This document shows, one piece after another, positions 1 through 64,000 of a DNA stretch of 64,000 nt. Location of the stretch: the NCBI RefSeq assembly GCF_056712565.1, contig NZ_CM160072.1, one strand, 5' to 3'. The notes under the pieces were generated by a model that worked only from the letters and a program-made list of their open reading frames with translations, searched no databases and was not told the origin of the DNA. Every line of letters starts with the position of its first letter. Positions within the stretch are counted from its first letter, which is position 1. Both the position numbers and the translations under genes were made by a program.

Positions 1-275
1 GCCATCATTACCAGGGCAATTTTCGTGTTCCGTTTCATGGTTAATCCTCCAGTGGTTGTCTTACTTCGGGTATTGCATCTTCCGTGCCAACGGCGAAACG
101 CTGATATGACGGGTAATCTGGCATGATAAACGAGTAAAAATGACTCGCCTGCTGCGGGTAGCGAGTCATTTTTACTCATTGAAACTTAAGCCTTTGTGTT
201 ACAGCTCAGGGTAAGCGCTGATAAAAGATGGCATGATTTCTGCTGTCAGAAAGGGATGAGCAGGCAAAGAAGAAG

Positions 276-1652
276 ATGCGTTTTATGCAACGTTCTAAAG
301 ACTCCTTAGCTAAATGGTTAAGCGCGATCCTCCCCGTGGTCATTGTTGGGCTGGTGGGGCTGTTTGCGGTGACAGTGATTCGCGATTATGGGCGCGAGAC
401 TGCCGCCGCCAGACAAACGCTGCTGGAAAAAGGCAGTGTACTTATTCGTGCTCTTGAATCCGGCTCGCGCGTCGGCATGGGGATGCGCATGCATCATGCG
501 CAGCAGCAGGCCTTACTTGAAGAAATGGCCGGGCAGCCTGGAGTACGTTGGTTTGCGGTCACGGATGAACAAGGAACAATCGTGATGCATAGCAACTCCG
601 GCATGGTGGGAAAACAGCTTTATTCCCCGCAGGAAATGCAGCAGTTACATCCGGGAAATGAAGAAGCGTGGCGGCGGATCGATAGCGCAGACGGCGAGCC
701 TGTTCTGGAAATTTATCGCCAGTTTCAACCGATGTTTGCTACTGGAATGCACCGGATGCGCCATATGCAGCAGTATGCCGCGACACCACAAGCAATTTTT
801 ATCGCTTTCGACGCCAGTAACATTGTGAGTGCCGAAGATCGTGAGCAGAGAAACACCCTGATTATCCTCTTCGCCCTGGCGACGGTCTTGCTGGCAAGCG
901 TGTTGTCATTCTTCTGGTATCGCCGATATCTGCGCTCGCGGCAGCTATTGCAGGATGAAATGAAGCGCAAAGAGAAGCTGGTGGCGCTGGGGCATCTTGC
1001 GGCAGGTGTTGCCCACGAAATCCGTAACCCACTTTCCTCGATTAAAGGGCTGGCGAAATACTTTGCCGAACGCGCGCCAGCAGGGGGAGAAGCGCATCAA
1101 CTGGCGCAGGTGATGGCGAAAGAAGCCGACCGTTTAAACCGCGTGGTAAGCGAGCTGCTGGAACTGGTTAAGCCAACGCATCTGGCTTTGCAGGCGGTGG
1201 AGCTCAACACGCTGATTAACCACTCATTACAGCTGGTAAGCCAGGATGCAAACAGCCGGGAGATCCAGTTACGCTTTACCGCCAACGACACATTACCGGA
1301 AATTCAGGCCGATCCGGACAGGCTGACTCAGGTCCTGTTGAATCTCTATCTCAACGCTATTCAGGCGATTGGTCAGCATGGCGTGATTAGCGTGACGGCC
1401 AGCGAAAGCGGCGCGGGCGTGAAAATCAGCGTTACCGACAGCGGTAAGGGAATTGCGGCGGATCAGCTTGAAGCCATCTTCACTCCGTACTTCACCACCA
1501 AAGCCGAAGGCACCGGACTGGGGCTGGCGGTTGTGCATAATATTGTTGAACAACACGGTGGTACAATTCAGGTCGCAAGCCAGGAGGGAAAAGGCGCAAC
1601 GTTCACCCTTTGGCTTCCGGTCAATATTACGCGTAAGGACCCACAAGGATGA
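276..1652 (+). CDS. zraS: two-component sensor histidine kinase ZraS (HydH)
   Basis: 458-aa ORF with N-terminal TM segment, HisKA motif (AHEIRNPLS) and HATPase G-boxes (DSGKGI, GTGLGL); 4-bp overlap with following response regulator; K-12 synteny next to purD. Confidence 0.9.
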   Translation: MRFMQRSKDSLAKWLSAILPVVIVGLVGLFAVTVIRDYGRETAAARQTLLEKGSVLIRALESGSRVGMGMRMHHAQQQALLEEMAGQPGVRWFAVTDEQGTIVMHSNSGMVGKQLYSPQEMQQLHPGNEEAWRRIDSADGEPVLEIYRQFQPMFATGMHRMRHMQQYAATPQAIFIAFDASNIVSAEDREQRNTLIILFALATVLLASVLSFFWYRRYLRSRQLLQDEMKRKEKLVALGHLAAGVAHEIRNPLSSIKGLAKYFAERAPAGGEAHQLAQVMAKEADRLNRVVSELLELVKPTHLALQAVELNTLINHSLQLVSQDANSREIQLRFTANDTLPEIQADPDRLTQVLLNLYLNAIQAIGQHGVISVTASESGAGVKISVTDSGKGIAADQLEAIFTPYFTTKAEGTGLGLAVVHNIVEQHGGTIQVASQEGKGATFTLWLPVNITRKDPQG

Positions 1653-2974
1653 CGCACGATAATATCGATATTCTGGTGGTGGATGATGACATTAGCCACT
1701 GCACTATTTTGCAGGCTTTGCTGCGCGGCTGGGGCTATAACGTCGCGCTGGCGAACAGCGGGCGACAGGCGCTGGAGCAGGTGCGGGAACAGGTTTTTGA
1801 TCTTGTGCTTTGCGATGTGCGAATGGCAGAGATGGATGGTATCGCCACGCTAAAAGAGATCAAAACATTAAACCCCGCGATTCCGGTGCTGATTATGACC
1901 GCGTACTCCAGCATCGAGACGGCGGTAGAGGCGTTGAAAACCGGGGCGCTGGATTATCTCATCAAGCCGCTGGATTTCGATAACCTACAGTCGACGCTGG
2001 AAAAGGCGCTCGCGCATACACACAGTGTTGACGCTGAAACGCCTGCGGTGTCTGCCAGCCAGTTCGGTATGGTCGGTAAAAGCCCGGCGATGCAACACCT
2101 GCTCAGTGAAATCGCCCTCGTCGCGCCATCGGAAGCCACGGTGCTGATCCACGGCGATTCCGGCACCGGTAAAGAGCTGGTCGCCAGGGCGATTCACGCC
2201 AGTAGCGCACGTAGCGAAAAACCGCTGGTAACGCTCAACTGCGCGGCGCTCAACGAATCCTTGCTGGAGTCTGAATTGTTCGGTCACGAAAAAGGGGCGT
2301 TTACCGGGGCCGACAAACGCCGGGAAGGGCGCTTTGTTGAGGCGGACGGCGGCACGTTGTTTCTCGATGAAATTGGCGATATCTCGCCGATGATGCAGGT
2401 GCGTCTGCTACGTGCGATTCAGGAGCGCGAAGTTCAGCGTGTCGGTAGCAACCAGACTATTTCGGTTGATGTCCGGCTGATTGCGGCAACCCATCGCGAT
2501 CTTGCCGCAGAGGTGAATGCCGGGCGTTTTCGCCAGGATCTCTACTATCGGCTGAACGTGGTGGCGATTGAAGTACCATCGCTGCGGCAACGGCGGGAAG
2601 ATATTCCTCTGCTGGCTGGCCATTTTCTTCAGCGCTTTGCCGAACGTAATCGCAAGGCGGTAAAAGGCTTTACGCCCCAGGCGATGGATCTGCTGATTCA
2701 TTACGACTGGCCGGGAAATATTCGTGAACTGGAAAACGCGGTGGAACGGGCGGTGGTGCTGCTGACCGGGGAATATATTTCCGAACGCGAGCTGCCGCTG
2801 GCGATTGCCAGTACGCCGATCCCGCTGGTACAAAGTCAGGATATTCAGCCGCTGGTGGAAGTCGAAAAAGAGGTGATTCTGGCGGCGCTGGAGAAAACGG
2901 GCGGCAACAAAACCGAAGCCGCCCGCCAGTTAGGGATCACGCGCAAAACGCTATTGGCAAAACTGTCGCGTTAG
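1649..2974 (+). CDS. zraR: sigma54-dependent response regulator ZraR (HydG)
   Basis: 441-aa ORF: receiver domain, AAA+ sigma54-activator motifs (GDSGTGKE Walker A, GAFTGA loop), C-terminal HTH; operon with zraS. Confidence 0.92.
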
Positions 2975-4260
2975 TTCTGCTCGCGTTCGATAGCGCGCCA
3001 GCCGATATCTTTCCGGCAGAAGCAGTCGTCCCAATGGATATCGGTCATTAAGGCATAAGCGCGTTTCTGCGCTTCTGCCACGGTATGACCCAGCGCGGTA
3101 ACGCACAGTACGCGCCCGCCGCTGGTCACTACCTGCTCGTCATCCGCTAGTTTCGTGCCCGCGTGGAACACTTTGCCGTCTGCCACTTCTTCCAGCGGCA
3201 GGCCGTGGATCACATCGCCGGTGCGGTAATCGCCCGGATATCCACCCGCAGCCATCACCACGCCGAGAGAAGCGCGTTCATCCCACTCGGACGTTTTCTC
3301 GTCCAGCTTGCCTTCACAGGCCGCCAGGCAGAGCTCAACCAGATCGGACTTCATGCGCAGCATAATCGGCTGGGTTTCCGGATCGCCAAAGCGGCAGTTA
3401 AATTCAATAACCTTCGGATTGCCCTGTTTGTCGATCATCAGGCCCGCGTAGAGAAAACCAGTGTAGGTGTTGCCTTCCGCCGCCATGCCTTTCACGGTTG
3501 GCCAGATGATACGCTCCATCGTGCGCTGATGAACCTCATCGGTCACTACTGGCGCAGGGGAGTAAGCGCCCATCCCGCCGGTGTTCGGCCCGGTATCTTT
3601 ATCGCCTACGCGTTTGTGATCCTGGCTGGTGGCCATCGGCAGCACATGCTCGCCGTCCACCATCACGATAAAGCTCGCTTCTTCGCCGTCGAGGAACTCT
3701 TCGATAACAATGCGATGACCCGCGTCGCCAAACGCGTTGCCCGCCAGCATGTCGCGCACGGCGGCTTCAGCTTCTTCCAGCGTCATCGCCACGATAACGC
3801 CTTTCCCGGCGGCCAGACCGTCCGCTTTAATGACGATTGGCGCGCCTTTCTCACGCAGATACGCCAGCGCAGGTTCTACCTCGGTGAAGTTCTGGTATTC
3901 CGCTGTGGGAATGTTATGGCGGGCCAGAAAGTCTTTGGTGAATGCTTTAGAACCTTCCAGTTGTGCAGCACCTGCGGTTGGGCCGAAGATTTTCAGCCCG
4001 GCGGCGCGGAAGGTATCGACTACGCCTTTCACCAGCGGCGCTTCCGGGCCGACGATGGTTAGATCTACCTTTTCGTTTTGTGCGAAATCCAGCAGCGCCG
4101 GGATATCGGTTACGCCGATAGCGACGTTCTGTAGCGCGGGTTCCAGCGCAGTGCCTGCATTACCCGGAGCAACAAAAACAGTTTCAACCAGCGGCGACTG
4201 AGCCGCTTTCCAGGCCAGCGCGTGCTCGCGCCCGCCGTTACCAATCACTAATACTTTCAT
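2971..4260 (-). CDS. purD: phosphoribosylamine-glycine ligase (GAR synthetase)
   Basis: 429-aa ORF starting MKVLVIGNGGREHALAWK, ATP-grasp family; purHD gene pair as in K-12. Confidence 0.93.
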   Translation of the reverse strand: MKVLVIGNGGREHALAWKAAQSPLVETVFVAPGNAGTALEPALQNVAIGVTDIPALLDFAQNEKVDLTIVGPEAPLVKGVVDTFRAAGLKIFGPTAGAAQLEGSKAFTKDFLARHNIPTAEYQNFTEVEPALAYLREKGAPIVIKADGLAAGKGVIVAMTLEEAEAAVRDMLAGNAFGDAGHRIVIEEFLDGEEASFIVMVDGEHVLPMATSQDHKRVGDKDTGPNTGGMGAYSPAPVVTDEVHQRTMERIIWPTVKGMAAEGNTYTGFLYAGLMIDKQGNPKVIEFNCRFGDPETQPIMLRMKSDLVELCLAACEGKLDEKTSEWDERASLGVVMAAGGYPGDYRTGDVIHGLPLEEVADGKVFHAGTKLADDEQVVTSGGRVLCVTALGHTVAEAQKRAYALMTDIHWDDCFCRKDIGWRAIEREQN

Positions 4261-4271
4261 CTATTGCTCCA

Positions 4272-5861
4272 TTAATGGCGGAAGTGGCGCATGTCGGTGA
4301 AGAGCATCGCAATACCGTGCTCGTCGGCGGCGGCAATCACTTCGTCATCACGGATGGAACCGCCAGGCTGGATTACACAGGTCACGCCCGCAGCGGCGGC
4401 GGCATCAATACCGTCGCGGAACGGGAAGAACGCGTCAGAAGCCATCGAGGAACCTTTCACTTCCAGACCTTCATCGGCGGCTTTAATACCGGCGATTTTC
4501 GCGGAGTACACGCGGCTCATCTGGCCCGCGCCAATACCGATGGTCATATTGTTTTTGGCATAGACGATAGCGTTGGATTTCACGAACTTCGCCACTTTCC
4601 AGCAGAACAGCGCATCACGCAATTCCTGTTCGGTCGGCTGGCGTTTGGTGACGACGCGCAGTTCTTCTGCACCGACCATCCCCAGATCGCGATCCTGAAC
4701 CAGCAGACCGCCGTTCACGCGTTTGAAATCAAGACCCGGAACACGCTCGCCCCACTGACCGCAGGTCAGAACGCGTACGTTTTGCTTGGCGGCGGTGATT
4801 TTCAGGGCTTCTTCGCTGGCGGACGGCGCAATAATCACTTCGACGAACTGACGAGAAATGATGGCCTGCGCGGTTTCAGCATCCAGTTCGCGGTTAAAGG
4901 CAATGATGCCGCCGAATGCGGAGGTTGGGTCGGTTTTGTACGCGCGATCGTAAGCATCAAGAATGGAATTGCCGATAGCCACGCCGCAAGGGTTGGCGTG
5001 TTTCACAATCACACATGCCGGCTCGGCGAACTCTTTCACGCACTCCAGCGCCGCATCGGTGTCGGCGATGTTGTTATAAGAGAGGGCTTTACCTTGAACC
5101 TGGGTTGCAGTAGCAACGGAGGCTTCTTTCACATTCTCTTCTATATAGAAGGCAGCCTGCTGGTGGCTGTTCTCGCCGTAACGCATATCCTGCTTCTTAA
5201 TGAAGTTCAGGTTCAGCGTGCGTGGGAAGCGACCGGCGGCTTCTTTGCTTTCACCGTGGTAAGCCGGAACCATGCTGCCGAAGTAGTTGGCAATCATGCT
5301 GTCGTAGGCGGCGGTGTGTTCGAAGGCTTTGATGGCAAGGTCAAAGCGAGTTTCCAGAGTCAGGGAGCCTTCATTGGCATCTATCTCTTTAATAATGGCG
5401 TCGTAGTCGCTGCTCTTCACCACGATTGCGACATCTTTATGGTTCTTGGCGGCAGAGCGCACCATCGTCGGGCCGCCGATATCGATGTTCTCAACCGCAT
5501 CTTCCAGCGAGCAGCCTTCACGAGCAACGGTCTGGGCGAACGGATACAGGTTAACAACCACCATATCGATAGGCTGGATCTGATGTTCTTCCATAATGGT
5601 ATCGTCCTGGCCGCGACGGCCCAGAATTCCACCATGTACTTTCGGATGCAGGGTCTTCACGCGTCCATCCATCATCTCCGGGAAACCGGTGTAATCGGAA
5701 ACTTCGGTTACCGGCAGACCTTTTTCTGCTAACAGACGGGCTGTGCCCCCTGTAGACAGCAGCTCCACACCGCGTGCGGAAAGTGCCTGGGCGAATTCGA
5801 CGATACCGGCTTTGTCAGAAACACTGAGCAGAGCGCGGCGGACTGGACGACGTTGTTGCAT
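4272..5861 (-). CDS. purH: bifunctional AICAR formyltransferase / IMP cyclohydrolase
   Basis: 529-aa ORF starting [19 protein letters not shown], immediately upstream of purD on the same strand. Confidence 0.93.
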
Positions 5862-6149
5862 GGTAAATCCCCTGGATTTGACTATTACAGAGAGCGTTAG
5901 CTGAATTTTTCGCGAAAAACTCAGCTAACGCCCCTAACGGGGCATCCTTATTTTTCGCCCGCATTGTAACGAAAACGTTTGCGCAACGCTCGCGAATTTT
6001 TCTCTTTCAATGGTGATCACAATTTTGACAGTGTTTACCGTGGGAAAAATACAGAAATTACATTGATGATTGTGGATAACTCTGTGCGTAAAAAGGTATA
6101 AAGCGGGGTTTTGCTGGGGAATGCAGCAGTCAGTCATTTTTCTGCAATT

Positions 6150-6300
6150 TTTCTATTGCGGCCTGCGGAGAACTCCCTATAATGCGCCTCCATCGACACG
6201 GCGGATGTGAATCACTTCACACAAACAGCCGGTTCGGTTGAAGAGAAAAATCCTGAAATTCAGGGTTGACTCTGAAAGAGGAAAGCGTAATATACGCCAC
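6150..6300 (+). promoter_or_regulatory. rRNA operon tandem promoters P1/P2
   Basis: P1-like -10 TATAAT at 6178-6183 followed by GC-rich discriminator (GCGCC); P2-like -35 TTGACT at 6266-6271 and -10 TAATAT at 6288-6293; AT-rich UP-like sequence upstream. Confidence 0.7.
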
Positions 6301-6477
6301 CTCGCGACAGTGAGCTGAAAGCCGCGTCGCAACTGCTCTTTAACAATTTATCAGACAATCTGTGTGGGCACTCGAAGATACGGATTCTTAACGTCGCAAG
6401 ACGAAAAATGAATACCAAGTCTCAGGAGTGAACACGTAATTCATTACGAAGTTTAATTCTTTGAGCATCAAACTTTT

Positions 6478-8019
<1,542 letters not shown>

Positions 8020-8104
8020 CCTTAAAGAAGCGTACTTTGCAGTGCTCACACAGATTGTCTGATAGAAAGTGAAAAGCAAGGCGTCTTGCGAAGCAGACTG
8101 ATAC

Positions 8105-8180
8105 GTCCCCTTCGTCTAGAGGCCCAGGACACCGCCCTTTCACGGCGGTAACAGGGGTTCGAATCCCCTAGGGGACGCCA
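8105..8180 (+). tRNA. gltV: tRNA-Glu (UUC) in 16S-23S spacer
   Basis: 76-nt sequence GTCCCCTTCGTCTAGAGGCCCAGGACACCGCCCTTTCACGGCGGTAACAGGGGTTCGAATCCCCTAGGGGACGCCA matches E. coli tRNA-Glu2 with encoded CCA. Confidence 0.95.
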
Positions 8181-8373
8181 CTTGCTGGTTTGTGAGTGAA
8201 AGTCACCTGCCTTAATATCTCAAAACTCATCTTCGGGTGATGTTTGAGATATTTGCTCTTTAAAAATCTGGATCAAGCTGAAAATTGAAACACTGAACAA
8301 CGAGAGTTGTTCGTGAGTCTCTCAAATTTTCGCAACACGATGATGAATCGCAAGAAACATCTTCGGGTTGTGA

Positions 8374-11276
<2,903 letters not shown>

Positions 11277-11370
11277 TACAACGCCGAAGATGTTTTGGCG
11301 GATGAGAGAAGATTTTCAGCCTGATACAGATTAGATTAACCGGCGACAAGCGGGTTAATGAAACAGAATT

Positions 11371-11490
11371 TGCCTGGCGGCCTTAGCGCGGTGGTCCCAC
11401 CTGACCCCATGCCGAACTCAGAAGTGAAACGCCGTAGCGCCGATGGTAGTGTGGGGTCTCCCCATGCGAGAGTAGGGAACTGCCAGGCAT
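11371..11490 (+). rRNA. rrfE: 5S ribosomal RNA
   Basis: 120-nt sequence TGCCTGGCGGCC...GGGAACTGCCAGGCAT matching E. coli 5S rRNA. Confidence 0.95.
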
Positions 11491-11502
11491 CAAATTAGAA
11501 AA

Positions 11503-11530
11503 ACCCCGGTCAATAAGGCCGGGGTTTTTT
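11503..11530 (+). terminator. rho-independent terminator of rRNA operon
   Basis: GC stem CCCCGGTC...GGCCGGGG followed by a T-run directly after 5S. Confidence 0.8.
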
Positions 11531-11564
11531 GCATATCAATTATTTGCATGATGAAGGGAATCTC

Positions 11565-11948
11565 ATGTCAGTTCTGTATATCCAAATTCGTCGTAATCAA
11601 ATTACTGTTCGCGATCTTGAAAGCAAACGTGAAGTGTCAGGAGATGCTGCCTTCAGTAACCAGCGCCTGTTAATCGCCAATTTCTTTGTTGCAGAAAAAG
11701 TTCTGCAAGATCTTGTTCTGCAACTCCACCCACGTTCAACCTGGCATTCTTTTTTGCCAGCAAAACGTATGGATATTGTTGTGAGCGCGCTGGAAATGAA
11801 TGAGGGCGGTTTGTCACAGGTTGAGGAACGCATTCTTCATGAAGTGGTCGCAGGGGCAACGTTAATGAAATATCGCCAGTTCCACATCCATGCGCAATCA
11901 GTGGTACTCAGTGATAGTGCGGTCCTGGCAATGTTTAAGCAGAAATAA
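11565..11948 (+). CDS. yjaA: stress-response protein YjaA
   Basis: 127-aa product from internal Met (MSVLYIQIRRNQ...) of ORF 11529-11948; position between rrnE and yjaB as in K-12. Confidence 0.8.
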   Translation: MSVLYIQIRRNQITVRDLESKREVSGDAAFSNQRLLIANFFVAEKVLQDLVLQLHPRSTWHSFLPAKRMDIVVSALEMNEGGLSQVEERILHEVVAGATLMKYRQFHIHAQSVVLSDSAVLAMFKQK

Positions 11949-12011
11949 TCATGTCACCATTGGTGGGTACGAAACCTAAAGTTCAGCCCACCGGGATGAG
12001 AAAAAAACCGC

Positions 12012-12455
12012 CTACACCCCCACATATGCCAGATTCAGCAATGGATACGGTTTCCCCAAATCGTCCACCTCAGAGCGTCCCGTAACCTTAAAACCCACCT
12101 TCTTATAGAACCCAACCGCCTGCTCATTTTGCTCATTAACATTGGTTGTCAGTTCCGGGGCCATTGAGAGCGCATGCTTCACCAGCATCCGACCCACGCC
12201 GCAGCCGCGCACATCAGGATCGATAAACAGCGCATCCATATGCTGCCCACTTAACAACATAAACCCAACCGGCCGATCCCGCTCATTAACCGCGACCCAC
12301 AACGGTGCTTCCGGCAGAAAGGAATGCACCAGCTCTTCCAGCTCGGCCCGATACTCTGCTGATAAAAAATCGTGAGTGGCATCGACAGAACGACACCAAA
12401 TCGCAACGAGTTCCTCCCCCTCCTCATGCCGTGAGCGTCGAATACTAATAACCAT
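12012..12455 (-). CDS. yjaB: GNAT family N-acetyltransferase YjaB
   Basis: 147-aa ORF with acetyl-CoA binding motif (RGCGVGRMLVKHAL); K-12 synteny. Confidence 0.85.
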   Translation of the reverse strand: MVISIRRSRHEEGEELVAIWCRSVDATHDFLSAEYRAELEELVHSFLPEAPLWVAVNERDRPVGFMLLSGQHMDALFIDPDVRGCGVGRMLVKHALSMAPELTTNVNEQNEQAVGFYKKVGFKVTGRSEVDDLGKPYPLLNLAYVGV

Positions 12456-12564
12456 TTTCTCTCCTTTTCGTCATTCTTATATTCTAACGTAGCCTTTTCC
12501 TTGAAACTTTCTCACCTTCAACATGCAGGCTCGACATTGGTAAATTTTCTGGTTATCTTCAGCT

Positions 12565-12600
12565 ATCTGGATGTCTAAACGTATAAGCGTATGTAGTGAG
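12565..12600 (+). promoter_or_regulatory. putative MetJ operator (tandem met boxes) upstream of metA
   Basis: Tandem 8-bp units GGATGTCT-AAACGTAT-AAGCGTAT resembling the AGACGTCT met-box consensus, just 5' of metA. Confidence 0.4.
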
Positions 12601-12611
12601 GTAATCAGGTT

Positions 12612-13541
12612 ATGCCGATTCGTGTGCCGGACGAGCTACCCGCCGTCAATTTCTTGCGTGAAGAAAACGTCTTTGTGATGACAACTTCTCGCGCGTCTGG
12701 TCAGGAAATTCGTCCGCTAAAGGTGCTTATCCTTAACCTGATGCCGAAGAAGATCGAAACTGAAAATCAGTTTCTGCGCCTGCTTTCAAACTCACCTTTG
12801 CAGGTCGATATTCAGCTTTTGCGCATCGATTCCCGTGAATCGCGCAACACGCCCGCAGAGCATCTGAATAACTTCTACTGTAACTTTGAAGATATTCAGG
12901 AACAAAACTTTGACGGTCTGATAGTTACCGGCGCGCCGCTGGGCCTGGTGGAGTTTAATGATGTCGCTTACTGGCCGCAGATCAAACAGGTGCTGGAGTG
13001 GTCGAAAGATCACGTCACCTCGACGCTGTTTGTCTGCTGGGCTGTACAGGCCGCGCTCAATATCCTCTATGGTATTCCTAAGCAAACCCGCACCGACAAA
13101 CTCTCTGGCGTTTACGAGCATCATATTCTCCATCCTCATGCGCTTCTGACGCGTGGCTTTGATGATTCATTCCTGGCACCGCATTCGCGCTATGCTGACT
13201 TTCCGGCAGCGTTGATTCGTGATTATACCGATCTGGAAATTCTGGCAGAGACGGAAGAAGGGGATGCATATCTGTTTGCCAGCAAAGATAAGCGCATTGC
13301 CTTTGTGACGGGCCATCCCGAATATGATGCGCAAACGCTGGCGCAGGAATATTTCCGCGATGTGGAAGCCGGGCTAGACCCGGATGTACCGTATAACTAT
13401 TTCCCGCACAATGATCCGCAAAATACACCGCGAGCGAGCTGGCGTAGTCACGGTAATTTGCTGTTTACCAACTGGCTCAACTATTACGTCTACCAGATCA
13501 CGCCATATGATCTACGGCACATGAATCCAACGCTGGATTAA
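12612..13541 (+). CDS. metA: homoserine O-succinyltransferase
   Basis: 309-aa ORF starting [23 protein letters not shown]; K-12 synteny. Confidence 0.93.
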
Positions 13542-13585
13542 TCTTCTGTGATAGTCGATCGTTAAGCGATTCAGCACCTTACCTC

Positions 13586-13610
13586 AGGCACCTTCGGGTG
13601 CCTTTTTTAT
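13586..13610 (+). terminator. rho-independent terminator after metA
   Basis: Hairpin AGGCACCTTCGGGTGCCT followed by TTTTTTAT. Confidence 0.75.
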
Positions 13611-13809
13611 TTCCGAAACACACCTCAGCAAGTGAATAAATTTTATTTATATTGTTATCAGTAAGTTAACATGTATTTTTAATTAAAATGGAAATTGTTT
13701 TTGATTTTGCATTTTAAATGAGTAGTCTTAGTTGTGCTGAACGAAAAGCGCACAACGATCCTTCGTTCACAGTGGGGAAGTTTTCGGATCCATGACGAGG
13801 AGCTGCACG

Positions 13810-15411
13810 ATGACTGAACAGGCAACAACAATCGATGAACTGGCTTTTACAAGGCCGTATGGCGAGCAGGAGAAGCAAATTCTTACTGCCGAAGCGGTAG
13901 AATTTCTGACTGAGCTGGTGACGCATTTTACGCCACAACGCAATAAACTTCTGGCAGCGCGTATTCAGCAGCAGCAGGATATCGATAACGGAATGTTGCC
14001 TGATTTTATTTCGGAAACAGCTTCCATTCGTGATGCTGACTGGAAAATTCGCGGGATTCCTTCGGACTTAGAAGATCGTCGCGTAGAGATTACCGGACCT
14101 GTAGAGCGCAAGATGGTGATCAACGCGCTCAACGCCAATGTGAAAGTCTTTATGGCCGATTTCGAAGATTCACTGGCACCAGACTGGAACAAAGTGATCG
14201 ATGGGCAAATTAACCTGCGCGATGCGGTTAACGGCACCATCAGCTATAGCAATGAAGCAGGCAAAATTTATCAGCTCAAGCCCAATCCAGCGGTTTTGAT
14301 TTGTCGGGTACGCGGTCTGCACTTGCCGGAAAAACATGTCACCTGGCGTGGTGAGACAATCCCCGGTAGCCTGTTTGATTTTGCGCTCTATTTCTTCCAC
14401 AACTATCAGGCACTGTTGGCAAAGGGCAGCGGTCCCTATTTCTATCTGCCGAAAACCCAGTCCTGGCAGGAAGCGGCCTGGTGGAGCGAAGTCTTCAGCT
14501 ATGCAGAAGATCGCTTTAATCTGCCGCGCGGCACCATCAAGGCGACGTTGCTGATTGAAACGCTGCCCGCCGTGTTCCAGATGGATGAAATCCTTCACGC
14601 GCTGCGTGACCATATTGTTGGTCTGAACTGCGGTCGTTGGGATTACATCTTCAGTTATATCAAAACATTGAAAAACTATCCCGATCGCGTCCTGCCAGAC
14701 AGACAGGCAGTGACGATGGATAAACCCTTCCTGAATGCTTACTCACGCCTGTTGATTAAAACCTGCCATAAACGCGGTGCTTTTGCGATGGGCGGCATGG
14801 CGGCGTTTATTCCAAGCAAAGATGAAGAGCGCAATAACCAGGTGCTCGACAAAGTAAAAGCGGATAAATCGCTGGAAGCCAATAACGGTCACGATGGCAC
14901 ATGGATCGCTCACCCGGGCCTTGCTGATACGGCAATGGCGGTATTCAACGATATTCTCGGCTCCCGCAAAAACCAGCTTGAGGTGATGCGCGAACAAGAC
15001 GCGCCGATTACTGCCGATCAGCTGCTGGCACCTTGTGATGGTGAACGCACCGAAGAAGGTATGCGCGCCAACATTCGCGTGGCTGTGCAGTACATCGAAG
15101 CGTGGATCTCTGGCAATGGCTGTGTGCCGATTTATGGCCTGATGGAAGATGCGGCGACGGCTGAAATTTCCCGTACCTCAATCTGGCAGTGGATCCATCA
15201 TCAAAAAACGTTGAGCAATGGCAAACCGGTGACTAAAGCCTTGTTCCGCCAGATGCTGGGCGAAGAGATGAAAGTCATTGCCAGCGAACTGGGCGAAGAA
15301 CGTTTCTCCCATGGGCGTTTTGACGATGCCGCACGCTTGATGGAACAGATCACCACTTCCGATGAGTTAATTGATTTCCTGACCCTGCCAGGCTACCGCC
15401 TGTTAGCGTAA
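13810..15411 (+). CDS. aceB: malate synthase A
   Basis: 533-aa product from MTEQATT within ORF 13792-15411; first gene of glyoxylate shunt operon aceBAK. Confidence 0.93.
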
Positions 15412-15440
15412 ACCACCACATAACTATGGAGCATCTGCAC

Positions 15441-16745
15441 ATGAAAACCCGTACACAACAAATTGAAGAATTACAGAAAGAGTGGACTCAACCGCGTTGG
15501 GAAGGCATTACTCGCCCGTACAGCGCGGAAGATGTGGTGAAATTACGCGGTTCAGTCAATCCGGAATGCACCCTGGCGCAACTGGGCGCGGCGAAAATGT
15601 GGCGTCTGCTGCACGGCGAGTCGAAAAAAGGCTACATCAACAGCCTCGGTGCACTGACTGGTGGTCAGGCGCTGCAACAGGCGAAAGCGGGTATTGAAGC
15701 AGTCTATCTGTCGGGATGGCAGGTAGCGGCGGACGCTAACCTGGCGGCCAGCATGTATCCGGATCAGTCGCTCTATCCGGCAAACTCGGTGCCAGCGGTG
15801 GTGGAGCGGATCAACAATACTTTCCGCCGTGCGGATCAGATCCAATGGTCCGCGGGCATTGAGCCGGGCGATCCGCGCTATGTCGATTACTTCCTGCCGA
15901 TCGTCGCCGATGCGGAGGCCGGTTTTGGCGGTGTACTGAATGCCTTTGAACTGATGAAAGCGATGATTGAAGCCGGTGCAGCGGCAGTTCACTTCGAAGA
16001 TCAGCTGGCATCAGTGAAGAAATGTGGTCACATGGGCGGCAAAGTTTTGGTGCCAACTCAGGAAGCTATTCAGAAACTGGTCGCGGCGCGTCTGGCAGCT
16101 GATGTGACGGGCGTTCCAACCCTGCTGGTTGCTCGTACCGATGCCGATGCGGCGGATCTGATTACCTCCGATTGCGACCCACATGACAGCGAATTTATTA
16201 CTGGCGAGCGTACCAGTGAAGGCTTCTTCCGTACTCATGCGGGTATTGAGCAAGCGATCAGCCGTGGCCTGGCGTATGCGCCATATGCTGACCTGGTATG
16301 GTGTGAAACCTCCACGCCGGACCTGGAACTGGCGCGTCGCTTTGCACAAGCCATCCACGCGAAATATCCGGGCAAACTGCTGGCTTATAACTGCTCGCCG
16401 TCGTTCAACTGGCAGAAAAACCTCGACGACAAAACTATTGCCAGCTTCCAGCAGCAGCTGTCGGATATGGGCTACAAGTTCCAGTTCATCACCCTGGCAG
16501 GTATCCACAGCATGTGGTTCAACATGTTTGACCTGGCAAACGCCTATGCCCAGGGCGAGGGTATGAAGCACTATGTTGAGAAAGTGCAGCAGCCGGAATT
16601 TGCCGCCGCGAAAGATGGCTATACCTTCGTATCTCACCAGCAGGAAGTGGGTACAGGTTACTTCGATAAAGTGACGACCATTATTCAGGGCGGCACGTCG
16701 TCGGTTACCGCACTGACTGGCTCCACTGAAGAATCGCAGTTCTAA
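15441..16745 (+). CDS. aceA: isocitrate lyase
   Basis: 434-aa product from [12 protein letters not shown]; contains ICL signature KKCGHMGGK. Confidence 0.94.
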
Positions 16746-16784
16746 CAACCAACGCCCCTTTCCGTAAGGCGAGGGGCGAATTAA

Positions 16785-18518
<1,734 letters not shown>

Positions 18519-18534
18519 ATCAGAGGCGAAAAAG

Positions 18535-19359
18535 TCAGCGTATTCCACCGTACGACAGCGTCACTTCCTTCGCCGCTTTAATCACCATCGCGCCAAACTC
18601 GGTCACGCGGTCATCGGTAATACGTGAAATCGGCCCGGAAATTGAAATTGCGGCAAACGGTTCGCGGTGCTCATCGAAAATACACGCTGCAAGGCAACGC
18701 AGCCCCAGCGCATGTTCCTCATCGTCAAATGAATAACCCCGTTTGCGCGTTTGGGCGAGATCTTCTTTTAAATGCACAGGAGACACCAGCGTCGCGTGGG
18801 TATAGGCATGTAACCCTTTGCGGTGCAGCAGCTTCGTCACCTGTTCTTCGCTCAGTTGGGCCAGAAAGGCTTTACCCGCACCGGAAGCGTGCATCGGCAA
18901 TTTACCGCCGATAGGCGCGGACATACGCATCAGGTGAGTACACTGTACCTGGTCGATAATAATCGCTTCGTGATTGCTTTGATCAAGCACCGCCATATTG
19001 ACCGTTTCGCCAGACTCTTCCATTAGATTGCGCAGGATAGGGTGAACAATCGCTAACAAATTACGGCTCTGGAGAAAGCTGCTACCGACCATAAAGGCGT
19101 GTGCGCCGATTGCCCAGTGACCCAGTTCGCCGACCTGACGGACAAAGCCCTGTTGCTGCATCGTGGTTAGCAGGCGGTGGGTCGTGGAATTGGGTAACCC
19201 GGCTTGCTGTGCCAGTTCCGTGAGTGCCACACTGCCATTGGATTCGGCAATCCACTCCAGTAATTTCAGGCCACGCGTTAAAGACTGAACCTGTCCAGTC
19301 GCTGGTGCGGTGGCAACGGCGGGTTTTCTGCCGCGTTTTGCGGGAATGGGTGCGACCAT
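18535..19359 (-). CDS. iclR: glyoxylate shunt transcriptional repressor IclR
   Basis: 274-aa product from MVAPIPAKRGRKPA within ORF 18535-19419; IclR-type HTH and effector domain. Confidence 0.9.
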   Translation of the reverse strand: MVAPIPAKRGRKPAVATAPATGQVQSLTRGLKLLEWIAESNGSVALTELAQQAGLPNSTTHRLLTTMQQQGFVRQVGELGHWAIGAHAFMVGSSFLQSRNLLAIVHPILRNLMEESGETVNMAVLDQSNHEAIIIDQVQCTHLMRMSAPIGGKLPMHASGAGKAFLAQLSEEQVTKLLHRKGLHAYTHATLVSPVHLKEDLAQTRKRGYSFDDEEHALGLRCLAACIFDEHREPFAAISISGPISRITDDRVTEFGAMVIKAAKEVTLSYGGIR

Positions 19360-19558
19360 GACAGTCTCCTTTTTCTGTATCGTGGAAATCATTTTCATTT
19401 TTATTATCAGCGAATGCAATAGTTGCTGAACAGATCCGATGAGTTAATGTTGAACAAATCTCATGTTGCGTGGTGGTCGCTTTTACCACAGATGCGTTTA
19501 TGCCAGTATGGTTTGTTGAATTTTTATTAAATCTGGGTTAAGCGTGTCGGGAGCAAGT

Positions 19559-23242
<3,684 letters not shown>

Positions 23243-23251
23243 GTGATAACA

Positions 23252-23276
23252 CCGGGGTATTTGCCCCGGTTTTTAA
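23252..23276 (+). terminator. rho-independent terminator after metH
   Basis: Hairpin CCGGGGTATTTGCCCCGG followed by TTTTTAA directly after metH stop. Confidence 0.8.
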
Positions 23277-23295
23277 TGTCATAAATAATGGATTA

Positions 23296-23622
23296 TTGAA
23301 CATGATAAAAATTGATGAAATAGATTTTTTCGCTTTCGAAGGATGTTCAGAGTCCGAAGTTACTGAACTATTAGGAAAAAAACCAACAGGTTATAATGAT
23401 TGGATGATTAATATAAAAACAGGTGTGGAGTGGGTATTTTATGATGGTCGTTATTGGTTAGATTTTCGTAAATCCAAAGAGGGTATAAGGTGTATCTCAT
23501 GCAGTATTCTGTATCACGATAAAAGTAAAGGGCGTATCGATGTCTTATTTAGTGAAGGTATAGCTGACAGAGGTTTAAAAAATACGGGTGGAGTGTTAAT
23601 CCAAAAACGCCCGCAATTATAA
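23296..23622 (+). CDS. hypothetical protein (AT-rich accessory ORF 1, no recognised family)
   Basis: 108-aa ORF in markedly AT-rich DNA; no TM segment or signal peptide; weak RBS so start (23296 or 23302) is uncertain; not recognised by me. Confidence 0.45.
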   Translation: MNMIKIDEIDFFAFEGCSESEVTELLGKKPTGYNDWMINIKTGVEWVFYDGRYWLDFRKSKEGIRCISCSILYHDKSKGRIDVLFSEGIADRGLKNTGGVLIQKRPQL

Positions 23623-23664
23623 TAATTCCTGGTAATATTTGTTTTCGTAAAAAGGATTTACTTT

Positions 23665-24114
23665 ATGCAACGTCAATATAAAAAATACATTCTTCTTTTT
23701 TGGGGTGTCATGGATGTTATCGCGATAGCCACATATCTGTTCTACTCGCTTGGTAATGGTCGTATCCCTTTTTATTCCGATATCGTTCATTCACTTTCTT
23801 TACTTAAGGATATCGGTGTTGAAGGCGGTTTTTACGCTTATGCAGTCGCCACTGTTACGCTACAAATAGTATTATTGCTCTCTTTATTCTTTTCTGCGCA
23901 ATGTTTTTTAAGACAAAAATTATTTAGTTTCTCTTTTTTGGCGATTCAGGAGTTTATGCGTTTTGCTACCGTAAGCTGTTCAATCTCCGTAATACCGTTG
24001 TTACTTAATTATTTTTATTCACAGGATCTGGTCTTAAATATTTCGTTGTTTATCTTCTCAGAGGTCACAAAAGTGACAACGATTATCTGGTGTAAACGAC
24101 AGGGGAAAGTGTGA
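23665..24114 (+). CDS. hypothetical small integral membrane protein (predicted 4 TM helices), AT-rich accessory ORF 2
   Basis: 149-aa ORF with four hydrophobic stretches; plausible SD AAGGA about 8 nt upstream of ATG; AT-rich codon usage. Confidence 0.55.
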   Translation: MQRQYKKYILLFWGVMDVIAIATYLFYSLGNGRIPFYSDIVHSLSLLKDIGVEGGFYAYAVATVTLQIVLLLSLFFSAQCFLRQKLFSFSFLAIQEFMRFATVSCSISVIPLLLNYFYSQDLVLNISLFIFSEVTKVTTIIWCKRQGKV

Positions 24115-24284
24115 CAGAAATAGCAACAGATACAGGTGGATTTTTATATAAATGCCTTTTTAAATGCTTTCTTGTATAAATCTCTTATACTGAAAGTACA
24201 TACAAGAGAAATGCCTGGATAAAAACAACGTGATTAGAAAAATCTTAACAGGAAAATGCATAACAAAAAGGAGAACCTGATTCC

Positions 24285-25916
24285 GTGCTAACTTTGCTTC
24301 ACCTGCTTTCTGCCGTCGCCCTGCTGGTCTGGGGGACTCATATTGTTCGAACAGGCGTAATGCGCGTCTTCGGCGCGCGTCTGCGTACTGTCCTTAGCCG
24401 GAGCGTCGAAAAAAAGCCGCTCGCCTTTTGCGCGGGGATCGGCGTTACCGCACTGGTGCAGAGCAGTAATGCCACCACCATGCTGGTGACCTCGTTCGTC
24501 GCTCAGGATCTGGTTGCTCTCGCGCCTGCGCTGGTGATTGTGCTGGGTGCAGATGTCGGGACGGCGCTGATGGCGCGTATTCTCACCTTCGATTTATCCT
24601 GGCTGTCACCGTTACTTATTTTTATCGGCGTGATTTTTTTCCTCGGACGCAAACAGTCACGCGCCGGGCAACTGGGCCGCGTCGGTATTGGTCTTGGGCT
24701 GATTTTACTGGCGCTGGAGTTGATTGTGCAGGCCGTAACGCCGATCACTCAGGCAAACGGCGTTCAGGTGATCTTTGCCTCGCTGACTGGCGACATTTTG
24801 CTGGATGCGCTGATTGGTGCGATGTTCGCCATTATCAGCTACTCCAGCCTTGCCGCGGTACTGCTGACCGCGACTCTGACCGCCGCAGGCATTATCTCTT
24901 TCCCAGTGGCGCTTTGTCTGGTGATTGGTGCAAACCTCGGTTCCGGCCTGCTGGCGATGCTCAACAACAGTGCCGCCAATGCCGCAGCCCGCCGTGTCGC
25001 GCTGGGTAGCCTGCTGTTTAAGCTGGTGGGTAGCCTGATTATCCTGCCGTTTGTTCATTTGCTGGCAGAGACAATGGGGAAGTTGCCATTGCCAAAAGCG
25101 GAATTGGTGATCTATTTCCACGTCTTCTACAACCTTGTACGCTGCCTGGTCATGTTGCCATTCGTTGACCCGATGGCACGGTTTTGCAAAACGATTATTC
25201 GCGATGAACCGGAACTGGATACCCAGCTACGGCCTAAACATCTGGATGTCAGCGCGCTGGATACGCCCACGCTTGCTCTGGCGAACGCTGCCCGCGAAAC
25301 CCTGCGCATTGGCGACGCCATGGAACAGATGATGGAAGGGCTGAATAAAGTGATGCACGGCGAGCCACGGCAGGAGAAAGAGCTGCGTAAGCTGGCTGAT
25401 GACATCAACGTTCTCTATACCGCCATTAAGCTGTATCTGGCGCGGATGCCAAAAGAGGAACTGGCAGAAGAAGAGTCGCGCCGCTGGGCGGAGATCATCG
25501 AAATGTCGCTCAACCTTGAACAGGCCTCCGATATCGTCGAGCGCATGGGGAGTGAAATTGCCGACAAATCGCTGGCTGCAAGGCGAGCATTTTCGCTTGA
25601 TGGCTTGAAGGAACTGGATGCGCTCTATGAGCAATTGCTCAGTAATTTAAAACTGGCAATGTCGGTTTTCTTCTCTGGCGATGTTACCAGCGCCCGTCGT
25701 TTGCGCCGCAGCAAACATCGTTTTCGCATTCTTAATCGCCGCTATTCCCACGCCCACGTCGATCGCCTGCATCAGCAAAACGTGCAGAGTATTGAAACCA
25801 GTTCGCTACATTTAGGCTTACTGGGAGATATGCAGCGTCTGAACTCGCTGTTTTGTTCGGTGGCTTACAGTGTGCTGGAACAGCCGGATGAAGATGAAGG
25901 ACGGGACGAGTATTAA
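24285..25916 (+). CDS. yjbB: Na+/phosphate cotransporter family (PNaS) protein YjbB
   Basis: 543-aa ORF with GTG start, multiple TM helices and C-terminal PhoU-like region; K-12 synteny. Confidence 0.85.
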   Translation: MLTLLHLLSAVALLVWGTHIVRTGVMRVFGARLRTVLSRSVEKKPLAFCAGIGVTALVQSSNATTMLVTSFVAQDLVALAPALVIVLGADVGTALMARILTFDLSWLSPLLIFIGVIFFLGRKQSRAGQLGRVGIGLGLILLALELIVQAVTPITQANGVQVIFASLTGDILLDALIGAMFAIISYSSLAAVLLTATLTAAGIISFPVALCLVIGANLGSGLLAMLNNSAANAAARRVALGSLLFKLVGSLIILPFVHLLAETMGKLPLPKAELVIYFHVFYNLVRCLVMLPFVDPMARFCKTIIRDEPELDTQLRPKHLDVSALDTPTLALANAARETLRIGDAMEQMMEGLNKVMHGEPRQEKELRKLADDINVLYTAIKLYLARMPKEELAEEESRRWAEIIEMSLNLEQASDIVERMGSEIADKSLAARRAFSLDGLKELDALYEQLLSNLKLAMSVFFSGDVTSARRLRRSKHRFRILNRRYSHAHVDRLHQQNVQSIETSSLHLGLLGDMQRLNSLFCSVAYSVLEQPDEDEGRDEY

Positions 25917-25924
25917 TACCGTGA

Positions 25925-26000
25925 CCCTGAAGGCCTGATAAGACGCGTAAAGCGTCGCATCAGGCACTATGAACAAGATGCCGGATCATGCATCCGGCAA
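25925..26000. repeat. REP (repetitive extragenic palindromic) element(s)
   Basis: GCCTGATAAGACGCG...CGCATCAGGC and GCCGGATCATGCATCCGGCA palindromes between yjbB and pepE. Confidence 0.75.
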
Positions 26001-26005
26001 TTCAC

Positions 26006-26695
26006 TTAAAAACGGTGACCCGCTTCCAGCGGCACCGCTTCTTCACCAGCCTTAAACACATAAGTGGTGTTCGGGCCACCCAGCGTAGCGTGACCTTTAC
26101 TTACTGTGATCCAGTTACCTTCCGGCAGACCAATAATCGTCAGTTCTGGCGCGACGACCAGCAGTTCGCGAATACGCTGCTCACGGGTTTCACCTTTATG
26201 GCCTTCCGGCAGCGCGTTGGTGAAGTGCGGGTTGATTTGTAGCGGGAACAGATTTAGCGCATCGAAACCTTGCGGATCGACAATCGGCATATCGTTGGTG
26301 GTACGAATGGTTGGGCAAGCAAGGTTAGCGCCTGCGCTCCAGCCAATATACAGCGCGCCACGTTTCACCACGTCAGTAATGGGTGCCAGCAGCCCGCGCT
26401 CGCGGCACTGTTTCAGCAACTGGAAAGTATTACCGCCGCCGACAATCACAATTTCCGCATTTTCAATCGCGGCAACGGGATCGACAACGCTATGAATACC
26501 GGTGACAGAAACACCCAGCGGAGCGAGAACCGCAGCCGTTTTCGCTGTGTAATCATCCCAGGTCTGCGTTACGCCAGCGAAAGGAATAAATACCGCAGAA
26601 CGGCGCCCCTGCAACTGTTCAGCAATCAGCGGCAGCGCGTGTTCCAGCCAGGCTTTACCCGGCAGCGTCGAGTTACTCAATAAAAGCAGTTCCAT
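26006..26695 (-). CDS. pepE: dipeptidase E (alpha-aspartyl dipeptidase)
   Basis: 229-aa ORF starting [19 protein letters not shown]; K-12 synteny. Confidence 0.92.
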
Positions 26696-26817
26696 TACTT
26701 CTCCGGTTAGTAAGAAAACACGGAAGGAATGCTACCACTGCGAATTTAACCACTTACTGACATGGCTCACGATGTCACATATTGCACAGGCGCTGAGACT
26801 GATGACAAACACAGGAT

Positions 26818-26920
26818 TGCCTGATGCGCTACGCTTACCTGGCCTACCAGATAACTGCAATATATTGAATTTTCGAGATTATGTAGGCCGAATAAGGCTT
26901 CATTCCGCATCCGGCATAAA
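26818..26920. repeat. REP/BIME-like palindromic elements
   Basis: CTGATGCGCTACGCTTACCTGGCCTAC and GTAGGCCGAATAAGGC...CGCATCCGGCA units. Confidence 0.7.
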
Positions 26921-27076
26921 CAATGTGCACTTTGCCACCAATTTGAGCGCCCCTTAAGGCGCTGATGTTTTTTTATCCTTCTCGTGTACATTGTGCCACT
27001 TCTGCAATCAGCCGCACATCAGGTCGCGAAGTTGCCGCGGCGACCAGCCAGCGACATGCAGAGTTAAGTAGCGCGA

Positions 27077-28306
27077 TTAATCATGGGAAATTGCCTCTGC
27101 ATGGGCGAGCAGGTATTGCTCCGCCTCACCGGACCAGATCCCCTGATGACGCGCCAGAATTGCCGCCAGTGCTTGATCCTGAATCTGCGTGAGTGACGTC
27201 AGCGGCAGGTATTTCCCGGTATACACCAGCTTTTTGCCGCCGCCGACGGCAGGCAATTCAAGCGTGGTTTCGCCCGCGGCATTCAGCCCAAGAATATGTG
27301 TTACCACTTTTGCGGCCTGCACTTTTTTCTCTTCAATCAATTTGACCGCTGCGCGCATGTCGTCGGTATTGCCGCCTGATGTGCCCACGTAGTGGGTAAA
27401 TGCATAATGCACATCGTAGAAATTAATTGGCGCGCTGAAGTGCTTATCCTGCGGTCCGGCGAAGAAATTCAGACAACCATCTGTCGCCAGCAAGGAAGAG
27501 GCGAGAGTCACCAGTCCTTCATTAGGCACAAAGACGAAAATATCATCGAAGCCGTGACCGCCACTCAGTGCCATTAACGTATCAAATGCTGCATCGGCGG
27601 CATTGAGATAATGAATCAGTGTTTGCGGTTCTGATGGATAGTGCTTGCGTGCATAACTCAATTTGTCGTTGTCGGTATCGGTAATGACGAGCAGCGAAGG
27701 GTTAACGGGTCCATGTAGCGCATAATCAATCGCCAACAGTCCCATTGGTCCGGTGCCGCCGAGGATCAGCGTGCGCCCTTGCGGGCGAATCCCCATCGTG
27801 TGGTTATAACTACCTTCCTGAAGATGATAGTTGGCGTTGAACGCGCCAATCACGCAGGAAAGCGGTTCAACCAGCGAGCCTTCAAAATAGGTTTCGCCGT
27901 CGTATGCCAGCAGGCAATCTTGTTCCATGACCTCGTTGGGAATAACCACATGCGTCGCTTCGCCGCCTACCCACGGGAAGGAGTAGCCGGGGCAATCCGG
28001 GCGGTCGGGGAGTTGCAGGTTGGCCTGAATCACATAACGCTGACCCGGCTGGAATTTGTGCTGCCACTTTTTACCCACGGCCAGAATATCGCCGCAAAAT
28101 TCGTGGCCGATGATGATGGGATTGGTCGCCACATCGTCGGGTACTTTTTTATGGTTTTCACCCAGATTGGCCTCTTTCCAGGAAGAGAGGCACAGGCTGT
28201 CAGTGACCACCGTCGCGAGGATTTCATCCTCCTGCATTTCAGGAAGGTCAAAGGTTTCCAGACGCAGGTCACGTTTGCCATAAAGACGCAGAGCTGTTGT
28301 TTTCAT
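27077..28306 (-). CDS. sorE: L-sorbose-1-phosphate reductase (Zn-dependent dehydrogenase family)
   Basis: About 409-aa product (MKTTALRLYG...) of ORF 27077-28318; last gene of a sorCDFBAME-ordered cluster. Confidence 0.8.
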   Translation of the reverse strand: MKTTALRLYGKRDLRLETFDLPEMQEDEILATVVTDSLCLSSWKEANLGENHKKVPDDVATNPIIIGHEFCGDILAVGKKWQHKFQPGQRYVIQANLQLPDRPDCPGYSFPWVGGEATHVVIPNEVMEQDCLLAYDGETYFEGSLVEPLSCVIGAFNANYHLQEGSYNHTMGIRPQGRTLILGGTGPMGLLAIDYALHGPVNPSLLVITDTDNDKLSYARKHYPSEPQTLIHYLNAADAAFDTLMALSGGHGFDDIFVFVPNEGLVTLASSLLATDGCLNFFAGPQDKHFSAPINFYDVHYAFTHYVGTSGGNTDDMRAAVKLIEEKKVQAAKVVTHILGLNAAGETTLELPAVGGGKKLVYTGKYLPLTSLTQIQDQALAAILARHQGIWSGEAEQYLLAHAEAISHD

Positions 28307-28357
28307 AAACCACCTCATGTTGAGCGATGACCCCGGCAGTCGTGCCGGGGCGAAGAA

Positions 28358-29182
28358 TCAGGACAGGAAGCCCAGCGCATTACCGATAATCCCTAAACCA
28401 AACAGGGCGAAAATCAGCCATACCGGGTTAATTTTTTTGTTGAGCAGACGAACCATCAGCAGCGTCAGACCGAGCGCCAGCAAACCAGGGCAAAGTTGGT
28501 CGAGGATGTTCTGCACGGTTATGGTGACGGTGGCACCATCGGCGGCAGGCGTTTGTGAAACCACCAACGGTACGTTGATTGACGTCCATTTGGTCACCAG
28601 CACGCCCATCACAAACAGCCCGAGAATCGACGCGCCTTCGGTGAGTTTTTGCAGCAAATTACCGCCCATATCGCTGACGATATTCACCCCTTTGCGAAAG
28701 CCGAGCTGTAGGCCATACCACTTCATCGCCAGACGCACCGCGTTGAAAATAAAGAAGAACAGTAGGGGGCCGAGAATGTTGCCCGAAAGTGCCAGAGATG
28801 CGCCGAGCGCGGCGGTAATCGGGCGCAGCGTTCCCCAGACCAGTGGATCTCCAACTCCTGCCAATGGTCCCATCAGACCGACTTTGATGCCGTTAATGGT
28901 ACCGTCATCAATTTCCGCGCCGTTGGCTCGCGCCTCTTCCATGGCGGCAGTGACGCCGATGACCGGGCCACATACGGCTGGCGTGGTATTGAAGAACACC
29001 AGGTGTCGCCTGAGCGCCGCAACCTGATCCTCTTTTAATGGGTAAAGTCGTTTGATGGCGGGGATCATGTCGTAGCAAAAACCCAGCCCGTGAATACGTT
29101 CAAAGTTAAAGGATGCCTGTTGCAGGTTGGAGCGCAGAAACATGCTCACCAGATCGCTGCGTGTAATTTTTCTCTGTTCCAT
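28358..29182 (-). CDS. sorM: PTS sorbose-specific EIID component
   Basis: Mannose/sorbose-family IID protein; start at MEQRKITRSDL (alternative upstream ATG at 29212 overlaps sorA). Confidence 0.8.
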   Translation of the reverse strand: MEQRKITRSDLVSMFLRSNLQQASFNFERIHGLGFCYDMIPAIKRLYPLKEDQVAALRRHLVFFNTTPAVCGPVIGVTAAMEEARANGAEIDDGTINGIKVGLMGPLAGVGDPLVWGTLRPITAALGASLALSGNILGPLLFFFIFNAVRLAMKWYGLQLGFRKGVNIVSDMGGNLLQKLTEGASILGLFVMGVLVTKWTSINVPLVVSQTPAADGATVTITVQNILDQLCPGLLALGLTLLMVRLLNKKINPVWLIFALFGLGIIGNALGFLS

Positions 29183-29192
29183 GATGGCTCCG

Positions 29193-29990
29193 TTAATCAT
29201 CAAGTTGGTCAAGGGCGGTGATAGTGGTGGTCTGGGGATGTGGTTCAGCTTTACGCCACTGTGGATTTAACTGGATGTAGAGCAGGGCCATGATCACGCC
29301 GACGCCACCGAACGCCAGCAGACTGAGATCGAGGTAGCCACCTGCGAGGAAACCGAGGAAAAAGAAAGGCATCAAATATTTCACGCCCATCATGCGAAGC
29401 ACCATGGCGTAACCGACCACCACGATAAAACCGCCAGCAATCTGCAGTCCACGGGTCACAAATTCGGGAATGGCGCTCAGCATATTGCTCACCATATCAG
29501 CGCTGACGAACAGCGAGACAATCAGTGCCGGAATAGCAACGCGCAGTGCCTGCACGCCAAGCGCGGAGACATGCAGAATATCGAGAGTGCGAAACCGTGC
29601 TTCTTCCGCTGCTTTATCCGCCGCGTGCTGGAACACTACGGTGATGGTACGGGCAAACACCGTCAGCACCTGGCCTGCCGCAGCCACAGGCAACGCGATG
29701 GCGATTCCGGTGGCGATGCTTTGCTGACCAACGATAACCAGAATGGCGGAGATTATGCTGGCGAGTGCAGAATCCGGAGATTGCGCCGCGCCGACGTTCA
29801 TCCAGCCGAGAGCTATCAATTCCAGCGTACCACCGAGCATAATTCCGGTTTTTAAATCACCGAGAATTAAACCAATCACCGTACAGGCAATTAACGGACG
29901 ATGAGTCTGAAATTCATCCAGCACGCTGCCCATTCCGGCAATACAGGAAAAAAGAAATATAGCAATGATTTGTAGGGTACTTATTTCCAT
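29193..29990 (-). CDS. sorA: PTS sorbose-specific EIIC component
   Basis: 265-aa polytopic membrane protein of mannose/sorbose IIC type. Confidence 0.82.
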   Translation of the reverse strand: MEISTLQIIAIFLFSCIAGMGSVLDEFQTHRPLIACTVIGLILGDLKTGIMLGGTLELIALGWMNVGAAQSPDSALASIISAILVIVGQQSIATGIAIALPVAAAGQVLTVFARTITVVFQHAADKAAEEARFRTLDILHVSALGVQALRVAIPALIVSLFVSADMVSNMLSAIPEFVTRGLQIAGGFIVVVGYAMVLRMMGVKYLMPFFFLGFLAGGYLDLSLLAFGGVGVIMALLYIQLNPQWRKAEPHPQTTTITALDQLDD

Positions 29991-30055
29991 GATTTGTCAC
30001 CTTTTAAGTGTCGTCATCCCTGCCTGTTAAAGCATATGTACACAGGCGCTATTAT

Positions 30056-30550
30056 TTAATTTGCGATTAACTGTTCGTTTATTTTGTCGATAATATTGAT
30101 TGAGGGATCTGACGCTACGACGCGTAAATCCAGTATGACGCCAAGATTATTTAACTCATGAAATGCGTTAATATCATCGTCATCTAATGAAACTGCTTTG
30201 GTTAACTGTTTCTTACCAGGACGCCAGGCCATACCGCCAATATTCAGGGTACCTATTTTTACCCCCTGGCGAACCATTGCTAAGGCATCCTGTGGGCGAG
30301 TGAAAAGATAAAAAACGGTTTCGTCCTGATATTGCGGGTTGTGATAAACCGCGACGGCTTTTTCAATATTGACCACGTTAACCTTCATTCCCGGTGGCGC
30401 AGCCTGACGCAATAATGTCCGGCGAACTTCATCGTTATAAACTTCGTCATTGCAGATAATAATGCGTTGGGCGTTAGCCACTTTAGACCAGACGGTAGTG
30501 ACCTGGCCGTGGATCAGGCGGTCATCAATGCGGGCGAGCGTAATGTTCAT
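30056..30550 (-). CDS. sorB: PTS sorbose-specific EIIB component
   Basis: 164-aa ORF with mannose-family IIB N-terminus MNITLARIDDRLIHGQV (phospho-His). Confidence 0.85.
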   Translation of the reverse strand: MNITLARIDDRLIHGQVTTVWSKVANAQRIIICNDEVYNDEVRRTLLRQAAPPGMKVNVVNIEKAVAVYHNPQYQDETVFYLFTRPQDALAMVRQGVKIGTLNIGGMAWRPGKKQLTKAVSLDDDDINAFHELNNLGVILDLRVVASDPSINIIDKINEQLIAN

Positions 30551-30957
30551 CAGAAATCCTCCTCTGCTGTTGCTACCTGTCTCCAGACGACGCAGGTTTG
30601 CTTTGCGATTTGCGTCAGGTGTTCACACAGTTCATCAACATTCATGCTGTCCTGGTTATCAACCAGTTCGAGCGCCAGCGGCAGAGAAAGGCCGCTGATT
30701 ACCCGCAGACGAGGATTGCGCATCGCAAGCATCGCTGCCGCATTCCACGGGCTGCCGCACTGTAAATCCACGGCGATTAGCCACTCGTCATGATTGTGAA
30801 TGCTCACTAACTTCTCCAGCTTTGCCACAATGTCTCCGGCGTTCTCGCCGGGCACAAATTCAACTGCCTCGACCCTGGCATCGCCGTACACCATCTGAAC
30901 CGATTCCAGCATGGCGCAGGCTAATTTGCCGTGGGCGCAAAAAATGGCATTGACCAT
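30550..30957 (-). CDS. sorF: PTS sorbose-specific EIIA component
   Basis: 135-aa ORF with mannose-family IIA N-terminus (CAHGKLA, phospho-His); stop/start overlap with sorB. Confidence 0.82.
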   Translation of the reverse strand: MVNAIFCAHGKLACAMLESVQMVYGDARVEAVEFVPGENAGDIVAKLEKLVSIHNHDEWLIAVDLQCGSPWNAAAMLAMRNPRLRVISGLSLPLALELVDNQDSMNVDELCEHLTQIAKQTCVVWRQVATAEEDF

Positions 30958-30966
30958 AAAGCCTCC

Positions 30967-31773
30967 TTAGCCGCGCGTTTTGCCGCCTGCAATGTTAGTG
31001 GTTACTCCGGTGATATAGCTGGCGCGTTCAGACAGCAGATAACAAACAAAATCAGCCACTTCTGCTAATCTTCCGGCGCGCCCAATAGGAATGGCGTTTT
31101 TGGTATAGCCTTCACGCAGCTGCTCGACGGTGATATTGCGCGTCCACGCCAGCGCTTCTTCATATTCCGGCGTGCGCAGTCCTGTTTTTTCCAGAATCCC
31201 CGGCGCGATACCGACCACACGGATACCGTGCTTGCCCAGCTCTTTCGACCAGGAGCGCGTGAAGCTATTGAGCGCGGCTTTGGTCGCGGCGTAACAGCTT
31301 TGGCCTTCTGAGCCTTCCAGCCCACTTTCTGAGGAAACATTCACAATCACGCCATCATGTTGTTTGACCATCTGTCGCGCCACCGCCTGCGACATCAGAA
31401 AAACGCCTTTCTGGTTGATATTGACCATTTTTTCGAATGCAGCTTCGTTGAGTTCATACTGCCCGGCAGGCGCTTTCTCATCGACCAGCAGACGCGGGAA
31501 ATTGACCCCGGCGTTGTTAACCAGACCGTCGATGCGACCAAAACGCTGGATAATTTCTGCTACCGTATGATTTATCTCTTTGGCGCTGGAAATATCGGTC
31601 GGCCAGAACTGATAACCTTTATGGCTTTCATATTGACCATCGCCACCGTGAATATCGACCATCTGTACATTCGCGCCTTGTGCTAATAATTCCTCTACAA
31701 TCGCCAGACCAATACCGGATGCGCCACCGGTGACAATAATGATTTTATCCTGCAAATTTAACCACGTTTGCAT
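30967..31773 (-). CDS. sorD: sorbitol(glucitol)-6-phosphate 2-dehydrogenase (SDR family)
   Basis: 268-aa short-chain dehydrogenase (TGGASGIG Rossmann motif; YAATKAA catalytic region). Confidence 0.82.
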   Translation of the reverse strand: MQTWLNLQDKIIIVTGGASGIGLAIVEELLAQGANVQMVDIHGGDGQYESHKGYQFWPTDISSAKEINHTVAEIIQRFGRIDGLVNNAGVNFPRLLVDEKAPAGQYELNEAAFEKMVNINQKGVFLMSQAVARQMVKQHDGVIVNVSSESGLEGSEGQSCYAATKAALNSFTRSWSKELGKHGIRVVGIAPGILEKTGLRTPEYEEALAWTRNITVEQLREGYTKNAIPIGRAGRLAEVADFVCYLLSERASYITGVTTNIAGGKTRG

Positions 31774-31842
31774 AACAGACTCCTGATTTTAGATAGTAGG
31801 GACCCGCCGTAATTTTTATTACGGTAAACATCGGGAAGATTT

Positions 31843-32790
31843 TTATTTCAGTAATAGTTCAGCTGTGCTGCTATTCGTTACCAGACAATTAATATATTTT
31901 CCACGCAGTGCACCAACAATTCCGCTGTATTTTTCTTCGCTCATGGCAATGCCAATGGAATACCGTGCCTGCTTTAATTTATTCATTTCGATAGAGAGTG
32001 TTTTTTCGCTCATATTCGTTTCAACCATTGCGCCGTGAATATCAAAAAAGCGCGAGCAAATATCGCCAGCAACCTGGCGGGCATTCAGGTCGTCACTCTC
32101 TTCACCACCATAAAACGCATGCCAGTTAGCGCCGTCGCGAATGGCCGGTGAGCCAATTCCCACCAGGGCGACATCCAGATTATCCCAGTAGGCAGAGATG
32201 GTTTTAAAGTGCTGAGACTGCATGATCCCATTACGAATTAATGGGTTATCCAGCAGCGCCGGAAAATCCGCGAGATGCGATTCCCCTTTCAGCTTCGCTG
32301 CCGCGCTGTAGGTTAATGTGTTTACGTGATAGCGGCTTTCGAGTTTACCGGACGGGCCGCCAATAATCGGCACGCAAATTAACTGCCGCGATTGCCCCGC
32401 CTGCGGCAAGTTTTCAACCAGTGCGCTCACCGCGCGGCCCCAGGAAAAACCGACAATATCGCCAGGTTCCAGCAAGCGATCCAGCAGTTGCGCGCCGTGT
32501 AACCCCATCATCGCCAGTTGAATATCTTCATCCTCATCATTTCCTGACACCACCACAACGTCTTTCAGGCCAAACTTTTGCTTCACTTGCTGCTCCAGCC
32601 AGAGATTTTCGTTGTAGTCATAGTTGATGGCGATGGTGACAATTCCCTGATCGCGGCCTCGTTTAAGCAAGCGGCTGATGGTAGTGCGATAAATACCCAG
32701 TTCGCGCGCAATTTGCGCCTGCGTCATATCCTGTTCGTAATAGAGTTGGGCAATCTTCACAATCAAACGGATATCGTCACTGTTTTCCAT
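31843..32790 (-). CDS. sorC: sorbose operon transcriptional regulator, SorC family
   Basis: 315-aa product from MENSDDIRLIVKIAQLYYEQDMTQAQIARELG (HTH) with AGGAGG 5 nt upstream; C-terminal sugar-phosphate binding domain. Confidence 0.8.
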   Translation of the reverse strand: MENSDDIRLIVKIAQLYYEQDMTQAQIARELGIYRTTISRLLKRGRDQGIVTIAINYDYNENLWLEQQVKQKFGLKDVVVVSGNDEDEDIQLAMMGLHGAQLLDRLLEPGDIVGFSWGRAVSALVENLPQAGQSRQLICVPIIGGPSGKLESRYHVNTLTYSAAAKLKGESHLADFPALLDNPLIRNGIMQSQHFKTISAYWDNLDVALVGIGSPAIRDGANWHAFYGGEESDDLNARQVAGDICSRFFDIHGAMVETNMSEKTLSIEMNKLKQARYSIGIAMSEEKYSGIVGALRGKYINCLVTNSSTAELLLK

Positions 32791-33137
32791 TGCCGCCTCC
32801 TGGTTCTGCACATTTGTGCAAATACGCTTTCTCACCGCTTGATCTGATATAACCCCATCATGATGGCCTTTCAAAGCGATTTTTCACTCTTTGCATGGGG
32901 GGAAATAGCGCTTTCTCTTGCACATTTGTTTCTCTGCGTAGTAGTCATCAGCACAGGTGTGCAGCGATGCGTAATTTGTTGATTATTCTTATTTTGCCAG
33001 GCAAATTTGCATCGTACTTCCGGAGACACTTTTGTGATAAAAGGCGTGGCAGATCACATTTAATTTCGACGTTGCCGCATAACCCTGTTTTTCCCCGCTA
33101 AGAGGTACGGTATATTCCGCGTTTTACAGGAGAATTT

Positions 33138-34010
33138 ATGCTGCCCGACTCATCAGTCCGTTTAAATAAATACATCAGCGAAAGCGGAATTTGCTCACGC
33201 CGCGAAGCGGATCGCTATATCGAGCAAGGCAATGTGTTCCTTAATGGCAAGCGAGCCACCATTGGCGATCAGGTGAAACCCGGCGACGTTGTGAAAGTAA
33301 ATGGTCAGTTGATTGAGCCTCGGGAATCCGAAGATTTGGTACTTATCGCCCTGAACAAGCCCGTCGGTATTGTCAGCACCACCGAAGATGGCGAGCGCGA
33401 TAACATTGTCGATTTCGTTAACCACAGCAAACGCGTGTTCCCGATTGGCCGCCTGGATAAAGATTCCCAGGGGCTGATTTTCCTCACCAATCACGGCGAT
33501 CTGGTGAATAAGATCCTCCGTGCGGGTAACGATCATGAGAAAGAGTATCTGGTGACGGTTGATAAACCGATTACCGATGAATTTATTCGTGGTATGGGGG
33601 CGGGAGTACCGATCCTCGGGACGGTAACTAAAAAGTGCAAAGTCAAAAAAGAAGCACCGTTTGTCTTCCGCATTACCCTGGTGCAGGGGCTGAACCGTCA
33701 GATTCGTCGCATGTGCGAGCACTTTGGTTACGAAGTGAAAAAGCTGGAACGTACGCGCATTATGAACGTCAGCTTAAGCGGCATTCCGCTGGGTGAGTGG
33801 CGCGATTTAACCGACGATGAGTTAATCGATCTCTTTAAGCTCATTGAAAATTCCTCTTCCGAGGCAAAACCTAAAGCGAAGGCCAAACCGAAAACGGTAG
33901 GCATCAAACGTCCAGTCGTTAAGATGGAAAAAACGGCGGAAAAAGGCGGTCGCCCGGCGTCCAACGGTAAGCGTTTTACCTCGCCGGGGCGCAAAAAGAA
34001 GGGGCGTTAA
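33138..34010 (+). CDS. rluF: 23S rRNA pseudouridine synthase RluF
   Basis: 290-aa ORF, S4 domain plus RsuA-type pseudouridine synthase core, basic C-terminal tail. Confidence 0.88.
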
Positions 34011-34283
34011 TCAGCGTCTGCCGCGCGTCGACGTATTTGCTGACCAGCTAAATGACGCCTCAGGATCCGGTTTATAAGCCTGCTTTTTCTTCAATTGGCG
34101 GGCTTTTTTCGCTTCAGCCTCACGCTCGACCATTAATTTATCGATGTACTCTTTCTTAATGCTGTTAGTTTCGGAGTTGGTCAGTACGCGACCATGCGCA
34201 ATCCGCGCCCGATCCAGCAGTGTTTTAAGTTCACGCTGCTCGCGTTCAGTCATCTCTTTTTGGGTAATACGGGGGAGTGCCAT
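34011..34283 (-). CDS. yjbD: DUF3811 family protein YjbD
   Basis: 90-aa ORF, convergent with rluF; K-12 synteny. Confidence 0.75.
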   Translation of the reverse strand: MALPRITQKEMTEREQRELKTLLDRARIAHGRVLTNSETNSIKKEYIDKLMVEREAEAKKARQLKKKQAYKPDPEASFSWSANTSTRGRR

Positions 34284-34535
34284 AATGGTGCCCTCAGTGA
34301 GCCAGAGAGTTCAGTGTACGGGAATTCGTTTGCGAGCAGAACTGATAATATTCATTTTGCCTTCTCTTAACTATTTATCTCTTTCGATAATTAGTTAGAG
34401 ATGCGGATAAAAAATTAAAGGCAATTATTCTCCGATAAAGACGCTGGTTAACAGGGAATAGACTCGTTTATTTATGGGCATAATGACAAGAAAAACAATA
34501 CGGCCCGAAATAATGTCTTCCGGGCCATACTGTGT

Positions 34536-35885
34536 TTACTCAAACAAATTAAAATGCAGCTTCTGCACTACCTGCTCGGCATCTTCGCCGGGCACCAGGA
34601 AGCACAGGTTATGGCTGGATGCGCCGTAACAAATCATGCGAATGTTGAACGGTTCCAGTACGCCGAATACCTCTTTGCCAACGCCGCAGGCTTTTGACAG
34701 GTCATTGCCAATCAACGCGACCAGCGCCAGACCCTCTTCCACTTCCACCCGGCACAGTGCAGACAGCTCCATCAGCAGAGATTGCGTCAGCAACGTATCG
34801 CCAGTGGAGGTTGAACCGGTGGTATCAAGGGTTAATGCCACACTCACTTCTGACGTGGTGATTAAGTCTACCGAAATATTATGCCGCGCGAGGATGCCGA
34901 AAACTTCCGCGAGGAAACCGCGAGAATGCAGCATATTCAGGCTGTGCAAAGTGAGCAGAGTCTGATTGCGACGAAGCGCCAGCGCGCGGAACAGCGGCGG
35001 ATTTTCAGTTTTATTGCACACCAGCGTACCACCTGCGCGTGGGTCTTTGCTGGAGCCGACAAAGACTGGGATATCGCTGCGTACTGCGGGTAGCAACGTT
35101 GCCGGATGCAGTACTTTTGCACCAAAAGTTGCCATCTCTGCCGCTTCGGCAAACGCGATTTCATCAATGCGTTTTGCTGCGGAAACCACGCGTGGATCGG
35201 TGGTGTAGATGCCCGGGACGTCGGTCCAGATATCAACACGAGATGCGTGTAAAGCCTCCGCCAGCAAGGCTGCCGTATAATCGCTGCCTCCACGGCCAAG
35301 CGTCGTTGTACGACCTTTATTTTCGCTGCCGATAAATCCCTGGGTGATCACTAAGCCTTCATTGAGGCGTGGGAGCAGCTGCAGCGCGGCCAGTTCCGCC
35401 AGCGCGGCTACATCTGGCTCTGCACGACCAAATCGATCGTTGGTACGCATCACTTTACGTACATCAAACCACTGTGCCTGAACATCGCGTTCGCGCAGGA
35501 TCTCGACAAACAGCAGGGTCGACATCAGCTCGCCGTGGCTGACCAGTTCATCTGTCAGGGCCGGAGACGTTGCCAGCGCCGCCGCTTCTGCCAGAACAGT
35601 AATATTCTCCAGCAGACGTTCAATCTCTTCACGGATAACGTTCGGGTAACGCAGACGTTCCAGAATGGCAAACTGGATATTGCGGATTGCGTCGAGTTTT
35701 TCGAATCGCTCGCCAGGTTCCAGTCCTTCAGCTAAAGCGACCAGTAGATTAGTGATACCAGCAGAAGCCGAGAGGACAACTAAACGTACGTTGGCATCAG
35801 AAAGCACAATATCAGCGCTGCGGTTCATGGCGTCAAAATCAGCTACGCTGGTACCGCCAAATTTGGAGACAACAATTTCAGACAT
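34536..35885 (-). CDS. lysC: lysine-sensitive aspartokinase III
   Basis: 449-aa ORF starting MSEIVVSKFGGTSVADF (amino-acid kinase) with C-terminal ACT domains. Confidence 0.94.
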   Translation of the reverse strand: MSEIVVSKFGGTSVADFDAMNRSADIVLSDANVRLVVLSASAGITNLLVALAEGLEPGERFEKLDAIRNIQFAILERLRYPNVIREEIERLLENITVLAEAAALATSPALTDELVSHGELMSTLLFVEILRERDVQAQWFDVRKVMRTNDRFGRAEPDVAALAELAALQLLPRLNEGLVITQGFIGSENKGRTTTLGRGGSDYTAALLAEALHASRVDIWTDVPGIYTTDPRVVSAAKRIDEIAFAEAAEMATFGAKVLHPATLLPAVRSDIPVFVGSSKDPRAGGTLVCNKTENPPLFRALALRRNQTLLTLHSLNMLHSRGFLAEVFGILARHNISVDLITTSEVSVALTLDTTGSTSTGDTLLTQSLLMELSALCRVEVEEGLALVALIGNDLSKACGVGKEVFGVLEPFNIRMICYGASSHNLCFLVPGEDAEQVVQKLHFNLFE

Positions 35886-35904
35886 AACTACCTCGTGTCA
35901 GGGG

Positions 35905-36165
35905 ATCCATTTTCAGCCTTGGCACAAGGGAAGAGCGGAAGACGGGTGGGCGCAGAGCGATACTTCGCTACTATTTTCACCCAGAAGTGCTCCACCACTT
36001 GCGAAACGCCCGACTGCGAACGCTTCTGGTGACAACCCAGGGGATTCAGCCCCTGTAGCCGATGATGAACGTAGCCAGCCGTTCAATCACCTCGGCGATG
36101 CACCCCCTCAGGTGTTATCACAGGACTGGCTCCTCCAACACCGTTACTTGGGCAACGCGCCTCTT
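35905..36165 (-). promoter_or_regulatory. lysine riboswitch (L-box) in lysC 5' leader
   Basis: Long untranslated leader upstream of lysC; reverse complement reads as the lysC leader sequence I recall from K-12 (…GAGGCGCGTTGCCCAAGTAACGGTG…GGGTGAAAATAGTAGCGAAGTATCGC…). Confidence 0.8.
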
Positions 36166-36409
36166 CTGGCCTGCGCTAGCGCAGGTAGTACATTTATAAA
36201 TAAAGGGTGAGCGGGGCGGTTGTCAACGATGGGGTCATGCGGATTTTTCATCCACTCCTGGCGGTCAGTAGTTCAGCTAATAAATGCTTCGCTGCGCTAA
36301 GGGTTTACACTCAACATTACGCTAACGGCACTAAAACCATCACATTTTTCTGTGACTGGCGCTACAATCTTCCAAAGTCACAATTCTCAAAATCAGAAGA
36401 GTATTGCTA

Positions 36410-38059
36410 ATGAAAAACATCAATCCAACGCAGACCGCTGCCTGGCAGGCACTACAGAAACACTTCGATGAAATGAAAGACGTTACGATCGCCGATCTTT
36501 TTGCTAAAGACGGCGATCGTTTTTCTAAGTTCTCCGCAACCTTCGACGATCAGATGCTGGTGGATTACTCCAAAAACCGCATCACTGAAGAGACGCTGGC
36601 GAAATTACAAGATCTGGCGAAAGAGTGCGATCTGGCGGGCGCGATTAAGTCGATGTTCTCTGGCGAGAAGATCAACCGCACTGAAAACCGCGCCGTACTG
36701 CACGTAGCGCTGCGTAACCGTAGCAATACCCCGATTCTGGTTGATGGCAAAGATGTTATGCCGGAAGTCAACGCAGTGCTGGAGAAGATGAAAACCTTCT
36801 CGGAAGCGATTATTTCCGGTGAGTGGAAAGGCTATACCGGCAAGGCAATCACTGACGTAGTGAACATCGGGATCGGCGGTTCTGACCTCGGCCCGTACAT
36901 GGTGACTGAAGCACTGCGTCCATACAAAAACCACCTGAACATGCACTTTGTTTCTAACGTCGATGGGACTCACATCGCGGAAGTGCTGAAAAAAGTAAAC
37001 CCGGAAACCACGCTGTTCCTGGTAGCATCTAAAACCTTCACCACTCAGGAAACCATGACCAACGCCCATAGCGCGCGTGACTGGTTCCTGAAAGCGGCAG
37101 GTGATGAGAAACACGTTGCGAAACACTTCGCTGCGCTCTCAACCAACGCCAAAGCCGTTGGCGAGTTTGGTATTGATACTGCCAACATGTTCGAATTCTG
37201 GGACTGGGTCGGCGGTCGTTACTCTTTGTGGTCAGCGATTGGCCTGTCGATTGTTCTCTCCATCGGCTTTGATAACTTCGTTGAACTGCTTTCTGGCGCA
37301 CACGCGATGGACAAGCATTTCTCCACCACGCCTGCCGAGAAAAACCTGCCTGTACTGCTGGCGCTGATTGGCATCTGGTACAACAATTTCTTTGGCGCGG
37401 AAACTGAAGCGATTCTGCCGTATGACCAGTATATGCACCGTTTCGCGGCGTACTTCCAGCAGGGCAATATGGAATCCAACGGTAAGTATGTTGACCGTAA
37501 CGGTAAGGTTGTGGATTACCAGACTGGCCCGATTATCTGGGGTGAACCTGGCACGAACGGTCAGCACGCGTTCTATCAGCTGATCCACCAGGGAACCAAA
37601 ATGGTACCGTGCGATTTCATCGCTCCGGCTATCACCCATAACCCGCTCTCTGATCATCACCAGAAACTGCTGTCTAACTTCTTTGCTCAGACCGAAGCGC
37701 TGGCGTTTGGTAAATCCCGCGAAGTGGTTGAGCAGGAATATCGCGATCAGGGTAAAGATCCGGCAACGCTTGACTACGTGGTGCCGTTCAAAGTGTTCGA
37801 AGGTAACCGCCCGACCAACTCCATCCTGCTGCGTGAAATCACTCCGTTCAGCCTGGGTGCGTTGATTGCGCTGTATGAGCACAAAATCTTTACTCAGGGC
37901 GTGATCCTGAACATCTTCACCTTCGACCAGTGGGGCGTGGAGCTGGGTAAACAACTGGCGAACCGTATTCTGCCAGAGCTGAAAGATGATAAAGAAATCA
38001 GCAGCCACGATAGCTCGACCAATGGTCTGATTAACCGCTATAAAGCGTGGCGCGGTTAA
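36410..38059 (+). CDS. pgi: glucose-6-phosphate isomerase
   Basis: 549-aa product from [19 protein letters not shown]. Confidence 0.95.
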
Positions 38060-38066
38060 TCATTGT

Positions 38067-38160
38067 CGATATGTAGGCCGGATAAGGCGTTCACGCCGCA
38101 TCCGGCAACCGATGCCTGATGCGACGCGGTCGCGTCTTATCAGGCCTACAGGTCGATGCC
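38067..38160. repeat. BIME/REP cluster downstream of pgi
   Basis: GTAGGCCGGATAAGGCGTTCACGCCGCATCCGGCA and GCCTGATGCGACGCGGTCGCGTCTTATCAGGCCTAC. Confidence 0.8.
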
Positions 38161-38215
38161 GATATGTACATCGTATTCGGCAATTAATACATAGTACGAT
38201 TGATTAAATAGCCTT

Positions 38216-38250
38216 AAAAACAATGCCGACTATAAGTCGGCATTGTTTTA
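38216..38250 (+). terminator. rho-independent terminator after pgi
   Basis: Perfect hairpin AAAACAATGCCGACT-ATAA-GTCGGCATTGTTTT. Confidence 0.75.
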
Positions 38251-38556
38251 TCAGATAAATCCTCTTGTCTGTCATTTAACGAAAATCATACCGTGAGGTT
38301 AATCCTAAAATAAATTTTTAATCGTGGTTTATTTCGGAAAATACGCAGAGTAATTACTTTTTATTTTATTTTAACTTCATGATTTTTAATCTTATTTATA
38401 TATAAGTCAAAGCTTATATTTGATATTCATTCCAATTGTCCTAAAACTCCATCACTAATTCCCCGCGCCGTAATTCGCATGCTTTAGTTGTGTATACTCG
38501 ATCCCGCCCGAAATGTTTTGGGTAAATCTCCATTCATTCAATGAAGGGAAATTGTT

Positions 38557-38799
38557 ATGAAAAAAGTTCTGTATGGCATTTTTGCCATATCTGCGCTTGC
38601 GGCGACTTCTGCGTGGGCTGCACCTGTACAGGTGGGCGAAGCGGCAGGATCGGCAGCAACGTCGGTTTCGGCGGGGAGTTCCTCCGCGACCAGCGTCAGC
38701 ACCGTAAGCTCGGCGGTGGGTGTCGCGCTCGCGGCAACCGGTGGCGGTGATGGTTCTAATACCGGGACCACCACAACCACGACCACCAGTACCCAGTAA
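38557..38799 (+). CDS. yjbE: small secreted Ser/Ala/Thr/Gly-rich protein YjbE
   Basis: 80-aa ORF with signal peptide ([21 protein letters not shown]) and low-complexity body; first gene of yjbEFGH. Confidence 0.8.
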
Positions 38800-38913
38800 T
38801 AAAGTATGTATCCCCAAAATAATTCGAGTCATCGCATCTGAAGCTTGAAGTATGAAGGGGATTAACCATAACCACACTCCGGTGTGGTTATTCTGCCCCT
38901 CTGGAGAAGAGTC

Positions 38914-39552
38914 GTGAAGCGACCTGCACTCATTCTTATCTGCCTGCTATTACAGGCCTGTTCAGCCACGACTAAAGAGCTGGGCAATTCACTGTGGGAC
39001 AGTCTGTTCGGCACGCCAGGCGTACAGCTGACGGACGATGATATTCAAAATATGCCCTACGCCAGCCAGTACATGCAGCTTAATGGCGGGCCGCAGTTAT
39101 TTGTGGTGCTGGCCTTCGCTGAAGACGGACAACAAAAATGGGTCACTCAGGATCAGGCCACTCTCGTCACACAACATGGTCGTCTGGTGAAGACTTTGCT
39201 TGGTGGCGACAACCTGATTGAAGTGAATAACCTTGCCACTGACCCGCTGATTAAACCCGCACAAATTGTTGATGGTGCAACATGGACGCGCACGATGGGC
39301 TGGACCGAGTACCAGCAGGTACGCTACGCCACCGCACGCTCAGTCTTCAAATGGGATGGCACCGATACCGTCAAAGTCGGCAGCGATGAAACCCCGGTTC
39401 GCGTGCTGGACGAAGAAGTCTCCACCGACCAGGCGCGCTGGCATAACCGCTATTGGATCGACAGCGAAGGGCAAATTCGCCAGTCGGAACAGTATCTCGG
39501 CGCGGATTATTTCCCGGTGAAAACCACTCTCATCAAGGCGGCAAAACAATGA
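38914..39552 (+). CDS. yjbF: lipoprotein YjbF
   Basis: About 212-aa product with lipobox (LLQAC) from probable GTG start inside ORF 38884-39552. Confidence 0.78.
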   Translation: MKRPALILICLLLQACSATTKELGNSLWDSLFGTPGVQLTDDDIQNMPYASQYMQLNGGPQLFVVLAFAEDGQQKWVTQDQATLVTQHGRLVKTLLGGDNLIEVNNLATDPLIKPAQIVDGATWTRTMGWTEYQQVRYATARSVFKWDGTDTVKVGSDETPVRVLDEEVSTDQARWHNRYWIDSEGQIRQSEQYLGADYFPVKTTLIKAAKQ

Positions 39553-40286
39553 TTAAACAAACTATTGTCGCATTGATTTTGAGTGTGGGGGCGTCATCGG
39601 TCTTCGCGGCGGGAACCGTCAAGGTATTCAGCAATGGCAGCAGTGAGGCCAAAACGCTGACGGGTGCAGAGCATTTAATCGATCTGGTAGGCCAACCACG
39701 GCTGGCAAACAGTTGGTGGCCCGGAGCGGTGATTAGCGAAGAGCTGGCCACGGCGGCAGCATTGCGTCAGCAGCAGGCGTTGCTGACACGGCTGGCAGAA
39801 CTGGCTGCAGATTCCAGCGCCGACGATGCCGCCGCGATTAACGCCTTACGCCAGCAAATTCAGGCGTTGAAGGTGACGGGCAGGCAAAAAATCAATCTTG
39901 ATCCTGATATCGTCCGCGTTGCCGAACGCGGTAACCCGCCGTTGCAGGGCAACTACACGCTGTGGGTCGGAACGCCGCCGTCCACGGTCACGTTGTTCGG
40001 GCTTATCAGTCGTCCTGGCAAGCAGTCATTCACTCCAGGTCGCGACGTGGCGAGCTATCTCTCTGACCAGAGCCTGCTCAGCGGTGCGGATCGCAGCTAC
40101 GCGTGGGTGGTTTACCCGTCCGGACGCACGCAAAAAGCGCCGGTGGCTTATTGGAACAAGCGTCACGTAGAGCCGATGCCCGGCAGCATTATTTATGTTG
40201 GCCTCGCGGACTCCGTCTGGAGTGAGACACCTGATGCCCTTAACGCCGACATTCTTCAGACTCTGACGCAGCGGATACCCCAATAA
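39549..40286 (+). CDS. yjbG: periplasmic protein YjbG
   Basis: 245-aa product from [20 protein letters not shown] (signal peptide); ATGA overlap with yjbF stop. Confidence 0.8.

Positions 40287-64000: not shown

What the first reader, a model, noticed from the sequence alone, without database searches (positions are those of the whole stretch)
11371..11490. 5S rRNA carries a loop-A variant (GGCCTTAGCG) relative to the canonical E. coli 5S sequence
The 5S gene reads TGCCTGGCGGCCTTAGCGCGG, whereas the canonical E. coli 5S sequence as I recall it has GGCCGTAGCG at this position (T instead of G at about position 13). Microheterogeneity among rrf copies is known, so this is probably an operon-specific allele, but it is a visible difference.
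Basis: partly seen in the sequence, partly recalled or inferred. Interest (0 to 1): 0.15.

Follow-up and report, generated by a model that had tools for sequence, protein, structure and literature searches.

The report
Common natural 5S rRNA allele (U13)
The single-base difference in this 5S ribosomal RNA gene is real, but it is the most common natural version of the gene in E. coli; the lab strain K-12, which supplies the "canonical" sequence, is the one that lacks it.

Summary
The 120-nt 5S gene at 11371-11490 has T at position 13 (window 11383), where four K-12 copies have G. Position 13 lies in unpaired loop A.

The interpretation as an operon-specific allele is not supported.
- The window is the rrnE operon of the E. 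coli type strain ATCC 11775. Six of that genome's eight rrf genes carry T13 (rrfA, B, C, D, E, G). rrfH has G13 and rrfF has A12-G13.
- Across 5,426 complete E. coli genomes, T13 is the commonest rrf allele: 18,885 of 43,429 copies (43.5%), in 4,173 genomes (77%). G13 has 14,289 copies and A12-G13 has 9,962.
- T13 scores slightly higher than G13 against the Rfam 5S model (93.2 vs 92.8 bits) and does not change the energy of the canonical fold.
- The same 5' segment occurs in Serratia, Yersinia, Trabulsiella and a Pantoea-like symbiont.

Best reading: a neutral or near-neutral polymorphism at an exposed junction base, spread among rrn operons by gene conversion. This is ordinary and already known in kind. 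The 23S-5S spacer hairpin variant just upstream is rarer (9.5% of genomes).

The parts
11371..11490 (+). rrfE, the 120-nt 5S rRNA gene, U13 allele
   Evidence: Rfam RF00001 at 93.2 bits. 119/120 identical to K-12 rrfC/D/G/H and 118/120 to K-12 rrfE. 100% identical to rrfA, C, D and G of the same genome.
11383..11383 (+). The variant base: T (U13 in the RNA), in loop A, the three-way junction
   Evidence: It aligns to an unpaired junction column of the Rfam model. The energy of the canonical structure is the same for U13, G13, A13 and C13. In MG1655, G13 is one of the two most glyoxal-reactive guanines in vivo (PMC5733565).
11278..11370 (+). 23S-5S spacer; it carries a hairpin variant at about 11335-11359 (AUUAACC...GGUUAAU)
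   Evidence: This spacer type occurs in 514 of 5,426 genomes at 2,674 places. The spacer-to-T13 junction query hits 2,422 places.
8374..11277 (+). 23S rRNA gene of the same operon (rrlE)
   Evidence: Rfam RF02541 at 2870.8 bits.
8105..8180 (+). Spacer tRNA-Glu(UUC), the gltV equivalent
   Evidence: ARAGORN; Rfam tRNA hit.
6478..8019 (+). 16S rRNA gene (rrsE)
   Evidence: Rfam RF00177 at 1575.9 bits.
11498..11530 (+). Operon terminator: a 14-bp hairpin followed by a U-run. It is rrnE-specific and nearly identical to the sequence downstream of K-12 rrfE.
   Evidence: Fold of -22.5 kcal/mol, z = -5.6. Flank comparison. The simple terminator scan reported no site here.

Best explanation
This is the ordinary rrfE 5S rRNA gene of the E. 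coli type strain, carrying the U13 allele. U13 is a natural and probably neutral or near-neutral polymorphism at an unpaired, solvent-exposed base of loop A.

U13 is the commonest 5S allele in E. coli and the majority allele in this genome (6 of 8 copies). Its presence in many rrn operons is best explained by gene conversion (concerted evolution) between operons. K-12, which supplies the textbook sequence, belongs to the minority of genomes that lack it.

Shown here: the base, its structural position, its frequency, its distribution among operons, and its neutrality for model score and canonical fold energy. Inferred: neutrality for ribosome function, and gene conversion as the mechanism of spread.
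For: Locus identity:
- The window matches NZ_CP033092.2 (ATCC 11775) at 100%, with yjaA and yjaB downstream, which is the rrnE position.

This genome:
- All eight rrf copies were located by synteny and aligned.
- T13 is in rrfE, A, C, D and G, which are identical to one another, and in rrfB, which also has T22C.
- rrfH has G13. rrfF has A12-G13 plus C3T and G117A.

Species level:
- Allele-specific 39-mers, in which every possible 28-mer seed must span positions 12-28, gave T13 18,885 places in 4,173 genomes, G13 14,289 in 4,295, and A12 9,962 in 5,321, out of 43,429 rrf places.
- At rrfE specifically, about half of genomes have T13: 19 of 39 evenly spaced rows.
- K-12 has 0 of 8.

Tolerance of the change:
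- Rfam scores are T13 93.2, G13 92.8 and A12-G13 90.4 bits.
- The canonical-structure energy is -41.6 kcal/mol for every position-12/13 allele.
- G13 is strongly glyoxal-reactive in vivo, so it is unpaired and exposed (PMC5733565).

Gene conversion:
- In the type strain the six T13 copies share the same upstream spacer type (sequences nearly identical), while the downstream terminators stay operon-specific and match their K-12 counterparts.

Other taxa:
- The same T13 segment occurs in five other Enterobacterales species representatives.
Against: No functional data on U13 versus G13 were found or generated. Equal Rfam score and equal nearest-neighbour energy do not capture tertiary or protein contacts in loop A.

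The unconstrained ViennaRNA ensemble differs somewhat between alleles: the probability that position 13 is paired is 0.27 for U13 and 0.66 for G13. However, the free-RNA MFE structures are not the native fold.

The uneven distribution among lineages (K-12-like genomes 0-1 copies, O157:H7 7 copies) could come from drift plus conversion, but selection would also produce it.
Confidence: 0.9

Rival explanations
1. Operon-specific allele: T13 marks rrnE and distinguishes it from the other rrf copies of this genome.
For: Operon-specific rrf differences do exist. rrfF carries C3T, A12 and G117A in both K-12 and the type strain, and K-12 rrfA has C92T.
Against: Six of the eight copies in this genome have T13, and five of them are identical over all 120 nt. 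Genomes that carry T13 have a median of 5 copies.
Confidence: 0.02
2. Sequencing or assembly error in this record.
For: None. Single-base errors in collapsed rRNA repeats do occur in general.
Against: The identical allele occurs at 18,885 places in 4,173 independent complete genomes, and also in other genera.
Confidence: 0.01
3. Functionally distinct 5S variant: U13 and G13 ribosomes differ subtly, for example in uL18 or uL5 assembly or in 5S-23S signalling, and the polymorphism is maintained or driven by selection as a form of ribosome heterogeneity.
For: rRNA sequence variants can matter. The rrsH 16S variants alter stress responses (PMC6312700), and K-12 operons differ in in-vitro activity (PMC11046459). 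Loop A conformation responds to polyamine binding (PMC1976436). Three alleles coexist at high frequency across the species.
Against: The site is unpaired, exposed and variable across bacteria: the Rfam consensus is A, and neither G nor U. Genomes range from 0 to at least 7 T13 copies without evident constraint. The operon studies above did not attribute any effect to 5S; PMC11046459 kept 5S constant in its combination constructs.
Confidence: 0.06

Closest known systems
E. coli K-12 MG1655 rrfC/rrfD/rrfG/rrfH (the textbook 5S sequence, C12-G13)
   Same: 120 nt with 119/120 identical. Same secondary structure, same position at the 3' end of an rrn operon, and essentially the same Rfam score (92.8 vs 93.2 bits).
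   Different: G instead of U at position 13. K-12 has no U13 copy at all.
E. coli K-12 rrfE, the orthologous locus (A12-G13 allele)
   Same: Same chromosomal locus: tRNA-Glu spacer, then 5S, a nearly identical terminator, and yjaA/yjaB.
   Different: Differs at positions 12 and 13 (AG vs CU) and in the 23S-5S spacer hairpin.
The U13 form of E. coli 5S RNA reported in the original RNA sequencing of strain MRE600 (Brownlee, Sanger & Barrell 1967-68).
   Same: As I recall it, MRE600 5S RNA was a G/U mixture at position 13 and a K-12 strain was a C/A mixture at position 12. The C12/A12 split in K-12 is confirmed here.
   Different: The link could not be checked. The papers are not held and the MRE600 accession I tried, NZ_CP014197.1, is not in the genome collection.
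5S rRNA genes of Serratia sp. DD3, Yersinia massiliensis, Trabulsiella odontotermitis, the Plautia stali type-B symbiont and Escherichia sp. MOD1-EC7003
   Same: They carry the same CCTGGCGGCCTTAGCGCGGTGGTCCCACCTGA segment with T13.
   Different: They differ from the window at 1-5 other positions (35, 76, 87, 88, 97, 99, 107, 108), so T13 sits on several 5S backgrounds.

Membership tests
Bacterial 5S rRNA (Rfam RF00001) | Covariance-model score above the curated gathering threshold over the full model | tested here: met
   93.2 bits against a threshold of 38, model positions 1-120 of 120.
Bacterial 5S rRNA (Rfam RF00001) | Three-way junction fold (helices I-V) with base pairs intact | tested here: met
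   The textbook helices evaluate to -41.6 kcal/mol, the same as the K-12 alleles. The only non-standard pair is G72-A104, present in all alleles. The Rfam alignment has posterior probability of about 1.0 throughout.
Bacterial 5S rRNA (Rfam RF00001) | Position at the 3' end of an rrn operon, after 23S and before a terminator | tested here: met
   16S, tRNA-Glu, 23S, then 5S, followed by a terminator hairpin with a U-run.
rrnE operon of E. coli | Flanking synteny (yjaA and yjaB downstream) and a tRNA-Glu spacer | tested here: met
   The terminator is nearly identical to the one after K-12 rrfE.
   T13 is in 6 of 8 copies of the type strain.
Rare or atypical 5S variant of E. coli | Minority frequency among E. 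coli rrf genes | tested here: not met
   T13 has 18,885 of 43,429 copies (43.5%), more than G13 (14,289) or A12 (9,962).
Historical MRE600 U13 5S form | Identity with the U13 species described from MRE600 RNA | not testable with these tools
   The original papers are not in the library, and the MRE600 accession tried is not in the collection.

The most novel reading that the evidence does not exclude
U13, G13 and A12 5S rRNAs are not equivalent. The three-allele polymorphism in loop A, with very different copy numbers among lineages (0 of 8 in K-12, 6 of 8 in the B2 type strain, 7 of 8 in O157:H7), would reflect lineage-specific tuning of 5S assembly or of 5S-23S communication. That would be a natural case of 5S-based ribosome heterogeneity.
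Probability: 0.04. Interest if true: 0.4.

Novelty: already known. Interest (0 to 1): 0.05.

Why it matters
It matters little biologically. The value is a caution about reference bias. The "canonical" E. coli 5S sequence comes from K-12, which lacks the allele that is commonest in the species, so differences from K-12 in rRNA genes should not be read as anomalies. The data also give a clean small example of concerted evolution: the same 5S allele, behind the same spacer type, sits in six operons whose downstream terminators remain operon-specific.

Tried and rejected
- **Sequencing error:** rejected on population counts.
- **Operon-specific allele:** rejected after locating all eight rrf copies of the type strain by synteny.
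- **T13 simply travels with the unusual upstream spacer hairpin:** rejected. The spacer type is in only 514 genomes at 2,674 places, and only 2,422 of the 18,885 T13 copies sit at its junction. T13 is therefore much more widespread than that spacer.
- **Literature check of the 1967-68 report of G/U heterogeneity at position 13 in MRE600:** four searches and several look-ups found nothing usable. The MRE600 genome paper compares only 16S between strains.
- **Direct check of the MRE600 genome:** failed, because accession NZ_CP014197.1 is not in the collection.
- **Species-representative scan:** it did not return E. coli itself, probably because the window's own genome is withheld. It therefore gave no information on the other copies of this genome.
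- **Simple terminator scan:** it reported no site for the rrnE terminator. Folding showed the hairpin clearly.
- **My first regex for 5S extraction:** it used a wrong gap length and returned nothing. This was fixed.

Full report
**Observation.** Window 11371-11490 (+) is a 120-nt 5S rRNA gene that begins TGCCTGGCGGCCTTAGCGCGG. Position 13 (window 11383) is T. Rfam RF00001 matches it at 93.2 bits against a gathering score of 38, over the whole model. It is the only 5S gene in the window. The gene lies at the end of a complete rrn operon: 16S at 6478-8019, tRNA-Glu(UUC) at 8105-8180, and 23S at 8374-11277. A strong hairpin with a U-run follows at about 11498-11530 (-22.5 kcal/mol, z = -5.6).

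**Where the window comes from.** The stretch 11278-12400 is 100% identical to E. coli DSM 30083 = ATCC 11775, the type strain (NZ_CP033092.2). yjaA and yjaB lie immediately downstream, which is the rrnE position. K-12 has the same arrangement at rrfE.

**Comparison with K-12.** All eight MG1655 rrf genes were fetched and aligned.

| K-12 genes | Positions 12-13 | Other changes |
|---|---|---|
| rrfC, D, G, H | C12-G13 | none |
| rrfE, B | A12-G13 | none |
| rrfA | A12-G13 | C92T |
| rrfF | A12-G13 | C3T and G117A (a compensated pair in helix I) |

No K-12 copy has T13. K-12 varies at positions 3, 12, 92 and 117, which agrees with the "4 positions in the 5S rRNA" reported for K-12 in PMC6312700.

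**The other copies in this genome.** I located all seven rrn operons of the type strain by synteny and aligned the eight rrf genes.

| Type-strain genes | Allele |
|---|---|
| rrfE (window), A, C, D, G | T13, identical over all 120 nt |
| rrfB | T13 plus T22C |
| rrfH | C12-G13 |
| rrfF | A12-G13 plus C3T and G117A, the same allele as K-12 rrfF |

T13 is thus in 6 of 8 copies, so it is the majority allele of this genome and not an rrnE-specific one. The T22C change in rrfB converts the U22·G61 wobble pair of helix II into C-G and makes the canonical structure 1.9 kcal/mol more stable. An independent check used a chimeric query made of the allele-specific 39-mer plus the unique yjaA flank. It gave 5 places in the type strain and 1 in K-12. 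That fits, because rrfB's T22C prevents a 28-mer seed.

**Frequency in the species.** I used 39-nt queries covering 5S positions 1-39. Any 28-mer megablast seed within them must span positions 12-28, so each query counts only its own allele.

| Allele | Places | Genomes (of 5,426) | Median copies per carrying genome |
|---|---|---|---|
| T13 | 18,885 | 4,173 | 5 |
| C12-G13 | 14,289 | 4,295 | 3 |
| A12-G13 | 9,962 | 5,321 | 1 |

These sum to 43,136 of the 43,429 rrf places found with the whole gene. T13 is therefore the plurality allele of E. coli, with 43.5% of copies and 77% of genomes. At rrfE itself, 19 of 39 evenly spaced rows of the ranking had the T13 39-mer joined to the yjaB/yjaA flank, so roughly half of genomes have T13 there. 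In the same sample, K-12-like genomes (yjaA flank about 96.3-96.4% identical to the window) had 0-1 T13 copies and O157:H7 had 7. The allele-free state thus looks concentrated in the K-12-like lineage. That last point is an inference from a small sample.

**Beyond E. coli.** An exact 32-mer including T13 was found in species-representative genomes of Trabulsiella odontotermitis, a Plautia stali symbiont, Serratia sp. DD3 (six contigs), Escherichia sp. MOD1-EC7003 and Yersinia massiliensis. Those 5S genes differ from the window at 1-5 other positions. T13 therefore sits on several backgrounds, which fits a freely variable site.

**Structure and likely effect.** In the Rfam alignment, position 13 falls in a multiloop (junction) column whose consensus is A. 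Neither G nor U is the consensus. The bit scores are T13 93.2, G13 92.8 and A12-G13 90.4. The textbook helices evaluate to -41.6 kcal/mol for U13, G13, A13, C13 and A12G13 alike. In-vivo glyoxal probing of MG1655 found G13 to be one of the two most reactive guanines of 5S rRNA and placed it in loop A (PMC5733565). Its Watson-Crick face is therefore free in the cell. Neighbouring loop-A bases C11, C12 and A15 remain cross-linkable by a spermine probe even in 50S subunits and 70S complexes (PMC1976436). All of this points to a tolerant, exposed position. That U13 is functionally neutral remains an inference, because no direct comparison was found.

**How it spread.** In the type strain the six T13 genes share the same type of 23S-5S spacer, with nearly identical sequence. 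Their downstream terminators differ from operon to operon and match their K-12 counterparts. This is the expected footprint of gene conversion between rrn operons. [quoted passage not shown] T13 is not tied to that spacer, however. The spacer type occurs in only 514 genomes at 2,674 places, and a query spanning its junction with T13 hits 2,422 places. About 87% of T13 copies therefore lie behind other spacers.

**History.** From memory, the original RNA sequencing of E. coli 5S RNA (Brownlee, Sanger & Barrell, 1967-68) already reported a G/U mixture at position 13 in strain MRE600 and a C/A mixture at position 12 in a K-12 strain. The K-12 C12/A12 split is confirmed here. I could not verify the MRE600 part. 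The papers are not in the library, the MRE600 genome paper compares only 16S between strains, and the accession I tried is not in the collection.

**Verdict.** The finding is a real single-base difference from K-12, in loop A, in an otherwise ordinary and intact 5S rRNA gene. It is the commonest natural allele of the species and the majority allele of this genome, and it is already known in kind. Interest is very low. Its main use is as a reminder that K-12 is not the species consensus.

Noticed in passing
window 11335-11359, within the 23S-5S spacer 11278-11370: The spacer hairpin just upstream of 5S has a stem (AUUAACC/GGUUAAU) quite different from K-12's (AUCAGA/UCUGAU), and type-strain rrfH has a third type. 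All three fold into an equivalent hairpin of -11 to -12 kcal/mol at the same place. The window's type is in only 514 of 5,426 E. coli genomes (Nissle 1917, CFT073 and ATCC 25922 among them), so it is rarer than the T13 allele.
   Followed up: partly
L018 23214-23333 (-), rrfB of the type strain: rrfB carries T13 plus an extra T22C. This turns the U22·G61 wobble pair of helix II into C-G and makes the canonical structure 1.9 kcal/mol more stable.
   Followed up: partly
window ~11565-11950 (yjaA), downstream of rrfE: yjaA is present in only about half of complete E. coli genomes: 2,584 of 5,426 cover at least 80% of the rrfE-yjaA-yjaB query, and the rest match only 5S and yjaB. From my own knowledge, yjaA is a marker used in Clermont phylogroup typing.
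   Followed up: no
window 8258-8366 (+): Rfam StyR-44 hit (122.9 bits) in the tRNA-Glu to 23S spacer of the operon.
   Followed up: no
window 35977-36173 (-): Lysine riboswitch (99.5 bits), at the distance from rrnE expected for the lysC leader.
   Followed up: no
window 38076-38146, 45895-45965, 50124-50194, 50215-50285 (+), and 38212-38361 (-): Four naRNA4 hits (as I recall, REP-like repeats) and one STnc430 sRNA hit.
   Followed up: no
L023 15265-17822, downstream of rrfG in the type strain: Two frameshifted IS transposase pseudogenes (IS1397-like and IS110 family) are inserted between rrfG and kgtP. They are absent at this site in K-12.
   Followed up: no
K-12 and type-strain rrfF (L005 424-543, L021 8790-8909): rrfF, the second 5S gene of rrnD, keeps the same distinctive allele in both strains: C3T with compensating G117A, plus A12. 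Unlike the other copies, it appears to escape homogenisation.
   Followed up: no

Follow-up and report, generated by a model that had tools for sequence, protein, structure and literature searches.

The arpA-less aceK–iclR junction of a phylogroup B2 Escherichia coli strain and its probable ancestral state

Anatomy of the aceK–iclR junction

We analyzed a 64-kb stretch of DNA (termed the window) in which aceK and iclR, the gene for the repressor of aceBAK, face each other across a very short spacer.

16794..18518, + strand: aceK, isocitrate dehydrogenase kinase/phosphatase, 574 aa (open reading frame list, translation, and RefSeq annotation of ATCC 11775, which is identical here)
18519..18534, no strand: aceK-iclR spacer, ATCAGAGGCGAAAAAG, 16 bp (read from the sequence)
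18535..19359, − strand: iclR, aceBAK repressor, 274 aa (open reading frame list, translation, and ATCC 11775 RefSeq annotation)

The aceK stop codon is TAA (18516-18518), and the translated protein ends in …SVRFV*. The iclR stop codon is TGA, read as TCA at 18535-18537, and the annotated start lies at 19359, the mechanically called open reading frame being longer and reaching a TTG at 19419. The open reading frame list and the RefSeq annotation of ATCC 11775 both bear out the initial annotation, which had described the two genes as convergent and 16 bp apart. Positions 11900..25200 of the window match a 13.3-kb stretch of ATCC 11775 (L001) letter for letter, and the genes of this stretch are ordered in RefSeq as yjaA, yjaB, metA, aceB, aceA, aceK, iclR (convergent), and metH. 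The 16-bp spacer is identical in two arpA-negative strains, MS1266 and Ecol_867.

A tblastn search with the K-12 ArpA protein yielded no match anywhere in the 64-kb window, which, together with the lack of a site for the ArpA1.r primer, confirmed that arpA does not lie between aceK and iclR. This absence is a fact of gene order and carries no statistical signal. Nor is the close convergence unusual for this gene pair, since the spacer ranges from −47 to 2,273 bp in 76 other Enterobacteriaceae species, 11 of which have a 4-bp overlap. The arpA-less arrangement itself is already known, being ordinary for phylogroup B2 E. coli and textbook material in phylotyping; to this we add the direction of the event (arpA probably gained), the precise breakpoints, and the finding that no terminator is recognizable.

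Further downstream, the spacer between metH and yjbB (23243..24284) measures 1,042 bp with 34% GC, compared to just 219 bp in K-12. It contains two open reading frames, 23296..23622 (108 aa) and 23665..24114 (149 aa, hydrophobic), both hypothetical in ATCC 11775, and it looks like a small foreign insert.

Strain identity and distribution of arpA in E. coli

Over 1.3 kb, the junction region is 100% identical to that of ATCC 11775 (= DSM 30083T). The last 25 kb of the window are exactly identical to ATCC 11775, MS7163, S88, and APEC O1, and the first 25 kb are ∼100% identical to APEC E18055, MS7163, S88, and ATCC 11775, with no perfect match among the listed genomes (bit scores of 46134-46156 vs 46167 for the exact matches to the last 25 kb). 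DSM 30083T belongs to phylotype B2, with S88 as its nearest neighbor (Meier-Kolthoff et al., PMC4334874). On the 64 kb of genome compared, the window clustered with B2, its best matches being ATCC 11775, S88, APEC O1, and MS7163. On the basis of this identity, we assign the window to a B2 strain from the ST95 complex, to which ATCC 11775/DSM 30083T, S88, and APEC O1 belong. The alignment with B2 reference genomes that the initial annotation had suggested thus gave ∼100% identity for ATCC 11775 and S88, and its view that the strain is not K-12-like group A is supported by the ∼100% identity to B2/ST95-type genomes.

We then evaluated the Clermont markers, taking the primers from PMC4322292 and checking primers and decision table against PMC10894499. 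Two features of the window are relevant here.

11565..11948, + strand: yjaA (annotation in the ATCC 11775 segment)
18120..18139, + strand: AceK.f primer site, 2 mismatches

Both yjaA primers match exactly and with the expected spacing, giving the 211-bp Clermont amplicon at 11624..11834, so yjaA is present in the window as initially reported. No ArpA1.r site was found in the window when up to 3 mismatches were allowed, and there was no 400-bp "arpA" product. The chuA gene lies outside the window. In ATCC 11775, the chu locus is located between yhiD and dctR, chuA is annotated, and the chuA primers yield an exact 288-bp amplicon (14432..14719 of segment L003); from the identity or near identity to ATCC 11775 over 13.3 kb plus 50 kb, we infer that the source genome is chuA positive. 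The profile arpA− chuA+ yjaA+, with chuA taken from ATCC 11775, corresponds to B2 whichever the state of TspE4.C2, as both − + + − and − + + + are B2 in the Clermont table (PMC10894499). The reading of arpA−/yjaA+ as B2 if chuA is present is therefore supported by the chuA amplicon of the near-identical ATCC 11775, and in silico Clermont typing gave B2 from arpA− and yjaA+ in the window and chuA+ in ATCC 11775.

We surveyed 5,426 complete E. coli genomes, a junction being counted as contiguous when one place covered ≥80% of the junction query. By megablast, the contiguous aceK-iclR junction was found in 1,320/5,426 genomes and arpA DNA (the K-12-specific segment) in 4,114/5,426, the latter at a single place in each genome or at most at two, and with one exception on a chromosome. 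The two classes complement each other almost exactly (4,114 + 1,312 = 5,426), which means that, at megablast sensitivity, genomes of the junction type do not carry arpA elsewhere; the surplus of ∼8 genomes fits those keeping arpA remnants. These population counts (4,114 vs 1,320 of 5,426) imply that the source genome likewise lacks arpA at another place, a location that the initial annotation had said would count against its reading.

The survey also revealed variation within arpA. About half of the arpA-positive genomes have the full-length gene (2,004/4,114 cover ≥80% of the query), and most of the others (e.g., E24377A and UMNK88) match in two pieces over 75% of the query (H50-H69), as would result from the internal loss of ∼612 bp. 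Their ArpA proteins are shorter, 524 to 546 aa (P0005-P0016), and these split or shorter forms suggest that arpA is polymorphic or decaying. One genome (L084, GCA_910664965.1, 5001..7205) encodes an ArpA of 734 aa that is 88% identical to the K-12 protein; this allele also occupies the site between iclR and aceK, and it is far more divergent than its flanks, which are 95 to 98% identical to the window and to K-12. The ClermonTyping paper mentions horizontal exchange of arpA alleles (PMC6113867), and this allele fits such an exchange.

Breakpoints and direction of the event

In K-12 (L002), aceK and iclR are 2,471 bp apart with arpA in between. RefSeq places arpA at L002 3505..5691, on the iclR strand and overlapping the last 32 bp of aceK, and names it espL4, a type III secretion system effector. 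The K-12 protein matches the ShET2 enterotoxin N-terminal region (Pfam entry PF07906, E = 1e-96) and contains ankyrin repeats, and no model matched it in an NCBIfam scan. Judging from these domains, arpA resembles a type III effector gene of the ShET2/EspL family with ankyrin repeats. A manual alignment of both flanks delimited what the window has in its place.

18506..18527, no strand: 22-bp stretch in place of the K-12 arpA-bearing segment

Starting with the third base of Val571, these 22 bp take in the end of aceK (its final four codons and the stop codon) and the first 9 bp of the spacer. Their K-12 counterpart is L002 3512..6000, 2,489 bp that comprise arpA and the 316-bp arpA-iclR spacer. 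The breakpoints are also apparent from megablast, since in arpA-positive genomes the junction query matches in two parts, the aceK part up to 18508 and the iclR part from 18528 onward. According to the flank alignment, these 22 bp cannot be obtained by taking out part of the K-12 sequence, which excludes a simple deletion in a K-12-like ancestor as their origin. Substitutions specific to arpA-positive genomes begin at 18494-18497 (CAAAGA vs CAGCGG or CAGCGA), about 12 nt upstream of the breakpoint, a thin hint that the incoming segment may have carried a short aceK-like end. We also looked for a rise in divergence between arpA-positive and arpA-negative haplotypes near the junction and retained nothing from it: there was just a small cluster of changes in the last ∼25 nt of aceK, too little for a confident inference of a foreign aceK fragment. 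The ends of the K-12 arpA segment showed no direct or inverted repeats and no target-site duplication beyond short chance-level matches, and the segment thus bears no transposon signature.

To place the junction among relatives, we used a scan for AceK in GTDB species representatives, which gave at least 80 Enterobacteriaceae loci; a cluster listing for the AceK of the window showed E. coli members only, with no added outgroups. Among the 80 loci listed, iclR is convergent downstream of aceK in 76, and none has ArpA at or near aceK. Escherichia is represented there by E. albertii and by the misnamed "Escherichia sp. ESNIH1" (85% identity), E. fergusonii, the cryptic clades, and E. coli itself not being among the listed loci. 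E. albertii (L004, strain NBRC 107761) has the same AceK C terminus as the window (…SVRFV*) and no arpA. Its spacer is orthologous, 15 bp instead of 16 with few substitutions (TAAATCAGTGGCGAAAAGTTA vs TAAATCAGAGGCGAAAAAGTCA; the 15-bp spacer is also given as ATCAGTGGCGAAAAG); its iclR stop is TAA vs TGA in the window, and the flanking genes are 8 to 12% divergent. Within E. coli, the arpA-negative MS1266 and Ecol_867 have flanks 96 to 97% identical to those of the window and a junction that agrees with it base for base. The K-12 arpA segment has 37% G+C vs 53 to 56% for aceK, iclR, and metH. In addition, cryptic clades II to V are PCR negative for arpA in a published table (PMC10894499). We had considered the 476-bp "arpA" band of cryptic clades III to V as a hint of an ancestral arpA and dropped the idea, because the same table explains the band as a chuA/AceK.f mispriming artifact and scores these clades as arpA negative (PMC10894499).

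The 3′ end of aceK and the gap behind it vary widely. Among the Enterobacteriaceae loci listed, AceK is hypervariable in its tail past …RQRFxVR[YF], and aceK and iclR range from overlapping by 47 bp to lying 2.3 kb apart. Short gaps often hold REP-like elements, and longer ones hold unrelated cargo:

aceK-iclR gap of Trabulsiella and an Enterobacter sp.: CdsA-like cytidylyltransferase and acyltransferase
aceK-iclR gap of Superficieibacter electus: TacA-like antitoxin and GNAT
aceK-iclR gap of a Superficieibacter sp. and Pseudocitrobacter: Phd/ParE pairs
aceK-iclR gap of Klebsiella michiganensis and S. enterica subsp. diarizonae: ASCH-domain protein

Cargo genes or REP elements that extend the AceK reading frame were seen in loci L011, L017, L020, L024, L025, L048, L055, and L058. 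Judged by its contents across these species, the gap is a recurrent insertion spot, and arpA is one more of its occupants in E. coli.

These comparisons suggest that the arpA-less junction is the ancestral state rather than a deletion, arpA being a later gain in other lineages. The initial annotation was correct in that arpA is absent, but its wording, "missing," implied a loss, and the E. albertii junction and the low GC content favor an ancestral absence. Since E. fergusonii and the cryptic clades are outside the loci listed, the case for a gain draws on E. albertii as the single close outgroup, on genera further away, on the GC content, and on published PCR results. The fact that these taxa stand outside the direct comparison leaves some room for an arpA that was ancestral to Escherichia and then lost, in which case B2/F strains and E. 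albertii would have an old deletion allele in common that recombination may have spread; the K-12 AceK tail, "RYGE…," also resembles that of several other genera (…RYGELKQAG, …RFGEVKRAG). We nevertheless regard such an old loss as improbable, given that ArpA was not seen at or near aceK in the 80 other species listed, that the arpA segment has 37% GC, that clades II to V are arpA negative by PCR (PMC10894499), and that the arpA-less junction has a sequence of its own which is not derivable from K-12 by deletion.

A recent loss in a strain of an arpA-positive phylogroup appears more improbable still, even though such losses do occur. In strain LH10-b-1 (L088, 2100..2956), behind a K-12-type AceK of 578 aa with the …YGEMLF* tail lie, in this order, 108 nt left over from arpA, an IS1, and the stretch downstream of iclR in its K-12-type form; from this structure, we consider LH10-b-1 a true secondary loss of arpA through an IS1-associated deletion. 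One further genome (H70) retains just an 84-bp arpA remnant. The window shows neither a K-12-type AceK tail nor an arpA or IS remnant at the junction: it has the 574-aa AceK tail and the spacer in common with E. albertii, its stretch at 18506..18527 is not the subset of K-12 sequence expected from a simple deletion, and its flanks are 100% identical to B2 reference genomes. The secondary deletion in an arpA-positive phylogroup that the initial annotation had raised against itself is thus contradicted by the lack of any deletion scar. Least probable of all, to the point of being nearly negligible, is that the arpA−/yjaA+ pattern denotes a cryptic Escherichia clade (I or II) instead of B2. The Clermont table does assign arpA− chuA− yjaA+ TspE4.C2− to clade I or II (PMC10894499), and chuA is outside the window; however, over 50 kb the sequence of the window agrees to ∼100% with the E. 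coli type strain, S88, and APEC O1, and ATCC 11775 has chuA with an exact amplicon. A cryptic clade is expected to be several percent divergent.

We therefore retain, with high confidence in the reading as a whole, that the window carries the native ancestral 3′-to-3′ junction of aceBAK and iclR in a B2 strain of the ST95 complex and that arpA was gained elsewhere. We propose that in the original state aceBAK, the operon of the glyoxylate shunt, and iclR, the gene for its repressor, would meet 3′ to 3′, and that the arpA-negative lineages (phylogroup B2 and F-type strains) would have kept this junction. In the lineage from which the arpA-positive phylogroups, among them that of K-12, descend, about 22 bp would have given way to a foreign segment of ∼2.5 kb with low GC content. 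The replacement would have given AceK a new tail, four residues longer (…SVRYGEMLF instead of …SVRFV), and would have put a GC hairpin just after iclR. Because the negative state would be ancestral and arpA a horizontally acquired gene of an effector family, the "absence" of arpA in B2 should not be taken as gene loss.

Transcript ends, the arpA marker, and comparison with known systems

We then looked for signals that could end the two converging transcripts and found one candidate.

18536..18550, − strand: weak terminator-like motif at the iclR end, whose 5-bp stem lies in the final codons of iclR, with a TTTTT run behind it in the spacer

This motif folds no better than shuffled sequences (z = +0.17). 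A consensus terminator scan returned 5 sites in the region vs 2.4 ± 1.7 in shuffles, which is not significant, and none behind aceK on the + strand. For the spacer and its surroundings, RNA folds of the two strands had z scores of −1.64 to +0.24 against dinucleotide shuffles and were no more stable, Rfam gave nothing relevant there, and no bidirectional intrinsic terminator (a GC-rich hairpin between an A-run and a T-run) was recognized around the spacer. As judged from these scans, transcription in the window strain probably runs on from each of the aceBAK and iclR units into the other, or depends on Rho to end. The tight arrangement had been said to imply overlapping 3′ untranslated regions or terminators: the overlap of untranslated regions is plausible, but a shared terminator is unsupported, with no convincing intrinsic terminator and folds similar to shuffles.

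The aceA-aceK intergenic region of the window (16746..16793) is 48 bp long; it lacks REP elements and contains one GC hairpin (CGCCCCT…GAGGGGCG). Elsewhere, this spacer has 182 bp with REP/BIME copies in K-12, 215 bp in MS1266, 124 bp in Ecol_867, and ∼540 bp with tandem REPs in E. albertii. Older work on K-12 led to the view that it influences the AceA:AceK expression ratio, and the ST95-type allele may therefore differ in aceK expression.

It is conceivable, although we hold it to be unlikely, that the arpA replacement rewired the 3′ ends of both glyoxylate-shunt regulators. Since AceK of 574 aa has the ancestral tail and iclR has no downstream GC hairpin, the aceBAK and iclR transcripts of B2/F strains would then collide or overlap in antisense, and a phylogroup-specific AceK/AceA ratio and iclR expression could follow. 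If so, the missing REP array between aceA and aceK in the B2 lineage would add to the phylogroup-specific control.

The breakpoints also bear on how the Clermont "arpA" PCR works. In K-12, the 400-bp product (L002 3126..3525) lies wholly within the aceK coding sequence (1800..3536), and just its last 21 nt overlap the 3′ end of arpA. The ArpA1.r target, TAGCGT followed by ACGGTATGGGGAGA, spans the breakpoint: the six 3′-terminal bases of the primer (ACGCTA) are on sequence shared with B2, and the other 14 are in the K-12-specific segment. Given the position of this target, the PCR types the breakpoint allele that the insertion made at the 3′ end of aceK, rather than the body of arpA. B2 strains score negative because the reverse primer binds across the edge of the inserted segment. 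For users of the marker, this means that an IS insertion or recombination at the 3′ end of aceK can flip the result with arpA itself unchanged, the product being inside aceK and reading the breakpoint allele. LH10-b-1 would type as arpA positive, in silico or by PCR, with the gene gone, because the primer site survives. The junction described here flags arpA-negative, ST95-type B2 E. coli, a lineage that is rich in extraintestinal pathogens and includes the type strain of the species; beyond strain identification, it carries little weight.

Compared with the K-12 locus, the window has aceB, aceA, aceK, the convergent iclR, and metH in equal order and orientation, with DNA identities of 95.8% for aceK and 96.7% for iclR. 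The two loci differ in AceK, which has 578 aa and ends in …SVRYGEMLF* in K-12 vs 574 aa and …SVRFV* in the window, and in the 8-bp GC hairpin (GGGCAGAG…UUCUGCCC) that K-12 carries directly after the iclR stop, inside the arpA-linked segment, and that the window lacks. With respect to the marker of the 2013 Clermont quadruplex (AceK.f/ArpA1.r, 400 bp), the window represents its negative state, without any difference. As for the ShET2/EspL2/OspD family of type III effectors, K-12 ArpA falls in PF07906 and is just ∼24% identical to the members encoded on Shigella virulence plasmids, whereas the window has no member of this family at the aceK-iclR site.

Follow-up and report, generated by a model that had tools for sequence, protein, structure and literature searches.

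An AT-rich allele of the Escherichia coli metH-yjbB junction carries a maintained membrane-protein gene that may be an orphan T6SS immunity gene

The DNA between metH and yjbB in the analysed window (the whole stretch, 64 kb in length) is one of two alleles of this junction and carries two unrelated small genes, here called g1 and g2. The g2 gene is maintained under purifying selection. Sequence comparison places its product in an unnamed gammaproteobacterial family that has no Pfam entry, and structure modelling predicts a small inner-membrane protein with four helices. Since this family otherwise occurs inside T6SS weapon gene clusters, g2 is most likely a stray immunity gene. The interpretation that we favour, and to which we assign an even chance, is that g2 may act as an orphan T6SS immunity-type protein shielding phylogroup-B2-type E. 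coli, that the toxin concerned is likelier to be a VgrG-borne domain (domain X) than the lipase encoded beside it, and that g1 is independent of g2.

The accessory segment begins behind the metH stop codon, which ends at 23242, and reaches to the GTG start codon of yjbB at 24285. It comprises the following features:

23243..24284, plus strand: AT-rich accessory segment, from the metH stop codon to the yjbB start codon
23251..23278, plus strand: metH intrinsic-terminator-like hairpin with T run (hairpin itself 23251-23270)
23302..23622, plus strand: g1, 106 aa, RefSeq WP_000590025.1, "hypothetical protein"
23665..24114, plus strand: g2, 149 aa, RefSeq WP_001189566.1, "hypothetical protein"
24115..24284, plus strand: 170-bp spacer 5' of yjbB, part of the cassette allele, with the yjbB ribosome-binding site near 24268-24280

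The G+C content of 23243-24284 was 0.343, whereas the whole window has 0.52 and the genes metH and yjbB have 0.55-0.56; 300-bp windows across 23200-24250 went down to 0.33-0.37. Third-position G+C was 0.26 in ORF1 (g1) and 0.36 in ORF2 (g2), as against 0.65 in metH and 0.63 in yjbB. The windowed analysis and the codon positions thus confirmed the original prediction of about 1 kb of AT-rich DNA behind metH holding two same-strand ORFs (23296-23622 and 23665-24114) with AT-biased codon usage. ORF1 encodes 108 aa when read from a TTG codon; the ATG at 23302, which is also the RefSeq start, was preferred and gives the 106 aa listed above. The metH terminator-like hairpin consists of an 8-pair stem (6 G-C) and a 4-nt loop followed by TTTTTAATG, and is kept in the E. 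fergusonii, E. whittamii-type and GN25 loci. The yjbB promoter of cassette-bearing strains presumably lies within the spacer at 24115..24284; a search of this spacer for non-coding RNAs and riboswitches returned no Rfam match.

Among 5426 complete E. coli genomes, 1132 carry the cassette, each as a single chromosomal copy, and g2 is at least 95% identical across all of them. Strains labelled O25b:H4-ST131 are among the carriers, as is the probiotic Nissle 1917. The K-12-type allele, a spacer of 219 bp, occupies the junction in 4293 of the 5426. In K-12 itself (DH1) this spacer alone separates metH from yjbB and no gene is annotated there, as the original prediction had stated; comparison of the junctions likewise established that the segment is accessory, since K-12 and 79% of E. 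coli lack it. The sequence common to cassette and K-12 spacer is limited to the 13-nt AAGGAGAACCTGA, which is the yjbB ribosome-binding site, and to exact words of at most 10 nt, three of them collinear. The cassette takes the place of an unrelated K-12 spacer, which is replaced as a whole and not interrupted. Signs of a simple insertion into the K-12 spacer were looked for and not found: the entire spacer differs and neither target duplications nor inverted repeats are present, the flanking direct and inverted repeats found being only short ones at chance level. The annotation from iclR to pepE contains no mobility gene. The earlier suggestion of horizontal acquisition stands in part. The segment is compositionally foreign in its G+C, but a simple recent insertion into B2 does not agree with the diverged versions at the same site in E. 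fergusonii, E. whittamii and other Enterobacteriaceae, nor with the lack of flanking repeats and mobility genes.

The AlphaFold2 model of g2 (pLDDT 77) contained four long helices and an amphipathic helix at residues 37-50, which agrees with the four transmembrane helices predicted earlier for the ORF2 product. By the positive-inside rule the topology is predicted to be N-in/C-in and the conserved GRIPFYSD loop to face the periplasm. The g2 sequence has the architecture of its family, namely F-W-x-x-M-D in helix 1, a periplasmic GRIPFYSD-type loop, Q..P.R at helix 3 and S-E..K in helix 4, and nine residues (F12, W13, M16, D17, Q95, R99, S106, E133 and K136) were invariant in an alignment of 19 family sequences. 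BLASTP linked g2 to a Pseudomonas T6SS-linked protein (E 3e-15, 33% identity) and to a Klebsiella family member (E 6e-13), tblastn linked it to T6SS-linked proteins as well, and hhalign aligned the orphan group with the T6SS-linked group at 99.8% (E 2e-27, 133 columns). A Foldseek search with g2 returned 39 uncharacterised small membrane proteins of the AFDB (Yersinia, Enterobacter, Kosakonia and others) with TM-scores of 0.75-0.9, of which the gene-context survey covered a minority. No Pfam match was obtained for g2 and 19 relatives, a lax threshold included, and neither g1 nor g2 matched Pfam, NCBIfam, PADLOC, PHROGs or PDB sequences, so that both proteins are uncharacterised, as had been supposed. 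No published description of this gene turned up in a literature search that included class-3 lipase T6SS islands. The g2 protein is polytopic and matched none of the adaptor/chaperone families DUF4123, DUF1795/Eag and DUF2169; with four membrane helices and no lipobox it is not a lipoprotein of the Tli immunity type, and it is unrelated to the Tli proteins. Two "distant" g2 matches from the word-indexed protein search (P0033 and P0034) were rejected because they come from noisy assemblies in which this E. coli locus itself is frameshifted. Proteins of the g2 family are often mis-annotated as "arginine:ornithine antiporter".

Homologues of g2 adjoin T6SS effector genes in eleven producer loci (L020, L022, L025, L034, L036, L039, L040, L046, L047, L049 and L050) from Pseudomonas, Rahnella and environmental or metagenome contigs. 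The order in these loci is a VgrG with C-terminal domain X, the g2-like gene, a class-3 (Tle2-like) lipase, one to three Tli-like lipoproteins and PAAR; in Rahnella the module lies within a full T6SS cluster with Hcp, TssH and VasK. The VgrG carries a TTR region and, at its end, domain X, which comprises about 110 aa, is hydrophilic and not pore-forming in appearance, and gave no Pfam match and no known toxin signature or fold. In L020 the gap between vgrG and the g2-like gene is 18 nt, and in L025 and L030 domain X is a separate ORF overlapping the g2-like start. The lipase has 666-696 aa, a Lipase_3 domain and a GHSLGG motif; behind it lie the lipoprotein immunity-like genes, sometimes in tandem copies. 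Queries with Tli matched only downstream of the lipase gene and never the g2-like genes. In most pairwise comparisons the g2-like protein was the least conserved module component (40-80% identity); Tli was lower in those three Rahnella comparisons for which a Tli value exists. The divergence of the g2-like protein tracked that of domain X (r 0.89) more closely than that of the lipase or Tli (r 0.53), in non-independent pairs from 7 loci. Inside the T6SS loci, too, g2-like genes are AT-rich relative to their hosts.

In Enterobacteriaceae, orphan g2-like copies occupy fixed chromosomal sites with no T6SS module there: metH-yjbB (L018, L019, L029, L030, L032 and L033) and, in Klebsiella, the site between pgm and kdpE. 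At the orphan locus L030 a domain-X gene lies directly upstream and overlaps the g2-like start. The copy of Enterobacterales bacterium CwR94 (L021) contains an internal stop or frameshift and was left out as evidence. No homologue of VgrG, domain X, lipase, Tli or PAAR was found within the 64-kb window; since g2 lies here between g1 and yjbB and without module homologues, it is an orphan copy. Fast divergence, tandem paralogues (L034) and stand-alone copies without effector make up an immunity-type signature. Among the roles listed in the original prediction, that of an orphan immunity gene is accordingly favoured for g2, whose homologues are fixed in T6SS VgrG-lipase modules, and not for g1.

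As we picture it, members of the g2-like family would be immunity-type protectors sited in the inner membrane, where the conserved periplasmic loop and the polar residues buried in the protein would bind or block a T6SS toxin delivered from outside. Domain X would be a more likely candidate for this toxin than the lipase, because the lipase already has its own periplasmic Tli lipoproteins. In E. coli, g2 would shield phylogroup-B2-type strains from T6SS attack by other Gammaproteobacteria. A bolder version, which we regard as possible but doubtful, is that domain X is a new small soluble antibacterial toxin domain with the g2-like protein as its cognate immunity, that the orphans of B2-type E. 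coli and Klebsiella pneumoniae are active, and that the module is a two-toxin spike (domain X plus Tle2-like lipase) with two immunity classes.

Known orphan T6SS immunity genes include the orphan tsi genes of Vibrio cholerae auxiliary clusters and those of the acquired interbacterial defence arrays of Bacteroidales. Like these, g2 is a homologue of an effector-module-linked gene standing alone without the effector, under purifying selection, of foreign composition and strain-variable. Unlike them, it is a candidate from an unnamed family; it stands singly at a fixed junction of the core genome, outside any array or recombinase-associated island, and its counterpart in producer loci lies upstream of the lipase effector, not downstream. 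In the evolved VgrG-3/TsiV3 system of V. cholerae, VgrG carries a toxin domain and the immunity gene follows immediately downstream. The g2-like module resembles such systems in having an extra C-terminal domain beyond DUF2345 with a small gene directly after it, but domain X is without a recognised toxin fold or Pfam match, its toxicity being putative, and the module adds a cargo lipase with its own immunity genes. Locus L030, where a C-terminal domain and a small gene are kept together, is similar to displaced toxin-tip/immunity pairs. The vgrG-CT/vgrI sequences of Enterobacter hormaechei, given in the methods of bioRxiv 10.1101/2023.03.28.534661, are a further example of evolved VgrG C-termini followed by their immunity gene.

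Islands of the Tle2 family (V. cholerae TseL/TsiV1 with Tap-1; P. aeruginosa vgrG7, PMC9846239) share with the g2-like module a Lipase_3 effector followed by lipoprotein immunity-like genes. They possess a DUF4123 adaptor and no small 4-TM gene (PMC9846239), whereas here DUF4123 is lacking, VgrG bears TTR and domain X, and the 4-TM gene is present; the layouts of the E. cloacae Tle/Tli and P. aeruginosa vgrG7 islands also differ from that of the g2-like module. In size, in having three to four transmembrane helices and in its predicted inner-membrane location, g2 is comparable to small polytopic immunity proteins, namely those of the colicin A/E1 type and the predicted TspI1 proteins of P. aeruginosa (PMC9846239), but no sequence or profile similarity to them was detected. 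The g2 family differs from the immunity proteins of membrane-acting toxins also in that the neighbouring candidate toxin, domain X, does not look like a pore-former and is hydrophilic.

The strongest competing explanation, which we consider unlikely, is that the g2-like protein is a membrane accessory factor of the VgrG-domain X/lipase module, for example one holding or loading the complex of spike and lipase at the inner membrane, and that the enterobacterial orphans are relics or have been put to an unrelated use in the membrane. A role in secretion or loading at the VgrG tip is conceivable because the g2-like gene lies upstream of the lipase, which has canonical Tli-like lipoproteins of its own downstream. 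The gene sits between vgrG and the effector, which is the usual place of an adaptor, and the known Tle2 islands have DUF4123 at that place (PMC9846239), while the g2-like module has no recognisable adaptor such as DUF4123. Covariation of the g2-like protein with the C-terminal TTR and domain X regions of VgrG (7 loci, non-independent pairs) also fits, and domain X could be a docking domain for the lipase and not a toxin. The known T6SS adaptors, however, are soluble proteins, and the g2-like protein has four transmembrane helices. Orphans with neither VgrG nor lipase as neighbour have stayed intact in several genera, at two fixed sites, and for one pair, the window and E. whittamii, the dN/dS of g2 was 0.13 (dS 0.62), so that a dedicated loading factor is hard to reconcile with the data. 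Moreover, the module of L034 contains a tandem divergent duplicate of the g2-like gene, and such duplication is typical of immunity genes.

Three further explanations were weighed against the immunity reading. A functional tie of g2, either alone or together with g1, to the downstream phosphate exporter gene yjbB is improbable; in this view g2 might, for instance, be a regulator or a small membrane subunit, and the cassette would be an alternative yjbB upstream region. In several enterobacterial lineages a g2-like gene does immediately precede yjbB in the same orientation, no terminator-like site was found between the two, and the 170-bp spacer between them is highly conserved among the Escherichia cassette loci, E. 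whittamii-type included. Yet family members also sit away from yjbB, at pgm-kdpE in Klebsiella and within the T6SS modules of Pseudomonas and Rahnella; yjbB is present without g2 in 79% of E. coli; and where YjbB is 90-98% identical g2 diverges to 30-40% identity. A self-contained two-gene system formed by g1 and g2, either toxin-antitoxin/toxin-immunity or anti-phage abortive infection, is very improbable; its toxin-immunity and abortive-infection forms had been among the original suggestions. The two genes are same-strand neighbours 42 bp apart, the pair recurs in another genus (L018) with both members about 40% diverged, and the predicted g1 fold is weakly similar to the inhibitor/immunity folds of BLIP, XAC2610, BtiO and CdiI. 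However, the relatives of g2 pair with VgrG-domain X and not with g1, and each gene is found without the other at this locus: E. whittamii/L009, L032 and L033 have g2 but no g1, and L014-L016 have g1 but no g2. A g1 without g2 is present in L017 as well. Since g1-only and g2-only loci exist, they are no obligate pair. The phage-defence reading found no backing either, as neither g1 and g2 nor their relatives matched a PADLOC-DB v2 model with E thresholds as lax as 1 or 0.1, no phage homologues of g1 or g2 were found, and no defence-island or mobile-element context is present. That both ORFs are spurious products of AT-rich intergenic DNA is scarcely credible: they are short, AT-rich and without known domain match, and promoter-like matches in the segment are not above chance frequency, but both frames are open in distant lineages at 30-43% protein identity and the motifs and predicted fold are conserved family-wide. 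Conservation across species and genera, together with a g2 dN/dS well below 1, indicates that they are not chance ORFs.

If g2 works as an orphan immunity gene, a fifth of sequenced E. coli, including the O25b:H4-ST131-labelled strains and Nissle 1917, would possess, in one fixed gene, a shield against a particular T6SS weapon, as would much of Klebsiella pneumoniae, which would bear on gut colonisation resistance and strain competition. If domain X and the g2-like protein are toxin and immunity, B2-type E. coli and K. pneumoniae, as gut pathogens, would be resistant to T6SS attack from competitors that bear the module. If g2 is only a relic or a loading factor, the junction is a tidy example of a biallelic accessory site. 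The g2-like family itself, unnamed and without a Pfam entry, is newly defined here. A previously undescribed module layout is noted as well, in which a VgrG bearing TTR and domain X is followed by the 4-TM protein, the Tle2-like lipase and copies of Tli, and in which the usual DUF4123 adaptor is lacking.

The g1 protein is a soluble cytoplasmic protein of a rare family confined to Enterobacterales. It has no hydrophobic segment and contains 10 Lys and 3 Cys in 106 aa; the earlier description as soluble and Lys-rich thus applies, that as Cys-rich was overstated. Two weak g1 matches of the exhaustive search (P0040 and P0041) were discarded as repeat-rich and, by sequence, not homologous. Descent of g1 from VgrG domain X or from the 272-aa ORF of L030 was rejected (hhalign probability 0.16%), as was a phage moron, given that tblastn found no match in 50,697 phage records and the sole PHROG match was at chance level (E 0.12). 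The predicted g1 fold, confident in one of five models, consists of two short helices and an antiparallel sheet and is weakly BLIP/BamE-like. Structural scores against BLIP, BamE and OsmE-like alpha-beta proteins were weak, with no sequence similarity, and g1 differs from BLIP and BamE in having neither signal peptide nor lipobox. It is possibly another orphan inhibitor or immunity protein, independent of g2. In Serratia fonticola, where g1 is also found alone, the copy adjoins phage-tail genes, a single case.

The gap between metH and yjbB comprises 1042 bases (23243-24284) with a G+C content of 34.3%; the value is 52% over the window and 55-56% within metH and yjbB. This confirmed the AT-rich segment with two same-strand ORFs that the original prediction had placed after metH. 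The two genes are termed here g1 and g2, and the segment is termed the cassette.

Features of the metH-yjbB junction in the window
23242: end of metH
23251-23270: terminator-like hairpin after metH
23302-23622: g1, same strand as g2, 106 aa from ATG (also the RefSeq start), 108 aa from an upstream TTG
23665-24114: g2, same strand as g1, 149 aa
24285: start of yjbB (GTG)

The third-position G+C was 0.26 in g1 and 0.36 in g2, compared with 0.65 in metH and 0.63 in yjbB. In E. coli ATCC 11775, whose locus is identical, g1 (WP_000590025.1) and g2 (WP_001189566.1) are both annotated as "hypothetical protein". Further downstream, from ~27080 onward, sorE (L-sorbose 1-phosphate reductase) follows pepE in the window's lineage, as deduced from locus L001 (7835-9042); we take this segment to be another one missing from K-12, the compared K-12 locus ending inside pepE.

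Among 5426 complete E. coli genomes, 1132 carried the cassette, always on the chromosome, in single copy and at least 95% identical, and 4293 carried a K-12-type spacer of 219 bp. Both forms together account for 5425 of the 5426 genomes, which indicates that the junction is biallelic. Most cassette carriers, which include strains labelled O25b:H4-ST131 as well as Nissle 1917, have the metH allele of the window; the short allele was found in the sampled strains DH1 (a K-12 derivative), SMS-3-5 and ESDR8. The relation between the alleles is not that of an insertion to an empty site. Their similarity ends at the metH stop codon and restarts at the ribosome-binding site of yjbB, and neither flanking repeats nor mobility genes were found at the cassette. 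The 170 bases upstream of yjbB (24115-24284) belong to the cassette allele and are unlike K-12 except for the ribosome-binding site, so that cassette strains should use a different promoter region for yjbB. No terminator-like site was detected between g2 and yjbB, and read-through from g2 into yjbB possibly occurs in these strains. In E. coli E07 (NZ_CM143880.1, hit H8) an IS1A is inserted within the cassette.

Comparison with other species indicated that the cassette predates and extends beyond phylogroup B2. In E. fergusonii, g1 and g2 occupy the junction in the same arrangement. Between E. coli and E. fergusonii (L013, L012), dS was 0.10-0.12 for the cassette, 0.26 for metH and 0.96 for yjbB; the low cassette value hints at recent recombinational exchange through the conserved flanks. 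In E. whittamii and matching metagenome contigs, only g2 is present, intact, and ~290 bp stand in place of g1 (L009 324-614, L019). Inside these ~290 bp lies a sequence resembling a REP palindrome by eye (GCCAGATGCGCTACACTTATCAGGCCTA). Strongly diverged versions of the junction were found in other Enterobacteriaceae, with MetH 90-96% and YjbB 90-98% identical to E. coli, and the g2-like proteins encoded there share only 30-40% identity with E. coli g2.

Diverged versions of the junction in compared loci
L018, metH-yjbB: g1-like and g2-like gene
L032 and L033, metH-yjbB: g2-like gene only
L029: g2-like gene immediately upstream of yjbB, the contig ending 36 bases upstream of the g2-like gene
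L030, metH-yjbB: g2-like gene preceded by a different gene
L014-L016, metH-yjbB: g1-like gene only

The diverged copies and the loci with only one of the two genes demonstrate that g1 and g2 are real, fast-evolving and separable genes. For g2 compared with E. whittamii, dN/dS was 0.13 at a dS of 0.62; the g1 value of 0.3-0.5 derives from few substitutions.

Neither g1 nor g2 matched any entry in Pfam, NCBIfam, PADLOC, PHROGs or the PDB sequences. Pattern scanning of 100,044 species genomes identified relatives of g2 in E. whittamii, in Pseudomonas frederiksbergensis and in an Enterobacterales bacterium. BLASTP of g2 gave E-values of 3e-15 to the Pseudomonas protein and 6e-13 to a Klebsiella protein. 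Alignment of the metH-yjbB orphans with T6SS-linked proteins by hhalign gave a probability of 99.8% (E 2e-27), and nine residues are invariant across 19 sequences of the family; at the sequence level, the homology to T6SS-linked proteins is solid. The AlphaFold2 model of g2 (pLDDT 77) consists of four long helices and an amphipathic helix. Foldseek against AFDB50 returned 39 uncharacterised small gammaproteobacterial membrane proteins with TM-scores of 0.75-0.9, and no characterised protein was among these matches. The charge distribution predicts an N-in/C-in topology, with the conserved GRIPFYSD loop facing the periplasm. Taken together, g2 is a maintained inner-membrane protein. In the Enterobacterales bacterium CwR94 (L021 3977-4400), a g2-like gene follows what reads as an autotransporter-like gene; a stop or frameshift interrupts it, so that it is a pseudogene unless the sequence is in error.

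In P. frederiksbergensis, the gene for a 140-aa g2-like protein starts 18 bases after that of a 1042-aa VgrG and ends 32 bases before that of a 696-aa lipase. The VgrG matches TIGR01646 and the Pfam families Phage_GPD, T6SS_Vgr and DUF2345, its C-terminal 190 aa remaining without assignment; the 696-aa protein contains a Lipase_3 domain with a GHSLGG motif, and a lipoprotein-like gene follows. A tblastn search against plasmids revealed the same layout on megaplasmids of Rahnella aquatilis within a full T6SS cluster, in the order Hcp, TssH, VgrG, g2-like, lipase, Tli-like lipoproteins, PAAR and VasK, and a metagenome scan added eight further loci with the same order. One of these eight modules (L034 3408-4309) contains two tandem divergent g2-like genes, and in Rahnella MEM40 (L025 8388-10818) the Tli-like lipoprotein gene occurs three times in tandem, with two of the copies broken; such arrays are typical of immunity genes. 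Chromosomal loci were among the plasmid-search matches because two PLSDB "plasmid" records of 4.9 and 5.4 Mb, NZ_CP134663.1 and CP125156.1, represent complete chromosomes. Klebsiella has a second class of orphans, in which the g2-like gene is intact and flanked by pgm and kdpE (L023 6980-7417, L024, L035, L037-L038, L041-L045, L048), so that g2-family orphans reside at two conserved sites on the chromosomes of Enterobacteriaceae. RefSeq names this 145-aa four-helix protein "arginine:ornithine antiporter" (WP_004152228.1), as are several AFDB relatives, which is almost certainly an annotation error.

In every T6SS locus with upstream sequence available, a hydrophilic domain of ~110 aa, termed domain X, is encoded ahead of the g2-like gene; it has the invariant motifs SMGDEGR, GKD, RD and SW.W.P and no match in Pfam or PDB. 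It usually forms the VgrG C-terminus, after DUF2345 and a region that appears TTR-like by eye; certain Rahnella strains instead encode it as an ORF of its own, which overlaps the g2-like start. By homology, g2 corresponds to a protein that is a constant part of the VgrG-domain X/Tle2-like lipase module. Over seven non-redundant loci, the identity of g2-like proteins correlated more strongly with that of domain X (Pearson 0.89) and the TTR-like region (0.84) than with that of the lipase (0.53) or Tli (0.53), and in most comparisons g2-like was the least conserved component; given the few loci and the non-independent pairs, this is only a hint. At the metH-yjbB junction of an enterobacterium, a 272-aa ORF (L030 5190-6008) overlaps the g2-like start. 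The C-terminal 115 residues of this protein correspond to domain X and share 52-53% identity with several Pseudomonas-type VgrG tips, and its first 150 residues are unrelated and matched nothing. This ORF looks like a displaced VgrG tip, and its presence beside g2-like shows that part of such a T6SS module once reached the metH-yjbB site. Displaced toxin-tip/immunity modules are known for Rhs and CdiA, and the L030 pair resembles them.

These observations suggest that the g2 family may guard against a toxin of the VgrG-domain X/lipase module, most likely domain X carried on the spike. The lipase would be a less likely target, since periplasmic Tli-like lipoproteins are already present for it. 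E. coli g2 would then be an orphan immunity gene. Immunity as the function of the family, which we consider an evenly balanced proposition, is inferred from the intact stand-alone copies at fixed sites (purifying selection was measured for the window against E. whittamii), the tandem paralogues and rapid divergence, the tight coupling to an upstream toxin-like domain and the predicted membrane/periplasm location. The main rival, a non-immunity accessory at the VgrG tip or another membrane role, agrees with the position of g2-like upstream of a cargo effector and with the lack in this module of the DUF4123-type adaptor that known Tle2 islands possess (PMC9846239). It appears rather unlikely; intact orphans, paralogues, divergence, coupling and location typify immunity genes, not adaptors. 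Among the roles originally proposed, orphan immunity gained support for g2, and a two-gene system and phage defence did not. Orphan T6SS immunity genes are of a known kind. New are the g2 protein family (absent from Pfam, frequently mis-annotated and yielding no literature in our search), the module layout around g2-like genes, and the fixed orphans in E. coli phylogroup-B2-type strains and Klebsiella.

An exhaustive phmmer search of 1.84 billion cluster representatives with g1 returned only three true distant relatives (40-43% identity), which places g1 in a family that is very rare and was encountered in Enterobacterales alone. Two of them lie on metagenome or read-assembly contigs with yjbB next downstream. 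The third, from Serratia fonticola (L017 6001-6327), shares 41% identity with g1; its gene lies alone, with phage-tail-like genes on one side and dapA on the other, distant from any metH-yjbB junction. No phage homologue of g1 was found. A relationship of g1 with either domain X or the L030 ORF was considered and rejected, as they are unrelated. The family largely keeps an R-C-I-S-C motif, with R63, I65 and C67 invariant, and g1 has no signal peptide. The best AlphaFold2 model (pLDDT 82.6, the other four being poor) combines an antiparallel sheet with two short helices, and from a weak fold match we would guess that g1 is a small cytoplasmic inhibitor or immunity protein.

What the first reader, a model, noticed from the sequence alone, without database searches (positions are those of the whole stretch)
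26940..26976. Plus-strand terminator-like hairpin with no upstream plus-strand gene at the pepE/sor junction
AGCGCC-CCTTAA-GGCGCT followed by a run of seven T lies between pepE (minus) and sorE (minus), oriented as an intrinsic terminator for plus-strand transcription, yet no plus-strand gene precedes it. It may be a relic of the sor insertion junction, a terminator for antisense transcription reading into pepE, or the 3' end of an unannotated small RNA. Adjacent REP elements are present.
Basis: seen in the sequence. Interest (0 to 1): 0.25.

Follow-up and report, generated by a model that had tools for sequence, protein, structure and literature searches.

The report
Leftover end-hairpin of sorbose operon
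The "orphan plus-strand terminator" is the conserved hairpin that ends the sorbose operon on the other strand; it looks orphaned because the operon's last gene (sdhL) was deleted, and its T-run is the complement of that dead gene's stop codon and spacer.

Summary
The hairpin AGCGCC-CCTTAA-GGCGCT (26946-26963), GATG, then T7 (26968-26974) is real, single-copy per genome and not a REP.

It belongs to the sor segment, which is absent from K-12. In 22 of 23 other Enterobacteriaceae species examined, a homologous GC hairpin lies 4-13 nt after the stop codon of sdhL. This shikimate-dehydrogenase-like gene overlaps the end of sorE by 8 nt.

In this window, and in about 2,680 of 5,426 complete E. coli genomes, sdhL is reduced to a 112-nt scar (26973-27084, minus strand) by one shared ~700-bp deletion. 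The T7 run is the complement of the scar's stop codon TAA plus an A-rich spacer (ancestral TAAGAAAC became TAAAAAAAC).

The hairpin is therefore the inherited 3'-terminal stem-loop of the sorCDFBAME-sdhL operon. In Klebsiella, Citrobacter and Pseudocitrobacter it is shared with a convergent ccdAB module, which Escherichia lacks.

By sequence criteria it is a weak terminator in both directions here. No plus-strand promoter, ORF or Rfam family supports an sRNA.

Verdict: an ordinary relic. The modest by-product is that sdhL is an ancestral member of the sor operon, not an ST648-specific insertion.

The parts
26946..26963 (.). Palindromic GC hairpin. On the plus strand it reads AGCGCC-CCTTAA-GGCGCT. 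On the minus strand it reads AGCGCCU-UAAG-GGGCGCU, 7 pairs. It is homologous to the stem-loop that follows sdhL in other Enterobacteriaceae.
   Evidence: Homologs are shown. Pair conservation is 90.2% against 23-54% in slid controls. It was invariant in 8 sampled E. coli genomes.
26968..26974 (+). T7 run, which is A7 on the minus strand. It is the complement of the relic sdhL stop codon TAA (26973-26975) plus the A-rich spacer. It is separated from the stem by GATG.
   Evidence: The ancestral sequence TAAGAAACATC is seen in L003, L042, L006 and L084; the window has TAAAAAAACATC. A7 was found in 6 of 8 sampled E. coli and A6T in the other 2.
26973..27084 (-). Scar of sdhL, a shikimate-dehydrogenase-like gene of the HI0607 family. 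It keeps the first 58 nt (27084-27027; the start ATG overlaps the end of sorE by 8 nt) and the last 54 nt (27026-26973). About 700 bp in between is deleted. In this strain there is also a nonsense codon at codon 7.
   Evidence: BLAST split of the region. Alignment to the intact genes. The intact gene matches NCBIfam NF009202 at 462 bits, Pfam Shikimate_dh_N and PDB 1NPY at E = 6e-113. All 8 sampled E. coli have the same junction CTTCG|CGACC.
27077..28306 (-). sorE (L-sorbose 1-phosphate reductase), the last intact gene of the sor operon in this genome.
   Evidence: Annotation of the 100% identical strain SF-468 and the ORF list.
26818..26918 (.). BIME: two inverted REP units (26818-26847 plus, 26885-26918 minus) with an AT-rich linker, about 27 nt from the hairpin on the pepE side.
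   Evidence: Inverted repeats I1 and I2. Alignment to a canonical REP of the window. Weak Rfam naRNA4 hit, a REP-derived family.
26920..26994 (.). Outer 11-nt inverted repeat (26920-26930 with 26984-26994) that encloses the hairpin and the T-run. One arm lies in the last codons of the sdhL scar.
   Evidence: It is conserved in Escherichia, but only through one-sided transitions, and it is confounded by coding sequence.
26785..26786 (.). Breakpoint between sequence shared with sor-negative K-12 and the sor-specific segment (26786-33102). The hairpin lies 160 nt inside the sor segment.
26006..26695 (-). pepE, co-directional with the sor operon and downstream of it.

Best explanation
The hairpin is the inherited 3'-terminal stem-loop of the sorbose operon and belongs to minus-strand transcription.

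Ancestrally the operon was sorCDFBAME-sdhL. sdhL started 8 nt inside the end of sorE and ended 4-13 nt before a GC hairpin (GAGCGCC-loop-GGCGCTC). In several genera that hairpin carries a T-rich tail in the sor direction. In others it abuts the stop codon of a convergent ccdB, so it serves as a shared terminator between convergent units.

In the E. coli lineage of this window, one ~700-bp deletion removed the body of sdhL. A 112-nt scar, the hairpin and a BIME were left between sorE and pepE. The seven T on the plus strand are the complement of the scar's stop codon TAA and its A-rich spacer. That is why the site looks like a plus-strand terminator with no gene.

Shown: the homology, the deletion, the origin of the T-run and the conservation of the stem.

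Inferred: in this genome the hairpin, helped by the neighbouring BIME, still marks and stabilises the 3' end of the sorbose-induced transcript and limits read-through into pepE. It is only a weak intrinsic terminator in either direction.
For: 1. Split homology. The first 53 nt after sorE and the 330 nt from the scar to pepE match other Escherichia and Pseudocitrobacter loci on either side of a 700-bp segment that is absent here. That segment is an intact 270-aa gene.
2. The gene is SdhL: NF009202 at 462 bits and PDB 1NPY HI0607 at E = 6e-113. In E. coli genomes that keep it, it is annotated with an 8-nt overlap with sorE.
3. sdhL follows sorE in about 29 of 35 Enterobacterales species loci. 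A perfect stem follows its stop codon in 22 of 23 species checked. 90.2% of cells are paired, and three pairs show changes on both sides, including GAGCACC/GGTGCTC in L007.
4. Conserved sequence stops at the 3' arm of the hairpin. Beyond it lie ccdAB, a Gp49/HTH toxin-antitoxin pair, a BIME or other DNA.
5. In a terminator score, homologs are positive or near zero in the sor direction (L045 +17.5, L011 +5.9, L019 -4.6). Controls score +22 to +70.
6. The alignment shows the T-run corresponds to the stop codon plus spacer. An E. coli with intact sdhL and an identical hairpin has TAAGAAAC.
7. sdhL is co-induced with sor genes by L-sorbose in an ST648 strain: log2 fold change 6.0 for RNA and 6.8 for protein, against 5.7 for sorA RNA (PMC12817954). 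Sor-strand transcription therefore reaches this point.
8. The 80-nt region is single-copy in every genome that has it.
Against: - In this window the sor-direction tail (CAAAUUGGUGG) is not U-rich and the score is -41. Efficient intrinsic termination of sor transcripts is therefore not predicted, and the functional half of the explanation rests on inference about hairpins and BIMEs.
- About 176 E. coli genomes of the L083 type have lost the 3' arm and the BIME altogether. The hairpin is therefore dispensable.
- The stem is a DNA palindrome, so conservation cannot assign a strand. Counting G-U against A-C substitutions gave 13 to 8, which is not decisive.
- The terminator formula was recalled from memory and used modern energy parameters. 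It was validated only by five positive controls.
Confidence: 0.78

Rival explanations
1. It is a working plus-strand, or bidirectional, intrinsic terminator. It stops transcription that comes from the pepE/BIME side, such as read-through antisense to pepE or divergent transcription from the pepE promoter region, before it runs antisense into sorE. Alternatively it is the surviving terminator of a convergent gene such as ccdBA that Escherichia has lost.
For: - A T7 run follows a hairpin of -10 kcal/mol.
- The run lengthened from the ancestral TTTCTTA to T7 and is A7 or A6 in all 8 sampled genomes.
- The plus-strand fold of 26905-27010 has z = -4.2.
- In Klebsiella, Citrobacter and Pseudocitrobacter the same hairpin abuts the stop codon of a convergent ccdB.
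- In C. amalonaticus the opposite-direction score is +26.
Against: - Four non-U bases separate the stem from the T-run, and the score is -30 against +22 to +70 for controls.
- No promoter-like site was found on either strand in 25500-28500.
- There is no plus-strand gene.
- No ccdA or ccdB remnant is detectable in the window or in other Escherichia (best E = 12).
- The T-run is fully explained as a stop codon plus spacer that has drifted since the gene died.
Confidence: 0.15
2. It is a functionless fossil. After sdhL was lost, the hairpin persists only because too little time has passed for it to decay. The 3' end of sor mRNA is set elsewhere, by the BIME, by Rho, or by read-through into pepE.
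For: - Scores are weak in both directions.
- Hairpins are degraded in E. whittamii, in the E. coli-named species representative L006 and in E. albertii, and the hairpin is truncated in L083-type E. coli.
- The scar around it is polymorphic.
Against: - The 18-nt hairpin was invariant in 8 sampled genomes, while about 20 of the ~170 flanking columns vary. This is only suggestive, with P about 0.1.
- The stem is conserved across genera.
Confidence: 0.3
3. It is the 3' end of an unannotated plus-strand small RNA or small protein gene located in the pepE-sorE spacer.
For: The terminator-like shape. An ATG ORF of 61 aa (26772-26957) ends in the hairpin loop.
Against: - The ORF runs through both REP units.
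- The only Rfam hits are E > 4 hits to REP-type families.
- There is no promoter-like site.
- The upstream 160 nt is a BIME, which is mobile repetitive DNA.
- No literature report was found.
Confidence: 0.04
4. It is part of a REP/BIME element, or it is the attachment or junction scar of the sor island.
For: It lies 27 nt from a BIME. In L083-type E. coli a breakpoint falls inside the hairpin loop.
Against: - It has one copy per genome and does not resemble the REP consensus.
- The sor/K-12 breakpoint is 160 nt away.
- The hairpin is present in genera with no BIME next to it.
Confidence: 0.02

Closest known systems
Rho-independent (intrinsic) terminator at the end of a catabolic operon, including bidirectional terminators shared by convergent genes
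   Same: A GC-rich stem-loop lies a few nucleotides after the stop codon of the operon's last gene. It is conserved across genera. In some species it has T-rich tails in the sor direction, and in others it is shared with a convergent ccdB.
   Different: In this window the last gene is deleted, the sor-direction tail is not U-rich, and the opposite-direction U-run is offset by 4 nt. It fails the sequence criteria for an efficient terminator in both directions.
REP/BIME elements (E. coli repetitive extragenic palindromes)
   Same: It is an extragenic palindrome at an operon end, next to a true BIME. BIMEs are known to stabilise upstream mRNA and attenuate transcription (general knowledge, not tested here).
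   Different: It is single-copy, has a different sequence, is shorter (18 nt) and is conserved with the sor cluster rather than dispersed.
SdhL (HI0607, PDB 1NPY), shikimate-dehydrogenase-like protein family
   Same: The gene whose scar supplies the T-run matches this family over its full length in relatives (E = 6e-113; NF009202).
   Different: Only 112 nt remain here. The family's physiological substrate is unknown. Its linkage to sorE is an observation made here and in PMC12817954, where it was read as an ST648-specific insertion.

Membership tests
   6 pairs, 5 of them GC, -9.7 to -10.9 kcal/mol.
   GAUG precedes U7. The tail score nT is 1.9 against 4.0-5.5 in controls, and the overall score is -30.
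   No gene, no promoter-like site. Upstream is a BIME.
   EHEC Sakai Term-seq exists (PMC7547250; the GEO accession is given there) but could not be read here.
Intrinsic terminator, minus strand (end of the sor operon) | Stem-loop just downstream of the last gene's stop codon, same strand | tested here: met
   It lies 4-13 nt after the sdhL stop in 22 of 23 species. In the window it lies 9 nt after the scar's stop codon.
Intrinsic terminator, minus strand (end of the sor operon) | U-tract after the stem | tested here: not met
   The window tail is CAAAUUGGUGG, score -41. The feature is met or nearly met in L045, L011, L010, L012, L018 and L019.
Intrinsic terminator, minus strand (end of the sor operon) | Structure conserved among homologs | tested here: met
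   90.2% of cells paired, 3 pairs with changes on both sides, slid controls 23-54%.
REP/BIME | Many dispersed copies per genome with the REP consensus | tested here: not met
   One place per genome in 2,865 genomes. The consensus search does not hit the hairpin.
Known small RNA families (Rfam 15) | Match to a covariance model | tested here: not met
   Only E = 4-8 hits to REP-related or unrelated families, far below gathering scores.

The most novel reading that the evidence does not exclude
After sdhL was lost, the spacer drifted or was selected from TAAGAAAC to TAAAAAAAC. This turned the stranded operon-end hairpin into a functional bidirectional insulator. Its plus-strand face stops transcription from the pepE/BIME side from running antisense into sorE. 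Alternatively it ends a short unannotated RNA.
Probability: 0.1. Interest if true: 0.3.

Novelty: new member of a known kind. Interest (0 to 1): 0.17.

Why it matters
For the finding itself the importance is small. It removes a false lead (an orphan terminator or sRNA) and shows how a palindromic stem next to a dead gene's stop codon can mimic a terminator on the wrong strand.

The by-product is more useful in three ways.
- About half of all complete E. coli genomes carry an unannotated 112-nt sdhL scar. The sdhL of ST648 was recently described as a lineage-specific insertion (PMC12817954). It is instead the ancestral eighth gene of the enterobacterial sor operon, lost once by a 700-bp deletion.
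- The conserved, overlapping sorE-sdhL linkage gives a concrete context in which to test the still-unknown substrate of the SdhL family.
- Natural alleles exist with the hairpin and BIME, with a truncated hairpin, and with intact sdhL. Together they form a ready-made experiment on insulation between the sor operon and pepE.

Tried and rejected
- Rfam scan of 26600-27200 at E up to 10: only chance-level hits.
- REP membership: rejected, because the region is single-copy and the sequence is different.
- Junction-scar idea: the K-12 breakpoint is 160 nt away. The 86 bp unique to K-12 has no similarity to any part of the sor segment, so I could not decide whether sor-negative alleles arose by deletion or by replacement.
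- Search for ccdA/ccdB remnants upstream of the hairpin in the window and in other Escherichia: none, best E = 12. This leaves the 'lost convergent gene' idea unsupported for Escherichia. A ccdA fragment does survive in Pseudocitrobacter faecalis (E = 1e-7).
- Assigning a strand from G-U against A-C substitutions in the stems: 13 to 8 cells, not independent, inconclusive.
- Outer 11-bp inverted repeat as a larger conserved structure: it has no double-sided changes and one arm is coding, so it is not interpretable.
- Literature: no paper on a pepE-sorE RNA. The mSystems supplement held as text has no pepE values. The EHEC Term-seq tables are not held.
- The terminator score uses the d'Aubenton-Carafa form recalled from memory with ViennaRNA energies. 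Treat it as relative to the five controls only.

Full report
**Observation.** The sequence is as described. AGCGCC (26946-26951), CCTTAA and GGCGCT (26958-26963) are followed by GATG and then seven T (26968-26974).
- The scan tool lists it as a plus-strand terminator-like site. Such sites are common in this 3-kb region, with 10 found against 3.9 expected.
- The hairpin alone folds at about -10 to -11 kcal/mol on either strand, because the stem is a DNA palindrome.
- The full composite pattern is expected 0.01 times per window.
- The strain is identical over this stretch to E. coli SF-468. There the neighbours are annotated pepE (window 26006-26695, minus) and sorE (27077-28306, minus), with the rest of the sor cluster and then rluF beyond.
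- No credible plus-strand gene or promoter-like site precedes the hairpin.
- A pair of inverted REP units (a BIME) lies at 26818-26918.

**Ancestral or island-borne?** A 471-nt query across the spacer matched 5,424 of 5,426 complete E. coli genomes. Only 2,680 covered it fully. The rest, including K-12, share only the 136 nt next to pepE. Reading both alleles shows that window 26786-33102 (the sor segment) takes the place of 86 bp in K-12. The hairpin lies 160 nt inside the sor segment, so it is not at the junction. The 80 nt around it occur exactly once per genome in 2,865 genomes, so it is not a repeat-family member.

**The key result.** I fetched loci encoding SorE relatives from one genome per species and compared the DNA downstream of sorE.
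- In E. whittamii, another Escherichia species, an E. coli-named species representative, E. albertii and Pseudocitrobacter, the first 53 nt after sorE match the window. About 700 bp with no counterpart follows, and then the rest of the window's spacer matches.
- The extra DNA is an intact 270-aa gene whose ATG lies 8 nt inside the end of sorE.
- It is a shikimate-dehydrogenase-like protein of the SdhL/HI0607 family: Pfam Shikimate_dh_N, NCBIfam NF009202 at 462 bits, and PDB 1NPY at E = 6e-113.
- The window therefore carries a 112-nt scar of this gene on the minus strand (26973-27084). The deletion junction is at 27026/27027, and there is an added nonsense codon at codon 7.
- The scar's stop codon is the complement of 26973-26975. 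The ancestral text after the gene is TAA-GAAACATC-hairpin, and here it is TAA-AAAAACATC-hairpin.
- The 'run of seven T' is therefore two bases of a dead gene's stop codon plus five bases of its spacer, read on the wrong strand.

**Conservation of the hairpin.**
- sdhL follows sorE in about 29 of 35 Enterobacterales species loci, and has decayed independently in Mangrovibacter and Cedecea.
- In 22 of 23 species examined, a perfect GC stem (typically GAGCGCC ... GGCGCTC, 5-9 pairs) starts 4-13 nt after the sdhL stop. Loops differ between genera: TTAAC or TTAAG against AGGGAG or AGGGATG.
- On an alignment of 24 sequences, 90.2% of cells pair, against 23-54% when partners are slid. Three pairs change on both sides, including GAGCACC/GGTGCTC in one genome.
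- Sequence similarity between genera stops at the 3' arm.
- Beyond it lies one of the following: a convergent ccdB whose stop codon abuts the stem (Klebsiella, several Citrobacter, P. vendiensis; Pfam CcdB and CcdA); a Gp49/HTH toxin-antitoxin pair; a BIME (Escherichia, P. faecalis); or unrelated T-rich DNA.
- The hairpin is therefore the terminal element of the sor-sdhL module, and in many relatives it is a terminator shared by convergent units.

**How good a terminator is it?** I used a d'Aubenton-Carafa-type score. The formula was recalled from memory and the energies came from ViennaRNA, so only comparisons with controls are meaningful.

| Sequence | Direction | Score |
|---|---|---|
| Five classical terminators (controls) | own direction | +22 to +70 |
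| Homolog L045 | sor direction | +17.5 |
| Homolog L011 | sor direction | +5.9 |
| Homologs L019, L010, L018, L012 | sor direction | -5 to -9 |
| Homolog L012 | opposite direction | +26 |
| Window | plus strand | -30 |
| Window | sor strand | -41 |

The window's plus-strand score is penalised by the GATG spacer, and its sor-strand tail is CAAAUUGG. The element is therefore a decayed version of a real terminator, and neither orientation is predicted to be efficient here.

**Population picture in E. coli.**
- All eight sampled scar-type genomes, including O157:H7 and B2 strains, share the same junction CTTCG|CGACC, so the deletion happened once.
- The 18-nt hairpin is invariant in these genomes while the scar around it is polymorphic. 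The A-run is A7 in six and A6T in two.
- 177 genomes keep intact sdhL.
- One of these (L084) has the identical hairpin preceded by TAAGAAAC, plus the BIME.
- The other ~176 (L083 type) have lost the 3' arm of the hairpin and the BIME. Their breakpoint lies in the loop, and only 122 bp separates sdhL from pepE.

**Experimental anchor.** A 2025 study reports that sdhL in an ST648 strain is induced by L-sorbose: log2 fold change 6.0 for RNA and 6.8 for protein, similar to the sor genes. It describes the gene as an ST648-specific insertion that is absent from ST131 (PMC12817954). This shows that sor-strand transcription runs to the position just before the hairpin. My comparison reverses the direction of the inference: ST648 retains the ancestral gene, and other sor-positive E. 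coli carry its scar.

**Mechanism, with steps marked.**
- Shown: the hairpin is homologous to the operon-end stem-loop of sor-sdhL, the T-run derives from the stop codon and spacer, and there was a single deletion.
- Inferred: in this genome the hairpin and the adjacent BIME mark and stabilise the 3' end of sorbose-induced mRNA and limit read-through into the co-directional pepE. This rests on general knowledge that 3' hairpins and BIMEs protect mRNA and attenuate transcription. It was not tested here.
- Not excluded: some plus-strand termination (rival, about 0.15). The ancestral arrangement was bidirectional in sister genera, and the A/T run has lengthened. However, no ccdAB remnant is detectable in Escherichia, and no plus-strand promoter, gene or RNA family is found.
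- Strand could not be assigned from substitutions.

**Verdict.** This is an ordinary relic of a known kind of element, mis-oriented by eye. Interest is low. The useful by-products are the sdhL scar, the ancestral eight-gene sor operon, and a set of natural alleles for testing insulation between the sor operon and pepE.

Noticed in passing
window 26973-27084 (minus); L083 1501-2313; L003 5226-6038: About 2,680 complete E. coli genomes carry an unannotated 112-nt scar of sdhL, and 177 keep the gene intact. A 2025 paper (PMC12817954) calls sdhL an ST648-specific insertion. Comparison across Enterobacterales shows it is the ancestral eighth gene of the sor operon, overlapping sorE by 8 nt, and that it was lost once in E. 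coli.
   Followed up: yes
L003 5226-6038 and homologs in L004-L045: The SdhL family (HI0607) has no established physiological substrate. Its conserved overlap with sorE, its co-induction by sorbose, and a more distant match to a 5-ketofructose reductase structure (PDB 7COK, E = 2e-16) suggest a role in ketohexose or sorbose metabolism.
   Followed up: partly
L014 6064-6674; L008, L005, L009, L013, L075 downstream of the hairpin: The slot between the sor-end hairpin and pepE is a hot spot for toxin-antitoxin modules in sister genera. ccdAB is found there intact, truncated, or as a fragment, and so is a Gp49/HTH pair. Escherichia has a BIME there instead.
   Followed up: partly
L083 2313-2436 (E. 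coli M160133 type, about 176 genomes): In sdhL-intact E. coli of this type, the hairpin is cut in its loop (AGCGCCTT|GTTTGCC) and the BIME is missing. sdhL is therefore only 122 bp from pepE. The adjoining sequence CCAGAAGCAATG is shared with K-12 but not with the window.
   Followed up: partly
window 26920-26930 and 26984-26994: An 11-nt inverted repeat encloses the hairpin and T-run. The plus-strand fold of 26905-27010 has z = -4.2. It is conserved in Escherichia, but one arm is the last codons of sdhL.
   Followed up: partly
window 23302-23622 and 23665-24114 (plus), between metH and yjbB: Two hypothetical ORFs (106 and 149 aa) have no Pfam or PADLOC match. They are present in only 1,132 of 5,426 E. 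coli genomes, so they form an accessory two-gene insert of unknown function.
   Followed up: partly
L001 (SF-468 annotation) between pepE and sorE: The locus-tag series skips AN206_RS24235 exactly at the pepE-sorE spacer. This suggests a feature was once called there and later withdrawn.
   Followed up: no
L002 2637-2722 (K-12 pepE-rluF spacer): The 86 bp specific to sor-negative strains has no detectable similarity to any part of the 6.3-kb sor segment. The two alleles differ by replacement, not by a simple insertion or deletion.
   Followed up: partly
L022 (Mangrovibacter) 5217-5516; L027 (Cedecea colo) 5190-5386: sdhL has decayed to fragments independently in at least two other genera. Its loss after sorE is therefore recurrent.
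   Followed up: no

What the first reader, a model, noticed from the sequence alone, without database searches (positions are those of the whole stretch)
27077..32874. Complete L-sorbose utilisation operon (sorCDFBAME) inserted between pepE and rluF
Seven co-directional genes encode, in order, a SorC-family regulator, an SDR-type glucitol-6-P dehydrogenase, mannose-family PTS EIIA, EIIB, EIIC and EIID, and a Zn-dependent sorbose-1-P reductase. This is exactly the gene order of the Klebsiella/E. coli sor operon. K-12 lacks this operon; pepE and rluF are adjacent there. It is a strain-variable metabolic island and is flanked by REP elements rather than obvious mobility genes.
Basis: partly seen in the sequence, partly recalled or inferred. 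Interest (0 to 1): 0.45.

Follow-up and report, generated by a model that had tools for sequence, protein, structure and literature searches.

The report
Known E. coli L-sorbose operon
This is the well-studied seven-gene operon that lets many E. coli strains grow on the sugar L-sorbose; it is an old resident of this chromosomal site that K-12 lost, not a recent insertion, and it carries the dead stub of an eighth gene.

Summary
Seven intact minus-strand genes, sorC-D-F-B-A-M-E, lie between pepE and rluF. The window is 100% identical to E. coli SF-468. The pepE-rluF interval is gap-free and 99.26% identical to CFT073, whose operon was shown experimentally to confer growth on L-sorbose. SorC and SorB are 86-87% identical to the K. 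pneumoniae sorbose proteins, far closer than to Man or Aga systems. So the identity and function are correct and already known.

Three parts of the interpretation need correcting:
- **Not an insertion.** The operon sits at rluF|sor|pepE in at least 8 enterobacterial genera. Its divergence matches the flanking genes, and it has no att repeats, tRNA, mobility genes or GC anomaly. The E. coli empty site (mostly phylogroups A and B1) reflects loss or allele replacement.
- **Not the complete ancestral unit.** 31 of 37 enterobacterial loci have an eighth gene, sdhL, whose start overlaps the sorE stop. The window keeps only its two ends (26956-27084), with about 700 bp deleted. 2680 E. coli genomes share this layout and 177 keep sdhL intact.
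- **REPs on one side only, and sorC is shorter.** REPs lie on the pepE side. sorC starts at 32790, not 32874. The 275 bp upstream is conserved regulatory DNA.

Low interest.

The parts
31843..32790 (-). sorC, SorC-family regulator (315 aa), first gene of the operon
   Evidence: 86.3% identical over all 315 residues to K. pneumoniae SorC (PDB 2W48). Pfam Sugar-bind 266 bits. PGAP start. AGGAGG at 32801-32796.
30967..31773 (-). sorD, SDR-type D-glucitol-6-phosphate dehydrogenase (268 aa)
   Evidence: NCBIfam PRK06171 sorbitol-6-phosphate dehydrogenase, 500.6 bits against a cut-off of 304. One aa difference from CFT073.
30550..30957 (-). sorF, mannose-family PTS EIIA (135 aa)
   Evidence: TIGR00824 EIIA-man 145 bits against cut-off 98. 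The N-terminal FCAHG motif carries the family's phosphorylatable His (read from the translation).
30056..30550 (-). sorB, mannose-family PTS EIIB (164 aa)
   Evidence: 86.9% identical to K. pneumoniae IIB-Sor (PDB 1NRZ), 305 bits versus 171 for ManX. Protein identical to CFT073.
29193..29990 (-). sorA, PTS EIIC (265 aa)
   Evidence: TIGR00822 EII-Sor 422 bits against cut-off 340. Protein identical to CFT073.
28358..29182 (-). sorM, PTS EIID (274 aa by the PGAP start)
   Evidence: TIGR00828 471 bits against cut-off 293. Protein identical to CFT073.
27077..28306 (-). sorE, L-sorbose-1-phosphate reductase (409 aa, MDR/zinc-ADH fold)
   Evidence: PGAP name sorE. Pfam ADH_N 30.4 bits against cut-off 23.5. 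GHEFCG motif in the translation. Two aa differences from CFT073.
26956..27084 (-). Dead remnant of the eighth gene, sdhL (shikimate-dehydrogenase-like, HI0607 class). The 5' piece is 27027-27084 and the 3' piece is 26956-27023; about 700 bp are deleted between them.
   Evidence: blastn against the intact gene in strain N4220121. The remnant translates to MINRAT* with a stop at codon 7. The ATGATTAA overlap with the sorE stop is retained.
26819..26915 (.). BIME: a Z2-type REP (26819-26847, plus strand) and a Y-type REP (26883-26915, minus strand), between pepE and the sdhL remnant
   Evidence: Consensus matches with 2 and 1 mismatches, none expected by chance, and other family copies elsewhere in the window. 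Inverted arms. Absent from the eight-gene allele.
26946..26963 (.). GC-rich hairpin AGCGCCCCTTAAGGCGCT immediately 3' of the sdhL remnant
   Evidence: Terminator-like site; the T-run is on the plus strand. Its role as the operon's 3' end is inferred, not shown.
32791..33065 (-). Conserved sor regulatory region. Putative -35 TTTGAA (32875-32870) and -10 TTATAT (32852-32847). Palindrome TGCACAAATGTGCA (32807-32820) between the -10 and the RBS. Second GCAC-N4-GTGC palindrome (32951-32962). Half-site (32917-32929). GCAAATTTGC (33001-33010). CACAAAAGTG (33027-33036). CRP-half-like AAATGTGATC (33053-33062).
   Evidence: Phylogenetic footprint across 17 taxa from Escherichia to Serratia and Erwinia. 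Repeats. GCAC-N4-GTGC occurs only 3 times in 64 kb, two of them here. Assigning these sites to SorC or CRP is inference.
33079..33137 (+). rluF promoter-proximal segment. The last 35 bp (33103-33137) are shared with the K-12 empty site. 33079-33102 is a diverged version of a family-wide motif (GATTATTTTTTATC...).

Best explanation
The region is the chromosomal L-sorbose utilisation operon of E. coli, in its common seven-gene form.

Pathway (established from Klebsiella and E. coli work): L-sorbose is taken up and phosphorylated by a four-subunit mannose-family PTS permease, SorF (IIA), SorB (IIB), SorA (IIC) and SorM (IID), giving L-sorbose-1-phosphate. SorE reduces this to D-glucitol-6-phosphate. 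SorD oxidises that to D-fructose-6-phosphate, which enters glycolysis. SorC, the first gene, regulates the operon.

Regulation (inferred here): transcription starts at a weak promoter about 50 bp upstream of sorC. One palindromic GCAC-N4-GTGC site lies just downstream of the -10 and a second lies about 143 bp upstream. This would suit a tetrameric regulator that represses by occupying or bridging the sites and activates when sorbose is present.

History (supported here): the operon is an old, vertically inherited resident of the rluF-pepE interval in Enterobacteriaceae, originally with an eighth, translationally coupled gene, sdhL. Most E. coli, including this strain, lost about 700 bp of sdhL in one old deletion and later gained a BIME next to the stub. 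Phylogroups A and B1, including K-12, mostly lack the whole operon through loss or replacement by an empty allele.
For: - Identity: 100% match to SF-468 with PGAP sorE annotation; family assignments above curated cut-offs; 86-87% identity to the K. pneumoniae SorC and SorB structures.
- Function: the 6442-bp pepE-rluF interval is gap-free and 99.26% identical to CFT073, with 7 aa changes in total and no stops. CFT073 c4981-c4987 cloned into DH5alpha conferred growth on L-sorbose (PMC2831201), and that study's forward primer maps to window 27047-27076. In ST131, which also lacks sdhL, the operon is sorbose-induced and a sorE deletion abolishes use of sorbose (PMC12817954). The pathway steps are stated in PMC13410766.
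- History: conserved synteny in 30 or more species of at least 8 genera. Per-gene nucleotide identity of sor genes is 74-86% and of flanks 77-85% for Citrobacter, Klebsiella, Raoultella, Enterobacter and Cedecea. All Escherichia outgroups are sor+. No boundary repeats, tRNA or GC anomaly. Published prevalence is above 86% in every phylogroup except A (9.6%) and B1 (12.1%) (PMC12817954).
- sdhL: remnant mapped; census of 2680 remnant-type versus 177 intact genomes; ATGATTAA overlap in 29 of 31 loci.
- Regulation: footprint.
Against: - No growth or expression data exist for this particular strain.
- The simple promoter scan found no consensus promoter upstream of sorC. The promoter and operator assignments rest on conservation only, and I could not access a published SorC operator.
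- The K-12 empty allele is not a clean deletion derivative of the Escherichia sor+ allele. Its rluF-proximal 24 bp is closer to the Klebsiella and Citrobacter consensus (18/24) than the E. coli sor+ allele is (11/24). About 55 bp of it match nothing fetched.
- Empty sites also exist in [Enterobacter] lignolyticus and, with a DUF2058 gene, in Salmonella.
- Pseudocitrobacter shows the block can move between genera by recombination.
- The simple 'ancestral, then lost' picture is therefore the most parsimonious reading but is not proven.
Confidence: 0.9

Rival explanations
1. One reading: a horizontally acquired metabolic island was inserted between pepE and rluF in sor+ strains, and K-12 shows the ancestral empty site.
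For: The operon is absent from 47% of complete E. coli genomes and from K-12. Empty or differently filled sites exist in [E.] lignolyticus and Salmonella. The K-12 allele has a family-consensus-like rluF promoter segment. The Pseudocitrobacter sor block (86-95% nt identity) is much closer to E. coli than its flanks (80-82%), which shows inter-genus exchange.
Against: The operon sits at the same locus in at least 8 genera, with sor divergence equal to flank divergence. E. albertii, E. whittamii and other divergent Escherichia lineages are all sor+. There is no integrase, transposase or tRNA; boundary repeats are no longer than chance (8 nt against a shuffle mean of 8.2); GC is 0.516 against 0.522 for the window. 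Absence is concentrated in the derived phylogroups A and B1 (PMC12817954).
Confidence: 0.12
2. The PTS belongs to another mannose-family system (mannose, fructoselysine, GalNAc) and the operon is not for sorbose.
For: The NCBIfam and Pfam models for the four PTS subunits are generic mannose/fructose/sorbose models, and PGAP gives the subunits generic names.
Against: SorB scores 305 bits against K. pneumoniae IIB-Sor versus 171 for ManX and 75 or less for Aga-type IIB. AgaF, AgaW, AgaE and ManX equivalog models score far below their cut-offs. The operon is near-identical to the CFT073 operon that confers growth on L-sorbose (PMC2831201).
Confidence: 0.02
3. The operon is present but silent or decayed in this strain, as reported for Shigella, which keeps sor DNA but does not use sorbose.
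For: There is no phenotype for SF-468. The neighbouring sdhL is a pseudogene remnant, so decay has occurred at this locus. PMC2831201, citing Lehmacher and Bockemuhl, notes sorbose-negative strains that retain sor DNA.
Against: All seven ORFs are full length with no internal stops. Only 7 substitutions separate them from the functional CFT073 allele, and the regulatory motifs are intact.
Confidence: 0.05

Closest known systems
Klebsiella pneumoniae sorCDFBAME operon (Sprenger and Lengeler 1984, J Bacteriol 157:39, cited in PMC2831201; structures 2W48 SorC and 1NRZ IIB-Sor)
   Same: Same seven genes in the same order, the same chromosomal neighbourhood (rluF|sor|yjbB side) and 78-95% protein identity.
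   Different: In K. pneumoniae, sorE is followed by an intact, overlapping sdhL gene (junction). The window has only the stub. The published seven-gene name omits that gene.
E. coli CFT073 c4981-c4987 (PMC2831201) and the ST131 sor operon (PMC12817954)
   Same: Essentially the same allele: 99.26% identity over 6442 bp with no gaps; IIB, IIC and IID proteins identical; same sdhL stub and BIME.
   Different: Seven conservative amino-acid differences, in SorC, SorD, SorF and SorE.
Eight-gene allele of E. coli phylogroup F/ST648 (for example SMS-3-5, N4220121)
   Same: Same locus and the same seven sor genes, at 96-99.8% nt identity.
   Different: It keeps an intact 270-aa sdhL and lacks the BIME. 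PMC12817954 described sdhL as an ST648-specific insertion 'upstream' of the operon. The stub in this window and the cross-genus conservation show instead that sdhL lies downstream of sorE and is ancestral.
E. coli manXYZ mannose PTS
   Same: Same PTS family and subunit folds.
   Different: IIA and IIB are fused in ManX. ManX-IIB is much more distant (171 versus 305 bits). There are no linked reductase, dehydrogenase or SorC genes.

Membership tests
sor (L-sorbose PTS/catabolic) operon of Enterobacteriaceae | Seven co-directional genes in the order regulator, SDR dehydrogenase, EIIA, EIIB, EIIC, EIID, reductase | tested here: met
   ORFs and family scans; PGAP annotation of the identical record.
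sor (L-sorbose PTS/catabolic) operon of Enterobacteriaceae | Orthology to characterised K. pneumoniae Sor proteins, closer than to other mannose-family systems | tested here: met
   SorC 86.3% identical to 2W48; SorB 86.9% to 1NRZ (305 bits versus 171 for ManX). Klebsiella loci show 75-96% protein identity for all seven.
sor (L-sorbose PTS/catabolic) operon of Enterobacteriaceae | SorD is a sorbitol/glucitol-6-phosphate dehydrogenase-type SDR | tested here: met
   NCBIfam PRK06171, 500.6 bits against cut-off 304. TGGASGIG and YAATK motifs are visible in the translation.
sor (L-sorbose PTS/catabolic) operon of Enterobacteriaceae | SorE is an MDR-type (zinc-ADH fold) L-sorbose-1-P reductase | tested here: met
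   Pfam ADH_N is above its cut-off; ADH_zinc_N, at 29.6 bits, is just below its cut-off of 31.8. GHE motif present. PGAP names it sorE. 85-87% identical to Klebsiella SorE. Zinc binding itself was not tested.
sor (L-sorbose PTS/catabolic) operon of Enterobacteriaceae | Confers sorbose-inducible growth on L-sorbose | not testable with these tools
   Indirect only: 99.26% identity with 7 aa changes relative to the CFT073 allele shown to confer growth (PMC2831201), and ST131 mutant data (PMC12817954).
sor (L-sorbose PTS/catabolic) operon of Enterobacteriaceae | SorC-controlled promoter upstream of sorC | tested here: inconclusive
   Strongly conserved -35/-10-like elements and GCAC-N4-GTGC palindromes. 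There are no binding data, and the consensus promoter scan was negative.
Horizontally acquired genomic island | Integrase, transposase or other mobility genes, a tRNA target, or flanking direct repeats | tested here: not met
   All ORFs are accounted for by sor genes. No tRNA in 15000-45000. The longest shared boundary word is 8 nt, against a shuffle mean of 8.2.
Horizontally acquired genomic island | Atypical base composition | tested here: not met
   GC is 0.516 for the operon against 0.522 for the window and 0.51-0.55 for the flanks.
Horizontally acquired genomic island | Absent from the same locus in related species, with divergence discordant from the flanks | tested here: not met
   Same locus in at least 8 genera, and sor identity roughly equals flank identity. 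The exception is Pseudocitrobacter, where the block is anomalously similar.
SdhL class of shikimate-dehydrogenase-like proteins (HI0607, PDB 1NPY) | Full-length (about 270 aa) ORF matching NCBIfam PRK12550 / HI0607 | tested here: not met
   Only 58 nt of the 5' end and 68 nt covering the 3' end remain in the window, with a stop at codon 7. The intact gene in strain N4220121 scores 467 bits against PRK12550 and 378 bits against 1NPY.
REP/BIME elements of E. coli | Match to the REP consensus, membership of a dispersed repeat family, inverted pair arrangement | tested here: met
   26819-26847 (2 mismatches) and 26883-26915 (1 mismatch), with none expected by chance, and seven other family copies in the window. 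The consensus sequences were supplied from my own knowledge.

The most novel reading that the evidence does not exclude
The textbook seven-gene sor operon may be a truncated form. The ancestral enterobacterial unit is sorCDFBAME-sdhL. SdhL belongs to an orphan class of shikimate-dehydrogenase-like enzymes (HI0607 type) with no accepted physiological substrate. Its gene is translationally coupled to sorE and, in ST648, induced by L-sorbose (PMC12817954). If SdhL acts on a sorbose-pathway or related ketohexose metabolite, this linkage would give the class its first physiological context. The old deletion shared by most E. coli would then be a natural knock-out showing the gene is dispensable for growth on sorbose. 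That sdhL is ancestral and was deleted is well supported here (about 0.85). A sorbose-related catalytic role is speculative. It is weakened by the absence of sor linkage for SdhL genes outside Enterobacteriaceae and by only distant similarity to the SDH-family 5-ketofructose reductase (63 bits).
Probability: 0.3. Interest if true: 0.45.

Novelty: already known. Interest (0 to 1): 0.18.

Why it matters
The operon itself is established biology. It was characterised in Klebsiella in the 1980s and 1990s, verified functionally in E. coli CFT073 in 2010, and studied as a fitness and virulence-associated marker of high-risk E. coli lineages in 2025-26.

What this analysis adds is modest but corrective:
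- A 2026 paper says how E. coli 'acquired' the operon is undefined. The cross-genus synteny and matched divergence indicate old residence followed by loss, not acquisition.
- A 2025 paper treats sdhL as an ST648-specific insertion. The stub in this window, shared by about 2680 complete genomes, shows sdhL is the ancestral eighth gene and that most E. coli carry a deletion.
- The conserved 275-bp regulatory region gives concrete candidate SorC operators that can be tested.

Tried and rejected
- The MAFFT alignment of the left junction spread the sdhL stub across the 700-bp gap and was misleading. I replaced it with blastn.
- The consensus promoter scan found nothing upstream of sorC. I replaced it with a 17-taxon footprint.
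- The Rfam scan found no RNA family inside the operon. It gave only a sub-threshold REP-derived naRNA4 hit at 25932-25999 and a chance RNase P hit.
- I looked for att-like repeats at the boundaries and found none beyond chance.
- I searched for the origin of the K-12-specific 80 bp. No sor+ locus matches it. Its rluF-proximal third turned out to be the conserved rluF promoter motif. About 55 bp remain unexplained.
- I tested whether SdhL is generally linked to sorbose genes. It is not in Lautropia, in an unnamed Logan contig, or in a gpsA-cysE-sdhL context of the kind I recall (from memory) for Haemophilus.
- I considered SdhL as a 5-ketofructose reductase. Similarity to 7COK is only 63 bits. 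The Tatumella SDH-family enzyme makes D-fructose, and a Clostridium SDH homologue was inactive (PMC7954740). I kept this only as weak speculation.
- I tried to identify which sdhL allele the stub derives from. The result was inconclusive: 85-95% identity to all Escherichia alleles over only 126 nt.
- Lehmacher and Bockemuhl 2007, the earlier study of this locus, is not held in the library.

Full report
**1. What is in the sequence**

Between pepE (26006-26695, minus strand) and rluF (33138-34010, plus strand) there are seven co-directional ORFs on the minus strand. In transcription order they are:
- a SorC-family regulator: Pfam Sugar-bind, 266 bits, plus an N-terminal HTH;
- an SDR: NCBIfam PRK06171 'sorbitol-6-phosphate dehydrogenase', 500.6 bits against a cut-off of 304;
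- separate mannose-family PTS IIA, IIB, IIC and IID subunits, all above curated cut-offs;
- an MDR/zinc-ADH-fold dehydrogenase.

The window is 100% identical to E. coli SF-468, a blood isolate. There PGAP annotates the last gene as sorE, L-sorbose 1-phosphate reductase, and flags none of the seven as a pseudogene.

The coordinates need small corrections. PGAP and the alignment to the K. pneumoniae SorC crystal structure (residues 1-315 against 1-315) put the sorC start at the ATG at 32790, behind an AGGAGG. sorM starts at 29182 and sorE at 28306.

**2. Is it the sorbose system rather than another mannose-family PTS?**

- SorC is 86.3% identical over its full length to K. pneumoniae SorC (PDB 2W48).
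- SorB is 86.9% identical to K. pneumoniae IIB-Sor (PDB 1NRZ). It scores 305 bits there, against 171 for ManX-IIB and 75 or less for the N-acetylgalactosamine IIB proteins.
- The Aga and ManX equivalog models score far below their cut-offs.

Function is supported by near-identity to a validated allele. The whole 6442-bp pepE-rluF interval aligns without a gap to CFT073 at 99.26% identity. There are 7 amino-acid differences across the seven proteins and no internal stops, and the IIB, IIC and IID proteins are identical. [quoted passage not shown] That study's forward primer matches the window exactly at 27047-27076, so the seven genes are sufficient. In ST131, the operon is the most strongly sorbose-induced gene set, and a sorE deletion abolishes use of sorbose (PMC12817954). 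The pathway is PTS uptake to L-sorbose-1-P, reduction to D-glucitol-6-P, and oxidation to D-fructose-6-P, as stated in PMC13410766.

**3. Distribution in E. coli**

- The operon is present, with at least 80% of an 8.1-kb query covered, in 2865 of 5426 complete genomes, always between pepE and rluF.
- K-12 MG1655, C600 and others have pepE and rluF 211 bp apart.
- A published survey of 44,208 genomes found it in more than 86% of every phylogroup except A (9.6%) and B1 (12.1%) (PMC12817954).

**4. Not an insertion**

A scan of one genome per species with SorE returned 80 loci, and I mapped gene order in all of them. The order lysC-yjbD-rluF | sorC D F B A M E | (0-9 kb variable) | pepE-yjbB recurs in:
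- E. whittamii, E. albertii and two other divergent Escherichia lineages;
- Pseudocitrobacter (3 loci);
- Citrobacter (9 loci);
- Klebsiella grimontii, michiganensis, oxytoca, spallanzanii and indica, and K. pneumoniae;
- Raoultella (5 loci) and two 'Enterobacter sp.'.

Per-gene nucleotide identity to the window is 74-86% for the sor genes and 77-85% for yjbB, pepE, rluF, yjbD and lysC in Citrobacter, Klebsiella, Raoultella, Enterobacter and Cedecea. The operon is thus as old as its neighbours.

The interval has none of the marks of a mobile element:
- no mobility gene;
- no tRNA within 12 kb;
- boundary repeats no longer than chance, 8 nt against a shuffle mean of 8.2;
- ordinary GC, 0.516 against 0.522 for the window.

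The most parsimonious reading is long residence with loss in some lineages, not insertion in sor+ strains.

**5. Caveats to the loss model**

The K-12 empty site is not a clean deletion of the Escherichia sor+ allele. Eighty bp in the middle of its 211-bp spacer match no sor+ locus. Comparing the sequence upstream of rluF in 34 loci shows that the rluF-proximal third of those 80 bp is a family-wide motif, GAT(T/C)ATTTTTTATC...AAGGTAGGGTATATT. The motif is present both in sor+ Klebsiella, Citrobacter, Raoultella and Cedecea and in the empty sites of K-12 and [Enterobacter] lignolyticus. The Escherichia and Pseudocitrobacter sor+ allele is diverged there: 11/24 against K. grimontii, compared with 18/24 for K-12.

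Salmonella has rluF, a DUF2058 gene, then pepE, with no sor operon. Pseudocitrobacter sor genes are 86-95% identical to the window while its yjbB, pepE and lysC are 80-82%, so the block has been exchanged between genera by recombination. Within E. coli the operon is a recombination mosaic: identity per 200 bp ranges from 92% to 100% against a phylogroup-F strain.

The empty allele of phylogroups A and B1 may therefore have arrived by allelic replacement rather than by an in-situ deletion. About 55 bp of it remain unexplained.

**6. The eighth gene**

Strain N4220121 and 176 other complete genomes, including SMS-3-5, carry a 270-aa gene directly after sorE. It matches NCBIfam PRK12550 at 467 bits and H. 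influenzae HI0607 (PDB 1NPY) at 378 bits. From my own knowledge, HI0607 represents the 'SdhL' class of shikimate-dehydrogenase-like proteins, whose physiological role is unsettled; I could not check this in an accessible paper.

Its ATG overlaps the sorE stop as ATGATTAA. Of 37 loci with an enterobacterial-type sorE, 31 have sdhL there, and 29 of those have this overlap.

The window retains that junction, followed by:
- 58 nt of the sdhL 5' end (27027-27084);
- 68 nt covering its 3' end (26956-27023);
- about 700 bp missing between them, and a stop at codon 7.

2680 complete genomes share this left-end architecture at 80% or more coverage. The stub is 5-15% diverged from every Escherichia sdhL allele. 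Together these indicate one old deletion. A BIME made of two REPs (26819-26847 and 26883-26915) lies between the stub and pepE and is absent from the eight-gene allele.

PMC12817954 reported sdhL as lying 'upstream', as unique to ST648, as an ST-specific insertion, and as induced by sorbose. The present data reverse the polarity: sdhL is downstream of sorE, it is ancestral, and it has been deleted in most E. coli.

Whether SdhL has a sorbose-related role is open. Outside the Enterobacteriaceae its close homologues are not next to sor genes. Its similarity to the SDH-family 5-ketofructose reductase is distant (63 bits).

**7. Regulation (inferred)**

An alignment of the 300 bp upstream of sorC from 17 taxa, from Escherichia to Serratia, Erwinia and Pantoea, shows blocks of near-invariant sequence:
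- CTTTGAA, then 17 bp, then an invariant TTATATC embedded in a GG(G/A)TTATATCAGATCA consensus: a weak -35/-10 pair at 32875-32870 and 32852-32847;
- a near-invariant palindrome TGCACAAATGTGCA (32807-32820; one or two variant columns among the 17 taxa) between the -10 and the ribosome-binding site;
- a second GCAC-N4-GTGC palindrome at 32951-32962, centred about 143 bp from the first;
- a half-site at 32917-32929;
- GCAAATTTGC at 33001-33010;
- CACAAAAGTG at 33027-33036;
- AAATGTGATC at 33053-33062, which resembles a CRP half-site.

GCAC-N4-GTGC occurs only three times in the 64-kb window, and two of those are here. SorC-family regulators bind DNA as tetramers (PMC11229326). I recall from the Klebsiella literature that SorC both represses and activates; this was not checked here. 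A tetramer contacting the downstream and upstream palindromes is therefore a reasonable model, but no binding data were available, and the consensus promoter scan was negative.

This conserved block means the operon's functional unit extends to about 33065, roughly 70 bp from the rluF start codon.

**8. Verdict**

The finding is a correct identification of a well-known operon. It is ordinary for a phylogroup B2-type E. coli. The 'inserted island', 'complete' and 'flanked by REP elements' parts of the interpretation are not supported as stated. The additions made here are locus antiquity, the sdhL stub and its census, and the candidate operators. They are corrective details rather than a discovery, so interest is low.

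Noticed in passing
window 23243-24284: A low-GC (about 0.34) 1-kb islet between metH and yjbB holds two ORFs (23296-23622, 108 aa; 23665-24114, 149 aa, hydrophobic). They have no significant Pfam match and are annotated as hypothetical. The islet is present in 1132 of 5426 complete E. coli genomes, including CFT073 and the type strain. Unlike the sor operon, it has the composition of a truly acquired islet.
   Followed up: partly
window 25932-25999 (minus strand): Sub-threshold Rfam hit to naRNA4/CssrE (46 bits against a gathering score of 59.5) in the yjbB-pepE spacer. From my own knowledge these RNAs derive from REP elements, so this is probably another REP cluster; I did not check it.
   Followed up: no
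L006, L007, L083 (Pseudocitrobacter), positions about 4000-12100: The sor-sdhL block is 86-95% identical in nucleotides to E. coli, while the adjacent yjbB, pepE and lysC are only 80-82%. This indicates a fairly recent exchange of the block between the Escherichia and Pseudocitrobacter lineages by homologous recombination.
   Followed up: partly
L002 2293-2348 (K-12-type empty site): About 55 bp of the K-12 pepE-rluF spacer match nothing in any sor+ locus or in the Salmonella and [E.] lignolyticus outgroups. The adjacent rluF promoter motif in K-12 is closer to the Klebsiella and Citrobacter consensus than the E. coli sor+ allele is. The origin of the empty allele is unresolved.
   Followed up: partly
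L089-L091 (Salmonella enterica), about 9240-9790: Salmonella carries a 179-aa DUF2058 gene between rluF and pepE, where other genera have the sor operon. The sdhL-pepE spacer varies from 0 to 9 kb among Citrobacter and Klebsiella species. This interval is a hotspot for gene turnover.
   Followed up: no
L042 (E. albertii NBRC 107761), about 1517-2772: The sorE match is about 30 nt longer than in other loci, its tblastn E-value is much weaker (3e-160), and no stop codon sits at the expected position. This suggests a frameshifted or disrupted sorE in this strain.
   Followed up: no
L034, L036 (Enterococcus crotali, E. ureilyticus); L038-L048 (Gilliamella): The Enterococcus loci have the same sorC-D-F-B-A-M-E order at 30-74% protein identity, without sdhL. 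The Gilliamella loci have sorF-B-A-M-E followed by sorC, with no adjacent sorD. The core PTS-plus-reductase module is far more widespread than the enterobacterial operon.
   Followed up: no
window 28485-28885 and 27085-27285: Identity to the phylogroup-F allele drops locally to 92-94% inside sorM and at the 3' end of sorE, against a 98-100% background. This marks recombination mosaicism within the operon among E. coli lineages.
   Followed up: partly

What the first reader, a model, noticed from the sequence alone, without database searches (positions are those of the whole stretch)
32800..32935. Palindromic candidate operator sites in the sorC promoter/leader
A perfect inverted repeat TGCACA-TT-TGTGCA (32807-32820) sits immediately upstream of the sorC RBS. 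A related half-site-containing motif TTGCACATTTGTT occurs about 110 bp further upstream (32918-32930) in the divergent sorC-rluF intergenic region. Repetition of the TGCACATTTGT core suggests binding sites for SorC (autoregulation or activation) or another regulator.
Basis: seen in the sequence. Interest (0 to 1): 0.35.

Follow-up and report, generated by a model that had tools for sequence, protein, structure and literature searches.

The report
Candidate SorC operators at sor promoter
The palindrome in front of the E. coli sorbose regulator gene sorC, and its upstream repeat, are real and are the most conserved bases of the control region, so they are very probably the still-undefined DNA sites where SorC binds to switch the sorbose operon off and on.

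Summary
TGCACATTTGTGCA lies at 32807-32820, 5 nt from the sorC Shine-Dalgarno sequence. TTGCACATTTGTT lies 112 bp upstream.

They belong to an array of four CAC-N4-GTG dyads. I call them O1 to O4. O3 is at 32950-32963 and O4 at 33025-33038.

In 27 orthologous sorC upstream regions from about 13 enterobacterial genera, flanking DNA is only 48-60% identical to the window. The longest invariant runs all fall in O1, in O2 and in a -10-like TATA. Site spacing is fixed at 112, 31 and 75/76 bp.

The same 14-bp dyad occurs next to SorC-like genes only 33-49% identical, on Firmicute genomes and metagenome contigs. One locus has two perfect copies 112 bp apart. Homologues with His in place of Tyr in the recognition helix carry ATCACA-NN-TGTGAT instead.

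The geometry matches the B. subtilis DeoR half-operator, and the Arg residues that contact DNA are conserved.

The best reading is that these are SorC operators bracketing a weak promoter (TTGAAA-17-TATATC). O1 sits in the leader and represses or autoregulates. The upstream sites and a CRP-like site serve activation. The looping mechanism is inferred, and no binding data exist.

This is a new member of a known kind, of modest interest.

The parts
32807..32820 (.). O1: perfect palindrome TGCACA-TT-TGTGCA (sorC sense TGCACAAATGTGCA), 17-30 nt upstream of the sorC ATG and 5 nt from the Shine-Dalgarno sequence. Predicted position +20..+33 of the leader.
   Evidence: The 16-nt block TTTGCACAAATGTGCA is at least 92% conserved in 26 loci. 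It holds the longest invariant runs across all 28 sequences. The identical 14-mer occurs next to SorC-like genes in L050 and L046.
32918..32932 (.). O2: TTGCACATTTGTTTC. One intact half-site (TTGCACA on the + strand) and a degenerate partner (9/12 to the dyad). Its centre is 112 bp from the O1 centre, predicted at about -86.5.
   Evidence: The block CAAATGTGCAA is conserved and GTGCA is invariant. Spacing to O1 is 112 bp in 24 other loci, 113 in Serratia and 101 in Kluyvera, where the site is a full palindrome.
32950..32963 (.). O3: AGCACAGGTGTGCA, with GCACA-GG-TGTGC a perfect 5+2+5 dyad (11/12). It lies 31 bp from O2 and 143 bp from O1.
   Evidence: GCAC-N4-GTGC is kept in the non-Kluyvera loci, apart from one base change in Citrobacter Cu233, although the central bases vary (CC, TC, AA, AC, AG).
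33025..33038 (.). O4: GACACTTTTGTGAT (sense ATCACAAAAGTGTC). Weak dyad with an intact CAC-N4-GTG core (7/12). It lies 75/76 bp from O3 and 19-20 bp from the centre of the CRP-like site.
   Evidence: CACAAAAGTG is at least 92% conserved. Its position is fixed in 24 loci.
33040..33061 (.). CRP-like site, sense AAATGTGATCTGCCACGCCTTT. It matches the 22-bp CRP consensus at 16 of 22 positions (my count), with the left half TGTGA perfect.
   Evidence: TGTGATC is a conserved block. TGTGA-N6-NCAC is found in many loci. The site is retained in Pantoea, Serratia and Entomohabitans, where rluF is not the neighbour.
32869..32874 (-). Candidate -35 hexamer TTGAAA of the sor promoter (P1).
   Evidence: My own PWM scan. 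TTGnnn-17-TATATC is the only promoter-like pair at a conserved position in all 28 sequences. The tool scan misses it because the -10 hexamer lacks T at position 6.
32840..32855 (-). Invariant block GGGTTATATCAGATCA. It contains the candidate -10 hexamer TATATC (32846-32851) and the predicted start region (TSS about 32839).
   Evidence: The TSS is inferred, not measured.
32796..32801 (-). Shine-Dalgarno sequence AGGAGG of sorC. The start codon is at 32788-32790.
31843..32790 (-). sorC, first gene of sorCDFBAME. SorC-family regulator with an N-terminal HTH and a PF04198 sugar-binding domain.
   Evidence: Near-identical to crystallised K. pneumoniae SorC, PDB 2w48 (E 2e-182).

Best explanation
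The two motifs are operator sites for SorC, the product of the adjacent gene. They belong to a conserved array of four dyads of the form (T)GCAC-A-NN-T-GTGC(A).

- Each full dyad would bind one DBD-dimer of SorC, as the TTGAA-N6-TTCAA half-operator binds B. subtilis DeoR.
- The sites bracket a weak promoter (TTGAAA-17-TATATC, TSS near 32839).
- O1, the only perfect palindrome, lies in the leader next to the ribosome-binding site. It would give repression and autoregulation, either as a roadblock or as the downstream anchor of a loop to O2 (112 bp).
- O2 and O3 are 31 bp apart and centred near -86 and -117. Together with O4 and a CRP-like site further upstream, they would provide the sorbose-dependent and cAMP-dependent activation known for this operon.

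What is shown: the sites, their conservation, their fixed spacing, and their co-variation with the regulator. What is inferred: SorC binding, the position of the TSS, the loop, and the division of labour between the sites.
For: (1) Statistics.

(2) Phylogenetic footprint. In 27 orthologous regions from Escherichia, Pseudocitrobacter, Citrobacter, Klebsiella, Raoultella, Mangrovibacter, Pantoea, Serratia, Cedecea, Entomohabitans, Kluyvera and Enterobacter, O1 and the O2 half-site are invariant, while the region as a whole is 48-60% identical to the window.

(3) Spacing. O1-O2 is 112 bp, O2-O3 is 31 bp and O3-O4 is 75/76 bp, fixed in 24-25 loci. Kluyvera has 101 bp, which is 112 minus 11, one helical turn.

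(4) The motif follows the regulator, not the sor genes.
- Kluyvera has lost sorDFB but keeps sorC with O1 and O2.
- Loci encoding SorC-like proteins only 33-49% identical carry (T)GCACA-NN-TGTGC(A) next to the regulator or its operon (L027, L029, L046, L048, L050, L056; L028 and L055 have variants). The chance expectation is about 0.02 per locus.
- L056 has two perfect copies 112 bp apart. The proximal one abuts the ribosome-binding site and a promoter-like pair lies between them, the same layout as here.

(5) Protein-DNA co-variation. Loci with a Tyr helix (YRTT/YRTS) have TGCACA..TGTGCA. His-helix loci (HRST/HRTT; L051, L053, L058) have ATCACA..TGTGAT.

(6) Family geometry. DeoR binds TTGAACA half-sites in a 16-bp TTGAA-N6-TTCAA frame (PMC11229326), and O1 is TTGCA-N6-TGCA(G/A). 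The DeoR base-contacting residues R34 and R39 align with SorC R35 and R40.

(7) SorC is documented as a repressor without sorbose and an activator with it (Wohrl 1990, as cited in PMC12817954). sorC is the first gene, and this is the only sizeable non-coding region of the operon.
Against: - No binding or expression experiment is available.
- The family's canonical operator, two dyads about two helical turns apart (DeoR and CggR; 19-20 bp in several Firmicute homologues), is not present in E. coli. The nearest partners are 31 and 112 bp away.
- O2 is only a half-site and O4 matches 7/12.
- The predicted -10 hexamer (TATATC) lacks the near-universal T at position 6, and the TSS is unmeasured.
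- The CRP-like site would lie at about -211.5 from that TSS, a distance at which CRP is not known to act directly.
- O1 would also form a 7-bp RNA hairpin in the leader, so an RNA-level contribution cannot be excluded.
Confidence: 0.78

Rival explanations
1. The palindromes are bound by a regulator other than SorC, for example CytR, whose octamer repeats contain TGCAA, or CRP, or an unknown factor.
For: O1 can be read as TTTGCACA-AA-TGTGCA(G/A)A, two inverted octamers 2 bp apart. Each matches 5/8 to the CytR octamer GTTGCATT, whose consensus I recall from Pedersen and Valentin-Hansen 1997 as cited in PMC5137460. A CRP-like site exists in the region.
Against: - The motif accompanies SorC-like genes on Firmicute genomes and metagenome contigs, in unrelated operons.
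- It changes with the recognition helix of the SorC-like protein.
- No pair of CRP sites flanks O1, as CytR needs.
- CRP needs TGTGA-N6-TCACA, not CACA-N2-TGTG.
Confidence: 0.07
2. O1 acts mainly as an RNA hairpin in the sorC 5' leader, controlling mRNA stability or ribosome access, and the upstream copies are unrelated.
For: The predicted leader folds O1 into a 7-bp stem with a 4-nt loop directly 5' of the Shine-Dalgarno sequence. In most other genera the Shine-Dalgarno sequence (GCAGGAG) overlaps the 3' arm.
Against: - The leader's folding energy is not unusual (z = -0.34) and there is no Rfam match.
- The loop bases are as invariant as the stem, so there is no covariation.
- Related dyads occur in non-transcribed DNA upstream (O2-O4), and at -35 or spacer positions in homologous loci such as L027 and L050. 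An RNA role cannot explain these.
- It could coexist with the DNA role.
Confidence: 0.08
3. The repeats are chance palindromes, or relics of the insertion or deletion of the sor region, with no function.
For: The sor region is present in only 2863 of 5426 complete E. coli genomes, and its junction lies at about 33103.
Against: - Shuffle statistics.
- Invariance across genera whose flanks have diverged to about 50-60% identity.
- Recurrence in distant phyla.
- The sites lie 65-300 bp inside the junction.
Confidence: 0.02

Closest known systems
Bacillus subtilis DeoR operator of dra-nupC-pdp (SorC/DeoR subfamily; PDB 7bhy, 8r7y)
   Same: - The regulator has the same fold: HTH DBD plus NagB-like sugar-phosphate domain.
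- The dyad half-operator sits in the same 16-bp frame: TTGAA-N6-TTCAA against TTGCA-N6-TGCA(G/A).
- The half-sites TTGAACA and TTGCACA differ by one base.
- The Arg residues that contact bases are conserved.
   Different: - The DeoR operator is one compact 39-bp unit at -60..-21, made of a palindrome plus a degenerate partner about two turns away, and it is bound by one tetramer.
- The sor sites are dispersed over 230 bp (31, 75 and 112 bp apart) and straddle the promoter.
- DeoR is a repressor only. SorC is also an activator.
Bacillus subtilis CggR operator of the gapA operon (SorC family, winged-helix subclass)
   Same: - The regulator is the first gene of its own operon.
- The operator lies in the transcribed leader (+32..+77) between the TSS and the regulator's start codon (PMC11229326). 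This resembles O1 at the predicted +20..+33.
- A tetramer forms as a dimer of dimers.
   Different: - The DBD type differs (MarR-like winged helix) and the repeat sequence is unrelated.
- The two CggR half-operators are adjacent.
- No upstream sites and no activation are known for CggR.
E. coli LsrR boxes in the lsrR-lsrA intergenic region
   Same: The repressor belongs to the SorC/DeoR subfamily (PDB 4l5i; E 6e-29 to SorC). It acts in a divergent, CRP-dependent intergenic region with more than one box; that description of the lsr region is from my own knowledge and from PMC5137460.
   Different: I could not retrieve the LsrR box sequences, so no motif comparison was made. The recognition helix differs (TRLKVSR against YRTTISR).
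AraC at araBAD (O2-I1 loop switching to I1-I2 activation)
   Same: It works alike only as a hypothesis. One regulator is both repressor and activator. Sites lie on both sides of the promoter region. The spacing looks phase-sensitive: 112 bp against 101 bp, one turn apart.
   Different: The protein family is unrelated. AraC sites are direct repeats and all lie upstream of the TSS. Looping by SorC is untested.

Membership tests
SorC/DeoR-subfamily operator (HTH subclass) | Lies in the control region of a gene or operon that encodes, or is controlled by, a SorC-family regulator (HTH DBD plus PF04198 sugar-binding domain) | tested here: met
   sorC has PF04198 (E 3e-79) and an N-terminal HTH. It is near-identical to PDB 2w48 SorC. 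The sites lie 17-250 nt upstream of its ATG.
SorC/DeoR-subfamily operator (HTH subclass) | Dyad-symmetric half-operator of about 14-18 bp, with the two recognition helices of a DBD-dimer about one turn apart | tested here: met
   O1 is 6+2+6 (7+2+7 in E69, Pseudocitrobacter and Entomohabitans). It has the same 16-bp frame as DeoR OL, TTGAA-N6-TTCAA.
SorC/DeoR-subfamily operator (HTH subclass) | Two half-operators about two helical turns (19-22 bp) apart, bound by one tetramer | tested here: not met
   In E. coli the centre-to-centre distances are 31, 75 and 112 bp, and no conserved dyad lies 19-22 bp from any site. The feature is met in homologous loci L027/L029 (19 bp), L028 and L051 (20 bp) and L056 (19 bp).
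SorC/DeoR-subfamily operator (HTH subclass) | Base-contacting residues of the recognition helix conserved, and motif co-varying with them | tested here: met
   DeoR R34 and R39 align with SorC R35 and R40. Tyr-helix loci have TGCACA..TGTGCA and His-helix loci have ATCACA..TGTGAT.
SorC/DeoR-subfamily operator (HTH subclass) | Specific binding by the purified regulator, relieved or altered by the sugar or sugar-phosphate effector | not testable with these tools
   This needs EMSA or footprinting. A 2010 paper states that DeoR was the only other family member with an identified DNA site (PMC2943609).
CRP (cAMP receptor protein) site | 22-bp site with TGTGA-N6-TCACA, centred at -41.5, -61.5, -72.5 and so on from a TSS | tested here: inconclusive
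   16/22 to the consensus, with a perfect and conserved TGTGA(TC) and a partly conserved CAC. The distance to the only conserved promoter-like pair is about -211.5. An upstream alternative promoter is not conserved.
Sigma-70 promoter | -35 TTGACA and -10 TATAAT hexamers 16-18 bp apart, and a mapped TSS | tested here: inconclusive
   The tool scan finds none. My PWM finds TTGAAA-17-TATATC at the same aligned position in all 28 sequences, scoring 3.3-8.0 bits against a shuffled 95th percentile of 6.7. No TSS data were found.
CytR operator | Inverted or direct GTTGCATT octamers flanked by tandem CRP sites | tested here: not met
   5/8 per octamer. No CRP sites flank O1. The motif tracks SorC-like genes in Firmicute contigs.

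The most novel reading that the evidence does not exclude
SorC does not use the compact two-turn tandem operator seen in DeoR and CggR. Instead it uses a dispersed four-site array that brackets its promoter.

Without inducer, a tetramer would loop O1 (leader) to O2 (112 bp; 101 bp in Kluyvera; 112 bp again in a gut operon whose regulator is only 37% identical) and shut the promoter. With sorbose(-phosphate), the dimers would redistribute to O2/O3 (and O4 next to CRP) and activate.

This would be an AraC-like loop switch in a family so far described structurally only as repressors. It would come with a readable specificity code: Tyr34 goes with TG..CA and His with AT..AT.
Probability: 0.3. Interest if true: 0.55.

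Novelty: new member of a known kind. Interest (0 to 1): 0.4.

Why it matters
SorC gave its name to a large family of sugar-responsive regulators and was crystallised in 2009. It has been known since 1990 to act as both repressor and activator. Yet I found no operator described for it in the literature I could search.

A sharply defined 14-bp dyad is now available, together with three companion sites at fixed spacing, a candidate promoter and a candidate CRP site. This makes the dual mechanism directly testable by footprinting, phase-shift insertions and helix swaps.

The sor operon is present in about half of complete E. coli genomes. Recent papers report it enriched in pathogenic lineages and relevant to fitness and virulence (PMC12817954, PMC13410766). 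Its control region therefore has some practical interest.

The cross-phylum motif also allows regulon prediction for many uncharacterised SorC-like regulators.

Tried and rejected
- **Tool promoter and terminator scan** of 32700-33200 found nothing. I replaced it with my own PWM, which tolerates a non-T at position 6 of the -10 hexamer.
- **An upstream CRP-proximal promoter** (P2, -10 ending near -184) scores well in some Citrobacter and in E. coli E69 but is not conserved, so it is not adopted.
- **RNA element.** There is no Rfam hit, and the leader fold is unremarkable (z = -0.34).
- **The repeat finder on distant homologue loci** with seed 6 and length 10 found nothing. A custom palindrome scan then found the dyads.
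- **First look at L046 and L048** (33-34% identity) found no dyad directly upstream of the regulator gene. A whole-locus scan found it elsewhere in the locus.
- **The search for homologous proteins** returned only close relatives and did not help with diversity. The search of protein representatives did.
- **Literature.** Seven searches found no SorC operator, TSS or RegPrecise entry. The primary papers are not held: Wohrl 1990, de Sanctis 2009, Sprenger and Lengeler 1984.
- **LsrR box sequences** could not be retrieved.
- **Degenerate partner dyads** 19-22 bp from O1, O2 and O3 were sought. None is conserved. In some genera AGCAAATATGTGAT lies 15 bp from O1, and the AATCA-N4-ATTA block lies 22 bp from O3 but does not resemble the dyad.
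- **CytR and LacI-family readings** were rejected. There is no central CG, the match is 5/8 per octamer, and no CRP sites flank O1.

Full report
**1. The observation**

The window is E. coli. Bases 32700-33200 are 100% identical to strain ATCC 11775.

The minus-strand CDS 31843-32790 is annotated as a sugar-binding transcriptional regulator. It heads an operon of an SDR oxidoreductase, four mannose/sorbose-type PTS subunits and sorE, that is, sorCDFBAME. rluF diverges from it at 33138.

The protein has PF04198 and an N-terminal HTH. It is near-identical to the crystallised K. pneumoniae SorC, PDB 2w48 (E 2e-182).

The sequence shows TGCACATTTGTGCA at 32807-32820, a perfect 6+2+6 inverted repeat. 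It lies 5 nt from the AGGAGG at 32796-32801 and 17-30 nt upstream of the ATG. TTGCACATTTGTT lies at 32918-32930.

The shared 11-mer occurs exactly twice in the window, both times here.

**2. More than chance, and more than two sites**

The repeat finder found a third dyad, GCACAGGTGTGC, at 32951-32962.

- The exact pattern GCACANNTGTGC occurs twice in 64 kb, both in this 347-bp spacer. The mean over 100 shuffles is 0.11, and no shuffle reached 2.
- Three of the 14 CAC-N4-GTG matches in the window are here. The third is CACTTTTGTG at 33027-33036.
- When all 14-mers are scored against TGCACANNTGTGCA, the only 12/12 and 11/12 matches in the window are O1 and O3. O2 scores 9/12 and O4 scores 7/12 with an intact core.

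I call the sites O1 (32807-32820), O2 (32919-32932), O3 (32950-32963) and O4 (33025-33038). The centre-to-centre distances are 112, 31 and 75 bp.

**3. Orthologous promoters**

A scan of one genome per species returned 27 enterobacterial loci encoding SorC at 70-99% identity. In all but Kluyvera and one contig that ends before them, sorD, sorF and sorB follow. In most, rluF is the divergent neighbour.

I aligned 330 nt upstream of the start codon.

- Identity to the window is 87-90% within the E. coli/Pseudocitrobacter clade and only 48-60% elsewhere.
- Only 44 of 361 columns are invariant. The longest invariant runs are ATGTGCA and GCACA (both in O1), GTGCA (in O2) and TATA.
- Blocks with at least 92% conservation are TGTGATC, CACAAAAGTG (O4), AATCA, GCACA (O3), CAAATGTGCAA (O2), AAAAT, GGGTTATATCAGATCA and TTTGCACAAATGTGCA (O1).

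Site spacing is also fixed. O1-O3 is 143 bp (144 in Serratia). O1-O2 is 112 bp (113 in Serratia). O3-O4 is 76 bp (75 in the window).

In Kluyvera the intergenic region is shorter and lacks O3, O4 and the CRP-like site. O2 is a full palindrome there (TGCACAAACGTGCA), and it lies 101 bp from O1, exactly 11 bp (one helical turn) less.

Kluyvera has also lost sorDFB. A shikimate-dehydrogenase-like gene and pepE follow its sorC. The sites therefore go with the regulator, not with the sorbose enzymes.

**4. Who binds: evidence from distant homologues**

Three Firmicute genomes encode SorC-like proteins at 43-47% identity. All three have an identical recognition helix, GIYRTTISR.

- L027 and L029 carry GCACAATTGTGC upstream of the gene, with a second half-site 19 bp away.
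- L028 carries TTGCACAATTGTAC, with GTACATTTGTGCAA 20 bp on, just before the ribosome-binding site.

I then took diverse representatives of the subfamily, read off their recognition helices and fetched their contigs.

Tyr-helix proteins:

| Locus | Identity | Dyads found |
|---|---|---|
| L050 | 49% | the exact E. coli 14-mer TGCACAAATGTGCA, plus ACAAATGTGCAA before the ribosome-binding site |
| L056 | 37% | heads a GutM/EII-GUT operon; two perfect TGCACATATGTGCA copies 112 bp apart; the proximal one is 21-34 nt from the start codon; a promoter-like pair lies between them; a third partial site lies 19 bp away |
| L055 | 36% | TGCACAAAAGTGCA between the regulator and the PTS genes |
| L046 | 34% | TGCACAAATGTGCT and TGCACAAATGTGCA elsewhere in the locus |
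| L048 | 33% | AGCACATTTGTGCA elsewhere in the locus |

His-helix proteins (HRST/HRTT):

| Locus | Identity | Dyads found |
|---|---|---|
| L053 | 42% | divergent from a sorD-like/EIIA-man/EIIB-sorb/EIIC-Sor operon; ATCACATTTGTGAT and TCACAAGTGTGA |
| L051 | 37% | ATCACAAATGTGAT, with ATCACAAATGATAT 20 bp away |
| L058 | 37% | contig starts with ..CATTTGTGAT |
| L057 | 38% | the hybrid AGCACGCTAGTGAT |

The expected chance frequency of such a dyad is about 0.02 per 6-kb locus (my calculation).

So the motif follows the regulator across phyla and across operon types, and its outer bases change with a residue of the recognition helix. This is the strongest in-silico argument that SorC itself is the binding protein. 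Chloroflexi homologues with other helices show no such palindrome.

**5. Fit to the family**

The 2024 structural paper on DeoR and CggR gives the DeoR left half-operator as ATTGAACAAAATTTCAAT. It reports base-specific contacts in TTGAACA and names R34 and R39 as base-contacting residues (PMC11229326).

O1 reads T-TTGCA-CAAATG-TGCA(G/A). This is the same 16-bp TTGNA-N6-TNCAA frame, with a half-site one base different. SorC R35 and R40 align with DeoR R34 and R39.

What does not fit is the family's compact operator of two dyads two turns apart. It is present in several of the Firmicute loci (19-20 bp) but absent in the enterobacterial sor region.

A 2010 paper states that DeoR was then the only other family member with an identified DNA site. 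It relays that the SorC tetramer's DBD pairs are about 70 angstroms, or two turns, apart (PMC2943609). I found no later description of a SorC operator. The primary SorC papers are not in the library.

**6. Promoter context (inferred)**

The tool scan finds no sigma-70 promoter.

My own PWM finds TTGAAA (32869-32874)-17-TATATC (32846-32851). The equivalent TTGnnn-17-TATA(T/C)C sits at the same aligned position in all 28 sequences, scoring 3.3-8.0 bits against a shuffled 95th percentile of 6.7. It lies inside the invariant block GGGTTATATCAGATCA.

It is a weak promoter, with no T at position 6 of the -10 hexamer, as expected for an activator-dependent one. The TSS would be near 32839. That places O1 at +20..+33, O2 at about -86.5, O3 at about -117.5 and O4 at about -192.5.

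The sense sequence AAATGTGATCTGCCACGCCTTT (33040-33061) matches the CRP consensus at 16 of 22 positions. Its TGTGATC is conserved, and its centre lies 19-20 bp from the O4 centre.

It is kept in Pantoea, Serratia and Entomohabitans, where rluF is not adjacent. In Pantoea and Serratia, hairpins that look like terminators (by eye) sit just upstream of it. The site therefore belongs to the sor module.

Its distance of about -211.5 from the predicted TSS is unexplained. An alternative upstream promoter is not conserved.

**7. Mechanism proposed**

SorC is reported to repress without sorbose and to activate with it (Wohrl et al. 1990, as cited in PMC12817954).

The anatomy suggests the following. 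O1 is the only perfect site, lies in the leader and abuts the ribosome-binding site. It would mediate repression and negative autoregulation, much as the CggR operator does at +32..+77.

O2 and O3 (and O4 with CRP) would mediate activation.

A tetramer may bridge O1 and O2 across the promoter. The support for this is the 112-bp spacing in enterics, 101 bp in Kluyvera, and 112 bp again in a gut operon whose regulator is only 37% identical.

Binding is inferred with good confidence. The loop and the switch are hypotheses (about 0.3).

**8. Rivals**

- Another regulator (CytR-like or CRP-like) is disfavoured, because the motif tracks and co-varies with SorC-like proteins.
- An RNA hairpin role for O1 is possible but cannot explain O2-O4. 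The leader fold is unremarkable and there is no Rfam match.
- Chance is excluded.

**9. Verdict**

What is present is a larger, conserved four-site array with a promoter and a CRP-like site.

It is a new member of a known kind: the predicted operator of a named regulator in a structurally characterised family. One unusual feature is the dispersed, promoter-bracketing layout. Interest is modest (0.4).

Noticed in passing
window 32825-32833, 32909-32917 and (inverted) 32873-32885: CGCTTTCTC occurs twice, 84 bp apart: once right after O1 and once right before O2. A third, inverted AAAGCG-ATTT copy overlaps the region just upstream of the -35 hexamer. The motif (sense GAGAAAGCG(C)TATTT) is kept only in the E. 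coli/Pseudocitrobacter clade, not in other genera. It may be a lineage-specific extra site or chance.
   Followed up: partly
window 32788-32806, compared with L005-L031 at about 2985-3003: In most other genera sorC starts at an ATG 6 nt further upstream (M-A/T-M/T/I-E-N...), and its Shine-Dalgarno sequence (GCAGGAG) overlaps the 3' arm of O1. In the E. coli/Pseudocitrobacter clade that ATG is lost (GGCG), and a new AGGAGG sits 6 nt downstream. O1 therefore abuts the ribosome-binding site rather than overlapping it.
   Followed up: partly
L023 and L024 (Kluyvera), 2760-5700: Kluyvera keeps a 70%-identical sorC next to rluF but has no sorDFB. A shikimate-dehydrogenase-like gene, pepE and yjbB follow. 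The intergenic region is shortened and lacks the CRP-like site, O4 and O3. O2 is a full palindrome 101 bp from O1.
   Followed up: partly
window about 33103 (junction); 33111-33116; 33040-61: The sor region is present in 2863 of 5426 complete E. coli genomes. sor-minus genomes match only from about 33103, just upstream of a conserved -10-like TATATT for rluF. Because rluF-sorC adjacency is shared by many genera, sor-minus E. coli probably reflects a deletion. The CRP-like site centre lies 72.5 bp upstream of the rluF start predicted from that -10 hexamer, so it might also serve rluF in sor+ strains.
   Followed up: partly
window 32980-32984 and 32972-32975 (sense AATCA ... ATTA), 33001-33010: Further conserved blocks have no assigned function. 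AATCA-N4-ATTA is a weak dyad centred 22 bp from O3. TGCAAnTTTG is a perfect GCAAATTTGC palindrome in the window. Neither resembles the SorC dyad. They could be sites for another protein or parts of an unrecognised promoter.
   Followed up: no
L010, L014, L016 at about 2955-2985: In some genera, such as Klebsiella spallanzanii, K. indica and Mangrovibacter, an 8/12 dyad AGCAAATATGTGAT lies 15 bp (centre to centre) upstream of O1. It is absent in E. coli.
   Followed up: no
L001 12278-12474 (about window 35977-36173): The reference annotation places the lysine riboswitch upstream of lysC in this window. This is a known element unrelated to the finding.
   Followed up: no
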